A stretch of 64,000 nt of DNA from Anthoceros angustus (Eukaryota; Plantae; Anthocerotophyta): contig MU008213.1 of NCBI GenBank assembly GCA_010909165.1, positions 224,371-288,370 on the forward strand. Direction: 5' to 3'. Made by a program: the position numbers and the translations under genes. Below are positions 1 through 64,000 of the stretch, piece after piece; the first letter of the stretch is position 1; each line of letters starts with the position of its first letter. The notes below the pieces were generated by a model. That model saw only the letters and a list, made by a program, of their open reading frames with translations. It did no database searches and was not told where the DNA came from.

Positions 1-2240
1 TTGAGTGAAGTCAGCCGTCACTTTGCAACCTTCTAAGCATATCAATCTTTTGTTTAGCGCACGATAAGAACAAAAGAAGTCAATCAGCCAGGTGCAACTC
101 TTGCTATTACACTTCAGGAGGTGTTTGGAGCTCTTCTAGCAGAGGAGAGGACTCGTGGACTTAATAAAATGAAGGCCAGCTCAAGTGGTCAATCAAACTC
201 AAGAATTTTGTTCACTGAGGCGTAGGGGCTTTCGAGGACGCAGGGACGTGGCTTCCCCAACCAAAATTTTCAGCGTTCCACATATAATCCATAGCAAAGA
301 CTAAAGGTAAATATGACCTACTATTGGTGCAAGATACCCGGCCATATTGAGAAGGATTGCCGAAGAAAAAGGCCGGTGAGCCTCGACGAGATATAAGTCT
401 CCCTGAATCAAATGTCACAACAACAAAAGCTAAGTCACCCACAATCTTAGCTGTTTGTCTTTTATTTGTCCATTCTCAAGTAGAAACTTGGTATTTAGAT
501 TCTGGAGCCACTAGTCATATTTGTTTTGACAGACACTCATTTAAAACTTTCTCACCCACATATGATGCCAATCAGTTTGTGCTTTTGGGTGATGACAGTG
601 GGCTTTCCATCAAAGGCTTAGGCTCAGTGGTCATACAGCTCCCAGACGAGTCTTCACTTATACTTTATGGTGTTTTATTTGTCCCATCTATGATCAAAAA
701 TTTGATGTCAGTGATTAAGTTTTCACATAACTCTTGCCGAGTCTCGCTTTGATCAACTGCTTGCACCGTAACGCATGTTCCATCAAGTCGGACCTTTTCA
801 TAGGCCCCTTTTCATGATTTGTATTTATTAGATGTCAAATCGATAGTGCAACCTCAACCCACTCGATTATCAATGCCATTCAAAGACAAGCTTCAATGCA
901 ACTTTGGCATTGTCGTCTTGCCACAATTTTCAACGCCTAGCATCTCTAACAAAGGGTGATAGTTTTGAGATCCACTTACCTATCTCCTTCTAGTCACCCC
1001 TTCTGACGCCGACCTTAGTAAAGCCTTTTCTAAGCCATATACGGATCTCTACTCAACAAGGGCCTCTGCCCTTTTGGATACTATTCATAGTGACATTTGT
1101 GGCCCTATGTCCACGAGCTCATTTGGAGGAGCTGTTTATTTTATTATATTCATAGATGAATGGAGCCGCTATTGTATTGTTTATGTGTTAAGACATAAAA
1201 GCGAGGCTCTTATGTGTTTTCAAACCTATGTGCGTTTTGCAACCCGGCAGATAGGTCACAAGGTTAAAATTTTACGTAGTAACAATGGTGGCTAGTACAT
1301 CAGCCATGCTTTCAGAACTTTTGCTCTTCGGAAGGGATCCATCACTACCACTCAGGTCGTATACTCCCGCCGTAACTCTTGCCGAGAGGAAAAACAGGAC
1401 ACTCCAGGAGGCTACTTTGACATCTGTCACTTTTGCTAGTGTCTCTCGTGGATATTGGGCTGAAGCGTTGATGGCTGCTAACTGTGTTCTCAACCGACTA
1501 CCTTCTAAGGAGCTTGGTTTGACTACTCCTTATGAGAGGTGGACAAGACACAAGCCCGCATTGGGCACTTGATATTCGGATCACCAAAATTTTATGCTTA
1601 TGTGCCTAGAGAGGGGCCGACAACGATAACCCTTCGCCCAATCACCCCTGTAGCTCAACTCCCATTGTTGCGGTGTGACGATGATCACCGGTCTTCCGTG
1701 AGGTGATGACACTATTGTACTTGAACTGCGGATGAAGTTATCAAGCCAATGAAGAGCCTCCTCAAGTCCTCATTCTACTGACACCATCCTCCAAGGTCGA
1801 GTGGAAAGAGCCGTATGTTGCGGTGTATTGTCAGAGGAACCACTTTTTCCACCTGCTCACGTTTTTAGTGCTGTAGACTCATTAGGTGAACCCGCCACCT
1901 ATAGAGAAGCTATTGAAGGGCAAGCTTCCTTTGCGTAAGGCTATTGAGTCCGAATATCAATCTCTCATTTCTAATAAAACTTGAGTTCTTGTAGATCTCC
2001 TCACGGTCGTAAACCAGGTTGCTTGTAAGTGGGTCTTCAAAAAACTCAATACGGATGGTAGTGTTGGTAGGTATATAAGGCTCGCCTCGGCAAAGGGATA
2101 TAGTCAAGAAGGGGTTAGACTACAATGAAACATTTTCCCATTGTTAAGTCTACTTCCATAAGAATACTCCTTGCCCTTTGCTCACTACAATCTCCTCATA
2201 CATCGTTAGACGTAAAACGCTTTAATGGCACTTAGATGAG
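1..2240 (+). mobile_element. Ty1/copia gag-pol remnant, copy 1 (indel-rich; end of gag through protease, integrase and N-half of RT)
   Basis: Motifs WYLDSGATSHIC (protease), TIHSDICGPMST..FIIFIDEWSRY and AERKNRTL (integrase), KWVFKK and YKARLVAKG (RT). Near-identical to 2650-4845 but with many 1-2 bp indels. Confidence 0.9.
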
Positions 2241-2644
2241 GTCATCTACATGGCAAAATATTATACTTATTTTAGTATATCCAGTGAGCGATCCTATAAG
2301 CAAGATAAAGTTTGAAATTGGCTCCAAACATGGTGTGATGTATGAAATTTGTTTATTAACCATATCAACATGGACAACATGTACAAATCCAACAACATGA
2401 TTGGTGAGAGCTTGATTAATTTCTTTAGTTGAGGATATAGCTATAATTGAATGTAGAAGATCGTTTAATGATAACACGTTGAACTTGAGCCCGATTAATA
2501 AGGGACTTTTGACCTAATGGAAGAAGACCTCGAGATTTGCATAGTCTTTTGACCCTATAGATTTGAATTTTCAAAATGCAGTTGATACTTGAGGAGTCAA
2601 TCCATTCCTACTAACATCGTAGAAATAATTTTTGCTCTTCATAA
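2241..2644 (-). pseudogene. CLP1: CLP1 C-terminal fragment (noisy copy)
   Basis: DLLHSIIAISSTKEINQALTNHVVGFVHVVHVD..ISYITPC; near-identical to 4862-5250. Confidence 0.85.
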
Positions 2645-2649
2645 AACGG

Positions 2650-4845
2650 CTAGTCAATCAAATTGCGGTGCAACTCGCTATTACACTTGAGAGGTGTTTG
2701 GAGCTCTTCTAGCGAGAGGAGGACTCGTGGACTTAATAAAATGAAGCTCAAGTGGTCAATCAAACTCAAGAATTTTGTTCACTTCTCGAGGCAGAGGGGG
2801 CTTTCGAGGACGTGGCAGGGGACGTGGCTTCCCCAACCAAAATTTTCAGCGTTCCACATATAATCCATAGCAGCACTAAAGCAGAAATATGACCTACTAT
2901 TGGTGCAAGATACCCGGCCATATTGAGAAGGATTGCCGGAAGAAAAAGGCCGGTGAGCCTCGACGAGATATAAGTCTCCCTGAATCAAATGTCACAACAA
3001 CAAAAGCTAAGTCACCCACAATCTTAGCTGTTTGTCTTTCATCCATTCTCAAGTAGAAACTTGGTATTTAGATTAAGCCACTAGTCATATTTGTTTTGAG
3101 ACACTCATTTAAAACTTTCTCACCCACATATGATGCCAATCGGTTTGTGCTTTTGGTGATGGGCTTTCCATCAAAGGCTTGGCTCGGTGGTCATCTGACT
3201 CCCAGGGAGTCTTCACTTATACTTTATGGTGTTTTATTTGTCCCATCTATGATCAAAAATTTGATGTCAGTGATTAAGTTTTCACATAACTCTTGCCGAG
3301 TCTGCTTTAATCAATCTGGTTGCACTGTAACGCATGTTCCATCAAGTCAGGACCTTTTCATAGGCCCCCCTTTTCATGATTTGTATTTATTAGATGTCAA
3401 ATCGATAGTGCAACCTCAACCCACTCAGTCTATCAATGCCATTCAAAGACAAGCTTCAATGCAACTTTGGCATTGTCGTCTTGCCGTCAATTTTCAACTA
3501 GCATCTCTAACAAAGGGTGATAGTTTTGAGATCCACTTACCTATCTCCTTCTAGTCACCCCACCTGGCCTCGACAGTAAAGCCTTTTCTAAGCCATATGG
3601 ATCTCCACTCAACAAGGGCCTCGCCCTTTTGGATACTATTCATAGTGACATTTGTGGCCCTATGTCCACGAGCTCATTTGGAGGAGCTGATTTATTATAT
3701 TCATAGATGAATGGAGCCTATTATTGTTTATGTGTTAAGACATAGCGAGGCTCTTATGTGTTTTCAAACCTATGTGCGTTTTGCAACCCGGCAGATAGGT
3801 CACAAGGTTAAAATTTTACGTAGTAACAATGGTGGCTAGTACATCAGCCATGCTTTCAGAACTTTTGCTCTTCGGAAGGGATCCATCACCAGCTCACCGT
3901 GTCGTATACTCCTGCTCAGAACTCTTTTGCTGAGAGGAAAAACAGGACACTCCAGGAGGCTACTTTGACATCTGTCACTTTTGCTAGTGTCTCTCGTGGA
4001 TATTGGGCTGAAGCGTTGATGGCTGCTAACTGTGTTCTCAACCGACTACCTTCTAAGGAGCTTGGTTTGACTACTCCTTATGAGAGGTGGACAAGACACA
4101 AGCCCCGCATTGGGCACTTGCGTATATTCGGATCACCAGCTTATGCTTATGTGCCTAGAGAGGGGGCTGATAACGATAACCCTTCAGCTCCAATCACCCT
4201 GTAGCTCCAACTCCCATTGTTGCAGGTGACGATGATCACCCTGGTCTTCCAGAGGTGACTGATGACACTATTGTACTTGAACCTGCACAGGATGAAGTTA
4301 CTGAAGCCAATGAAGAGCCTCCTGAAGTCCTACGTCATTCTACCAGACACCATCCTCCAAGGTCAGAGTGGAAAGAGCCTCCGTATGTTGCAGGTATTGC
4401 TGTAGAGGAACCACTTTTTCCACCTGCTCACGTTTTTAGTGCTGTAGACTCATTAGGTGAACCCGCCACCTATAGAGAAGCTATTGAAGGGCCTGAAGCT
4501 TCCTTTTGGCAGAAGGCTATTGAGTCTGAATATCAATCTCTCATTTCTAATAAAACTTGAGTTCTTGTAGATCTCCCTCCTGGTCGTAAACCAGTTGCTT
4601 GTAAGTGGGTCTTCAAAAAAAACTCAATCGGATGGTAGTGTTGGTAGGTATATAAGGCTCGCCTCGTGGCAAAGGGATATAGTCAAGTAGCGGGTTAGAC
4701 TACAATGAAACATTTTCCCAGTTGTTAAGTCTACTTCCATAAGAATACTCCTTGCCCTTGCTGCTCACTACAATCTCCTCATACATCAGTTAGACGTAAA
4801 AACTGCTTTTCTTAATGGCACTTAGATGAGGTCATCTACATGGCA
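2650..4845 (+). mobile_element. Ty1/copia gag-pol remnant, copy 2 (internally deleted; truncated in RT after [17 protein letters not shown])
   Basis: Gag knuckle end GHIEKDCR, integrase [65 protein letters not shown]. The integrase C-terminus after YAYVPRE appears deleted. No LTR recognised. Confidence 0.93.
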
Positions 4846-4861
4846 AAATATTATACTTATT

Positions 4862-6153
4862 TTAGTATATCCAGGTGAGCGATCCTATAAGCAAGATAAA
4901 GTTTGAAATTGGCTCCAAACATGGTGTGATGTATGAAATTTGTTTATTAACCATATCAACATGGACAACATGTACAAATCCAACAACATGATTGGTGAGA
5001 GCTTGATTAATTTCTTTAGTTGAGGATATAGCTATAATTGAATGTAGAAGATCAGGTTTAATGATAACACGTTGAACTTGAGCCTGATTAATAAGGGACT
5101 TTTGACCTAATGGAAGAAGACCTCGAGAGATTTGCATAGTCTTTTTGACCCTATAGATTTGAACAGCTTCAAAATGCACAGTTGATACTTGAGGAGTCAA
5201 TCCATTCCTACTAACATCGTAGAAATAATTTTTGCTCTTCATAATGCAATTGAGCCGTAGCTCATCACTTTTGGGTTCCACACCACCTGATATACTCAAC
5301 TTCACAATATCCACCTTTTATTTTTCATACGTGATTTTTTACTTTCATTTAGCATGTAGTGTAATTTATCTTTCTCAATCACAAAAATCACATCAACTTT
5401 GAATACTTCAATTACTTCTAAGAGAACATCATAACCTTCATAGTCTGAATCATTCCATGCTACAGAGTTGATGACCATCCCTGATTTATTATAATTATTT
5501 TGTAGTTCGACCAACTCTAAATTTTGAGCTAGCTCCTTCATCAATTTTTTGTATACAACAAGATTTGCATTCTGAGTCAAATGACCATAATAGTATACAA
5601 GAGATGATATCGGATCTATAGGTAGCCCTTTTTCAGGATTGATAGGTTGCTCGATACGAGTGGCTGTTAGAGTTCCTGGCATCGTTATATCACCTCGCCC
5701 AACATCAAGATCAACATAAATTGGTTTCCGTCCTTCCTCTATAGCCCAATTTAATAACATATGCGAAAATTTAGTCTTTCCAGAGTTAGATGGACCAACT
5801 ACTAGTACTCTTGGACCAGGTAAAGAATTTTGTTCAGCATGTTGTCTTGTTCTCTCTAGAACTTCATGACACTTATATATGAACATTGGTGTTGGCTCAT
5901 TTGAATCTGCACCTGCAATATAGATGAATTGCCATTCCCCATCCACTTCTATTATTGCCTTATGCCATGTAAGAACAGCGAACTCATGACCAGATGAAAA
6001 GGTGAGCCACTTTTGAAGGCACATTTTAGCTCCAAATATTTCAGCTGTTCCCGCTAAGAGCTGAATTTTTAAAGATCCATGCACACCTACATCTATGCGG
6101 AGTTCTTGTTGCGCTCTAAGAAAGAACGTTCTAGACATGGATCTGGAACTCAT
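4862..6153 (-). CDS. CLP1: Intronless, divergent full-length CLP1-family polynucleotide 5'-kinase (~430 aa); one apparent frameshift near 5310 in this copy
   Basis: ORFs 5302-6153 and 4862-5314 join into the N-domain (ELRIDV, GTAEIFG, FAVLTWH), Walker A GPSNSGKT, Walker B YVDLDVGRG, LVYYYGH, SGMVINS, DIVKLSISGGV, NYFY and the C-domain DLLHSIIAIS..GSLTWIY*. The copy at 9038-9499 reads through the frameshift site in frame. Confidence 0.88.
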
Positions 6154-6424
6154 TTTTGTTCAATAGTTAACTTAGTTGAATAAATTAACAGAACCTCTCG
6201 CGTCTCAAGGATTCGCACAAAGTAGACCAATGTGCCCTATCCCCCGTATACCAATCTAGCTTAGGCTAGAATAAGAGAGCTAGAAAAAAGCCAAGGAACA
6301 CGCTATCGTAGTTTTATGATGATTAACTTGAGAAGTCTTACAATATTAAGAGACAAAACCTCAGGCTGTGGTGCTCACTCAAAGTAGAGTTGTCGTCTTG
6401 CAAACCTAGTCTATAAATATCATA

Positions 6425-6700
6425 GTGTCTTCACCTATTTTATTGAAATACTATAATAAGAACTTGTACATGACTCCACCTATTTTAGTAAATACCTGAA
6501 AAGAAACTAAATATTGTAAGATGAACTTGTATATGACCTCACATATTTAAGTAAATACCAGAAAAAAAGATAAATACTATAAGGAGAACTTGTATATGAC
6601 TCCACCCATTTTAGTCAATACCTAAACAAAAGCTAAATACTATAAGAAGAACTTGTATATGACTTCACCTGATTTAGTAAGTATATATAAGAATTTGTAT
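6425..6700. repeat. About 4 degenerate AT-rich 63-bp tandem repeats upstream of CLP1 (also at ~12085-12360)
   Basis: GAACTTGTA(T/C)ATGAC recurs at 6460, 6523, 6586 and 6649. Confidence 0.85.
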
Positions 6701-7079
6701 GTAATATCCTCGTTTCCAAAGAGCAAAAAAAATTTAACCTATTTTATGTATTACGATATTAAAAATACAGCCTGGAAAAACAACATGATGCTAAATGGCC
6801 CTACCAATATCTTCGTCTACCCTCATACACACTTACAAACCTGATCTATAGTGTCACATATATAGGCAGACGCTTGAGCACATATAATAAACTTGACTTA
6901 TGGTCCAAGTACGCACGGTCACATTATAGGCAGACGCTTGATGCTCAAGGTAATTAATTACTTTCTGTCATAGTCACATACAGTATGTAGGCAGACGCAC
7001 GCTAGGTAGCAGGCCCTTTCCCCAAGCCCAAGGACGATAAATAAGCGGATAAGGCGGGGATAAAGGTGGATAAGGCGAC

Positions 7080-7330
7080 AAAGTTCTATGGCCTGTGTAG
7101 CTCGCTCGTTCTGATCATGGGCCCCCATCTGGGTTGGGCACCATGGTGAGCACATCCATCGCGTCTTGCAACCTGGGATGCGAAGCATACTTCCGCAGGA
7201 TGGGCCATACTTTGTCAGCACAGTATAAATGAGGGACCGGGAAAGACGACAGTCTGTCTCCACCAGTACTCCCAGAGCCTGAACATCCTCATCAGTGAGT
7301 ACCTCTGATCACAAAGTTTAGTGACAGTCT
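7080..7330 (-). pseudogene. PLS-PPR gene fragment (partial copies also at ~8150-8274 and 12745-13255)
   Basis: Reverse complement aligns with the PPR pseudogene at 55.5-55.8 kb (..LRMYAS..RLQDAMDVLTMVPNP..QAIEL). Confidence 0.7.
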
Positions 7331-10300
7331 CATTAGGTGAACCCGCCACCTATAGAAGCTATTGAAGGGCCTGAAGCTTCCTTTTGGCGAGAAGGCTATT
7401 GAGTCCGAATATCAATCTCTCATTTCTAATAAAACTTGAGTTCTTGTAGATCTCCCTCACGGTCGTAAACCGGTTGCTTGTAAGTGGGTCTTCAAAAAAC
7501 TGTCTGATGGTAGTGTTGGTAGGTATATAAGGCTCGCCTCGTGGCAAAGGGATATAGTCAAGTAGCGGGTTAGACTACAATGAAACATTTTCCAGTTGTT
7601 AAGTCTACTTCCATAAGAATACTCCTTGCCCTTTGCTCACTACAATCTCCTCATACATCGCTTAGGCGTAAAAGCGCTTTCTTAATGGCACTTAGATGAG
7701 GTCATCTACATGGCAAAATATTATACTTATTTTAGTATATCCGGTGAGCGATCCTATAAGCAAGATAAAGTTTGAAATTGGCTCCAAACATGGTGTGATG
7801 TATGAAATTTGTTTATTAACCATATCAACATGGACAACATGTACAAATCCAACAACATGATGCTAAATGGCCTACCAATATCTTCGTCTACCCTCATACA
7901 CACTTACAAACCTGATCTATAGTGTCACATATATAGGCAGACGCTTGAGCACATATAATAAAACTTGACTTATGGTCCAAGTACGCACGGTCACATTATA
8001 GGCAGACGCTTGATGCTCAAGGTAATTAATTACTTTCTGTCATAGTCACATACAGTATGTAGGCAGACGCACGCTAGGTAGCAGGCCCTTTCCCCAAGCC
8101 CAAGGACGATAAATAAGCGGATAAGGCGGGGATAAAGGTGGATAAGGCGACAAAGTTCTATGGCCTGTGTAGCTCGCTCGTTCTGATCATGGGCCCCCAT
8201 CTGGGTTGGGCACCATGGTGAGCACATCCATCGCGTCTTGCAACCTGGGATGCGAAGCATACTTCCGCAGGATGATCAAGCCAATGAAGAGCCTCCAAGT
8301 CCTCGTCATTCTACGGACACCATCCTCCAAGGTCGAGTGGAAAGAGCCTCAGTATGTTGCGGTATTGTCAGAACCACTTTTTCCACACTCACGTTCTTGT
8401 AGACTCATTAGGTGAACCCGCCACCTATAGAAGCTATTGAAGGGCCTGAAGCTTCCTTTTAAGGCTATTGAGTCGAATATCAATCTCTCATTTCTAATAA
8501 AACTTGAGTTCTTGTAGATCTCCCTCCTGGTCGTAAACCAGTTGCTTGTAAGTGGGTCTTCAAAAAAAACTCAATACAGATGGTAGTGTTGGTAGGTATA
8601 TAAGGCTCGCCTCGTGGCAAAGGGATATAGTCAAGTAGCGGGGTTAGACTACAATGAAACATTTTCCCCAGTTGTTAAGTCTACTTCCATAAGAATACTC
8701 CTTGCCCTTGCTGCTCACTACAATCTCCTCATACATCAGTTAGACGTAAAAACTGCTTTTCTTAATGGCACTTAGATGAGGTCATCTACATGGCAAAATA
8801 TTATACTTATTTTAGTATATCCAGGTGAGCGATCCTATAAGCAAGATAAAGTTTGAAATTGGCTCCAAACATGGTGTGATGTATGAAATTTGTTTATTAA
8901 CCATATCAACATGGACAACATGTACAAATCCAACAACATGATTGGTGAGAGCTTGATTAATTTCTTTAGTTGAGGATATAGCTATAATTGAATGTAGAAG
9001 ATCAGGTTTAATGATAACACGTTGAACTTGAGCCTGATTAATAAGGGACTTTTGACCTAATGGAAGAAGACCTCGAGATTTGCATAGTCTTTTTGACCCT
9101 ATAGATTTGAACAGCTTCAAAATGCACAGTTGATACTTGAGGAGTCAATCCATTCCTACTAACATCGTAGAAATAATTTTTGCTCTTCATAATGCAATTC
9201 GCGAGCCGTAGCTCATCACTTTTGGGTTCCACACCACCTGATATACTCAACTTCACAATATCCACCCTTTTATTTTTCATACTGTGATTTTTTTTACTTT
9301 CATTTAGCATGTAGTGTAATTTATCTTTCTCAATCACAAAAATCACATCAACTTTGAATACTTCAATTACTTCTAAGAGAACATCATAACCTTCATAGTC
9401 TGAATCATTCCATGCTACAGAGTTGATGACCATCCCTGATTTATTATAATTATTTTGTAGTTCGACCAACTCTAAATTTTGAGCTAGCTCCTTCATCAAT
9501 TTTTGTATACAACAAGATTTGCATTCGAGTCAAATGACCATAATAGTATACAAGAGATGATATCGGATCTATAGGTAGCCCTTTTTCGTGGATTGATAGG
9601 TTGCTCGACACGAGTGGTCATAGAGTTCCCGCATCGTTATATCACCTCGCCCAACATCAAGATCAACATAAATTGGTTTCGTCCTTCCTCTATAGCCCAA
9701 TTTAATAACATATGTCGAAAATTTAGTCTTTCCAGTTAGATGGACCAACTACTAGTACTCTTGGACCGTAAAGAATTTTGTTCAAGATGTTGTCTTGTTC
9801 TCTCTAGAACTTCTTCAAGAGTTAAGCAGACTCGGAGGGATGAAGAGACCAGGAGGTTCAGTGACGCAGAGATGATGAAGGACATAAGAACATATACCAT
9901 TGGCGGACGGAAAACAAAATTTTACCATGCAGGCGAACAAGCCATTTCCCAGTCAGTTTAACCTGCAGGAAATCTCTCCAGGGCCAAGGCGAAAAATCGG
10001 TCAAGGGCGACGGACTTGCCATTTCTCGATCTGCTCAACCTGCTGGGAATCTGTCGAGGGCCAAGGCGAAAAACCTGTCAAGGGCTAAGAAGCCATTTCT
10101 TAGTCAGTTCAATCTGCAGGAATCTGTCGAGAGCCAAGGCGAAAAACCTGTCAAGGGCGAAAAGCCATTTCTCAGCCAGTTCAACCTGCAGGAATTCTGT
10201 CGAGGGCAAGGCTAAAAATCTGTGAAGGGCGAAGAATCCATTTCTCATCCAGTTCAACCTGGTCACAGTGTCAGGCGAGACGCACTGTGATAGCGTGAAC

Positions 10301-10530
10301 TTACGGTGAGAGCAGCATGTTTACTATGTCACCGACCAAACTGATGGCCACAAACACATGAGATTGGCGTCCTCTCTCCTGAATCCAGCAATGAAACATT
10401 TTCCCGATTGTTAAGTCTACTTCCATAAGAATACTCCTTGCCCTTCTTTGCTCACTACAATCTCCTCATACATCGCTTAGGCGTAAAAGCGCTTTCTTAA
10501 TGGCACTTAGATGAGGTCATCTACATGGCA
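7331..10530. repeat. Rearranged mosaic of copia RT, CLP1, CLP1-upstream, PPR and 13.3-14.0 kb LTR-like segments
   Basis: Each block matches another place in the window. Junction overlaps include aacaacatgat (7851-7861), caggatg (8268-8274), ctagaacttc (9804-9813) and caatgaaac (10389-10397). Confidence 0.85.
8812..9810 (-). pseudogene. CLP1: CLP1 copy, 5'-truncated (C-terminal three-quarters)
   Basis: ORFs 9038-9499 and 8812-9120 match the 4862-6153 protein. Confidence 0.85.
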
Positions 10531-10544
10531 AAATATTATACTTA

Positions 10545-11829
10545 TTTTAGTATATCCGGTGAGCGATCCTATAAGCAAGATAAAGTTTGAAATTGGCTCC
10601 AAACATGGTGTGATGTATGAAATTTGTTTATTAACCATATCAACATGGACAACATGTACAAATCCAACAACATGATTGGTGAGAGCTTGATTAATTTCTT
10701 TAGTTGAGGATATAGCTATAATTGAATGTAGAAGATCGGGTTTAATGATAACACGTTGAACTTGAGCCTGATTAATAAGGGACTTTTGACCTAATGGAAG
10801 AAGACCTCGAGATTTGCATAGTCTTTTGACCCTATAGATTTGAAACTTCAAAATGCAGTTGATACTTGAGGAGTCAATCCATTCCTACTAACATCGTAGA
10901 AATAATTTTTGCTCTTCATAATGCAAGCCGTAGCTCATCACTTTTGGGTTCCACACCACGATATACTACTCAACTTCACAATATCCACCTTTTATTTTTC
11001 ATCTTGATTTTTTTACTTTCATTTAGCATGTAGTGTAATTTATCTTTCTCAATCACAAAATCACATCAACTTTGAATACTTCAATTACTTCTAAGAGAAC
11101 ATCATAACCTTCATAGTCAATCATTCCATGCTACTCGAGTTGATGACCATCCCCGATTTATTATAATTATTTTGTAGTTCGACCAACTCTAAATTTTGAG
11201 CTAGCTCCTTCATCAATTTTTGTATACAACAAGATTTGCATTCGAGTCAAATGACCATAATAGTATACAAGATGATATCGGATCTATAGGTAGCCCTTTT
11301 TCGTGGATTGATAGGTTGCTCGACACGAGTGGTCATAGAGTTCCCGCATCGTTATATCACCTCGCCCAACATCAAGATCAACATAAATTGGTTTCCGTCC
11401 TTCCTCTATAGCCCAATTTAATAACATATGCGAAAATTTAGTCTTTCCAGAGTTAGATGGACCAACTACTAGTACTCTTGGACCAGGTAAAGAATTTTGT
11501 TCAGCATGTTGTCTTGTTCTCTCTAGAACTTCATGACACTTGCGATATATGAACATTGGTGTTGGCTCATTTGAATCTGCACCTGCAATATAGATGAATT
11601 GCCATTCCCCATCCACTTCTATTATTGCCTTATGCCATGTAAGAACAGCGAACTCATGACCAGATGAAAAGGTGAGCCACTTTTGAAGGCACATTTTAGC
11701 TCCAAATATTTCAGCTGTTCCCGCTAAGAGCTGAATTTTAAAGATCCATGCACACCTACATCTATGGAGTTCTTGTTGCGCTCTAAGAAAGAACGTTCTA
11801 GACATGGATCTGGAACTCATTTTGTTCAA
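10545..11829 (-). pseudogene. CLP1: CLP1 full-length copy with scattered indels
   Basis: ORF 11284-11829 has GPSNSGKT and DLDVGRG; ORF 10507-10851 has the C-domain. Confidence 0.85.
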
Positions 11830-12744
11830 TAGTTAACTTAGTTGAATAAATTAATGGAACTCTCTCGCCTCAAGGATTCGCACAAAGTAGACCAATGTGC
11901 CCTATCCCGTATACCAATCTAGCTTAGGCTAGAATAAGAGAGCTAGAAAAAGCCAAGGAACACGCTATCGTAGTTTTATGATGATTAACTTGAGAAGTCT
12001 TACAATATTAAGAGACAAAACCTCAGCTGTGGTGCTCACTCAAAGTAGAGTTGTCGCCTTGCAAACCTAGTCTATAAATATCATAGTGTCTTCACCTATT
12101 TTATTGAAATACTATAATAAGAACTTGTACATGACTCCACCTATTTTAGTAAATACCTGAAAAGAAACTAAATATTGTAAGATGAACTTGTATATGACCT
12201 CACATATTTAAGTAAATACCAGAAAAAAAGATAAATACTATAAGGAGAACTTGTATATGACTCCACCCATTTTAGTCAATACCTAAACAAAAGCTAAATA
12301 CTATAAGAAGAACTTGTATATGACTTCACCTGATTTAGTAAGTATATATAAGAATTTGTATGTAATATCCTCGTTTCCAAAGAGCAAAAAAAATTTAACC
12401 TATTTTATGTATTACGATATTAAAAATACAGCCTGGAAAAACAACATGATGCTAAATGGCCCTACCAATATCTTCGTCTACCCTCATACACACTTACAAA
12501 CCTGATCTATAGTGTCACATATATAGGCAGACGCTTGAGCACATATAATAAACTTGACTTATGGTCCAAGTACGCACGGTCACATTATAGGCAGACGCTT
12601 GATGCTCAAGGTAATTAATTACTTTCTGTCATAGTCACATACAGTATGTAGGCAGACGCACGCTAGGTAGCAGGCCCTTTTCCCCAAGCCCAAGGACGAT
12701 AAATAAGCGGATAAGGCGGGGATAAAGGTGGATAAGGCGACAAA

Positions 12745-13255
12745 GTTCTATGGCCTGTGTAGCTCGCTCGTTCTGATCATGGGCCCCCATCTGGGTTGGG
12801 CACCATGGTGAGCACATCCATCGCGTCTTGCAACCTGGGATGCGAAGCATACTTCCGCAGGATGGGCCATACTTTGTCAGCACAGTATAAATGAGGGACC
12901 GGGAAAGACGACAGTCTGTCTCCACCAGTACTCCCAGAGCCTGAACATCCTCATCAGTGAGTACCTCTGATCACAAAGTTTAGTGACAGTCTCAGCCGTT
13001 ATTGCCCCTGCAGGCCTGCGAAGGTCAGAGTCATCCACATTCCACAAGCTCCATTGAGATGTAGGGTCACGACCACGAGGACCCACCTCTCTTCCTGAAA
13101 AACCTAATGCATTGTGCTCGATTTGTGTCTGACGGGTCCACAAAAGCCGTTGCAGCAATAAGAGGCCATGCCGACCTCTGTGGCCAAGTGTCAGATTCGC
13201 ACATTGTCAAGCATGCATATGGTGGAGGAGGAGGAGGGGACTTCATCGTCCGTAC
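12745..13255 (-). pseudogene. 5' fragment of a PLS-PPR gene, inverted paralog of 55183-55770
   Basis: Shared strings such as WPLIAATAFVDPSDTNR and LMR(M/L)FRLWEY appear in the ORF track at both loci on opposite strands. Confidence 0.75.
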
Positions 13256-13348
13256 GTGTATCATCTCATCAATTTGAACATGGTCACAGTGTCAGGCGAG
13301 ACGCACTGTGATAGCGTGAACTTACGGGTGAGAGCAGCATGTTTACTA

Positions 13349-14713
13349 TGTCACCGACCAAACTGATGGCCACAAACACATGAGATTGGCGTCCTCTCTC
13401 CTGAATCCAGCAATGAAACTGCCAATTCCCATGGTTTGAAATGTTAATCACATGGCCTGGTGAGCTACTGCACTCTTTGAGATACGGCAGGCCGAAGGGA
13501 CTGCAAGATTGAAGAATTGAGATGGTTTAGAAGAATGAGAGGAAGGAAGGATGGGATCTTGGAGGGGCAGAATTAAACTTGACTAGAACTTCTTCAAGAG
13601 TTAAGCAGACTCGGAGGGATGAAGAGACCAGGAGGTTCAGTGACGCAGAGATGATGAAGGACATAAGAACATATACCATTGGCGGACGGAAAACAAAATT
13701 TACCATGCAGGCGAACAAGCCATTTCCCAGTCAGTTTAACCTGCAGGAAATCTCTCCAGGGCCAAGGCGAAAAATCGGTCAAGGGCGACGGACTTGCCAT
13801 TTCTCGATCTGCTCAACCTGCTGGGAATCTGTCGAGGGCCAAGGCGAAAAACCTGTCAAGGGCTAAGAAGCCATTTCTTAGTCAGTTCAATCTGCAGGGA
13901 ATCTGTCGAGAGCCAAGGCGAAAAACCTGTCAAGGGCGAAAAAGCCATTTCTCAGCCAGTTCAACCTGCAGGAATTCTGTCGAGGGCAAGGCTAAAAATC
14001 TGTGAAGGGCGAAGAATCCATTTCTCATCCAGTTCAACCTGCAGAGAACCTGTCCGAGGGCCAAGGCGAAAAATCTGTGCAGGGACAGATTTTTAACTTG
14101 GCTCTCGGTTATATTTCGTCCAATGAGGGAATTTTCTTCGCCATTGAACCAAAACTGGGAAATATTGTTATCAAAACCCTAAATTCCATTCTAGGGTTCC
14201 GAGACGGCGGCTGCCTATATATGTGACCTTGCACACCTTATTCCACTATACTCCTCCCTATCCTTTGGCAGTAGAGCAACAGCTGCTGAGACTTCTTCGA
14301 CGCGTGTGTTTGGAAGATGAGGGCTAAGGTTCGTCGCCTCTCTTGATCTGTGTGTGTATGAGTTGGCCTAGGTTTGCAGCCGGTCGTGTGCCGGCTCTTG
14401 GCTGCATTGTTTCGTCCCTGTGGAGTACGCGGGAGCGGCTTTTCTCTGTGTAGGCTTAGGTGCTCCTCTCGGTCTAGCTTGTGTTGTCTTGGAAAAACCC
14501 TGACCCTGACCTTGATGTTGTGGCCTGCAGTGGAAGAAAAAACGTATGCGCCGCCTCAAGCGCAAGCGCAGAAAGATGAGGCAAAGATCAAAGTAGGCTC
14601 TAGTTCCTAGGGCAAGGTACCTACATGTGCGCAACTCGATGGATGTGGGAGTTCGTGCCGTGGGGCACCTTAGCCTTGAGTCAGGGTGCGTAGGTATCCT
14701 CAGCGTCGTGACG
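13349..14713 (+). mobile_element. LTR-like segment with about five 74-bp tandem units and a TATA box
   Basis: Starts tgtcac (13349) and may end gtcgtgacg (14713). GCCATTT..CAACCTGCAG..GGCCAAGGCGAAAA unit at 13719, 13796, 13870, 13944, 14017; CTATATAT at ~14215. No TSD or PBS found. Confidence 0.45.
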
Positions 14714-15349
14714 GATAGGCTGGAGACGGGAAGCAACTGTGGATAAAGTTGACAGGATGTTGGACCTTGCCCTGGGCGAAAGGGATGGCTGCATCGTGGT
14801 GCTGCGGAACGCGTTCAGGGATTAGGTCTTGAATTTTCACAGTTACTCCATACGTCCAATTGGACTGAACTTCCTGCTCCTGTCGCAATGGTCTAGTGCA
14901 TGGGACATATTCATGTCCCTGGTGGTATGAGCATGCCACCGTTTCGGCTCTGTGGCGTTCTGCGGCTCTGTCTTCGTGTACACTTGTACCGTCGATCGTT
15001 GCTCCAAAAAACACGGGAAGGAGAATTTCTCCCTTCAACGTTGTACCACAACTGAGTAATCAACTTTTTTGTTGCCTATCCGCCTCGTCTTAGCATTCAA
15101 AATCGAAACACAATGGAAATGTTCATCTACGATATTTACGTCATTTCTCCGTCTCAGTCTGATTGATAGTACATTCACAAAACTGAGGCAACAACCTTGG
15201 CGACTCGTTAGCGTCCGAAACACTGATTTGGAATAGACATCGGCACAAGTCGGTGCTGGTAGGGGTGTGTGAAAGTTTTAGAATTGGGAGGCTAGCGAGA
15301 AGAAGGTACAGATGGTGGAAGCAGATCCGGAAGTACAGCTCCAGGGTTG

Positions 15350-16418
15350 TTAGTCCACGGGAACGTCTACCTCCATCACCATCCGAGAATTGCCAAGAAC
15401 CTGCCAAAAACGCTCACAGCATGGGGATACTCTGGTGTCAACAATAAGGCACCAGGAAAACCCCAACACCCCATGTTTCTGAAAAAAGAAATGGAACGGT
15501 GAGTTGCAAGAGCATTGCCAAGGACAGACCTTGATAAAGTCTTGCACGCTGAGCGTACTATCCTTGGAGAATCCAGAATCCTCTAGTGCTTGAATGACAA
15601 CTTGCTGCTAGAAGCACGAAACAAACCACTCCTGTCAATCACCTGCTCCAGGTTCTACAGATCACAGCCTAAGGGCAGAAAGAGGCAAGAAGCAACGTCG
15701 TGAAACTGGAGGAAGGAAATGAAGTGGCATGAACTGGAACCAACCTTCCGTTGCTCTTCCGTGAGATACTTCCCAGACAGGTCTCGAAGAACTTGCAAAA
15801 TATCCTCAGCAGATACCCTGCCCTTCCCGTTTCTGTCATACACCTTAAAGATGACTGCAAACCAACAACACCAGAAGAGAGTCACCACCGCCGCAAAAGC
15901 AGGCAACCAAATTGATGCAAAACCCTGATTGATTCCCGCTTACATTCCACTTTATGCTTGGAGCTGGCATTCGGGCTGAAGGCCGATAACAGCGCCACAA
16001 ACTCCTTGAAATTCAGACCTTCCAACATGCTCAGCAATCTCTGCATCCACCAGCAGGGAAACCTTTCACATTACTTCACATCGCCACAAGGCGGGGCTCG
16101 GTACTGCTGCTCCAACCACAACCGGATTAGGGCTTCCCACCTGCGACAGAGGATTCAAGGCGAATTCCGGAACCGCCATGAACTCATCAGCTAAAATAAA
16201 GCCCTTCCCGTTCCGATCCAGCGCGCAGAACCTGGCGTAGAGCGACACGATCTCGCGCTGCGAAACTGTACAGCCCAGAAGAGAAATCCATCAGGGCCAC
16301 CGCAACGGTACAACCGCAACCTCAACCGCAGCCAAGCAAGAAGCTTACAGATCTGCGAGCAGTGGGCCTGGACCTCCTCGATGTCGTACTGCGTCAGGGT
16401 GGAGGAGCTGTTCCCCAT
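15350..16418 (-). CDS. Calcineurin subunit B-like EF-hand protein (6 exons)
   Basis: Exons ~16418-16349, 16265-16141, 16040-15944, 15854-15745, 15607-15530, 15400-15350. MGNSSSTLTQYDIEEVQ..FCALDRNGKGFI..PEFALNPLSQ..IFKVYDRNGKGRVS..VQDFIKVLG..EVDVPVD*; N-terminal Gly is a possible myristoylation site. Confidence 0.92.
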
Positions 16419-16579
16419 CCCTTGCCCAGCTTCACGATCTCCACACACTCACACGCATTCACATGCAGCAGGCACCACTCCCAAGTGTGTTTCACGCTCG
16501 GCTCAGACCTAAAAGCCTCTCCTTTTATTCCAGGTGCTGCACACAAATGGCAACAAATGCAATGCTGCGGTTGCTGCCG

Positions 16580-17590
16580 TCACCTGCCTGCTATCTGCCA
16601 CCCGCCTGCAAGCCGGAGCTGCTCGGGCTTCAGGACCACATGCTTGATGGAGAACCTGTGGTAGGTGTAACTGACATGCACAAGCCCGTCGGAGCTCTGG
16701 ATGACGGCGGCGTAGGAGAACTCGGCATCGGCCTTCTCCGTCTCCTCCTCCAAGGTGAGCACCTGGGTCCAGGAGTCCCCGTCGTCGCCCGAGACGGCGG
16801 CCACCAGCACGCCCCGGGATAAGGTGTTGTAGACGAGCAGGAGGCGGCCGTCCTGCAGCCGGACCCCGTCGAAGCCGCAGTTGGGATTGTCCAGTGAGGT
16901 AGGCACCGCGGGAGACCAGGAATTCCTTCCGTCCTGGGACGAGGCGATGCAGATCTTGCGGATCTCGTCTGATGGGCGCAGCAAAGCGCGCACAGTCCCG
17001 TCCCGGCACAGGAACGGGACGGGCTGGATGACCCCGCCCGGCCCGTCGCGGACGTAGATCGGACCGTGCTTGGCCCAGCTCCGACCCCCGTCCGGGGTGG
17101 CGTCCATCCAGGCTCCCCACGCGTTCCAGCTCTCCACGGACGAGCCGCACAGCAGGCTGCCGTCGCCCAGCTGCAGGGGCTTGTTCTTGGCCGGACCCAG
17201 AATGCCGGGCGGGAGGGCCTCGCGGGGGGACCAGCTCCGGCCGTTGTCGCCTGATCGTTTCAGGAACCCGCTCCATTTCTGGACCTCCGGCCCGATCTTG
17301 TAGAAGAGCAGGAGCTCGCCGTTGGGCATTTTCCACAGCACCGGGTTCCACATCGCCACGCCCGGCTCGTCGTCCGCCTTCTCGGGGTTCAGCCATCTCC
17401 CCGCTTCGAGCCGGGACGTCCAGATGGCCACGTCCGCCTGGCCCTCCCACGAGCCTCCGAAATAGGCCACCAGGAAGCTGTCCGTCTCCAGCTCCACGAT
17501 GCTGGAGGCATGGCAGCTCCCAAACGGCGCTTTCCCTACTTCGAAGAGCAATTCTTCCTGCACCACGGCCCAGCCGCGTTCTGGGTCCAT
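16580..17590 (-). CDS. BNR/Asp-box repeat (sialidase-like, BNR_2) protein, 336 aa, intronless
   Basis: [40 protein letters not shown]; four Asp-box-like motifs ([32 protein letters not shown]). Confidence 0.92.
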
Positions 17591-18039
17591 GATCCTGCCG
17601 GTGATGCTTGCTGGACCCTAGGGTTTGGGGGGAGCGGTAGGGTTTGAGGATCGGAGGGGCTCGGATCGCTGTTGTGGTCACTGTGTGGAACGGTGGTAGC
17701 ACGGCCACATCGAAGGTGGGCGGGGGAAGCGTGGGAACGGTGATGACGCATTTTTATATTGTGTGAACTCTTGTTAGATTTTGTGCGGCTCAAATCTGCT
17801 GCTTCTTCATGGGAATCCGGCGGGCAGCAGCCTACAGCAGCAGGCGATTTGTATGGCAAGCAACCCTCTGTTGCCAGCAAGATGGCCTGAGACGGTATCG
17901 AGGGCATCACGTTGCAGTGGCAGAGCAGTGGCATGGCTTCCAGGAGGTATGGGAGGTTCTCTCGGCTGCATGAACTGTTTTTCGTGCTACTTGCGGGGTT
18001 TAGTTATCTGATGATGAGGGTATTAGTTGGATTGCAGAC

Positions 18040-20253
18040 GTGTTGAATGTTGCGGCGGTGTTCGAAGTCGGTCCATGGATTTATGGCAGCAGGAAGGTTC
18101 CGGGGAGTCGAGCGTTCTCAGTTGATGCCATAGAGCAGCAATGGTTGAGGAGGAGGATGCAAGGAAAGAAGAAGTTTTGCTGCAGAGATGCTGTAGTTCA
18201 GTTTCGGAGGGGCAACGATGTGTTGGCGCAGGAAGGAAGGCAATGGCCACCGACACCGTTTCTGTTGAAAAATCTTCAGGCAGACACTCTTTTGGGTATC
18301 CTGAACAGGAAATGTAAGGATGGCTTTCGAGATGAAGCCCTTTACCAGCTTGATTTCAGGATCGAGACGTATCATGTGAGACGGATAATTAGATTGCACG
18401 ACGACGTTAAGGTAGCTTTGAGCTTTTTCAACTGGGCCACGACTCTGCCAGGCTATAGGCATGACTCCTCCGCATATACTCTCATGCTCAGAAGACTTGG
18501 AGATGAGCGGCTGTTTGAGCTTATGTGGGACCAACTGGAGCAGATGATTAGCGATGCCTGTAGGATATCAGACTTCACTGTGACGACAGTGCTCACGAAA
18601 TTTGGCAAGGGAGGACGCCTCAACTCCTCAGTCGATGCTTTTCGCAGGTTTCGCGATGCTGGGTTCAAGCACAACGTGGTTACATATAATTGCGTAATCG
18701 GATTATTGGTTAAAGGAGGGTACGATATTCAGGAAGTTCAAATGCTTTTCTATGAAATGGAAAGGGAAGGTTGCCTTCCAAATGTGAACACTTACAACAT
18801 GCTAATTAACGGACTCGCTAAAGCAGGCTGCTTGGACGAGGCTTGCAAAGTCTTTGAAACTATGAGTGTAGATCAGAGGTTTAAATCAGCTGTGGATTTG
18901 TCTTCCCTTGTTAAGCTGGGATGTACATTGATTCTACCTGATGAAAGTGTCAAAGGGTTGTCGTACGCAGACCTGATTGATTTAGCACGTGAAGCTGGTA
19001 AAATCTGCGAGGCCGAGACGCTTGCTGCAAAATTAGAAGAGATAACTGTGGTGCCTGATGTCATCACATACAGCGTGCTCATCGATGCACTTTGTAAGGC
19101 CGGCAAGCTGGACAAGGCTTGTACACTTTTTTCCCAAATGAAGAAGGGGGGTAACAGACCAAATGTGTTCACATACAGTGCAATCATTTCTGGTCTTGCC
19201 AAAGCGCAGAGGTGGGCAGCAGCTGAACAATATTTCGATGAAATGCAGGCTGAAGGATGTACACCCAATGTCGTAACATACACCATAGTCATAGACGGAC
19301 TGGGAAGAAAGGGAGACGTTGATAAAGCTGCAGAATTAATCACAGAAATGAAGAGCAGAGGCTGCTTTCCGAACGTCGTTACATACACTTCACTTATTTC
19401 CTCCCTTTTTAAAGCAGGAAGAATGGATCTGGCACGGAAGACATTTGAAGACATGAAAAAAGAACACCAGGAGCCCAATGTCAACACATATAATGTGCTG
19501 ATCAATGGACTGCTCCAGGCAGAACAGTTTGATGAAGCCCTCAAGCTTTGTCGAGGGATGTGCAGAAGTGGTGTGGTACCAGATTTGGTCACACATAATA
19601 GTCTCATCTCTGGGTTTGGGAAGGCAGGCCAGGTCACTGAAGCTCTGGCACTCTTTAACCAGATGAAGGATATGGGCCCTGCCCCAGATACATTCACCTA
19701 CACTGCAATGACACATTTGCTGGGCAAGGCCGAGCGCATTAAGGAAGCGCACGACCTCTTCTTACAGATGAAAGAAATGGGCTTCATTCCTGACGTTGTT
19801 TGCTACAGCACGCTCATTGATATGTTTGGGAAGACTGGACAGGTGGAGGAGGCATATAAAATTTTCAATGAAATGAGGCAGTCTGGCTGCGAACCAAATG
19901 TGATTACATATACTTGTATGCTTGATGCCTTTGGCAAAGCGGGCTATGTATCTGAGGTAGTTGGCTTGTTTGAAAAAATGCTGCAAGAGGGTCTGGTCCC
20001 AGATCTGCTCAGCTTTAATGTCCTATTGGATGCTCATTGCAATGCAGGTGACGTCGATGAGGCCCTCAAGGTCTTTGATAACATGCAAAAGTTAGGGTCC
20101 GGACCTGATCTGATTGCTTACAGCACGGTGATAAAAGGTCTAGCAAAGGTTGGCAGGATGGCTGAAGCTGCAAGGCTTTTTGACAAAATGAAGCAGAAGC
20201 ACATCAGAAGCAATCCACAGGCAGATGAAACCACGTCTCGCTTGACTTGCTGA
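18040..20253 (+). CDS. P-class pentatricopeptide repeat protein (~700-737 aa; start uncertain)
   Basis: About 15 tandem 35-aa repeats of the type PNVVTYTIVIDGLGRKGDVDKAAELITEMKSRGC in one ORF. Confidence 0.93.
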   Translation: MLNVAAVFEVGPWIYGSRKVPGSRAFSVDAIEQQWLRRRMQGKKKFCCRDAVVQFRRGNDVLAQEGRQWPPTPFLLKNLQADTLLGILNRKCKDGFRDEALYQLDFRIETYHVRRIIRLHDDVKVALSFFNWATTLPGYRHDSSAYTLMLRRLGDERLFELMWDQLEQMISDACRISDFTVTTVLTKFGKGGRLNSSVDAFRRFRDAGFKHNVVTYNCVIGLLVKGGYDIQEVQMLFYEMEREGCLPNVNTYNMLINGLAKAGCLDEACKVFETMSVDQRFKSAVDLSSLVKLGCTLILPDESVKGLSYADLIDLAREAGKICEAETLAAKLEEITVVPDVITYSVLIDALCKAGKLDKACTLFSQMKKGGNRPNVFTYSAIISGLAKAQRWAAAEQYFDEMQAEGCTPNVVTYTIVIDGLGRKGDVDKAAELITEMKSRGCFPNVVTYTSLISSLFKAGRMDLARKTFEDMKKEHQEPNVNTYNVLINGLLQAEQFDEALKLCRGMCRSGVVPDLVTHNSLISGFGKAGQVTEALALFNQMKDMGPAPDTFTYTAMTHLLGKAERIKEAHDLFLQMKEMGFIPDVVCYSTLIDMFGKTGQVEEAYKIFNEMRQSGCEPNVITYTCMLDAFGKAGYVSEVVGLFEKMLQEGLVPDLLSFNVLLDAHCNAGDVDEALKVFDNMQKLGSGPDLIAYSTVIKGLAKVGRMAEAARLFDKMKQKHIRSNPQADETTSRLTC

Positions 20254-20498
20254 AATGGCAAGAACTAAGTGTGGAGCCAAGCTGTGAGCCTTGGAGAGGT
20301 ACACAATTGAAAATGTCTGCCAACGTCGTACCACCTAAATCTTACCTGGAGTAGTTCAGCCAAGAATTGGCACTGTTGGACAGCACTCTGGATTCCAGGC
20401 AACCTGACGGTGTAATTAGCAGGACTTTCGACAAAAGCCACGCAGCATGAAACGTGGCTTGCAGGAGGTTTGGTAGCCTTTTGGTGGTGTCCATCAGC

Positions 20499-23400
20499 TT
20501 ACTCAAACTCAGATATCACGACAAGGGAATCTCCTTGTTTGAAGGTGAGTGGGTCTCTTTTATTGCATGGATTGAGCACCTGATGCATGAAGAGGATGAA
20601 ATCAGATACTGGCTATGGCTTGGCTGCATGCAAATTTATGTCTGGAGGACGTACTGTGTTATCACCCTGTCCGTATCCTATGGCAACTTCATTTCGTGAA
20701 TTGGCCCTCTCTGTTAGCTCAGAAAATGAAGCCGACTCTCCATCTCGTAGATACAGTCCAATATCCTGAATTAACAAGCAGTGAAGCATGAGGAAGAAGA
20801 AACAGATAGTACTGCTGCATTTGAGAGTGTCAGAGGGGGTAAGTGTGAGCACCTTAACATATATTTCATTACCCCAAGAGTTCAGTAACTCTGTCCACAC
20901 GTCGTTCAGTTCACTATGCTCCGTTACTGCATGAAAAGGTGGGCTTGTTCAAATCATGATCCGTTAATAGTTAAGATGGAAACTGATATGTCTTTAGTTG
21001 TGCATTGTGCAGCTTGTTGCAGGGGTTGGCAACGTGGGGAACTGGGAAGCAGAGTATTGGCCAGTGGCTTAATTTCACCTTGTGCTGTTACAAGTCCTGT
21101 CAATTCACTCGTGCCGATGAATGACAAAGAACCTTGGCTTCTCACTACCTGTAGTTGCCACAATTTGGTGGTTAGTACCAGCCAGGGAACCAGGTCCTAT
21201 TTCCAGCAATCTACTGATGGTGCAAAATACCTGCTTTCCAAGCTTGGTGTCAACAAATTCCGCAACCAAGCTAGTGACCTGAGGGACGGGATGTTTCCGT
21301 CATTAGATCAGTCCCGTTCACAACTCAGGATGGAAGGGAGGCATGGTGGACATATATTCTTACTTTGACGTGGTGCTTCTTGCAAAGTGCCTGGGCTAGC
21401 AGAAGGGCAAACACAGATTGCTTGTCTGGCTTTGATGCATCTGTCCAGGTATGTTCTCGGTTAGAGGACGCGATAATGTGCAGCAGGTAAGGACAAAGCT
21501 CAGGATATTGCATGGGAGCAGCATGATGCGTTTGTGAAAAAGAAACACCTCCTACGTGCCACCCTTGATCTGCAACAACAACGACTGAAAGTGGCAGCTG
21601 TTCTCTCTCGTCAGCATTGTGAACCGGATGAGCAGATTTGGAAGTTTTGTGTACTGCATCCCTACCCATGATAGCGCTTTTTAAATCTGTTCGGCTCATT
21701 GGGTTACCAATCTGAAACCGTCACACGCACATTCCTCATGCTTCTGAATTGCCATTCAACACTGTATCAAGAGCATGACTGCCCAGGGACATGGTCGGCA
21801 CTGTACCTTGTGGATCACCTGAACGTTTTTCAAAGGAGTTGTGATGCGTCGGTCCATAGCAATCGTTCTTTGCTCAATTGGTGCCTCCGCCAAGATAATC
21901 TAGCCCCACGTCACAGGTAAGGATTTTTTTATGTAATGGTTGTCAAATCCATGGATTTTGTCCATCGTCTCTTACCAGTTCACTACCAGGGCCAACATAG
22001 TCGTCGTACTCGAGCACCATCTCGCTCACACCTGGACGCCATCCCAGCATAACGATACGCTCCTTCTTGGGTGTGTACCAATCGGAAGTCTGTATAACAG
22101 AAAAAGATGCGTATGAGATTCTGATAACGAGTTACAGGTCGAAGGTAAGGCTGCGGTCATACAAGGGGGAAAAAAACAGACTTTTATTGAAGTCCACACT
22201 GGACGAGATATGTGCCAACCTTGGAATGTGCTTTTTCATGTTTCTCGGCAGGAACCGGGTTTCCTAGGTTCTTAGACAACACGGTATCATAGTCATAGAC
22301 GGCAGGAATACCAGAAGTCGATTTCTCCAGGTGAGCAATGGTGTTGCGGTATTTAGTTGCCGTTGCCAAGAGGCCAGGAGGGGGCTCGGTGTGTGTGTTC
22401 TTAGGGCAAATGAGCAGCAACTGACGACAAGAAACAACCGGAGAGGTGAAGGATGCGTTATACCAGGGGAAAAAATGATCAGGGCGTGATCAAACAGAGA
22501 TGCAGAAGTGTCTGATGACGAAGATGCAAACCTTGTCTGCCGCTTGCAGAACCAAGTAGTCCTTCGGGTGGAAATCTATTTTGCCATCACGAATCATCCC
22601 ACAAACAACGGCCTGTAGAGAGTTTCAAGAATCAGTTGTACAGCCGTAGGCTGTATGTTACAAAGAAAATGAACACCGACAGAGGAAAGAAAAATGCACC
22701 TCTGGAAATCCCCGGCGCACTTGGCGGTACGGGATGCCAGCAAGGCTTGGATAACTTCTCAGATTGATGTCGACCTCTCCTATAATCAGCGTGGATTGAT
22801 TATCAGCGGGTGCCGGTGGAATCAACAGCATATTAAATAAAATCTTGCATCCACTTGGGGATAAGACACAAACATGGGACTTTACTTCCGTGATCAAGTA
22901 GCTGCTGGTAGACATCAATCAACCCCCGCTGTCGTGAACACTGTACAAACAACTTGGCAGCCAGATTCTGAACTGGGCTCACTCTGAGACCAAGAAGTGA
23001 CTTCATAAGATCTGCAGTACTCGCCTTAGATACCTGAAATAGTATTTTGTCAATTAATAAAGGTTCAAATGATGCTTACGTTTGTTGAAACACCCATGCA
23101 AGAAACAACCTCCACCACAAAATTTGCAGAGGACTTCTCCATAAGTGGTTGCAATGCCAAAACCGATAGGACAATATCAGCATCTGCTTCATACCTACAG
23201 ACAAGTCATTAGGTTCACATGCTTACATGCTGTGCAACTTGATGAGAGATGCCAGAGGGAGGAACGCAATAGATTCCTATCCAGCTAGCTATGCCAACAA
23301 ACAGCTTGAGAGCGAGAACACGTACGCGTCGTCTTTGTTAGCTAACAGCATAACAGAGCGTGCTTTCTCTGCTGCAACTCGTTGGAACGAGCTCGTATCT

Positions 23401-25650
23401 GTGAGACTACCACTGCAGACCACTATTGTCCAGTAATTAAAAATGCTTTACTCTAGAGAGACTGCTGCGAACCAAGGCATTACAAACGTGCATACGTTTT
23501 CCAGAGATTTCTAAACCACGCGTGGCATACCTTCGAGTTAGAATCTCAATTTGGGGGCAGTCCTCTCGGATGGACGCAAGTAGTTTCTCAGTATCCTTTC
23601 TTGGTCGTTCTGAGAGGAGCAACACCTTCTGCGTCCTGTGAGCCGTGTCCATGCCAGAAGGTTAAGGAGAGGTCCTTGCCTCACGTATGCCATAAAGGAG
23701 ACCCCTTGCAAGTTCAGAACATTCAGTCAGGTACCTCGCATGAGCAGTGCCGTCCCTTAGAGCTAGTTCATGTGACTTGTTCAGCTGCTGCAAGATTGTA
23801 GGCAGGTGATTATTTGCCCCACAGATGACTATGTGGCCTTGCTCCATCACCTTTGATCGGGCACCTTCTCTTAGTAGATCAATTCGAGTCTACAGGCAGG
23901 AAGCAGCACACACTTTCTGAGGGACGTTCAGCAGTCATCGTCATCGTGCTAAGGCATGCCATAATGTCTGTGGTCACTCCTCTGTGAAGTTAAGCTATTT
24001 GCAACGAGTAAATTCACATGCAATGCGACCTCATTCAAGAAGGACTCAAAGTGTCAGACCTTGAACTGTGCAGTCATTGTACCGGTGAGCAAAGAATAGA
24101 AAAGCAACCCACCAATTGCACATAAAAGCCCTATTGTCCGCTCAGCCCCTGATTTTTCCTGCATGCCACAAGGTCAAAAATGACTTGACACTGACGCTGT
24201 CACAAGAGCTGTGAGACAATAACCAAAACAAACCAACCTTTAGGTGCATGCTAGAATTACAGACGCATCCCCATGCATCCCACATGGAATCCCCCAGCGT
24301 CTGAGCATCAGGTCTGTTAGACATGGAGAGTGATCAGAGAGCATCTTCGAAGAATTCAAATATTTTGTACTGTGCTGCATTACATAGCTAAAATTCAAGC
24401 ACTGGCACAACCGAAGAGAGCACAGTTTTCTCAATCAGATACCTGTTACTATGGAAGAATATGCCTCCCACAACGATCAAAATAATGCAGGCCCCAAGCA
24501 GAAAGAGCACATACCTACAGTGTTCCAACATAGAGTAAATTGAACAGCTCCCAGTTGAGTCCAAAGGGTTTCGTGAGAAGCTCGAGCCATTCTTACATGG
24601 ACTTTAAACAAAATACTGTACACAGGATTGCCACTTACGACATTGGGTGCCTCTCCAGAAGCACATCCATCATGTACGACATGCGAGCCAGCATAGGACC
24701 TGTGTCCCAAGCTGGACATCGAAACTCCCATTCAAATGGAATCCTGCCTTGCCATAGCGAAGAAGCCATAAACCCAAGCTGGCTTGAGTCGGTCCTCCAG
24801 GCAGGAATATTCTTTGACAGGGAAGAGGCTGCGTGGATAGCATTCAGGAGCAAGAAGGATGAACCTTGCTGTGACAATGAAGCCAGTACCGCTGCTGGCT
24901 TCCTTGGCGACACAGACCTCATTGCACAAAAGAGTAGACCAGTGTCAATTAGCCTCTGCAAAAGCGTGCACTACCCTTCAAGTTAGTGCTTGCCCAGACA
25001 TAATCATCAAGGAACCAACTACCAACTGAATGAGGTGCAGATCATTACTCTAAAAGGAAATAGATCCAGAAATTGTGTCGTTCTCCTCTTAGCTCTTGCA
25101 TCACATTGAAAATACTCCACTCCATCAGAACCTCTCTGCTGTTTGCCTCTCAGCAACCTTAATGGATCCGTCATTGAGTTCCCATGACTTCTGCCCTGAT
25201 CTTCAAAACGGCATGACTCTTCGCCAGTCCCACCTGATCAAAAAAAGTTGCACATTTACTTTAGTCTAGGAGCCATCCAGGAACCATTTTCCTGCAAAGG
25301 GGAGCAGTTTTATTCCTAGAAGGATAGATCTGCACCGTCGAGGGAAGATGCCCTGGCAAGACCTCTCTTACACCTCCGAGGAAGCGTTCTTGAAATACAC
25401 CTTCGAATCACAGAAAGCCTTCATCACATGCACAACCGCCACCATGTTAGCGAATGCCTTTGATGACCACCACCTTCGCTCCAGCGCAACCCGAAAGTTG
25501 CCACAAAGTGAACAATTGACTCAAGTGTGACAGCAAGGAGCCTTGCCTGTACCTTAGCACAGGAAAATTACACCTCAAGCAAGACTGCTGCGCAAGTAGC
25601 TGCCCCCTTTCAAGCACCAGCAGCTGTACATTATGCACATGTACCATTGC
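20499..25650 (-). CDS. PEC1: POLLUX/CASTOR-like plastid envelope cation channel (PEC1/2-like), multi-exon; 5' boundary approximate
   Basis: Exons read [123 protein letters not shown] and last exon [26 protein letters not shown]. Confidence 0.85.
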
Positions 25651-27328
25651 ATCGTCCCGCCTTTACAGGCGTTCAGTCATCCTCCTCTTCCTTGTGAGTC
25701 TCGGAGTGCGATGAACTTTGATGATACAAAAAACGGGGGGCTGGACACGGATTTGCCAATGTCAGGCGAGGGCTCCAGCGTCACAGCTCCCCCAAGCGAA
25801 AGTAGCGGAACGCCGTGGGCTGTTGGAATGGGGAATGGGGCTGTGATTAGCGTCTCTTTTTGCATTTCCTGCTGCGTGATTAGCATGGCAAGGATATATG
25901 GAGACCTGATGATGCATGCGCAGACAACTGCGCTATCTCCAGGAATCGTATCCTGGACCTTTGTGACTTGACACATTCCTGGATCTTCGATTGAAGGTTC
26001 TGTAGCATACCTAGCTAGCTCGTATTCTGCCCCAGCGGCCTGGGTGCCTGTTTGAGGGGGCAAGGAATGAAAAACTGGTTTGGAACGCCCAGATGTTGAG
26101 TGCCAAGCAACCGAATCCAGCACCACCGGCGAGGAGTGCACGATCTCCTGGGGTATGGATGTCTCCTCTGCACACCATGCTTGGGTTTCATCGTCTGTTG
26201 TGTGTTGTTGGCTTACTTGCAGCGGAGGTTTGCAACCATTCATTTCATTTTCATGTCGGATGTCCTATCGAAGACCGAGGTGGCCACTGGGTGTTGCTTT
26301 AGGGTTAATACTGTTCACCTGATAGGCTTGCATTGCTACTACCTACCTATGGTGATATGTATCATATGATATGCAGCCTTTACAGTTGTAGGTACCGTAA
26401 CGGGTGTTTAATACACAATGATACATATTAGGTGTAGCAAAACTTTGTTCTGGAGACCAAGATGGTTGTGAGATCGGGGACGCTGCCAATGGCGCTGCCA
26501 CCATCTTCAATCACATATGTACCCAGGCTGGCTTTCAGGGGCAACCTCCCACAAGTCAGCATGCCACCGTGGCCGGACGCCACACCTGCTGCATTCTTGG
26601 ATCGCGCACTGTACTTGTTGCCGTCAATGCATGGTTGCGGGAGGAGATGCCCTTGCTATCGTCAGACGAGCAGACTGTCATGGCCATTTCCGTTGCAGTT
26701 GTGTCAATCTTGCATCCATGAGGGTCTCTCTCATTGATGGACGGGGCATCGCACAATCACAAATCGCCAGGCACGGCAAAGTGGTACGGCCTGGGCCTGG
26801 GCCTGGCAGCTTGCCTTATTGTTCATATCCCGATCCCAGGCTATCAAGCACTAGCTTGTTTCATGCAAGCTGCTTTTCGTGATACATATATGCTTGCTGC
26901 GACTGCTGCAATTGCTCCCACTCCTGCCTTTCTCCCCTGCCATCTCCCCGCTTGATCTGGAGCTCCAGCTCTCCCAAGGCCTTGACATCTTCCTGTCTTC
27001 CATCGGGAAGCAAAACGCACACGGTAAAGCCCTGGGTGCCCTGGACAAACTAATACACGATTGCGTTCCATACTCGAACGCGCACTTCAAACGTCCTTCT
27101 CTAGAATGGCACCCTTCGCCTTGTTGAAGGAGGTTCGAGCCCATGAGTACGGTAGCCTTCTTCTTTTCCGATACATCTCCGGTCTGCACACCGAAGGCGG
27201 TCTATGGGATATCATTTGGCAGATTGAATGGTTGCGCGGCTGTGCCAGTTATACAAATGTGCGCTAATGGGGACGACAGGTGTCATTCCCTATTGCGTTT
27301 GGGGCACCGGTCTTTTGGCTACGGCAGC

Positions 27329-27468
27329 CTATGTGCCCGCAGCTTTCCTTGGGAGTTGGGCCTTGTCTGCTTGGGAGTTGGGCCTTGTCTGCTCCCATCT
27401 ATGTGCCCGCAGCTTTCCTTGGGAGTTGGGCCTTGTCTGCTTGGGAGTTGGGCCTTGTTTGCTCCCAT
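27329..27468. repeat. Two 70-bp tandem copies, each with internal ~21-bp repeats
   Basis: ctatgtgcccgcagctttcc at 27329 and 27399; internal cttgggagttgggccttgtctg repeated. Confidence 0.85.
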
Positions 27469-28936
27469 CCTCTTCATCATTAGGGATTTCCGCATTTAGT
27501 CCTTTGACGTGGGAGTGGAGGAAGGCGGGTTTCCCTTTGGGCGGCCTTCACTTGGGCTAGAGATTGCCTATCCACAAATCTAGGGCGGCTTTGCCTTCTT
27601 CTGCTTCACTCGCCGAGGCCGGATTCCGCAGCCCTCAAGCGTTTCTCCTATAGAAGCAATATTAGCAGGCGCAGGTGGTCCTTCTTCGGGACTCGTCCAT
27701 CTCCAGGGCGCCTCGTTCTTGAGAGTCTCCACTAGTCCTTCTTCGGGACTCGTCCATCCCAGGGCGGCTCGTTCTCGTCTCCGCTCTTGCTCAGGTAATG
27801 GAGTAAGTTCATGGCTTCTTGCGCAGCCTTGTATCCAAGCTTTCCGAATCGCACTAACCTCTTTTTTTACCGTCATGAGGTTTCGCCTGGACCTAGTCGA
27901 GCCTTTGGCATGCTCTCTCCAGGTTTACAGGTGTGGGGCGCCCCTCGATGACTCGGCTACCCATCTTGTGCACTGCCACACGGACAGCACATTGCTACAC
28001 ATGACACTCTCCCAATCTCTTCCTCATAATAAAGTCTCATGTTACCCAAATGTTAGAAGAAAAGCATGCATAATAAAAAAATTTAATTTATATTTTAAAA
28101 AATTTAAATTCAAAAAATCCTTGGATAAGAAAAGTTTGACAAGCCACCAATTGCGTCACACAAGGACAAAGTCTCTCTATATGTATGTTAATGATATTAT
28201 TTCATAAAATATAACTAGATAACAGCAATCAACAGCAATCACCGTGAGCGCTTAAGCACGTTGATGTTGAGCAGTGTGATTACGTACCTCATTGTTTTGA
28301 AAGCAACCAGGTACATCATGTTCAAAAAAGACCGGAAGTGAAGTACCGGACGCTTTTGTTATATTGGAGGAGAGGTGTTGAAGTGGGACCAAGCCAAGAG
28401 GGGGGAGCTTCGTGTCTGTCCTTCGGTTCGCAAAACGGGTGGCGCTCTTTAGGCCCGGTGGCAGGGAGGAAGAGGCGGAATCCAGGTGCGAATGTCCTTG
28501 GGCCTCGGGTGTTGCCGCTGCGCAGAAATGGCTGTTGTATCGCGCATGCACAAGATGGTATTTGCGTCGGAGATATGACAACTTGTGTGAGCACGTGAGT
28601 CTCCCTCTCCCTCCCCCGCTGCCCGTGAGCACTCTGCTCCTGCTTCCGTCCCCTCCCCGTGCTGCTGCTGGCGTGCCGTGTGCTCATTCTGCAGGCTGCT
28701 GGGGTTGGGATTGTGTACCAGGCGCGCTTGGGGGCCGGTGCTGCTGCCGAGGCCACTGGAATTGAAGCTGGATGACAGCCCGCCGGAGGGCTGTGGTGAG
28801 CAGGCTCGGATTCTGGTGCTCAATTTTGTAGCTGGGGAGGTGGGAGGGGACAGGGGGAGGGTATCCGGGAACGGAACCCAGCAGCTAGGAGGAGTGCTGT
28901 GGTGGGAGGTGCGTTTTGCGAGCGGGTGCAGGCGGG

Positions 28937-30845
28937 ATGGGAATTGGGTCCGACATCGTGGCCAGGCTGCATGCGCCGCTGGCAGCTGCTGCGGCTGTGG
29001 TGACCGCGGCTGCGGCCACGGATTTTCCTGACAGGTTGCATTCCAAGACGCAGCCGCTCACTCCGCTGGTGCTCTACTCTGCGGGTTCTGTAACCCCGAT
29101 CGTTCCTGTCGGGGACGGGCTGCTGGATGTGCATGGATCGGCGATGGCCGCTGGGGGATCGGGATCTGGATCCGCTGCTGCTGCTGCTGTTGCGGTTGCT
29201 GCTGCGCACTGTGCGCCCGCCATCTGTTTTTACGGAGGTGTTAGCAGAGCTGTGCCTGCCTCGGTTTCTGGTTTGCAAAGGGTTTGCGCGGGGCCTGGGG
29301 TGTGCGTTCCGGCCCTGGCCGGGCATTCGCTGCCTCATTTTCAGCCGCATGGATTGCGGTTTCCACCTAGCTTTTGGGACTCCAGCAATTACCGCGGACC
29401 GCGAGTGGAAGGCTTAGGGGCTGTTAGGTTTCCTGTAGATTATCCCTCTTCCGTGCTGGATCCCAGGACTCTCGTTGCTACAGCCGTGCTGTCTATGCAG
29501 GTTTCTCCGTTACATTTGCCTCACTCTGTAATCAACTCCTCTGTGTCTAGGTATTTTGTTACTCTGCTAGCTAGTTTTTCAAACAGATATGGATCTTTGG
29601 GGGCTTCGTCGGCCACTAAGCTGTCGATGCATTCATGGCAAAAAGCCGGTGAGCCCTTGCGAGTACTCTCTGCGGAGACGGGGTCGCATGTTAAGGACAA
29701 ACCAGAGCTTACAGTGGTTCTGCTTGGATGGCTTGGCTCTAGTCAGAGGCACCTGCGGAGGTATGCAGAATGGTATACAGCCAGGGGCATTCACGCCGTC
29801 ACCTTTGTCGTGCCAATCAAGGATATCGTGATATTTAGAGCTGGAGGGAAGGCTGAAGAGCACGTGGAAGTACTGGCACAGCATCTTGTGGGTTGGTTGA
29901 ATGGCAAGCTGGAGGGAGAGAATCCGAGTGGAAGGGAGCGGCAGTTGCTCTTCCATACCTTCAGTAACACTGGCTGGCTTACGTAAGTGTTAAAAAATAT
30001 GCGGTCTTCAGAGTTCCCTTCTTGATACTTTGCCCCACCTATCATTATGTGGAAGTGCTTTCTAACCTTCTTCAGCTGTGATTATGCAGGTACGGTATCT
30101 TGTTAGAGCGGCTTCTGGATTTGGATCCAAGTCTCTTGGACAGAATAAAGGGTTGTGTTGTGGATTCTGCCCCTGCTGCGAAGCCGGACCCTAAGGTAAG
30201 ATTGTGTTATAGTGGAAGTCACTCGTATCCTGTTTAATCTGTGGACGACCATCACTCAACACCTGCAAATACGCTGTGTCTTGCAGATTTTTGCCAGGGG
30301 TTTCTCAGCGGCCATATTGGCGAAGAGAAGTGTTGCTGTCAAAAAAGCAGAGTACAGAGTGACTGATGACGCCACCAAGGACACAAGCATCAGCTTCCCC
30401 GAGCCCAGTGCTGCTGAAGCAGCTCTTTTGGCGGTTTTGGAGAAGTTTTTCAGATTCTTTTTGACGGTCCCTTTCATTGAAAGGTAACTGCTTTTTCCTC
30501 AATGTAACCTTAACAAGGTTCCTCCGCATTGACCTGGACCTCATTTTCTTACACGACCTCCTTGTGCCCTTTTGCAGTAGGCTGTCAGAAGTAGTTACCA
30601 TTCTTTCCAAAAGGCAGCCACCCTGCCCTCAACTTTACATCTACAGCACAGCGGACAGGGTCATTCCTCACTCACTGGTGGAATCCTTTATGGAGCAACA
30701 ACGACAGCAGGGCCGAGTTGTGAGGGCTTGCAACTTGGAGTTGTCTCCGCACGTTGACCACTTCAGGACATTCCCAGACATTTACGGGAAGCAGCTACAA
30801 AATTTTTTGCAGGAGTTCATTCATCACCCTGTTCGTGACCACTAA
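28937..30845 (+). CDS. DUF829/TMEM53-family alpha/beta hydrolase-like protein (4 exons)
   Basis: VVLLGWLGSSQRHLRRYAEWY, LLFHTFSNTGWLT|YG, IKGCVVDSAP, PQLYIYSTADRVIP, SPHVDHFR; GT-AG junctions near 29982/30090, 30195/30288, 30483/30580. Confidence 0.9.
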
Positions 30846-31055
30846 CACATTTTTACCTCCCTCTGTGAAGGCCCAGACTATTTGAGAAGGTATTGATTGT
30901 AAACGAGCCATTGCTCGTCAATAATTTGTCGATAAGAAACAGACACAAGGTCTAAGCGACATTCAGTCCAAGGGAATACATTCCTTGCTTGCTCCAGCAT
31001 TGTTAGATTCTGCAATTGCTTCCACCGAGTCTTCACGCACATTCCAAACCTTCAG

Positions 31056-33610
31056 TTACGTAGCAAGAGTGCTATAAGTCGTTTTTTCCCAAGGACTCAG
31101 GAGAATGCGCTTGGCTTGCCAACCTTCACCTTCCATTTGGGCAAGTAATAAATTGACGTTCGCTTCTGCGTAACTTCTACTCCTATCAACTAGGTTCTTC
31201 CATTCAGAATCGCTCCCCCTCCCCTCCAGTTCCCCGCCGAGGTGATTGGGGGGAGGCATATCTCTAGCAGGTAGATGTTCATGGGATACATTTTCCACAA
31301 ACCCAGCGTTCCGCAAATGACATGCCTGCATCACAGACACAAGATGTTTGAAACTCTTGATCTCGCAGCGTACATGAGCTAGACTGGAAATGTTCATCTG
31401 TATCGTACCTGCAACACTCCGGTTATAATATCCTTGGCCGTCGCGTCCTTGTGAAGCCATATCGACAGTCCCGGCTGTAGCATAAGTCAACAAAGTACTT
31501 AACAGCATGCTACATTCGAACAAAACATAGAGGCTAAAAGACTTCCTTCGCAGGGGCAAAGTTACCTTCCAGCCACCACGAGTTCCAACAAACGGAAGCA
31601 ATTCGTGATTCTCTCGGCCAATTATGTATCGTTGGTGGTCTTGAAGTTGAACAGCTGTAAGCAGATCATCTACTCTCCATTTTCTTAGGTTGAGAGGACC
31701 TATTTTCAGTGAAGCTTGTTTCCTACCTAGCGCAGCAATAGTGCAAAATCATCAGCACAGAAGTCATTGGCGCCGCGGCTCTCGTGGTCAAGTATTGGTG
31801 TAGTTGACGAACCACTGCTCGCAGGATAAACCAACGACGATGTTTCGACATTGTTGACTTCCGCGATGGAAGGCACCAATCCTTTCTTCAACCAAGTATC
31901 AACTATCAGCTCAAGTCTTACCTGTAGTTCAACCATAGAAAGACTTGTTTATAGAACAGCTCAAACATCATGTCGTTAAGATGCACTATTACCATTTACA
32001 TGACTGGCTAGCATTACCTTGTTCAAGGTCGGGAGATGAACAGCTCGCAATTCATGATAGATGGCAAACAGGTCAGCGCCTGCTAAAACTGGGAATAAAG
32101 CCAGTGGCCCTATCTTCCCCACCCTGCAGTATACGGAGAGGTGATGAAATCAAGCCTTGCGGGTTGCCCTTGTGTGTTTCAAACAAAAAACAGGTTTCAC
32201 TCACCTTGCATTGCTTTTGTAACAGTGATTCAAACCGACAGCTATTGCAAGGCCCAGGTTGTCACAAACTACAGTTTGCACCTGCATTTGGAAATACCTC
32301 CAATGATATGAGGAATTCTGATTTTCCGAACGCTCAAGAATGGCAGCTGAACACTAAAAAGACTACAACACCTACACCACCTGTCCTTTTGCAGAAATAT
32401 CTGACAGATTGTCTGCAAGAGCAAAGCTCCGGTGGATGGCCGACTGCAAAAGACGAGCATCAGCAGCATGAGTAAATACTGCAAACCAGAAGGCCAGAAC
32501 GGCCTATAAACAACGCCACCCAATGATCTAAGAACGTGGATCCCACGCTGGATTCATATGATTCCTTACTCCTCTCTGCATTGCATGCTGCTCTCCATAA
32601 GCACTACTCTACTTTTACCTGTACTACAGATGCTGACTCACGATAATCTCCTGGGGAGAATCTCATGCCCGAAACAGAAAGCTGGGGGAAGAGGGTGTAC
32701 AGTTGTGGCTAGATATGCTGCATAGCTTATGCTCTTTCCGACGTTGGCCATCGTTGCCATCAGCAAAAAGTGACGAGGAAAATAGGGTGTGAGAATCTCC
32801 AGCCCCAGACTGAGAGTAAACAATACCGAAGTCGAAAACCTCACTCTCTGCACTTAAACAACAGAGAACCGGGTGTTTAAAACGATGCACCGAATCCAAG
32901 AGTAGTCCATACCCAATACTGCTGGCAACAAAGAAGCACGCTGCCACGAACCTTTAAATCAGAGTCGAATGTACGACTGAGGCTGGCAGTGTAGGTGAGC
33001 TTCCCAAGCCTACCAAGACCATCTTTCAAAACCCAATTCAGACCAGCTGCAGTTGGAAGTGTCCGCTTTGCCCCTATTCCGATAGCCCTCAACATAGCCT
33101 GCAGCTCTTGAAAACACGAACACTCGAAGTCAGCAAGAGAGAAGCCTCACCACTCTGTCCGACACCAATCCTGCCACCCAAATCCGGTGCACAACAATTG
33201 AAAATTACCTGCGTGCAGTGCACCTGAAGAACGGAGCTGACCACCCTGTGCAAACACTTCCAATTCATGTATTGCATGTACTGGGGCCGCACTTGGTCAG
33301 GAACAAAGGTCTCGTGTAGAGCTGTTTGGAGTCTGGCCACGGAATCACTCCACCACACCTCGGGCCTGAAGGGTCCACTGTCACCCAGGTGGTCATTCAC
33401 GCCCACCTTCTTCACGCAGCGCCCATCCCACACGCACTGCTGAGGCCGCCCAGTCTCGTGCACCAGAATTGGGAGCCTCTGGACTTCACGCTGCTGCGGA
33501 TCGCCCTCTTGCGTGTACCCGACAGGCCGGGCAACCTCGCCCACGTCCCTGCCTCCTCGTCCTTTCCTCCGCCGCCTCCCCCACGGGTGCCGGACTCCAG
33601 AGGCGGGCAT
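31056..33610 (-). CDS. RUS4: ROOT UVB SENSITIVE family (DUF647), RUS4-like; start uncertain
   Basis: YMNWKCLHRVVSSVLQV..TQ|AMLRAIGIG..NWVLKDGLGRL..TASLSRTFDSDLK|RVRFSTSVLF..FLLMATMANVGKSISYAAYLAT; C-terminal EGWQAKRILLS. Confidence 0.88.
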
Positions 33611-34035
33611 CGTTGCACACCAAGCTCCCCAGCAGTCGCAGCTGCAGGGTCAGCGAATTCGAGCCCTAAGCCCGTCGCTGCCTGCTGCTGATATGAGCCT
33701 ATGGGGAGCATCGAGAGAGGAGTGTAACTGTATCTCGTGCTTTGCTGTTCGTCCGAGCATCAGGTGTCGGGACATCACGAACTGCCACTTGACCAACCCA
33801 TGTTGTGAGAGATCGTGCACACGAGCAGGACGCAGTGGTTTACGGTCGTCATAATTTCACCTGCATTCTCACTGGCTGCATGGCTTGAACCAGAGTTCCT
33901 CCTCTGGTTCCCGCCATTCTCTCCCGCCGTCCTGCCTCGGCTTCTTTCCCTTCTCTTCTGCCCATCCTCTGGGTTGCTCTGTGCGGATGTGGCACTTTTA
34001 GCTCGCAGTGTGCCGTCTCCTGGTCTCCGGAAGTC

Positions 34036-34533
34036 GTGATGGAGTCAGGTACAATGCATGTTGCGGCTTCGTCCTCACAGGTGACTCCGGAACAGAATCT
34101 TGCGGCTTCGTCCTCACAGCTGACTCCGGAACAGAATGGTTCGGCTTCGTCCTCACAGCCGACTCGGGAACCGAATGATTCGCCTTTGACGCCGGAGATG
34201 AAGAAGCAGTTGTTGGCGACTTTGATGTGTGTTATGGTTGTTGTGGTCGAGTGTGTGACCACATCTCCCATCTTCAACTTTACGCTCGCAGCTTATGTCT
34301 ACCAAATACAACTCTTGACAGAGTCGTGTATGCTTGCGTGTGGCGATGAGGAGTTTGGGTCCGAGTACGAGGAGGTGACATCCGACTCTGAGATGGAGGA
34401 GTCCGATTCTGAGGTGCAGGAGTCCGATTCCGAGATGCAGGAGTCCGACTTCGAGTACGGGATGGAGACATCCGATTCTGAGGGAGAGATGTCGGACTCT
34501 GCACCGGAATCGGAAATGGGGTCATGCAACTGA
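34036..34533 (+). other. Unassigned ORF with 39-bp and 21-bp repeats giving Ser/Glu/Asp-rich low complexity
   Basis: (AASSSQ(V/L)TPEQN) repeats and (ESDSE(M/V)Q) repeats; no recognisable domain. Confidence 0.3.
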
Positions 34534-34689
34534 TTGTGGTTTTGTCCAACTGCTACCAGCTTCGGGAAGGTAGTGGAGATGGTATAACTCAGGGACCTGG
34601 TTCATTATCTGAGCTCAGCTGGGAAGCCCACCAGACTTGATCTCGTGAGTCAGACGAGAGAAAAAAAAAGAATAATGCATTGTATTGAT

Positions 34690-35272
34690 AAACCTTCAGC
34701 AGAGGTGCAACAATGGAGGTCACATATTTTTTCTATTGTGATCCTTTTCTCTGCTTTTGCTCTCTTGACTGTGGTCACCAAAAAGTGTAGGTGAAGCCAG
34801 CCATGTCCGCGCTTGTCGTGCTCTACACAAACTAGCTGTAAACTTGCACTTCACCGGCTGGCGTTGTACTGATAAACTTTCAGCAGAGATGCAACAATTA
34901 GGGTCACGTCACTTAGTACAGAGACCGACCTATCAGCTATGGCGGTCCTTTTCTCTGCTCTTGCTCCCTTGACTTTAGTCAACAAAAAGTTTAGGGGAAG
35001 CCAGCCATGTCCGCGCTTATTGCGCTCTACACAAACTGACGTTAAACTTGCACTTCACTGGATGGCATCGTATTGATTAACTTTCAACAGAGTTGCAACA
35101 AATTGGGGTCACGTCACTGAGTACAGAGACAGACCTCTCAGCTATGGTGGTCCTCGTCTCTGCTCTTGCTCTCTTGACTATGGTCACCAAAAAGTCTAGG
35201 GGAAGCCAGCCATGTTCGCGCTTGTTGTGCTCTACACAAAGTAGCTTTAGACTTGCACTTAACTGGCTGAAT
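34690..35272. repeat. Three degenerate ~204-bp tandem repeats
   Basis: gaagccagccatgt..ctctacacaaa..cttgcactt; the last anchor sits at 34843, 35047 and 35252. Confidence 0.85.
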
Positions 35273-35401
35273 GAATACGATGACAACATCGTTGGTATTC
35301 AGCATACCCCATTATTATCTCGAGGGCGCCTCCTCACAACGTGTCACTCCCTGCACTGCCCTGTTTCCCCCTGGCCCATTCCCGGGTACCAAAAAGCATC
35401 C

Positions 35402-36329
35402 CTAGGTTTCCATAGGAGTGGCCTCGTCAGGGCCACCCCCTTCTGCTGCTCCTTCAGGCTGTACTGCTGCATCAGCTTGGTCCGTAGGCGGTGAGTCATC
35501 TGCTGGGGCATCTTCAACCACCACATCCTTCGTCTCTTCCAAACTGTCAATGTAGGTCTGCAGCACCTTAGGTTCCATGAGGTTGAAATTTTCTCCTATT
35601 CCAACGACAGCAATCCCACAATTCTGGCTGGTGAGTTCATCCTCTTGCAACGACTCTTTCACAGCGAAGAGGGCATGCCGGATCAACTCATCCCGAGAGC
35701 ATTCAGCAAAGGTCTCGAATTTCCTCTCCAGGTACGTCTTGGCAGCCTGCGATCTTGACCCAATCGCAAACGCAATGTACTCGAAGTAATTACCAGAGGG
35801 GCAGTTTTGATACAAATGAGGCCCGGTCTCATCCACACCCGCCACTAACAGCCCCACACCGAACGGACGCTTCCAGGAGCGCTGAGTGCACACCTGCAGA
35901 GCGAGGAAGCAACAAGTTTCGCATGACAAGCTCAAATTACAACCAGTGCTCCAAAAACCTAAACCACACTACACGCACCTGAGCTTTGTCGGCAACTTGG
36001 ACAACCAGCCTCCCGACAGGAAGGGGGGACTCGTACACAAAATTGTGGTTAATGCATTCCGATCGCATGTATCTCGAAAGCACTCTGCCGTCCGCCGTCA
36101 GTCCTGCCATCGCAATTCCCAGGTGGTTGTCGATCTTGAACATCTTTCTCTGGTGGGAAGACAGCTCTGACGATGCTTTGTTCACAGTAGCCAGCACTAC
36201 ATACTCCTTGCTGCGCAGCCCTATGGCCGCACTGCCCTGCTTCACGGCTTCCATTGCATACTCCACTTGATGCAACCTCCCAGCCGGGCTCCATGTTGTG
36301 ATATCCGTGTCGTACTGATTCCGAAACAT
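35402..36329 (-). CDS. PSMA1: 20S proteasome subunit alpha type-1 (plant PAF), 2 exons
   Basis: [35 protein letters not shown]|[25 protein letters not shown]; exons 36329-35979 and 35893-35402. Confidence 0.97.
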
Positions 36330-36490
36330 GATGATCTGCTCCTCCTTGCCGTTCAGATGCCACTGGTATAGGCAGACGCGAACCCCCGAGCTCAAGGGTT
36401 TGCCAGAATGCTTGGGGAAGAAGACACTCCAAAAAACTATTTTTGACTGTAGTTTTTAGTAGCTCATAAGACTCTCGTCATAGGGCTGGG

Positions 36491-36503
36491 GTTTAGGGTT
36501 TAG
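36491..36503. promoter_or_regulatory. Telo-box (AAACCCTA) in the divergent proteasome / MAK11 intergenic region
   Basis: gtttagggtttag. Telo-boxes are common upstream of plant ribosome-biogenesis and translation genes. Confidence 0.4.
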
Positions 36504-37111
36504 AAACAGCAAGAGTTCATTTATTCCATAACCGCGCTGCCTGCTGATTTACATGTCAACCGGTGCCATTTGCCTGTCACGTCTCTGAGCTTCCTCATAG
36601 GTGATGGGTACAGCGGGTGGCTCTTCTGATGCTGAGCTCGCAGCAAGGGTATGAGACGCGGCTTTGTTGATTCCGGTTGAATTGGCTGTGCATCTTTCTG
36701 GTCCGGTTGTGTTGGCTCACAGAGATTTCGCGTCGCAGATACATACGCTGGAGGTCGCATGCATCGAGCTGAGGGAGCTACCTGCTGGTCGGGTAATGGA
36801 CGTGCTTTGCTGTCACCTAGCTGCTGGCTGTGGATTTGAAATGCGTATGCTCAGGCAGCTGATACTTGTTTCAGGCGGCCTACCAAAAGCGTGGCGCTAT
36901 CTTCTTTCGTGCCGACCCGAAAGCAGTTCTCATTTCGCAACACAGTGAGTAACTTTCTTTTCTGGTGTCTTCCCCATTATGTTAAGATCCGCCTTGGGTT
37001 AGATCCTGGTGCTTTTTTGATGGCAGATGAACTGGAGAAAGCAAAGGCCGGCGTGAGGAAGGTCTAGGTTGGGTACCGTCTTGTGTTTGCGGTTTGAGTA
37101 GGTCAGACACC

Positions 37112-38603
37112 ATGAAGTTGGTGGCTGGCTCGTATGAGCGGTTCCTCTGGGGTTGGCAGGTGAAAGAGAAGCCACCGTCCTTAGATTGCGTTTTTTCATA
37201 TCCAGCCCACTTAGGGCCCATCAGGTGCATTGCTGGATGTGGCTCAGTTGTTGCCACTGGTGGTGCGGATGACACTATTAGGGTATTTGATATCAATGCC
37301 ATGAGTGATAAAGGGTCTCTTATCAAACATGCGGGTGCAATCACTTGCCTTGCTTTCTATGGAACTGCCACTGCGGGACCTAGCTCTTTGATCCATCCGA
37401 CACATCTGTTGAGCGGTTCTGAAGACGGAACAATATGCATTTGGGACACTGATGCCTGGATTCACCTGAAGACCCTGAAAGGTGGAAAGAAAACTACGAT
37501 CAACGATCTCACTATTCATCCCTCTGGGCGAGTGGCTTTCTCGGTTGACAGGGACTCGCACCTTAGGATGTGGAATCTCATGAAAGGGAGGTGTAGCTTT
37601 TCCGCAAAGTTGCCCTCAGAGGCTTCCCTCATCCAGATTGGTCCTGAGGAGGGGGACTTCTACGCCCTAGCCCGAGAGTCAATCGTGGACATCTACAATT
37701 CTGAGGATGGGCGTGTTACTCAAACGCTGCAACATGAGAAACGTGTCCTCTGTATGGCTATGCACCAGGTGGGGGCCGCTCTTCATCAGTATTAAGGCTG
37801 CTCTTAGTGCTTTTAGTGGCGTTGTCTAACTGACGCAAACAAAACCACACTTAGTTCCGTGTTCTTTTTGAGGATTCCTTGCTTTGATTCCTTGCTTGGA
37901 TTGTCGACCGCTGACGTGGGTGCCGATACTGAATCATTCACGCAGAAAAGCTTCATGGTGACGGCTGGTGAGGGTGCTGCGATCCAAGCATGGGATCTTC
38001 GCACAGGGAAAGTTGCGTGTACCATTGCCAAGGCTCATACAAGCAGAATAAAGGGGGTTTCTCTGCTGGGAGGGAGTCGAGATTCCGCATCAGATGAACT
38101 TCCCCGGCAGATTGCTTCTGCCTCCTCAGACGGGCTAGTTCGGGTCTGGGACACAAGAGCTGCCGAGAAATCAACTCCACTGATGGAAAGTGCCACGAAG
38201 TCCCGACTGACATCCCTCATCACCTGTGGAACCCTGCGAAGTAAGATCCTTCCATTATTTGGTCTCTTGGAAGTCTTGGATAGCAAGTAGGTCGTGATTG
38301 TATCCTCGCTGGTCTGTTCTTAATGATTTTATCCTGTCCCACGCAGAGAACGTCCGTGCAGAAATTGGGAAGGATGTCGCAGATGGCGTTGCAGCCACCT
38401 CCTTCAAGAAACAGGTGGCTCAGAAAGCGCCAGCCCAACAAAAGAAACCTATCCAGGAGGTGAAGGAGGACAGCACTTTGCCTGAGGAAGCGAAGAGCGA
38501 GAAAGCGAAAAGGTCAGGGAAGAGAAAGAGCAAGCCGAAAGTAGTTGTCCACATAAGTTCAAGCAAGGAGAACAGTCGGAAGAAGCGGGCCCGGAAGGGA
38601 TAA
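37112..38603 (+). CDS. PAK1IP1: WD40 protein PAK1IP1/MAK11 (60S ribosome biogenesis), 3 exons
   Basis: MKLVAGSYERFLWG..AHLGPIRC..VATGGADDTI..INDLTIHPSGRVAFSVDRDSHLRMWNLMKGR; Lys-rich tail. Exons 37112-37768, 37946-38240, 38347-38603. Confidence 0.92.
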
Positions 38604-40213
38604 GAAGTGACGTGCCAGATATATGAGTGTTTGAGAATGTTGTGCATCATCCTCAATCCGCCCACAGATTGTTTGGCCAGCGCGAGCTCTGGCAAACATA
38701 TGACCTGTTGCAAGAGACTTGCCTGGATGACCCACGTCCCTGCGGGTTGAGAGCTCCCCTAGTCCGGGTTCTGGCTCCAGCACTCAAGCCACCTACTCTA
38801 TAGCGCAACAAGCAGCAGGAAGCATGAATACAGCATTGGAAGATGAGCGGACTGACTGGCGGGCGTTAGACACGCGGGATCTCGAGGACCAAGGGGCTGG
38901 GATATCATTCTCCAAGTTCTACATTCCTTGTCAGCGCAAGTGGGAACACAGACCGAGCATGCAGGGCAGCGGGTAGGCAGTGGAACGTGTCACGTCTCCC
39001 AGGGATTTTTTTACTTGGTTTTTGACAGCGAGCTTTCATGCGCTTGTAGGCAACTGGGCAAGCACACCTCGTTTTGCAATCCCGCTGGTGCTCAGTCAAT
39101 CTTTTGTTGCAGCTTGTCCCAGACTCTGGCATTGGCTCGGCTGGAACACACTGACGACTGGCTGTACTGCCCGATCCATTGGCTCCGGCAGAATTCAGGA
39201 TATACATAAAACTGAGATGGGCGCCTCCCATTCGCTGCACCTCGAACTGGGAGACTGACGAGCAGTCAGGGAATTAGGATGACCCGGAGGCTGGAGCCCA
39301 ACTGCAATTGGTTCTCTCCGAGACAGCATTCAGGGGAGCGTACAGTACGAGCTCGGAATAGAATTCCACAGAATCAGATCCACTACCTGCTGTACTGGAC
39401 TGCCCCGCCCCTGCCCTCATCAAGCTGTGTTTCGCATTGTGTACCTAAAATTCTGCGTCTCTCATTCCCCTTGAATTAAGCGACTTTTCGATTTGCTGCC
39501 CGAATTCGCCGCTAGGTCAGATTCTGGAGCTTGTAAACGCCAATAGCATGGCTAGGCGCAGATTCAAGCATAATTCTGCGCCCGGCCGATAACCGATTCC
39601 GATTCCATAACAGATACATCCTCCCGAGTCGCTTGCCCTGCCCCGCCCACGCGCCAACTGCGTGCCGATTTTTGCCATGCCAGCAGCGCCAAACCTTGAT
39701 CAGCGCCTGCCATCATGATTTCACGTCCACCTGCGTGTGCTTATCACTGCGGCCATTCCATGTGACGCCTGGAGGGGACCAGGTGCAGCTCCCCGGCTCG
39801 GCCGGCCCGGTACCGTGGCACTGGTCCGGCCCGGACCTGCTTCCGCGCACTCCCCCGGACCGCCCGCCCGGGCGGTCATGCACCTGGTCCTGTCTGCGAC
39901 CAGGTTCCTTCCCGCTCTTTCCGCAACAGTTTCCGTTATGTTAGCACGCGGCCGTCGCCCGTTGTCCGTGCGCGGTGCGCGGTGCGCGGTGCGCGTCTCA
40001 GATCCGATTAAACTACATTGCCCGATTCCGACATTTCTTGCTAAACAACGGCACGCGTCCGGACTCCGTCACATTTCAGTCAGGACTCTTTTCTTGATTC
40101 CAGAATTTATTATGGCATTCGTATGCAAGCTTTTTCTTATGTTTCTTTATACGGGAATTACAGTACAAAGTCAGACAAGGTCATAGAAACAAGGACGACA
40201 CATTCAATGTTGA

Positions 40214-40977
40214 TTAATTGTAATCCTTCCTTTTGTTTTTTGATTTAGAGCCCGATAGCCAATCATTCAAATCGGGCATGATTTCAGTATCTTGTCTCTT
40301 CAAATACCTTCGAAAGGCATGCTGTTTATAAGCTTTGCCTTCTTTAAAATTATCACGAAAACCGGATGCCCGATTCTCTTTAGTCACGCTTTATGTAAAG
40401 AATATTATGAAAAATTAGAATAAATTAGTAAGCTTGAAGGAGTCATAAGTGAATGTCCCTAGTTGATTCGAGGTAGCACATGGAATAAAAAAGAACACCT
40501 TGCTTGCATTTTGCTTCATAATCTTTGGAGAAATTTAAGTGATGTTGTTTCATCACATGATGTTTTCAAAAAAAGTGATCTGAGAAATTTGATAGAATTT
40601 ATGATTCGATATTCCTGTTTATGACTCAATATTCTATGTAGCATTTTGTTTTTTTGATAAGAAAGTGAAGTTCCAATTGAATTCAAGCAGCTTTTAAGTA
40701 AGTGGTGTAGTGAGTACCTAACATCAGGATGACCTGTAATATTACGATACATGGAGAAGAGCGTTAATCCGACAGCTAGTCCCGTTGCAGCAAACAATGG
40801 ATAAACCTACAAGCAAAGCACAAAATTCCATTCGCTAATAAATTCCATGATTTTTCTCTCATAAAAGATTTTTTATTCTATAATATGATAAAGTCTTAAT
40901 GTACTTGGCAAGAGATATTCTGAAGTGTCACTCACTTCAGGGATAATCCAAGTGAATCCTTTTCTGCCTGGAGACAT
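40214..40977 (-). CDS. B12D: B12D / NDUFA4(MLRQ)-like small mitochondrial protein, 3 exons
   Basis: MSPGRKGFTWIIPE|VYPLFAATGLAVGLTLFSMYRNITGHPDV|.VTKENRASGFRDNFKEGKAYKQHAFRRYL..EIMPDLNDWLS; exons 40977-40936, 40806-40718, ~40388-40214. Confidence 0.88.
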
Positions 40978-43318
40978 GTTTGTAGATTTTGTGAATATTA
41001 GTGAATATACCTATCTCATAAAGAGGGAAATGACAAATTCGATACCCTGGGGACCTTTCACATGCCAAGCGACCAGTTCTGTACTTTCTAAATTTGAACA
41101 ACAACCGCATTACTCGTTGGATGAACCGATTCAACTCACGTCTTTTAGGATTACAACTTACAGAGTGAACGGCAATTGCGGATTCCAGAATCCAGGAAAG
41201 AAAGACCGTGGACCGAGCCTGGCCAGGCAGTACGCGTGGGACCCGAACCAGCTGGCCGGTTGCCAGGCCTGGCAACCGGTCTGGTCTCCGGGTCGTCGTT
41301 GCCTATTATGAAGTCATGTATGTACATACATACCTAGGTACTCACACGGAGCACATGTCCCGTCCTATGTACGTAGATGGGGTTCTCGATCGATGCATAC
41401 AAGTCCTTGATGAGGCGAGGCGAGGTGAGAGGAGGTCCTTGAGACTCAACAACCCACCTTGATTGATTTGATGTATGGTTTGGGTAGCTTTGAAAATTGG
41501 TGGGTGGAAACTACTTCTTCATCGTCATTTTCATTTTGTAGAAGGTGATTTGTGTCGATCTTTACTCCAAGAGGCCAGCTTGGTTGATGAGGAGATATCC
41601 AGCTAGTTTTTCATGTGGAGTGGAAGTCCCCGGGAGACGTTTGATCTAAGCACCGTCGCAAGTGCTTGATCCATTGTGCACGTGTCCACAAGGGGGGCCT
41701 CGGGAACCAGAACCGCACACCACGATGAAACACATGCGAACGAACTCCGATGGAGAATCCACATAAAAACTGCAATAAACGAGCGATCCAAAAGCGGCGA
41801 AGTGGGCATGCGTTCAGCCGGTGGGTCGCGCCGCGACCGACAGCCGGTCCCGGAGGTTAACCGGGATCCGGAATCAGGACCCGGTGCAGACCACCTGCTT
41901 CTCTCCCCTCTGTCCGGGCACACGTTTCGCAACTAACTCGGCTGTCCCCGCCTCGGGACAGTACCTGACTTAACCGCAACGTTGCGAACGGCTGGCGTGC
42001 GTCCAAGCGACACGTGAATGCCGCCAGAAGCGTGCGCTTCGGCGCGATGACGCAAGCACCGCGTACCGCGCACCGCGCACCGCACCGCCGCGCTTGGAGC
42101 GCCGAATCGATATTTCTGTCCGAGCGGCAGTCCCGGGCCTGCAGGCCCGGGGCCAGGTGCAGGGAACCCACTGTTGGTGAGGGAGCGCGGCAGCTAGCCC
42201 GGCTCGGTCCCGAAGTCGCAAGCCTCGGTCCCGGGCCGAAGCAGGGTCGGTGAGAGGGCAAAATACCAAAATACCAAAGTGCTGCACGATGATGGTGGGC
42301 GACAAAGGATATATGAGAGGCCAGGCCAGGCCAGACGAGGTAAGAGGAGCGCAGCCGGATTTGGGCCCACGGGATCGGGCCGCCACATTGGCTTTCCCTG
42401 TTGCTGTTGCTGTTCCTGCTGCTACTGCGCCTTTCGCTGCTTTGCCGCTTTGCTGGGTGCTGGGCTTCGGCCTCCTCCTCCTCCTCCATCTCCAGCGGCC
42501 GCTTGTTGGGCGGGCGCTGATCTAGGATCGGGGCTCTCCCATCAGCTCCGCGTCTCCAGTCTCGGTTTCGTCTTCTTCGTCCCCGTTGCAAGAAGCGAAG
42601 GGAGCCCCGGCGGGCCCCCACATCTCTCCTGCCTGCTCTGCTGCACCCCTTCTCTTGCCCCTCCAACCTGCTGCACCACCTAGTGTTGCTACACCCTCGG
42701 GCTGGCCGCTCCATCTTCCAAGTCTCGTGCTCTGTCGTCTCTCTGTCCTAAGCCAGGCCCGCCCTCCCTCTCCATTCTCTCCCCACCTCCTCTCCTGCTC
42801 GTTCAAATCTTGGCCTCTGCTCCCATTTCCCACATCATCCCATCTCGCGCTCCTCTGCCTCCTGCTCTTCTCCTCTTGCCCTCTCTGGTCTGCCCCGCTC
42901 CTGCTCTGCCCGGCTCTGCTCTGCCCGGCTGCCCTCCAGGCTCCGGCGCCCTCGGTGGGCCAGGATTGCTTGTCGGGTGGGCGGGAGGCGTCGCTGAGGC
43001 CCGGATCGTGCTCCACGCCGGGTGCCTGCCTTCTCGCCAGCGACCCTCCGCAGCTTCGGTGATATCATATCTCCGGGCCCTGTTGCCGGTGAGTGGGAGC
43101 CCTGCCCGATGCGCACTCAAGCTTGCACTCGGCAGGCTGAATTTTGGGATGCGGGGCGTGAGCTGCGCCGCTTGCGGTAGAGGGGGATTATGGGTGGAAT
43201 GTCAAATTTGTGGGCGGGGAATGAAAGTCGTTTGAAGCGTACCGTCTCGTTGCGCACTCGTGCCGGGCGGTGGCCTTAATTTAGTCACCCTGTTGGATGG
43301 ATGCAGGAATCCGCAAAC

Positions 43319-44830
43319 ATGGTGCTGTGGGTTTTCGGGTACGGGTCGCTGGTGTGGAGAGCTGGCTTCACTTATGATGAGCGTGTTGTGGGCTACATCA
43401 AGGGCTACAGACGAGTCTTCTACCAAGGCATGCGTTGCCTTGGGGTGCTGGCTGATGTGCTTTTCTCTGCTTGCATGACGTGGCTCAATTCGTTGTGTTT
43501 TTGTCGGGATGTCAGGCAGCACGGACCACAGAGGTACTCCCGAGAACCCCGGGAGAACGGTCACCTTGGAGCCGGAAGAGGGTTCTATTTGCGTGAGTAT
43601 TTCGAAGCTCTGGATCTGAAAGTGGCGTGGGTGGGTTTCTGTTGGGGGTTCCAGTCATGCACGAGCTACTGGAGTGGTAGATGGTGGTTTTACCCTTCCT
43701 CTATTCTTGCATGGAGGGAAGCAAGACTGGAGGAGGCTTCACTTCTAGTCAGGGTCATTTGTCGTTTCTTGTCCAACCTGCAGAGGTCCCCTTTCTAAGG
43801 GATGGGATTGTCTGGGCTGAATGTTGCTGGGGCATTCTGGTTACAGTTGTTGGGTGAGAATGTGTGTTAGTTGCTGGGAAGAGAAGGTGGACTGACGATA
43901 TTTTTGGCCCTGGACGTGGCAGTGGGGGGCAGCTTACAAGGTTTCTGGCCACGACGCGGAACAGTTAACTCTCTCGGTAAGCCTCAAGCTCGGTTGATCA
44001 TGGCATTGTACAAGACTGAAAGCACTCTATAGTGGATATTCGTCCTTGGCCGATTGTGGGCATGTTCCTACTCTGTGCAGTATTTGAATGTGAGGGAGAG
44101 GGACTATGATGTGAAGGAGTACATCGATTTCTTCACTGTAAGTGCAGGACACAACCAGCTGCAGGAGTTCATAAGTGCTGGTGCATTGCATTTTCATAGC
44201 TGCAGTGGTCTGTACCTCACATTTCTTTGGCTTATCCCTGCAGACGGAGTCTGCAACAGAGCCCGCGATCACAGGTGTTCTGGTGTACATTGCGACGTCA
44301 GACGCAACAAAGAACAGAACCTACTTGGGGCCTGCTCCATTGGAGGACATGGCAAGGTAAGCAACACATTGCTCAGACGTATTGTAAGTGAATCAGCTGT
44401 TTCCAAATTCCGACTCTTACCCGAGGAATTCAACAAATCCAGCCAAATTGCCAAAGCATCTGGTCCATCTGGACCTAATTACGAGTATCTTTTCCGTCTG
44501 GAAGAGGCACTTCTTGAAATTGGTAAGACCTTGCGCATTGCCTTTGTCATTTGAATGAACTGCTCTCAAGTGCTTTCCCGGAGCTCTGCTTCATTGCATT
44601 TCCAAGAGGATGACCAGATCTGAATGTTCTTGTCCACAGGTTACTGCGATAAAGAGATAGTTGAACTCTCTAACGAAGTAAGAAAGCTGATGGGTGGCTA
44701 TAACAGCTTGAGTTTCAAGTTGGGTGGCGGATGTTCCAATGGAAGTACGTTCAAGACAACAATCAAGAACGATATCCTCAAGAATGGCTTCACCAGAAAT
44801 GGTGTCCTGAAGAACGGTGTGAAGTCTTAA
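43319..44830 (+). CDS. GGCT2: Gamma-glutamylcyclotransferase (ChaC/GGCT2 family), multi-exon
   Basis: [26 protein letters not shown]|[49 protein letters not shown]. Confidence 0.92.
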
Positions 44831-45589
44831 CGACACACAACGGCAATTCTTCTCCTTTTTGGTAGTCTAACAGTATCAGACTCGCAGCCAAGGGCTTTCA
44901 CTTATGACTCCCAGGTTTGCAAGAATTGACACAGTTTTGTTAGGCCATCGCATTGAAGTGGTCAAACTGACCGCCGATTGGGTACACAGGTAGCTATTCA
45001 CCTGACATTTTGTAGCATATGTTCTTGTATTCTAGATTATTTCATTCCTTAATAGGTAGAGGTTATACCTAGTTATGGCTCTGCTGTTTGCAGCTGAACT
45101 GTTTATGCAAAGCATTTGTTACCTATTCAACAATTGTTAGCTCTTCCTATTTAGCAAATGTTTCCAGTGTCAGCGCTTGTCGTTAGAACCCTCGCTTCAA
45201 ACTGCCTGCAGATGTTGAGGATCGTGTCTGCTCTTAAGTGCACGAAATCTTGTGGGTTTGTCTAATGAGTTTGATTGCATGGGAAACCTTCCACTTTCCT
45301 TTAGCAACATGGCAGGTCCTTGTGCTGAAGATAAGCTCGACGAGGATATATGCTACAGCTCGTCAATGTCCATCTTTAAATCCGAAAGGACAGTGCTCTG
45401 TACAAGCAAGAACGTGTTGAGAACACGTTTGGTTGCCACTGTACCCCAGAATCTCAGGCCGAATGGTGGCCACAAAGAAGAACGTTTTTACAGTTGAACA
45501 TTTGCCACCTGTCCTCATGCTAGCTAGCTAGACCTACCCACAAAAAGATCAACCGTTTTGACATTGTCGACAGCACTGCCTCATTGTCT

Positions 45590-47850
45590 TCATACACCAG
45601 TGGAAAGTACTGCGCCAGCCATGGTGTCAAGATCATGAGGGAAAAAGACCCTGCGCAAGGGAGCAGGAGCTGTTTAATCATGACAACCGCATTGTCTTGC
45701 GTGCTCACTAAGTGCACCACGTCTGATTGAATATGGAGTTGCAGAGTGAAGAGTCTCGAGGAGCCGAAGTGCGATCATACCTACAGGTGTTTTCGTACAA
45801 AGATCTGGCAAAGCTCCCAACATCAGCAACTTTCCTGTAACCAGCTACAACCTCAAATACTTGCCTGCACAGTGCGGAGGGCGATTTGACAACCATTAGC
45901 GGGGGAAGGGACCCTCACCATAAGCCGCAGCTACTCCCATGCAGTTAAACGTCACCTGACTTGGCAAGGTTCATTCCGACTCTTGACTAAACACTGAGGG
46001 TCATGCTTCTCTTTCTTCTTGGAAGGCCAAGTCGTTGAAATATGACTGAAGCCTGCATGGGTTGGCTTGATCTCACAATATGGAGAATCGGTCTCAAGCA
46101 TCATTCTTTCGGCAGGGATACCAGACATGACCTGAAGATTATCCACAGTCTTCAGTGAGCATCCGTTGATACCTGTGGCAACGCAAAGTTCAGTTGGAAA
46201 TGTTCCATGTACTCGGAAACAAATACTTGCCTGTGCATTTCGGAACAAAAAGTCACAGATCTCAGAGCCCAGGCAAAACTCCTCTGCAAGCATATTTTAG
46301 TTGATAAGGAGCTCCTGACCTATGTATAGATTGTCAAACCCTAAGATCTGATCTCTTTCTTCAGCACTCCCAGTAAATGAGTGAACAACCCCACCCTGAA
46401 ATCTGCACAATATAACAGATGGATGAGTCCTCGATACTCATGCAAAATCCTTCCGTCCACCCGCCTACTACTATCCAAATTTCAGAACATTGAGTCGGTT
46501 CACCAATAACTCTGTGGAGCTTAGGAGAAAAGCACCTGAGCTTGTTGCGCTTCAAGATATCAAGAAAATCACTTCCTGCAGCACGCATGTGCAGAAACAT
46601 TGGCAGGTTCGTGGATTCGGCCAGATAGAATTGTTGCTCAAAGTACCTGCAAAATCGTCCACAATCTGAGCAACCGCCTTGTAACATCTCAAAGTGCTGC
46701 TGTACGGTACTACCAACCAAAAACCAATGATACACAACAAGCTAGAGAAACGGCACACGAAGGCCATGTTTGACAGACCAGGAACCGAAACCTTACTTGC
46801 GTTGCGTCTCTGCAGGACAAAATTGGAGCCGGTCATAATCCAAGCCGCACTCACCAATAGCAACGACCTGGAGAAGAAATATACACCTTAAATACCCCTA
46901 CTCCTCAGTGCCCCAAATTCTCGAGTACTACATTCTACATCAACAGCTGCCCAGCACCCTAACAATCAACGGACAGCATGTATACCTTGCCTCTGGCAAC
47001 TCCTTCCCTTGCAAGATTCAAAAGGTCTTGCAAATGTTTCTCTGGATCCCCACTCTCTTCAAACTCCTATGACATCCACTTGACGAATTCAAAAACCTTG
47101 CCGGACACCGCAACAGTAAGGAAGCTTAGCATCAGCTAACAAAGCAGCACTACCTACAATTCTGTCATGTCAAGTACCGTGCATCTTGTTGGATGCACCC
47201 CCACAGTGCAGAAAAGCCGACCTGCGGAGATGGGCTGCGAATGCATCAGTTTGCTGAAGCAGCAGGCAGCACTTCGAAACAGAAGCAACTGTGGCAGAGC
47301 CTCTGTTGCTTACCATCGGTATCAGCAAGCGCCAATGCCTCCTTGGATTCCCGCAGCGACCCCCCAGTCACCTGCAGAGCCAAACAGCTCTCAGCCTCCA
47401 TTCCAGACCCATCCCAAACTCCAGCTCCTGGTGCAACACATCAGAAAATGCAAAACTCACAATGACACGGTTCACGCCAGCATCCCACGCCCGCCTTAGG
47501 ATAGCTCCCATGTCGGGGCCGTGACACTGCTTCCCATGATACACACCCTTGAACACGCCATCTGCAATCAGGTGAAAAAAACAGGCAATGATTCCACACG
47601 CAACCCAACATCACCACACAGACGGCTGAAAGTGCCGCATTTTCCCCTCAAACGCAAGTGCAGCAGTGGGACCGAGGACTCCACACCTGACAGATTGGCT
47701 CCTATGTCTGCAGATTTCTTAGACACACGCATACAAGGACAGGCGTCGCAACCGTGTTAGCCCAGACCCGCAGAAAACAGTGGTGAACCAGAGTGCAGGG
47801 AAGCCAGACGGCAAGCAGCGAGACGTACCGATGAACTTCAGGCCAGCCAT
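45590..47850 (-). CDS. TATDN1: TatD-family DNase (TATDN1-like), multi-exon
   Basis: MAGLKFI|..[94 protein letters not shown]. Confidence 0.92.
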
Positions 47851-48078
47851 GTTTGATACGAAGTACCTTCGTCGGCTCCTGCAGATGCAAAACCAAAGAC
47901 CCACCAGAAGAAACAGCTCCTTATTTTGTTTTGTTCCAATTTCACAATGTGCCAATCCAGTCATTCCCGGCCCTATGTACACAACTTAAAATGAATCCCG
48001 CTTTGAATCTCGGTTCAGCTGAAAACGTTCTACACGCCTTCCCTCTCCCTGGTGCCTTGTGCTCCGTTGTGGTGTGTC

Positions 48079-51000
48079 ATGGGGGAAACGGGGGAAACGG
48101 GGGAGTCGGGGGAGTCGGGGGAGACGAGGGAGACCTCCGCTCCACGGGCAGATCTACTGTGCTTTGCAACCTGGCAGAGCGCAGTGGACGAGGGCTTCTG
48201 GCAGCGGCTGGCCAATTTCAAGCTGAACACGCAGCGGCTGGAGGAGCATCCTGTGCCCATCACGGGCTTCTTCGCTCCATGCGGCCACTCGAAGCTGCCG
48301 TCACGCATGCAGCTCTTGTCCGAGTCGATGCCAGCGGAGTCTGGGGACGTCGAGGAGGTGTCTTGGAATCGGAACCGCTGCCCGGCGCCGGGAACACTTT
48401 ACACCGCTAATTCGCTGGAGAACTTCAAATCATTGGACGGAAAAGCACTTCTGGAAGGTGCAGCTCGGCAGGTGTAGTGCCACTGGTCATGGAGGAGCTT
48501 GCCTTGACGAGTCTGTGTGAAGTTATGTTGTTCGGATGATTGGAATCTGATGACTGCGTGAATTTGTTACAGATATGGGATGACATCCGATCTGGGCGAG
48601 CAGAGGAGTCCAGTAACCTGCTGAACCGTTTCCTGGTGATTTCCTATGCGGATTTGAAGAAGTGGATTTTCTACTACTGGTTCGCATTCCCGGCGATTGT
48701 CCTTCCGACCCCAGCCACTATTTCCTCTGTGAAGACGGCCTCTGAGTTTTGGAGCTCAGACCAGGTAGATTGTCTGTCATGTTGGTTGCAATTGGCAACG
48801 AGTACCTGGCTCGATGTGCCTGATAGTTTGTTCACTAATGTTCTGGCTGTTTTCGCAACAGGCTGCCGGTTTCCTGTCAGCTTGTAAATCTTGGAGGGAA
48901 TCAAAATCGGAGGCATGTAAGTCAGTCAGGCTGAAGTGGTGTAGTTGTGCTAGGGATCTTCAGGAGGAACTTGTTAATGGCTGCGATGCATCTTGTTCAT
49001 CATGTCTTGGTGCGTAGCTAGTAGGTTTTGTTTTGACCGTGGGGACCTCGTCTACAGGCTCGCCTTTTTTCCTTCTGCACAAGAGCCATGATGACTCTGT
49101 GACAGCAAGGCCATTGGGTGAGTGGCGTACCTTGAAGCAGGCCGGTGGCGAGGTTTGTTCGACTCCCTGCCTAGCTCGTCAAATGCCTTGCATCGTTCTT
49201 GCAGTGCCCTCGGTTAAGTTGTCGACTTCTCATGTACAACATTATCACATACTAGTAGTCGTTGCGGGCACACGCAATTTCTTTCCATAGCTGTTCAGCT
49301 ACGTACCTTGACACTGAAAACGGTGGCTGTGTGGCAGATTGTTTGTGCATTCTATGATCCCTGCCACTCCAATAAAAATCCAGGATGGCCTCTTCGAAAT
49401 TTCCTTGCTCTGGCTGTCCAACAGTGGCAAGTGACGGACCTGCGAGTGCTGTGCTACAGAGAGACACGGGGGCAACCTGATTTCCAGCACAGTTTGGTTC
49501 TTGATGTTATTCTTTCAGAAATTCCAGGTAAGTGGTTGAGGGTATTCTTCTGTGGATATGTAAGGGCTTAGCTGCAAGGTTAGAAGCGCCTCACCATAGT
49601 TGGACGGTTTTGCAGAATGGGAAAATTCGAATTTGGAAAGCATTGGTTGGGAGATAAACAGCCGGACAAAGAAGTATGGGCCCCAAATTGCTGACCTGGG
49701 CGCTGTACTCGACCCCGTCAAGTGAGTTTCATGGGTGCATGTCAATTGATCTTTTTGGCAGAATCCTCAGTCTGAGGGAACCTTACTGCTCTCAGGCTAG
49801 CTTCATCAGCTGCTGACCTCAACTTGAAGCTGATGAGGTGGCGCTTGTTGCCATCTTTGAACTTGGAGCGTCTATCGTCCACAAAGTGCTTGATTCTTGG
49901 AGCGGGTACATTGGGCTGTCAGGTTGCACGTGATCTGATGGTAATGTTAGTCTTTAAACTTTGAGGAGGGTGAAACTTTTTCAAGCACTACTGACTTCAT
50001 GAAGCACAGTTTGTAATGTTCTCACTGACTCTGTATAGATTCCTGATTCACAGGCTTGGGGTGTAAAGCATATCACACTTGTAGACAGCGGGCGTGTAGC
50101 AATGTCCAACCCTCTTCGACAGTCTCTATATACTTTTGAGGACTGCCTTAAAGGTGGTAAACCGAAGGCAGAAGCAGCAGCTGTGAATCTGAAGCGTATC
50201 TTCCCTGGTGTGGTAGGGGGACTGATCCTGAGCTGTTGCTGGATGCTATACAGTTTTGGTTAGCTTTCCATTAGTCCTGTGAGTTGCAACCTAGATTGCT
50301 GAGAAGCTACAGTTTGTCAGACTGACATGCATCCTGTAGGAAGCAAGAGGGGTTCAAATGACAATCCCAATGCCTGGCCACAGTGTATCGCAGCAAGAGG
50401 AAGCTCATGTGAAAGAGCAGTGTAGGCAATTGAAACATCTGGTGGATGAACACGACATTGTGTTCCTGCTAACTGACACAAGAGAGAGTCGATGGTTGCC
50501 AACCCTCTTGTGTGCAGAGGGAAACAAGGTGATTGGCTTTGAGTGGATGTTCGTATATTGTGTTTGTGGTGCAGTCTTTGTTATGCTGAGTGGCCACAGA
50601 ATAATATTACAAAGGCTTTGGTGCAGATTGCAATAAATGCCGCGCTGGGTTTTGACACTTTCTTGGTCATGAGACATGGAACAGGGCCTACGTCTGGTCA
50701 GCAGGATGGATCTCTACCTAGATCACGTTTGGGATGCTATTTTTGCAATGACGTGGTTGCTCCACAGGATGTGGGTATTTTGTTCCTGTGTTGGGGGTCA
50801 TTTCGTCCTTGACCTTGTTTTGACTGTTCGGAGAACTGTGAGTGGACACAATGGTGAAGGTTGTGAGATCTGCTGTGATGCAGTCCATGGGGCAGCGAAC
50901 TCTTGATCAGCAGTGCACTGTGACCAGACCGGGTTTGGCTCCAATGGCAGCTGCTCTTGCGGTGGAGCTAGCTGTGAACATCTTGCATCATCCTGATGGG

Positions 51001-51507
51001 TTTGGCTCCTCCCCTGCTCTTGCTCCCTCCGGTGGAAAATTATAATGCTTTAGGTGGCAATATCTTCTCATGATCTCACCCAGCCTTAAGGGTGTCGTGT
51101 TGTTGCAGCAATAGCGCACCCGCAGATCCTGCCACTCCAATTACAGCTAGTACCGATGAGCCACTCGGCATTCTACCTCATCAGGTCAGAGGGTTCGTGG
51201 CCCATTTCGCACAACTAGTGGTGACAGGCCACGCCTTCGACAAGTGTACTGCCTGCTCTAGTATGGTAAGTGTCGACATACATTCTGTGCCTATTCTCTC
51301 TTGGTTTAACCTGTTGGATCTTTTTTGAAACAGAGGTGGTATGGCTAACGAGCACGAAATGTGCAGGTGGTGGAGGAATTCCGTAAACGAGAGACGGATT
51401 TTATTTTGGATGTGTTAAATTACCCAACTTATTTGGAAGATCTAACGGGCATCACAGAGTTAGTTGCTGCTACTGCTGCTTTAAATGTAGACTGGGATGA
51501 GGAGTAG
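48079..51507 (+). CDS. ATG7: Autophagy E1-like enzyme ATG7, multi-exon
   Basis: [91 protein letters not shown], catalytic [31 protein letters not shown]. Confidence 0.96.
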
Positions 51508-51996
51508 AACACTCGGACAGGATGCAGGTGGATTGGTATAGCCCGGGCGATTGGAAATTGGATCCATTTGTTTCGCTGATCCATCTACAGCCCCAAGACC
51601 TGGCCAGGAATTCTGACAGTCCTTTGATAACCTTCAGTCTGGTGCTGTTTCAAAGTATGTCTGCAAGCAACCAAGAAGACTCTCTGCCGGTGCTAGTTCT
51701 TTGTTGGTAGTCGGTGCCTAGATGCAGGACTTTTAAAGACCTTCCGTTCAGTTCAGAGGAGGACCTTCTCTTTTAAGTAGGTACAAAGACCCATATGATC
51801 ACCTATATTAAAGATATAATTTTCATATTATTGGATAATGACAGCAGTTTTTGGTCGTGTTAGGGCAGATGGTGATGTTTCGCACCAAATGTTTGTCGCT
51901 GAAAGCGCATTGTTGAGCATGTCAGGATGATGCTGGTGGTGCCGCAGCCTTGACGTGCCGTGTTGTATGTTACAGGGGCTGCGGGTTGCAGTGTGA

Positions 51997-54782
51997 TCAC
52001 TCCGACGTGGTGAGGTGAACCATGAGCGTCAGAAATTCCGCAAAATCCAGCGCCCAGTCTCCACTGGTGTCCCCGCGCCGCATCAACTCCCTGAGCTCCG
52101 CCTGAGTGCACTCCAAGCCGCGCAGCATCATCCCCGTGCCCAGCTCCTGGAGCGAGATGCGCCCGTCCCCGTCCCGATCATACGCCCTGAACTCCGCCCT
52201 CAAGGCCTGCAGCTGCGCCGGGCTGATCCGCGGCGCGTCCCCCGCCCCAGGCCCCAGCCGCCCCATGAGATTCAAAAACTCCCCGAATTCCAGCGTCCCG
52301 TTCCCGTCCAAGTCCCCCGCGGCGATGTACGCCCGCACCTCCTCCTCCTTCACGTCCTGCCCCAGCAGCCGCAGCAGCGTCCCGAGCTGGTCCGCCGTCA
52401 GGCTTCCGTCCCCGTCCCGGTCCAGCAGGTTGAACTTCTCCCGGTACGCGGCGATCTCCTCCGGGCTGAGCTGGGGGACCGGAAGCGAGGCACCGGGAAC
52501 CGGGGTCGCCGGTGCCGCTGGCGACGCGCCGGCGCCGGAGGCGGCGGCCATGACGATGAGGAACTCCGGCAGACTGAGGCTGCCGTTGCCGTCCAGGTCG
52601 CCCTCGCCGATCATGGCCGCAACCTCGGCCTCGCTGGCCGTCTGGCCAAGACGCCGCAGCGCGGCGCTGAGCTCGCGCGCGCTGATGCTCCCGTCGCCGT
52701 CGGCATCGAACAGCGCGAAGACATGGGTGAAGTGCACAAGCTGCTCCGGCGAGAGCCGCGGCTGGAGCTGGGAGCCCTGTCCATGGCCGCCGCCGGTCAT
52801 CATGTCCAGGAACTCGGCGAAGTCGAGAGTGCCGTTGCCGTCCGCGTCCGCCTGGGCCATGACGGCCTGCAGCTCCGCCTGGCTGAGGTTGTGGCCAAGC
52901 AGCCGCATCGCCGTGGCCAGCTCGTGCGTCGTGATGTGGCCGTCCCCGTCCCTGTCGAACACCATGAACGCCTCCTTCAGCCGGGAGATGTGCTCCAGGG
53001 TGAGCTGGTGCGAGATCGACCCCGACACGCCCTGGCAGGTGAGCTCGTGATGGGTGTACATGAGGTCCAGGAACTCGAGCATGTCGATGACCCCGTCCCC
53101 GTCCACGTCCGCGCTGTGCATCATGGCCTGGAGCTGGGCGGGGGTGGGGCTGTCGCCCAGCAGCCGCAGCGCCACGCCCAGCTCGTCGATGGTGACGCCC
53201 CCGTCCCCGTCCCGGTCGAACGCCGTGAAGGCGTCCTTGAACTCGGCGATCCTATCGGGTGTGAGGTTGGGGAACCGGCGCTGCAGCTCCTGCTTCCTGG
53301 CGATGCATTCCTCGTCGTCCTCCGCCCAGGCGAGCACGTGGTTGAGCATGAGCAGGGCCTCGCCGCACAGGCGCTGCCCGGCCAGCCGCAGCGCCTCGGC
53401 CCGGTATTCCTTCCGCCGCCGCCGGAATTTCTCCTCCTGCTCCGGGAATTTGTCCAAGAGCCTGCTGCGCACGTCGATGTCGTCGAACTCGATCTTGAGG
53501 GGGCGGTCCTCCCGCCGGTCGAAGGGGCTGCGTGTCATGCTGCTGGCGTGGTCGATGAAGGTCCATCTGTCGTACGTCCGCCCGTCGCTGCCCTTCACCG
53601 GATCGCACATCACCTCCCAGGTGATGGGGTCGTGGTACCACTTGAGGGTGTCTGTTGAAGGAGTCTTCTTGGACTTGGTGGGTGGGTGATGGATGTCCGC
53701 CACAGGCGCTGGTGTTGCAGAGGCAGTGGCAGTGGCAGTGCCCCCTGTCCTTCTCTTCGAATGCGCTTCCAGTTCCGCCACGATCTTCAGTCCAGCGTAG
53801 CAGAAGACGGCGGTCATTAGTACTGCCACTCTGGACATGGTGGTTGCAATCTTGGCGTGATGCCATCACCTCCGCACAGACACCAGCTGCAACGGGGGAT
53901 CAGGATGGTCATGACAGGACCAGGACTTACTTCCGAGAAGAACTGCCGCACTTCATCGGTCTGAGGCTCTGTTGCCTTGAGGAAGAAGAGAGCCTCGTCG
54001 ATTTTGTTGGGAAACGCCTGCATCTCAGCCCGAACGGGCTGCCACAGCCCTTGCAGCTCCCGTTGGAGCACATCCTTCAGGGACGGCGCGCTGCTGCTTG
54101 TCAGAGCCTTGACAAGGCTTTCAACCCTGGACAAGGCGGACTCGAACTCCTCCTTGTTTTCAGGGCTCTTTATGTCCACCTGCAACCGAGCCCCAACCAG
54201 ACCATGTCACTCCACCTCGCAGTACACCCAAGCACAAGCAATGCAAAACTTTCTACTTGCACCCAATCCACAAACATTCCAGTCTTCTGGACGTTAACCA
54301 CGCACATTCAAGGCAGTGAACAAGATGGCTATCTGGAAAGGAGTGACGATGCGCTCACGCAGCAGCCGCAGCTCCGAGTGCACCCTCTTGGCATCCCAGA
54401 CCGAGTCAAAGAAGCCCTTGCCCAGGATCTTATGCGCCTGCTTAGCCGTGTCCCGCAAATCCACCACCAACGCCTCTGCAACCAAGCAAGCATGACAAAA
54501 CAAAGGCCTCAGCTTCGCCTCTTCCTTCCAGGCCCAATCAAAGCCCACTGCGTTGCACATACCATTAGCCCATGTTGCGGAGTTGTTACGCATCATGGTG
54601 TTGCCACTCAGCACCTTGATGTTCTCCTCCAGATTCCTCATCAACCCATTGAGCTCCGTCGCGACATCTTCCGTACCGCCGCCGCCATCCTGCTTCTGAT
54701 CCCACAACCCCTTGCCCAAGAGCACGATTCTCAGCAGCGTCTCCGCACCAGAGATGGCCGCCTTCACGGCAGATTCCCCCAT
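51997..54782 (-). CDS. Helical N-domain + U-box + TPR-like hairpin + five calmodulin N-lobes (10 EF-hands); ~837 aa from ATG 54782 (~901 aa from ATG 54974)
   Basis: Predicted phase-0 exons 54782(or 54974)-54306, 54179-53931, 53784-51997. U-box [40 protein letters not shown] loops [120 protein letters not shown]. Confidence 0.85.
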
Positions 54783-55182
54783 TCCTGCACTAGCACCCGG
54801 GACTGGCAGCCCGGCCGCAGGCACAGCTTGCTTTGAGGAGATTCGCTTCCAGAAGGCGTGGAGCCGAAGGAATCCGCGGGACGTGAGGGTCTTGGGTTTC
54901 ATCCGTTCGAGGGGGGATTTGCACAGTGGGCTGCAACTGTCAGGAAGGTGCGACAAGCGCGTGAACTTGGTCATCAGCTTCCGAAGACCGGCATGCCGAT
55001 TTCATCAATTCCAGATCACTGTAATCAAACCCACCATGGTCCCGGGCCCGGTACAGGAGTACAGGATGAAGCAATATGTGACACGATCACCAACATTTTA
55101 CCCCTAACCCGATCAGTTGACGCGATTACTGTGCGTCTCGTCTGACACTCTGACTGTGTTCGAATTGCTGGGATCATAAAGT

Positions 55183-56915
55183 ATGAGGTCCCCTCCCTGT
55201 GTGTGGCGCTTTAGAGCTGGGTCTAGGGTCCAGGCTTGGTTCCACAGCGCATGCTTGTGCGAATCTTACAGTTGGACACACAGGACGGCATGGCCTCTCA
55301 TTGCTGCAACAGCTTTTGTGGACCCGTCAGACACAAATCGACCCCAATATATCAGGTTTTCCCAGGAAAGACTTATCGATGCCCTGTCTTCGAGGTGTGG
55401 ACTGTTAGCAGAAAGGTTGGTCCTCGTGGTCTTGACCCTACATCTCAATGGAGCTTGTGGATGACTCTGACCTTAGCAGGCCTGGAGGGGCAACAACGGC
55501 TGAGACTGTCAGCAAACTTCGTGATCAGAGGCTACTCACTGATGAGGCTGTTCAGGCTCTGGGAATACTGATGGCATATTTCCCGGTCCCTCTTTAATAC
55601 TGTGCTGACAAAGTATGGGCCTTCCTGCGGATGTATGCTTCTCATGCCCGGTTGCAAGACGCGATGGATGTGTTCACCATGGTGCCCAACCCAGAAACAT
55701 TCACGTGGTCTGCCTATAATCTCTGAGGGCCCATGATTAGCACGGGCGAGCTGGACAGGCCATAGAACTTTATCATCAGTTGGGCAGCTCCGGTGTTGAA
55801 TCCAGATGGTCGTGTGTTTATAGCAGCTCTAGTGCCAGGGTTAGAGACTTGAAAACGGGACAACAGTTGCATCCTGGTGTGTTGGACAGTGACGTTGAGC
55901 CGCGTTTGTTTCTTTCTAGTTGACATGTATTCAAAGTGTGGCAGCCTCGAGGATGCTTAGGGTGTGTTTCATGATGTCGGTCAGAAATATGTGGTGACAT
56001 GGACCAGTTTGATAACAGGATATTGTCAGCAGGGCCTGGGTTAGAAATCCCTTCATGTGCAACGTTCAATGCAAGAAGAAGGCGTTGTGGCACCCGATGC
56101 TGTGACACTTGTATCCGTCCTCCAGGCATGTGCAAGTGTGAGTAATCCGGACTTGGAGACGGGAGAGCAGCTTCATGCACAGATTGGATCCAGAGCAAGG
56201 TCTTCAGGTTGATGTAGTTGTGGGTTGCACCCTGGTGAACCATGTATACATATGAAAATGTGGCATCCTCAATGTTCTCAGAAGAATGTGGTGAAATGGA
56301 ATGCCGTGATAGCTTGATACTCCCACCAGGGCTTGGGACATGAATCCCTTCATCTTTAGGGTGCTAAGCAAGATGAAGGCCTGATTGCACCTGATTCTGT
56401 GACCTTCGTTTCTCTCCTGCAGGAATGTGCAAGCGTGGGTAACCCGGCTTTCGAGAATGGGAAGTGGCTTCATGGACAGATGGGAGAGCAAGGACTTCAG
56501 GCTGATCTGGTTTGAACAACGCTTTCGTAAACATGTGTGCAAAGTTCGGTAGCCTAAAGGATGCTCAGGTCGTGTTTTGATGGACCTCTGATAGGAGGAT
56601 ATCTCCAGCAGGGCACGGGTCAGGAAGCCCTTCGTCCCTACGGCCTTATGCAAGCCGAAGGCATCGATGCTGTTCCTCATTCTGTCACATTTGTTTCCCT
56701 CCTGCAGGCATGCGCAGGTGTTGCAGCTCTGCATCGGGGAAGCCAGCTTCATCTTCAAATTCAAGAAAGGGGCTCCAATGTCATGTCTTTGTGGCCATCA
56801 GTTCTGTCAACATGTATGCAAAGTCTGGGAAGCATGAGTACTGCGCAGCAGGTGCTTGATGCAGTAGCCGAAAGAGACTTTGTTGCCCGGAATGCCCTGA
56901 TTGCGGGATACCAAG
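55183..56915 (+). pseudogene. PLS-class PPR pseudogene
   Basis: DMYSKCGSLEDA*GVF, VVTWTSLITGYCQQG, PDAVTLVSVLQACASV and NALIAGY, interrupted by many stops and frameshifts. Confidence 0.85.
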
Positions 56916-57164
56916 GAGACAGTAAGCTACCAACATTGGCAGATACCTACCTACCTACATACAGCTGTCCTTAAGCACCGGCTCATCCGGTAGCTCGCCC
57001 ACCTAATCTATCTATTACCGCCTTGTCCGCATATTTATCGTCCTTGGGCTTCGGAAAAAAGGCCCAATACCTATCGTGCTTCCTTGGGCTTCGACAGAAG
57101 AAGAAGAATATCATCAAGTCCATTTTATTTATGTCCGATAAGGACGGATTTCCATCATGCGACT

Positions 57165-57262
57165 TTGGTACCTTGACAACTTACACCATGGTGTGTCTAA
57201 GCTACTTGCAACATTGGTACCTTGACAACTTACACCATGGTGTGTCTAAGCTACTTGCAACA
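57165..57262. repeat. Perfect 49-bp tandem duplication
   Basis: ttggtaccttgacaacttacaccatggtgtgtctaagctacttgcaaca at 57165 and 57214. Confidence 0.9.
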
Positions 57263-57574
57263 GAGCGTCCACTCTCGTTAGGCACCCTATCTAAGTACCG
57301 ATCTAAGCACAGAAGGCCTAATAACGATGTTCTTATAAATGTGTATCCATTTGGCCTAAGCTATTTAGACACACAGAAGGCCCTTGTTGTTTGCCTTCAT
57401 GACAAAAAGTAACAAGAGTGGGTTTCCAAATGCATGTCCAAATGGGTCAGGCCAAATGGACACACATTTATGAGAATGCCATTGTTAAGCATCCTGCACT
57501 TATGAGAACGCCATTATTAAGCATCCTGCACTTCGATCATAGAAATCCAACCCAAATATGATGAGATATGACTA

Positions 57575-58455
57575 GCAAATTGTATTAGGAAGAGTAAAGA
57601 TTATTTTTACGATATTAGAAGACACTGAGATGATTTATTGAGGTGAAAGAACGATGGAAAGAGACCATCTAGGAAGGGACAACAAATGGGGACCCGGGGG
57701 TCGGAGTGAAGAGGAGCAATTGAGCTCCCTACCTAAAGTGACCAAGCTGCACAATCTCATGCGTAGAATAAACGCCCGCAAACCACGAAGGAAGAGGAAA
57801 GGCATCACCCACCGTCGCCTTATGGAGAATCGCCGTTGAGGCCGCAAGAGCAATAGAAACCCGCTATCGGAGTATCTTAAGTACGAGAGGACGTACACTA
57901 TGCTGCCCAGCATGGTAAGCTTTGGCACAAGACTTGATGAATTTGTCAAAGTCCTCAGCCATTGCCCCATACGTTTCTAGAGCAAGCGGGATAAAGAGGT
58001 GGCCCGCTTGCATCCTGCTATACTTACTATTTTTACGATATTAGTAGGAATGAATTGACTCGTCGAATATGAATTGTACATTTTGGAGTTGTTCAAATAT
58101 ATAACATCAAAAGGACTATGCAAATGCCTCAAGCCCTTCTTCTATTAGACCAAAAGTTGCTTATTGATCAGGTTCATCAATAAGCAACTTTTTATCTTGT
58201 TATCATGTTACTTTTACCATTGTTATCATGTTACTTTTATCATTGTTATCAACTTGTTATCATTAGACCTGATCTTCTACATTCAATTACAGTTATATCC
58301 TCAACTAATGAAGCTCTCACTAAACATGTTGTCAAAATTGTATATATTTTTCATGTTGGTATGGTTAACAAACAAGTTTCATACATCACACCATGTTTGG
58401 AGCCGATTTCGGACCTTATCTTGCTTATACGATCACTCACTTGGATATACTAAAA
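57575..58455 (+). pseudogene. CLP1: Decayed CLP1 C-terminal fragment interrupted by a 409-bp insertion
   Basis: 57577-57618 matches NCIMKSKNYFYDVS; 58045-58453 matches SRNGLT.. through IRPDLLHSITVISSTNEALTKHVV..QVSYITPCLEPISDLILLIRSLTWIY*. Confidence 0.8.
57619..58027. mobile_element. 409-bp insertion flanked by an exact 17-bp direct repeat (candidate non-LTR retroposon fragment)
   Basis: tatttttacgatattag at 57602-57618 and 58028-58044; AATAAA on the minus strand ~20 nt from the left end. Confidence 0.7.
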
Positions 58456-58739
58456 TACTTTTTAATATTTCAACCAAATAAATTTTATTTCATAATAAAT
58501 TTTTAATTATTTTAAAATATGTATTATTTTAATTTTAAAATTAAAAATATCTAATTTAGAACCCTCTAAATGGGACACTAAAGCGTACTTCCTAATATTC
58601 CCAATTGGATGGAGTCCATTGGAATGTATATGTGCGAGGTGTGAACAATGAAGAATGCCTCTAGAATTCGAACAAAGGATGGAGCGTTTCCGGTTGCAGG
58701 GCATTAGAACCACATAAGGATTTTTCTCACAATGCATCA

Positions 58740-58920
58740 ATTTTCCATCGCCGAGGAGAACACGTGGTTGAGCATGAGGAATGCCTTGCTGCACAGTTAC
58801 TCGCCGGGTGCCCCTTGGCATAGGCGCTAAATGGCCAGTCGCCATGCCTCGGCCCTATACTCTCGCCTGCATAGGCAATATTTGTCCTCCACCTCCGAGA
58901 ATTTGTAAGGCTGCATGCCT
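58740..58920 (-). pseudogene. Fragment of a U-box/EF-hand gene paralog (TPR-like segment)
   Basis: Reads KFSEVEDKYCLCRREYRAEAWRLAI*RLC..AFLMLNHV, versus [39 protein letters not shown] in the intact gene. Confidence 0.7.
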
Positions 58921-59129
58921 TGCTGCAATTTGAAAAATTCATCATGCATATGATGTTTTCAAGCCTCGTGAGGTGTGAGCGGTGTACTTGGTAATCACTA
59001 TTGTCTCACTAAAGTCCCACACACTAAGAGTCCGAGCTTTAAATACTTTAAAAAAATTTAAAACAGAAAGTATTCTTATAATCTTCATGGCCTTTTGCTT
59101 TCTACTTTCAACCCCTATATATTGTTCCA

Positions 59130-59518
59130 GTTGAAAGCAGCTCATCGATGGTGATGCCCCCATCCCGTGAGGGTTGAACAAGGTGAAGGCCCTGAACTCG
59201 CCCACCTTCTCGGGCGTGAGAGTCGAGAAACGGGCCTGCAGCTCCTGCTTCTTCGCCTGGCATTCCTAGTCATCCTCCGCCCAGGAGAGCACGTTGTGGA
59301 GCATCGGCAGCGTGTCTTCGCATAGCCGATGCCTTGAGGAATCTGAGGGCCTCATCGATTTTGTTGGGATGCGCTTCCATCTCAGCCCGCACAAGTTGCC
59401 ACAGCCCTTGCAGCTCTTGTTGCAGCACATGGTTAAGGGATGCAATGCTGCTGCTTGTCAGAGCCTTGAGAAGGCTTTGAACACTAGACAAGGCGTATTC
59501 GAACTCCTCCTTGTTGTT
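59130..59518 (-). pseudogene. Deleted paralog of the U-box/EF-hand gene (exon-2 homolog fused to the TPR end and EF1 start)
   Basis: [62 protein letters not shown], then NVLSWAEDD*ECQAKKQELQARFSTLTPEKVGEF. Confidence 0.8.
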
Positions 59519-59662
59519 GTTAGAAATGATTTATTACAACATATCAAAATATGTTATGAAGAGTGCCCTAAAAATAACAAACTTGTATACTAGAAAGCAT
59601 TTTCTAGAAGATCCGAACTTCCAATCAATAGTTCATATCAACTTTACAAGGCTCTTAACATG

Positions 59663-59931
59663 GCTCTGATACCACATTAGGAAAAGAGTGAGCCTTTATT
59701 GAGAGGGAACACAACACTCCCATACAATATGGGTTATATGCACTAGGCACACAAGCACACAAGGACACTTGCACACACCACACACCACATGTAGGTGGGC
59801 TTGGCCTTATATAGTCCTAGCCTTGAATCCTATTGATCACTTGACCTTGAATCCTACTGGTCACTTGACTTGCCCTTTACTTATAGCATATTTCTTAGCT
59901 TTGAGTTTGGAAGAACTTGCGTTCTAATGCA
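59663..59931 (-). mobile_element. LTR-like segment followed by a tRNA-iMet primer binding site
   Basis: Minus strand reads TG.. at 59931, TATATAAGG, AATAAA, then TGGTATCAGAGC at 59674-59663. Confidence 0.65.
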
Positions 59932-60187
59932 TAGTCTTTAGCCATGAGCTTGTGAGAACTTGTGAGCAGTTGCATAGCTCTTAGCCTTGTGCTTGAGAGA
60001 ACTTGTGTGCAATTTAGAAGTCTTGATAGGAGTCCTTGCAGTGTATGTGAGTGAGGTGGTCTTGTGCTTGAGAGAACTTGTGTGCAATTTAGACGGTCTT
60101 GATAGTAGTCCTTGTAGTGTATGTGAGTGAGGTGCTTTGATCTTCAAGATCAATTGAAGGAAACCTAAGCATGATGTCAAAAAGCAT

Positions 60188-60270
60188 GGAGACACATATA
60201 ATGAAGAAGTTGGGAGGAGACACATATAATGAAGAAGTTGGGAGGAGACACATATAATGAAGAAGTTGGA
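60188..60270 (+). repeat. Three 28-bp tandem copies at the gag start
   Basis: ggagacacatataatgaagaagttggga at 60188, 60216 and 60244. Confidence 0.85.
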
Positions 60271-60400
60271 AGGCACGAACTTCACATTGTGGAAGTTGAA
60301 GCTGAAGATGCTTCTCATCGACTGAGGACTATGAAAGTTCGTCGACAACGGCCTCGGAAAAACACCCACCGAAGCGGACACCGAGAAAGATGGAAAAGGA

Positions 60401-60852
60401 TTGGCGACAATCTTCTTAATGTGTCTGATGACATACTCTCTCAATTGAGTGAGTGTAGAAGAGCATTGATGACAATCCTTCTCAATGTGTCCGATGACAT
60501 ACTCTCTCAATTGAGTGAGTGTAGAAGAGCATTGGCGACAATCCTTCTCAATGTGTCCGATGACATACTCTCTCAATTGAGTGAGTGTAGAAGAGCATTG
60601 GCGACAATCCTTCTCAATGTGTCCGATGACATACTCTCTCAATTGAGTGAGTGTAGAAGAGCATTGGCGACAATCCTTCTCAATGTGTCCGATGACATAC
60701 TCTCTCAATTGAGTGAGTGTAGAAGAGCATTTGCGACTATCCTTCTCAATATGTCCGATGACATACTCTCTCAATTGAGTGAGTGTAGAAGAGCATTGGC
60801 CACAATCCTTCTCAATGTGTCCAATGACATACTCTCTCAATTGAGTGAGTGT
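60401..60852 (+). repeat. About 7 copies of a 66-bp in-frame repeat within gag (a second noisy array at ~61420-61855)
   Basis: Units start at 60401, 60466, 60532, 60598, 60664, 60730, 60796 and encode LATILLNVSDDILSQLSECRRA. Confidence 0.92.
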
Positions 60853-63800
60853 ACAACCTCAAAAGCAGCATGGACGACTCTCTGCAACATATATGAGAAG
60901 AAGAGCTTGGTGAATGAGATGTTATTGGAGCAGCAATTGCCAACTTCAAGATGGTCGAGGGTGACACCATTCAACAACATGTCAACTTGGTGGATCAAAT
61001 GAAGGCGGCGGACGTCAAACCTTCTGAAAGAAAGGTTATCGTGGTGTTGCTGAGTAGCTTACCATCCGCATACAAGCAATTTGTGTTGGCCTTTAGAGCG
61101 TCGGTAGCGATGCGTCAAGCGACCAACCACCAACGCGTTGGATGAGGTGGTTGGGTTGCTCTACAAGAGGAGCTGGAGAATTCCTTCAAGAAGAAGAGAA
61201 TGGAGACACATATAATGAAGAAGTTGGGAGGAGACACATATAATGAAGAAGTTGGGAGGAGACACATATATAATGAAGAAGTTGGAAGGCACGAACTTCA
61301 CATTGTGGAAGTTGAAGCTGAAGATGCTTCTCATCGTGAGGACTATGAAAGTTCGGTGACAACGGCCTCGGAAAAACACCCACCGAGCGGACACCGAGAA
61401 AGATGGAAAAGGATTACGACAATCTTCTTAATGTGTTCGATGACATACTCTCAATTGAGTGAGTGTAGAAGAGCATTGATGACAATCCTTCTCAATGTGT
61501 CCATGACATACTCTCTCAATTGAGTGAGTGTAGAAGAGCATTGGCGACAATCCTTCTCAATGTGTCCGATGACATACTCTCTCAATTGAGTGAGTGTAGA
61601 AGAGCATTAATCCTTCTCAATGTGTCCGATGACATACTCTCTCAATTGAGTGAGTGTAGAAGAGCATTGGCGACAATCCTTCTCAATGTGTCCGATGACA
61701 TACTCTCTCTCAATTGAGTGAGTGTAGAAGAGCATTTCATTATCCTTCTCAATATGTCCGATGACATACTCTCTCAATTGAGTGAGTGTAGAAGAGCATT
61801 GGCCACAATCCTTCTCAATGTCCAATGACATACTCTCTCAATTGAGTGAGTGTACAACATCAAAAAGCGGCATGGGCGACTCTGCAACATATATGAGAAG
61901 AAGAGCTTGGTGAATGAGATGTTATTGGAGCAACAATTGCCAACTTCAAGATGGTCGAGGTGACACCATTCAACAACACGTCAACAAGTTGAAGTGGATC
62001 AAATGAAGGCGGCGGACGTCAAACCTTCCGAAAGAAAGGTTATCGTGGTGTTCTTGAGTAGCTTACCATCCGCATACAAGCAATTTGTGTTGGCCTTTAG
62101 AGCGTCGGTAGCGATGCGTCAAGCGACCAACCACCAACGTTGGATGAGGTGGTTGGGTTGCTCCTACAAGAGCTGGAGAATTCCTTCAAGAAGAAGAGAA
62201 TGGAGACTCGGTGCTCTTCTCAAAGAAGGGAACAACACGTGGGAAGACTTCACAAGCCAACTCAAGAAGGATCAAGGAGAAGGTGCGAAGAAAAGGTGTG
62301 GGGTACTTGCCATTATTGCAAAAAGCCTAATCACTATGCCAAGGATTGTAGGACAAGGTTGGTGACTTGAAGAAGGAAAGGTCACAAGCCAATCAAGTGA
62401 GTGAGAAGGAAGAACATCTTTTATTTGTCTCAACCGTAGAAAGAGTACGACTCCCATCAAAGAAGGATGAGAGTTTGTACCTCGACTGAGCATCTCAACA
62501 CTTCACCTACAACCGGCCTTGGTTCTCAAGCTATGAAGAAATGCCGGCGGGGCATAAAGTGGCACTTGGAGACAATAGGTCACACGAGATCAAAGGAAGA
62601 GGTATGATCAAGGTTCAACTCCCTGGAGGGCCATCCAAAGGTACTATCAAGGATGTGCACAATGTGCCTGGTCTTGCAAAGAATCTTCTTTCAATAGCAA
62701 GTATCACTGACCCTGGGAATGAGATTGTATTCAACTCGAGGGCAAGTCCCATCCAACCCGAGCAATTAGAATCACCTAATGTCAAGGTGATAGCTCGAGG
62801 TATTTGGGAAGGCAATCTCTACAAGTTATGTGCTTCTGTAGGTGATCAACAAGCTTGCACATTTGTGTCAAGCTCACCTAAAAGCACTGGGTCAGTAGAT
62901 TTGTGGAATCAATGCTTGGGGCACAATTAAGTGGACAACATCAAGATGATGATGAATCAACAAATGGTGACCGACTTGGATTTAAAGGAGATTGATGAGC
63001 TGCGATTATGCCAAGGGTGCATGATACGAAAGCTTCACCGAACCAAGTTCCCAAGGATTGGAGCGCGTTGAGTAGCAAAGGTGTTGGAGCTTTTACATGC
63101 CGCTGTGTGTGGACCAATGAAGAACCCTACCCATAGAGGAGCCCGCTACATTCTAAACACCATAATATTTGAAGCGGCTGAATATACATGACGGCGGTGA
63201 ATATCTGACAACGGGGTTTTCAATGGGTATCGAAGGCCATATTTGAGCATACCTGCGAAGATGGCATAATAAGGGTGTGACGCCCTACACATGCTATGAC
63301 ATATACATGCAGGAAGGTCCGTCTAATCGAGCATTGTTTTGCTAGAAACGATGCCCATGTCCTTAGACCATGCGATACGATTAGGATCCGTTAATGACCC
63401 GAACAGCGACCCACAGGGCCCCTTTGGAGGGAATGCGTACACATATGTATACTCTCTTGCTATACACCCATATATGCACATGGTGGGCGAGGTTTTGAAC
63501 AACGATAGCGGTTAAAAGGGCGGCGAGCGGAAGCTGATCGGCGCGGCATGCGGCGCCCACGTCCGCCCGAGGACTTGTCGAGGCAGCGTGTAGGCGCGTA
63601 GCGTTGAATGACTTTCGATGCCAAGTAGGACTCACTTCTTCAAGCAGTTTAAGCGCATCGCTGCCTTAAGGACTAGTCATTTGCCGGGCACCGATCGAGG
63701 GGCGAACATACAAAATGAACAAAAGTTGCTTCTTCCTCAGTGGCTGTGGACAAGGCACCTTGCACGCCTCCCACTCCCTCTACCGGGCGCTGCTCTTTTT

Positions 63801-64000
63801 CCTCCTCCTTCGCTTCGCCACTTGGTTTTCCTTCCTCGCCACGCCCTGACTGACCGACGCCGCCCACCGACAACAGAGACTCGGCCCAGAGCTGTGCATG
63901 CGCTGCGCCTCACTCCCGACGCCCCGGCTCGAAATTCTCATGCTGGGGCCGGGTGGTCTGCCTCTCGGCCCTGCCGTCGGCAACCCGCCCGCCACTAGGG

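Follow-up and report, generated by a model that had tools for sequence, protein, structure and literature searches.

The locus described here raises the question of whether a plant U-box ubiquitin ligase and a long array of calmodulin-like EF-hands are encoded as a single protein and, if so, what such an arrangement might accomplish. The window, that is, the whole stretch of 64,000 nucleotides of hornwort (Anthoceros angustus) DNA that was analysed, had initially been annotated from the sequence alone as containing three clean phase-0 exons encoding a protein of ~840-900 aa. RNA contigs identical to the window instead define a spliced gene on the minus strand with four coding exons, intron phases of 1, 0, and 0, and a product of 808 aa (Table 1). 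The differences lie at two points: an 87-nt in-frame intron is located inside what had been read as the first exon, and the last exon begins at 53784 and not above the ATG at 53838. The three-exon model is ruled out by RNA joints in run X1, which place three introns in the gene.

At the 5' side, one X1 contig spans 54563-54825 and then joins 54475, and the ATG at 54782 lines up with the starts of the homologs from Marchantia and from the Logan contig L001 (discussed below). Neither of two other candidate starts is supported. The ATG at 53838, which heads the mechanical open reading frame 51997-53838 and would bring in a hydrophobic stretch of 18 residues resembling a membrane anchor, lies in intron 3 with an in-frame TGA above it, and the stretch is therefore intronic. 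Around the upstream ATG at 54974, RNA depth is zero (54850-54983), and the homologs start where the hornwort protein does if 54782 is taken as its first codon. The protein opens with Met-Gly, but with Glu at position 3 and Val at position 6 it fits the N-myristoylation consensus poorly, so that this modification is unlikely; the Met-Gly start is also not conserved in L001.

Downstream, positions 51500-53784 are tiled by X1 contigs with zero mismatches. A single one of these (52671-53564) begins within the U-box, at aa 287, and extends as far as EF5, at aa 585, so that U-box and EF array are joined on one transcript contig. The full mRNA is covered by several X1 contigs and by none alone, with breaks at overlaps of 20-25 nt where paralogs branch. 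In order, the protein consists of a helical N-domain of ~225 aa, a linker, the U-box, a three-helix extension, and five EF-hand pairs. Taken together, these results demonstrate that the fusion of U-box and EF array is real and expressed. A tblastn search of the window with the spliced protein, together with reading of the sequence, also located a decayed partial copy of the gene, which holds N-domain exon 3, the extension hairpin, and the start of EF1, lacks the U-box, and is interrupted by an in-frame stop and frame breaks. Exons of an ATG7-like gene neighbour the U-box/EF gene.

Table 1. Coordinates of the U-box/EF-hand gene, its encoded domains, and its partial copy (positions in the window).
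Feature	Positions	Strand	Description
Coding exon 1	54563..54782	-	aa 1-73 + 1 nt; ATG at 54782; first part of helical N-domain
Intron 1	54476..54562	-	87 nt, GT..AG, phase 1, in frame; splice sites GTATGT...TTGCAG; joint 54475/54563 in X1
Coding exon 2	54306..54475	-	aa 74-130, N-domain; X1 contig 3 and joints
Intron 2	54180..54305	-	126 nt, GT..AG, phase 0; GTGCGT...TTGCAG; joint in X1 and in X4 (related organism)
Coding exon 3	53931..54179	-	aa 131-213, second half of N-domain; X1 contig 3 spans exons 2, 3, and 4
Intron 3	53785..53930	-	146 nt, GT..AG, phase 0; joint 53784/53931 at depth 160 in X1
Coding exon 4	51997..53784	-	aa 214-808 + stop: end of N-domain, linker, U-box, three-helix extension, EF array; intron-free
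U-box	53434..53652	-	aa 258-330; PF04564
Three-helix extension	53272..53433	-	aa 331-384, directly after U-box; starts with basic helix FRRRRKEYR...
EF module 1	53044..53271	-	aa 385-460; EF1 + EF2, both canonical
EF module 2	52783..53010	-	aa 472-547; EF3 + EF4, canonical
EF module 3	52534..52761	-	aa 555-630; EF5 + EF6, canonical
EF module 4	52249..52476	-	aa 650-725; EF7 with Gln at loop position 12, EF8 canonical
EF module 5	52006..52233	-	aa 731-806; EF9 canonical; EF10 with Ser at 3, Trp at 6
Decayed partial copy of the gene	58722..59578	-	tblastn of spliced protein against window; sequence reading

The presence of a U-box, as originally annotated, was confirmed by a Pfam scan of the open reading frame, in which PF04564 matched at 32.0 bits against a cut-off of 21.4 (ORF aa 68-110, profile positions 5-48 of 73). 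An AlphaFold2 model of the U-box with its extension (pLDDT 92.2) points to a complete U-box fold: its 29 best fold matches in the PDB are all U-box or RING domains of E3 ligases, led by E4B, OsCIE1, GmPUB13, CHIP, and Ufd2, with probability 1.0 and TM by target of 0.57-0.68 over 64-74 columns, covering the entire U-box. Searching with a profile of the family recovered UBE4A through its U-box (E 1.4e-5), along with AtPUB14, OsPUB12, and UBE4B. In the alignment with UBE4A, the loop motif DPI faces an identical DPI and SPFDR faces DPFNR; the U-box is of the E4/UFD2-like sequence type. Going by the literature on E4B, residues of these motifs (DPI, PFxR) are presumably E2 contacts; across the 42 aligned family sequences the prolines of the loops vary little or not at all, and the Ile, Phe, and Arg of the motifs fall outside the conserved columns. 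The region after the U-box, initially described as a TPR-like hairpin, gave no match to a TPR family in the Pfam scan of the open reading frame at E up to 0.1 and corresponds to helices 2 and 3 of the extension, whose three helices lie at 79-100, 104-117, and 122-134 of the model. All ~64 representatives of the family keep the extension, even where no C-terminal module follows it.

The Pfam scan of the same frame (51997-53838) returned EF-hand_7 at E 3.9e-72 in 5 stretches and EF-hand_1 in 9. No gaps are needed to align any of the five modules (~76 aa each) with the calmodulin N-lobe; identity is 40-61%, and scores are 147-217 against the N-lobe vs. 112-147 against the C-lobe, the N-lobe scoring higher in every case, in agreement with the earlier description of five tandem N-lobe modules. 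Module 1 abuts the extension without a linker and opens with 13 residues that align to the start of the calmodulin N-lobe, and module 2, in which 43 of 70 residues match the N-lobe exactly, is the most calmodulin-like. With a canonical 12-residue loop defined as Asp at position 1, Asp, Asn, or Ser at 3 and 5, Gly at 6, and Glu at 12, eight of the ten loops are canonical, and the exceptions, EF7 and EF10, read exactly as initially noted; judged by their residues, these two loops are probably defective. Pocket positions are hydrophobic, best so in modules 1-3, while in modules 4 and 5 Met is scarce and some of the pocket positions are polar; given these features and the two probably defective loops, target binding by every lobe is not required. 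Whereas calmodulin proper (~149 aa) comprises one N-lobe, one C-lobe, and no other domain, what we find here is five N-lobe-type modules fused to a ligase.

Matches to the N-domain in jackhmmer searches started from the hornwort sequence (E 1e-81 to 1e-46, ~30 members) always end just before the U-box. Its structure was examined with a model built from the Marchantia homolog rather than from the hornwort protein itself. Among the best Swiss-Prot fold matches of this model were the N-termini of PUB13, PUB12, SPL11, and MCA1/2, although these were weak (E 0.1-0.7, TM 0.26-0.38; E 0.1-0.6 for PUB13 and MCA); the N-terminal regions of PUB12/13, SPL11, and MCA1/2 have been reported to share one domain, "MCAfunc" (PMC8049495). 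The Rx coiled-coil (CC) domain gave the best superposition for the first four helices, with 105 of 107 residues at an rmsd of 2.4 A and a Z of 10.2, a score in the range below ~13 that is unsafe for helical bundles, and comparisons with MLA13 CC, NRG1 CC-R, MLKL, AtMLKL3, and HET-S gave Z of 6-7.7, likewise below that trust level. Pfam MLKL_N matched only 3 of 30 family members, at a best E of 0.002. A Foldseek search of the N-domain model against the PDB returned solely designed helical proteins and receptors, nothing usable, and a literature search on UND and MLKL returned papers on MLKL only.

As judged by sequence comparison, N-domain, U-box, and three-helix extension together define an unnamed family of non-seed land plants. 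This core was found in liverworts, one moss, and ferns; ~64 representatives match profile positions ~5-135, and the 42-row alignment contains 15 invariant columns. The U-box and extension of the hornwort protein are 50-64% identical to those of liverwort, moss, and fern relatives, of which Marchantia polymorpha MPTK1_2g10460, Ceratodon M758_4G163900, and Adiantum GOP47_0027308 fall in the same tree clade as the hornwort protein and have no EF-hands. What varies across the family is the C-terminal module, which can be TPR, SPRY, ARM, kinase, ZZ, or none. Within one well-supported clade, for example, the liverwort proteins have TPR or nothing, the moss protein has SPRY and a ubiquitin-like domain, and the hornwort protein has EF-hands. 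The EF array occupies the exact position at which sister proteins have ARM, TPR, SPRY, kinase, or ZZ, and lobes that substitute for a substrate-binding module therefore fit the anatomy of the family. The earlier proposal that the lobes replace ARM repeats is compatible with this position, and some family members do have ARM there; ARM is one of several modules so placed.

Among family relatives from two very large protein collections, EF-hands were found in one further protein only (P0001, encoded on L001). Its gene has introns at positions and phases identical to those of the hornwort gene, intron 1 included, and it has six EF modules, five of them with two canonical loops each. A per-module tree resolved two pairs only, placing module 3 with module 3 of P0001 and module 5 with the last module of P0001. 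Additionally, the junction of U-box and EF1 recurs in transcripts from two related organisms: a contig from related organism C (run X4), ~93% identical, covers aa 298-423 from the U-box into EF1, and run X2 has part of the differences seen in this contig. Of 25 listed differences in the X4 contig, 13 are synonymous and 12 non-synonymous, a ratio that suggests moderate constraint only, and the contigs could derive from paralogs. Literature searches for a U-box with EF-hands found no paper on such an architecture, and look-alikes in the ESM Atlas were TPR + EF-hand, EF-hand-only, and CHIP clusters, all below 0.8, with no U-box + EF cluster among them. The initial statement that no class combining a U-box with multiple calmodulin lobes had been described is therefore upheld within these searches, and the combination is apparently both rare and undescribed.

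With moderate confidence, we interpret the gene as encoding an expressed, soluble PUB-type E3 of 808 aa in which five calmodulin N-lobe-like EF pairs form a Ca2+-sensing array that serves as the exchangeable target-binding module. The domains described above lead us to infer that the protein binds Ca2+, acts as a ligase, and captures targets in a Ca2+-dependent manner. The U-box would recruit a ubiquitin-charged E2, and the EF modules, 8 of whose 10 loops are predicted to be competent, would bind Ca2+. Once loaded, the modules would expose hydrophobic pockets able to grip amphipathic helices of targets, such that ubiquitination of these targets would be confined to high Ca2+, and the possession of five lobes could allow multivalent capture. 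The extension runs directly into the array, at the point where a calmodulin-like protein would have its N-terminus.

Calmodulin lobes are able to bind in cis, and since the U-box is followed by a basic, amphipathic helix (aa 331-350) with a net charge of about +5, regulation instead of recruitment is a live alternative, albeit one that we consider rather unlikely. The EF array would in that case be a built-in regulator of the kind seen in CDPKs, clamping an amphipathic helix of its own protein (the basic helix after the U-box or one in the N-domain) with or without Ca2+ and gating E2 access, dimerisation, or release of the N-domain. The joining of kinase and calmodulin-like domain in CDPKs is an established plant precedent for such a design, and it is consistent with this reading that the first EF module is fused to the extension free of any linker and that both EF-bearing proteins have four consecutive Arg in the helix, which the Marchantia and Ceratodon relatives do not. 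However, the core residues of the helix (R88, Y91, R92, A95, and L96 in the alignment) are kept in EF-less family members, indicating that it is primarily structural, and a switch acting in cis needs fewer than five lobes.

It is distinctly improbable that the array is an integrated decoy or guard which mimics host calmodulin or CMLs targeted by effectors, with the ligase and its coiled-coil-like N-domain reporting or disposing of the effector. In the liverwort Calypogeia, NB-ARC proteins do end in the same U-box module, and the N-domain model resembles the Rx coiled-coil as well as MLA13 CC, NRG1 CC-R, MLKL, and HET-S, but the Calypogeia gene models could be annotation fusions, the fold scores fall under the trustworthy level for helical bundles, and canonical Ca2+ ligands, which a pure decoy would have no use for, are retained in both species. 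A slightly weaker case still can be made for a non-catalytic scaffold or Ca2+ buffer, in which E2 recruitment by the U-box has been lost and any function rests solely on Ca2+ binding or on the N-domain. Such a reading could draw on the partial Pfam alignment (5-48 of 73 positions) and on the Asp and Ser that stand where the "CPI" and "CPxT" loops normally have Cys; these replacements are nonetheless normal in U-boxes of the E4/UFD2 type, which are active ligases (UBE4A alignment; structures of Ufd2 and E4B with E2), the fold model takes in the entire U-box, and the 15 positions invariant in 42 family members likewise argue against loss of function. That the architecture is an artefact, either of adjacent U-box and calmodulin-like genes read together or of misassembly, is extremely unlikely. 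The want of one RNA contig covering the full mRNA is the point in its favour, whereas U-box, extension, and EF array lie inside one uninterrupted exon, bridged from U-box to EF5 (aa 287-585) by one RNA contig, and the same junction is present in L001, an independent assembly from another organism, in the transcript contig of a third organism, and, as far as extension and EF1 are concerned, in the decayed copy at 58.7-59.6 kb.

Comparison of the E3 with exchangeable EF module, our preferred reading, with known ligases places it close in layout to PUB proteins with UND and ARM (AtPUB12/13, OsSPL11), in which a helical N-domain, a U-box, and a protein-binding module likewise follow one another; the hornwort protein differs from these in its E4-like U-box, its additional three-helix extension, and the EF array at its C-terminus. 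To our knowledge, an EF-hand array is not among the familiar partner domains of PUB ligases. c-Cbl and CHIP, too, are E3s in which a RING or U-box is accompanied by helical modules, by EF-hand or TPR modules, or by both, and the U-box of CHIP was among our fold matches, as was the TKB domain of Cbl for the N-domain (Z 6.8, below the trust level of ~13). In c-Cbl, however, a four-helix bundle and a single structural EF-hand lie within the phosphotyrosine-binding TKB domain ahead of the RING, and CHIP has N-terminal TPR without EF-hands; the fold comparisons gave no evidence of common descent with either. With respect to the array itself, repeated EF pairs are known from proteins of the CML12/TCH3 type (Sorghum CML12, P0014, was matched), and a long EF array occurs elsewhere in a scallop protein of 818 aa (P0002), whereas the hornwort array, in contrast to calmodulin and CMLs, has no C-lobe type, consists of five pairs, and is fused to a ligase. 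The family also represents a natural experiment in module swapping, in which a core of N-domain and U-box is combined with TPR, SPRY, ARM, kinase, ZZ, or EF by lineage, and which can reveal how PUB ligases gain targets or inputs.

Plants decode Ca2+ through calmodulin and CMLs, CBL-CIPK pairs, CDPKs, and CCaMK. Known links from Ca2+ to ubiquitination are indirect only, e.g., a CDPK phosphorylating a PUB; calmodulin lobes carried by the ligase itself would make the connection direct. More tentatively, the hornwort protein could represent a further class of plant Ca2+ sensor-responder beside CDPKs and CCaMK, namely an E3 with covalent calmodulin lobes that would turn a Ca2+ spike into ubiquitination without a kinase step, perhaps with an N-terminal bundle of the immune-receptor CC/MLKL type coupled to it. 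If this were true, a "Rosetta-stone" corollary would be that liverwort, moss, and fern relatives lacking EF-hands may answer to free calmodulin or CMLs on the basic helix after the U-box. A parallel in design is the CDPK/CPK group, which also places an enzyme and a calmodulin-like Ca2+ sensor on one chain. This is a likeness of design and not of membership: the output of a CDPK is a kinase, and its sensor is one four-EF-hand domain with N and C lobes, whereas the hornwort protein carries a U-box and ten EF-hands in N-lobe-type pairs only, and in place of the CDPK autoinhibitory segment it offers only a candidate, the basic helix after the U-box.

The U-box and EF-hand coding region lies in a single gene (see table), the structure of which was resolved with Logan contigs from the run X1, whose kind is guessed ("RNA?") and whose contigs are spliced. 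Jointly these contigs tile 51500-54825 with 0 mismatches to the window and reveal three GT..AG introns. The initial annotation had proposed three exons, all in phase 0, and a protein of ~840-900 aa; the RNA joints give four coding exons with intron phases of 1, 0, and 0, and the spliced CDS encodes 808 aa. Introns are thus confirmed by RNA, at three instead of the two implied, with the in-frame first intron having been read through as part of an uninterrupted exon. RNA depth is 0 at 54850-54983 and homologs begin at the equivalent Met, which together place the start at ATG 54782. The ATG at 53838 was rejected as a start; it is intronic, as is the hydrophobic stretch behind it, with an in-frame TGA shortly upstream. 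It belongs to the 613-aa mechanical ORF (51997-53838) that holds the U-box and five EF-hand pairs, whereas the last exon starts at 53784 (IVAELEAH...).

Physical linkage of the two parts is provided by an X1 contig (52671-53564) that begins within the U-box, at aa 287, and reaches aa 585 of EF5, with exons 2, 3, and 4 joined on another. The whole mRNA is not covered by any one contig, the breaks being short overlaps where a paralogous transcript diverges. This transcript is represented in X1 by a 178-nt contig that differs at 9 positions over the U-box (window 53545-53670), which points to an expressed paralog. Coding GC is 65% (GC3 86%), compared with 52-56% in the introns and 48% in the whole window.

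Features of the U-box/EF-hand gene, its 808-aa product, and its surroundings
Feature	Position	Strand	Remarks
Gene	51997-54782	minus	
Spliced CDS	54782-54563, 54475-54306, 54179-53931, 53784-51997	minus	
Intron 1	54476-54562	minus	87 nt, phase 1, in frame; X1 contigs
Intron 2	54180-54305	minus	126 nt, phase 0; X1 contigs
Intron 3	53785-53930	minus	146 nt, phase 0; X1 contigs
N-domain	aa 1-~225		all-helical
Linker	aa 226-257		Thr/Ala/Pro-rich
U-box	aa 258-330		
Extension	aa 331-384		three helices, first basic (FRRRRKEYR...)
EF modules	aa 385-460, 472-547, 555-630, 650-725, 731-806		five x 76 aa; linkers 5-19 residues
ATG7-like gene	~47800-51510	plus	multi-exon; converges on U-box gene
Low-depth RNA contig	55051-55500		depth 13 vs ~150 for U-box gene; upstream of gene
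Decayed partial copy	58722-59578	minus	~4 kb upstream of intact gene
66-bp tandem repeat arrays	60393-60853; 61417-61854		~7 copies each, 89-95% matches

The neighborhood of the gene contains a decayed copy, in which exon 3 of the N-domain is followed by the extension hairpin and the first part of EF1, without a U-box; its defects are an in-frame TAG in WAEDD*EC and frame breaks in the EF1 loop. On the other side lies a gene for an ATG7-like (E1-like autophagy) enzyme, with motifs such as [11 protein letters not shown] and an end of ...VDWDEE at 51507. A 3219-nt RNA contig crosses the 3' ends of both this gene and the U-box gene, so that their 3' UTRs probably overlap. The low-depth contig is separated by the zero-depth gap from the 5' end of the U-box gene at ~54825. 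The 66-bp arrays give long repetitive ORFs on either strand and have 28-bp repeats at their flanks; they look like a transposon or minisatellite block.

Pfam and alignment data agree with the earlier description of a U-box followed by five modules resembling the calmodulin N-lobe. EF-hand_7 matched five stretches (E 3.9e-72) and EF-hand_1 nine stretches of the mechanical ORF, and all five modules aligned to the calmodulin N-lobe free of gaps. Alignment scores were 147-217 for the N-lobe vs 112-147 for the C-lobe; the lobe sequences were those in the HMMER output, where the C-lobe fragment is ~5 residues shorter at its start, a shortfall that cannot account for gaps of 35-84 points. Pocket positions (F19, L32, M36, L39, M51, F68, M71, M72, and others) remain hydrophobic, best in modules 1-3. 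Eight of the 10 EF loops are canonical and thus predicted to be intact Ca2+ loops, with EF7 ending in Gln and EF10 carrying Trp at position 6, as already noted, and also Ser at position 3. Module 1 opens with [13 protein letters not shown] and aligns to the calmodulin N-lobe start; it therefore appears that an entire calmodulin-like reading frame was joined head-on to the extension. The "TPR-like hairpin" that had been placed between U-box and lobes corresponds to the second and third helices of this extension, and the TPR label was corrected.

The U-box scored 32 bits against PF04564 (cut-off 21.4). A profile of U-box plus extension built from eight homologs retrieved the UBE4A U-box (E 1.4e-5), then AtPUB14, OsPUB12/CIE1, GmPUB13, UBE4B, Ufd2, and CHIP. 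The usual Cys residues are replaced (DPI instead of CPI, SPFDR instead of CPxT), which in sequence terms is the E4/UFD2 pattern, not decay. An AlphaFold2 model of aa 250-385 (42 homologs) reached pLDDT 92 and pTM 0.82, and its 29 best PDB matches were all E3-ligase U-box or RING domains, several solved E2-bound. Among these, U-box matches had probabilities of 0.72-1.0 and TM scores by target of ~0.5-0.68; as they extend across the U-box, the second half of the domain, missed by the Pfam alignment, is present. Judged from sequence and model, the U-box is predicted to be intact and of an active type.

As three exons encode the N-domain in the window, the domain was modeled from the Marchantia homolog (30 aligned rows), giving an all-helical structure with pLDDT 81 and pTM 0.78. 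Foldseek against Swiss-Prot models returned weak matches (E 0.1-0.7) to the N-terminal regions of PUB13, PUB12, SPL11, MCA1/2, CNR13, and a CC-NLR. PUB13, PUB45, and MCA have an N-terminal "MCAfunc" domain in common, with U-box and ARM as its oldest partners (PMC8049495). The top VIA-align match was the Rx coiled-coil domain (Z 10.2, rmsd 2.4 A, 105/107 residues), followed by MLA13 CC, MLKL, NRG1 CC-R, AtMLKL3, and HET-S (Z 6-7.7), scores that cannot be safely relied on where helical bundles are compared. Pfam MLKL_N matched in 3 of 30 members only, and a literature search on UND/MLKL returned MLKL papers only. Given these scores and the sparse MLKL_N matches, an MLKL/RPW8/UND-like bundle is a plausible candidate.

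Scanning all 1.84 billion representatives by HMMER with the U-box plus extension profile (E <= 1e-3) gave 336 matches, ~64 of which cover the entire U-box and extension; the N-domain is homologous in ~30 of these and adjoins the U-box every time. Liverworts (Marchantia, Riccia, Calypogeia), a moss (Ceratodon), and ferns (Adiantum) supply the named members. Across the family the partner domain is SPRY, protein kinase, ARM, ZZ, TPR, or SPRY together with a ubiquitin-like domain, or it is absent, with NB-ARC in front of the U-box in Calypogeia. Two Calypogeia fissa proteins, P0012 and P0050, carry the U-box and extension at the C-terminus of NB-ARC gene models, P0012 with an alpha/beta-hydrolase domain ahead of NB-ARC; they may be true fusions of an NLR with a ligase, or else run-ons of the annotation.

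The EF array itself recurred in one homolog, P0001, encoded on a Logan contig (SRR33208241; locus L001). It was the sole match of a five-module HMM over the 150 best representatives, and of 13 relatives retrieved from a 5.8-billion collection with the U-box plus extension alone as query (E <= 1e-8), it alone had EF-hand Pfam families. Its four coding exons share intron positions and phases with the window's gene, and its product comprises the N-domain, U-box, extension, and six EF modules (five with two canonical loops each), with a Gln/Pro-rich insert ahead of the last; this product is 47% identical to the window's protein overall and 73% identical within the U-box. A maximum-likelihood tree of U-box plus extension makes the two sisters (support 100/96) within a starred nine-member clade that also holds a Ceratodon SPRY protein and Marchantia and Riccia proteins with TPR or none, so that the C-terminal module varies by lineage within one clade. 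This topology, together with the genome GC of 48%, would be compatible with a hornwort. In a tree of modules, module 3 paired with module 3 (90/94) and last with last (84/85), which makes the array older than the split of the two organisms. A transcript contig from related organism C (run X4), ~93% identical, starts in the U-box and passes by way of the extension into EF1 (aa 298-423), and contigs from organism B (run X2) lie within modules 4-5, at aa 645-712 and 719-778. The 25 listed differences, part of them shared by X2, comprise 13 synonymous and 12 nonsynonymous changes, indicating moderate purifying selection provided that the contigs represent orthologs. The gene is transcribed and conserved. 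Our literature search found no description of a U-box plus EF-hand protein, in keeping with the original impression that no such class was known; the architecture is rare in public data, apparently undescribed, and seems limited to one lineage. The second-best match to the EF array (E 9e-132) was P0002, an 818-aa protein of the scallop Ylistrum balloti that consists of calmodulin-like EF modules in a long series, and long calmodulin-lobe arrays thus arose independently in animals.

The central idea of the initial annotation therefore stands in that the fusion is real and transcribed, with its exon model, protein length, and TPR label revised. As for function, the U-box would recruit E2~Ub, the lobes would open upon Ca2+ binding and catch amphipathic helices of targets, and ubiquitination would thereby become Ca2+-dependent and multivalent. 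We hold this recruitment model with roughly balanced confidence. A CDPK-like cis-switch is a good deal less probable; in it the lobes would clamp the basic helix that follows the U-box. Four consecutive Arg occur in this helix in the two EF-bearing proteins only, but its core residues are conserved family-wide. Less probable still are the readings as a decoy, a scaffold, or an artefact. The architecture lends itself to a clean, cheap biochemical test. Where relatives bear protein-binding modules this protein bears its EF array; it is a putative PUB-type ligase carrying a new C-terminal module, and module exchange is the rule in this U-box family.
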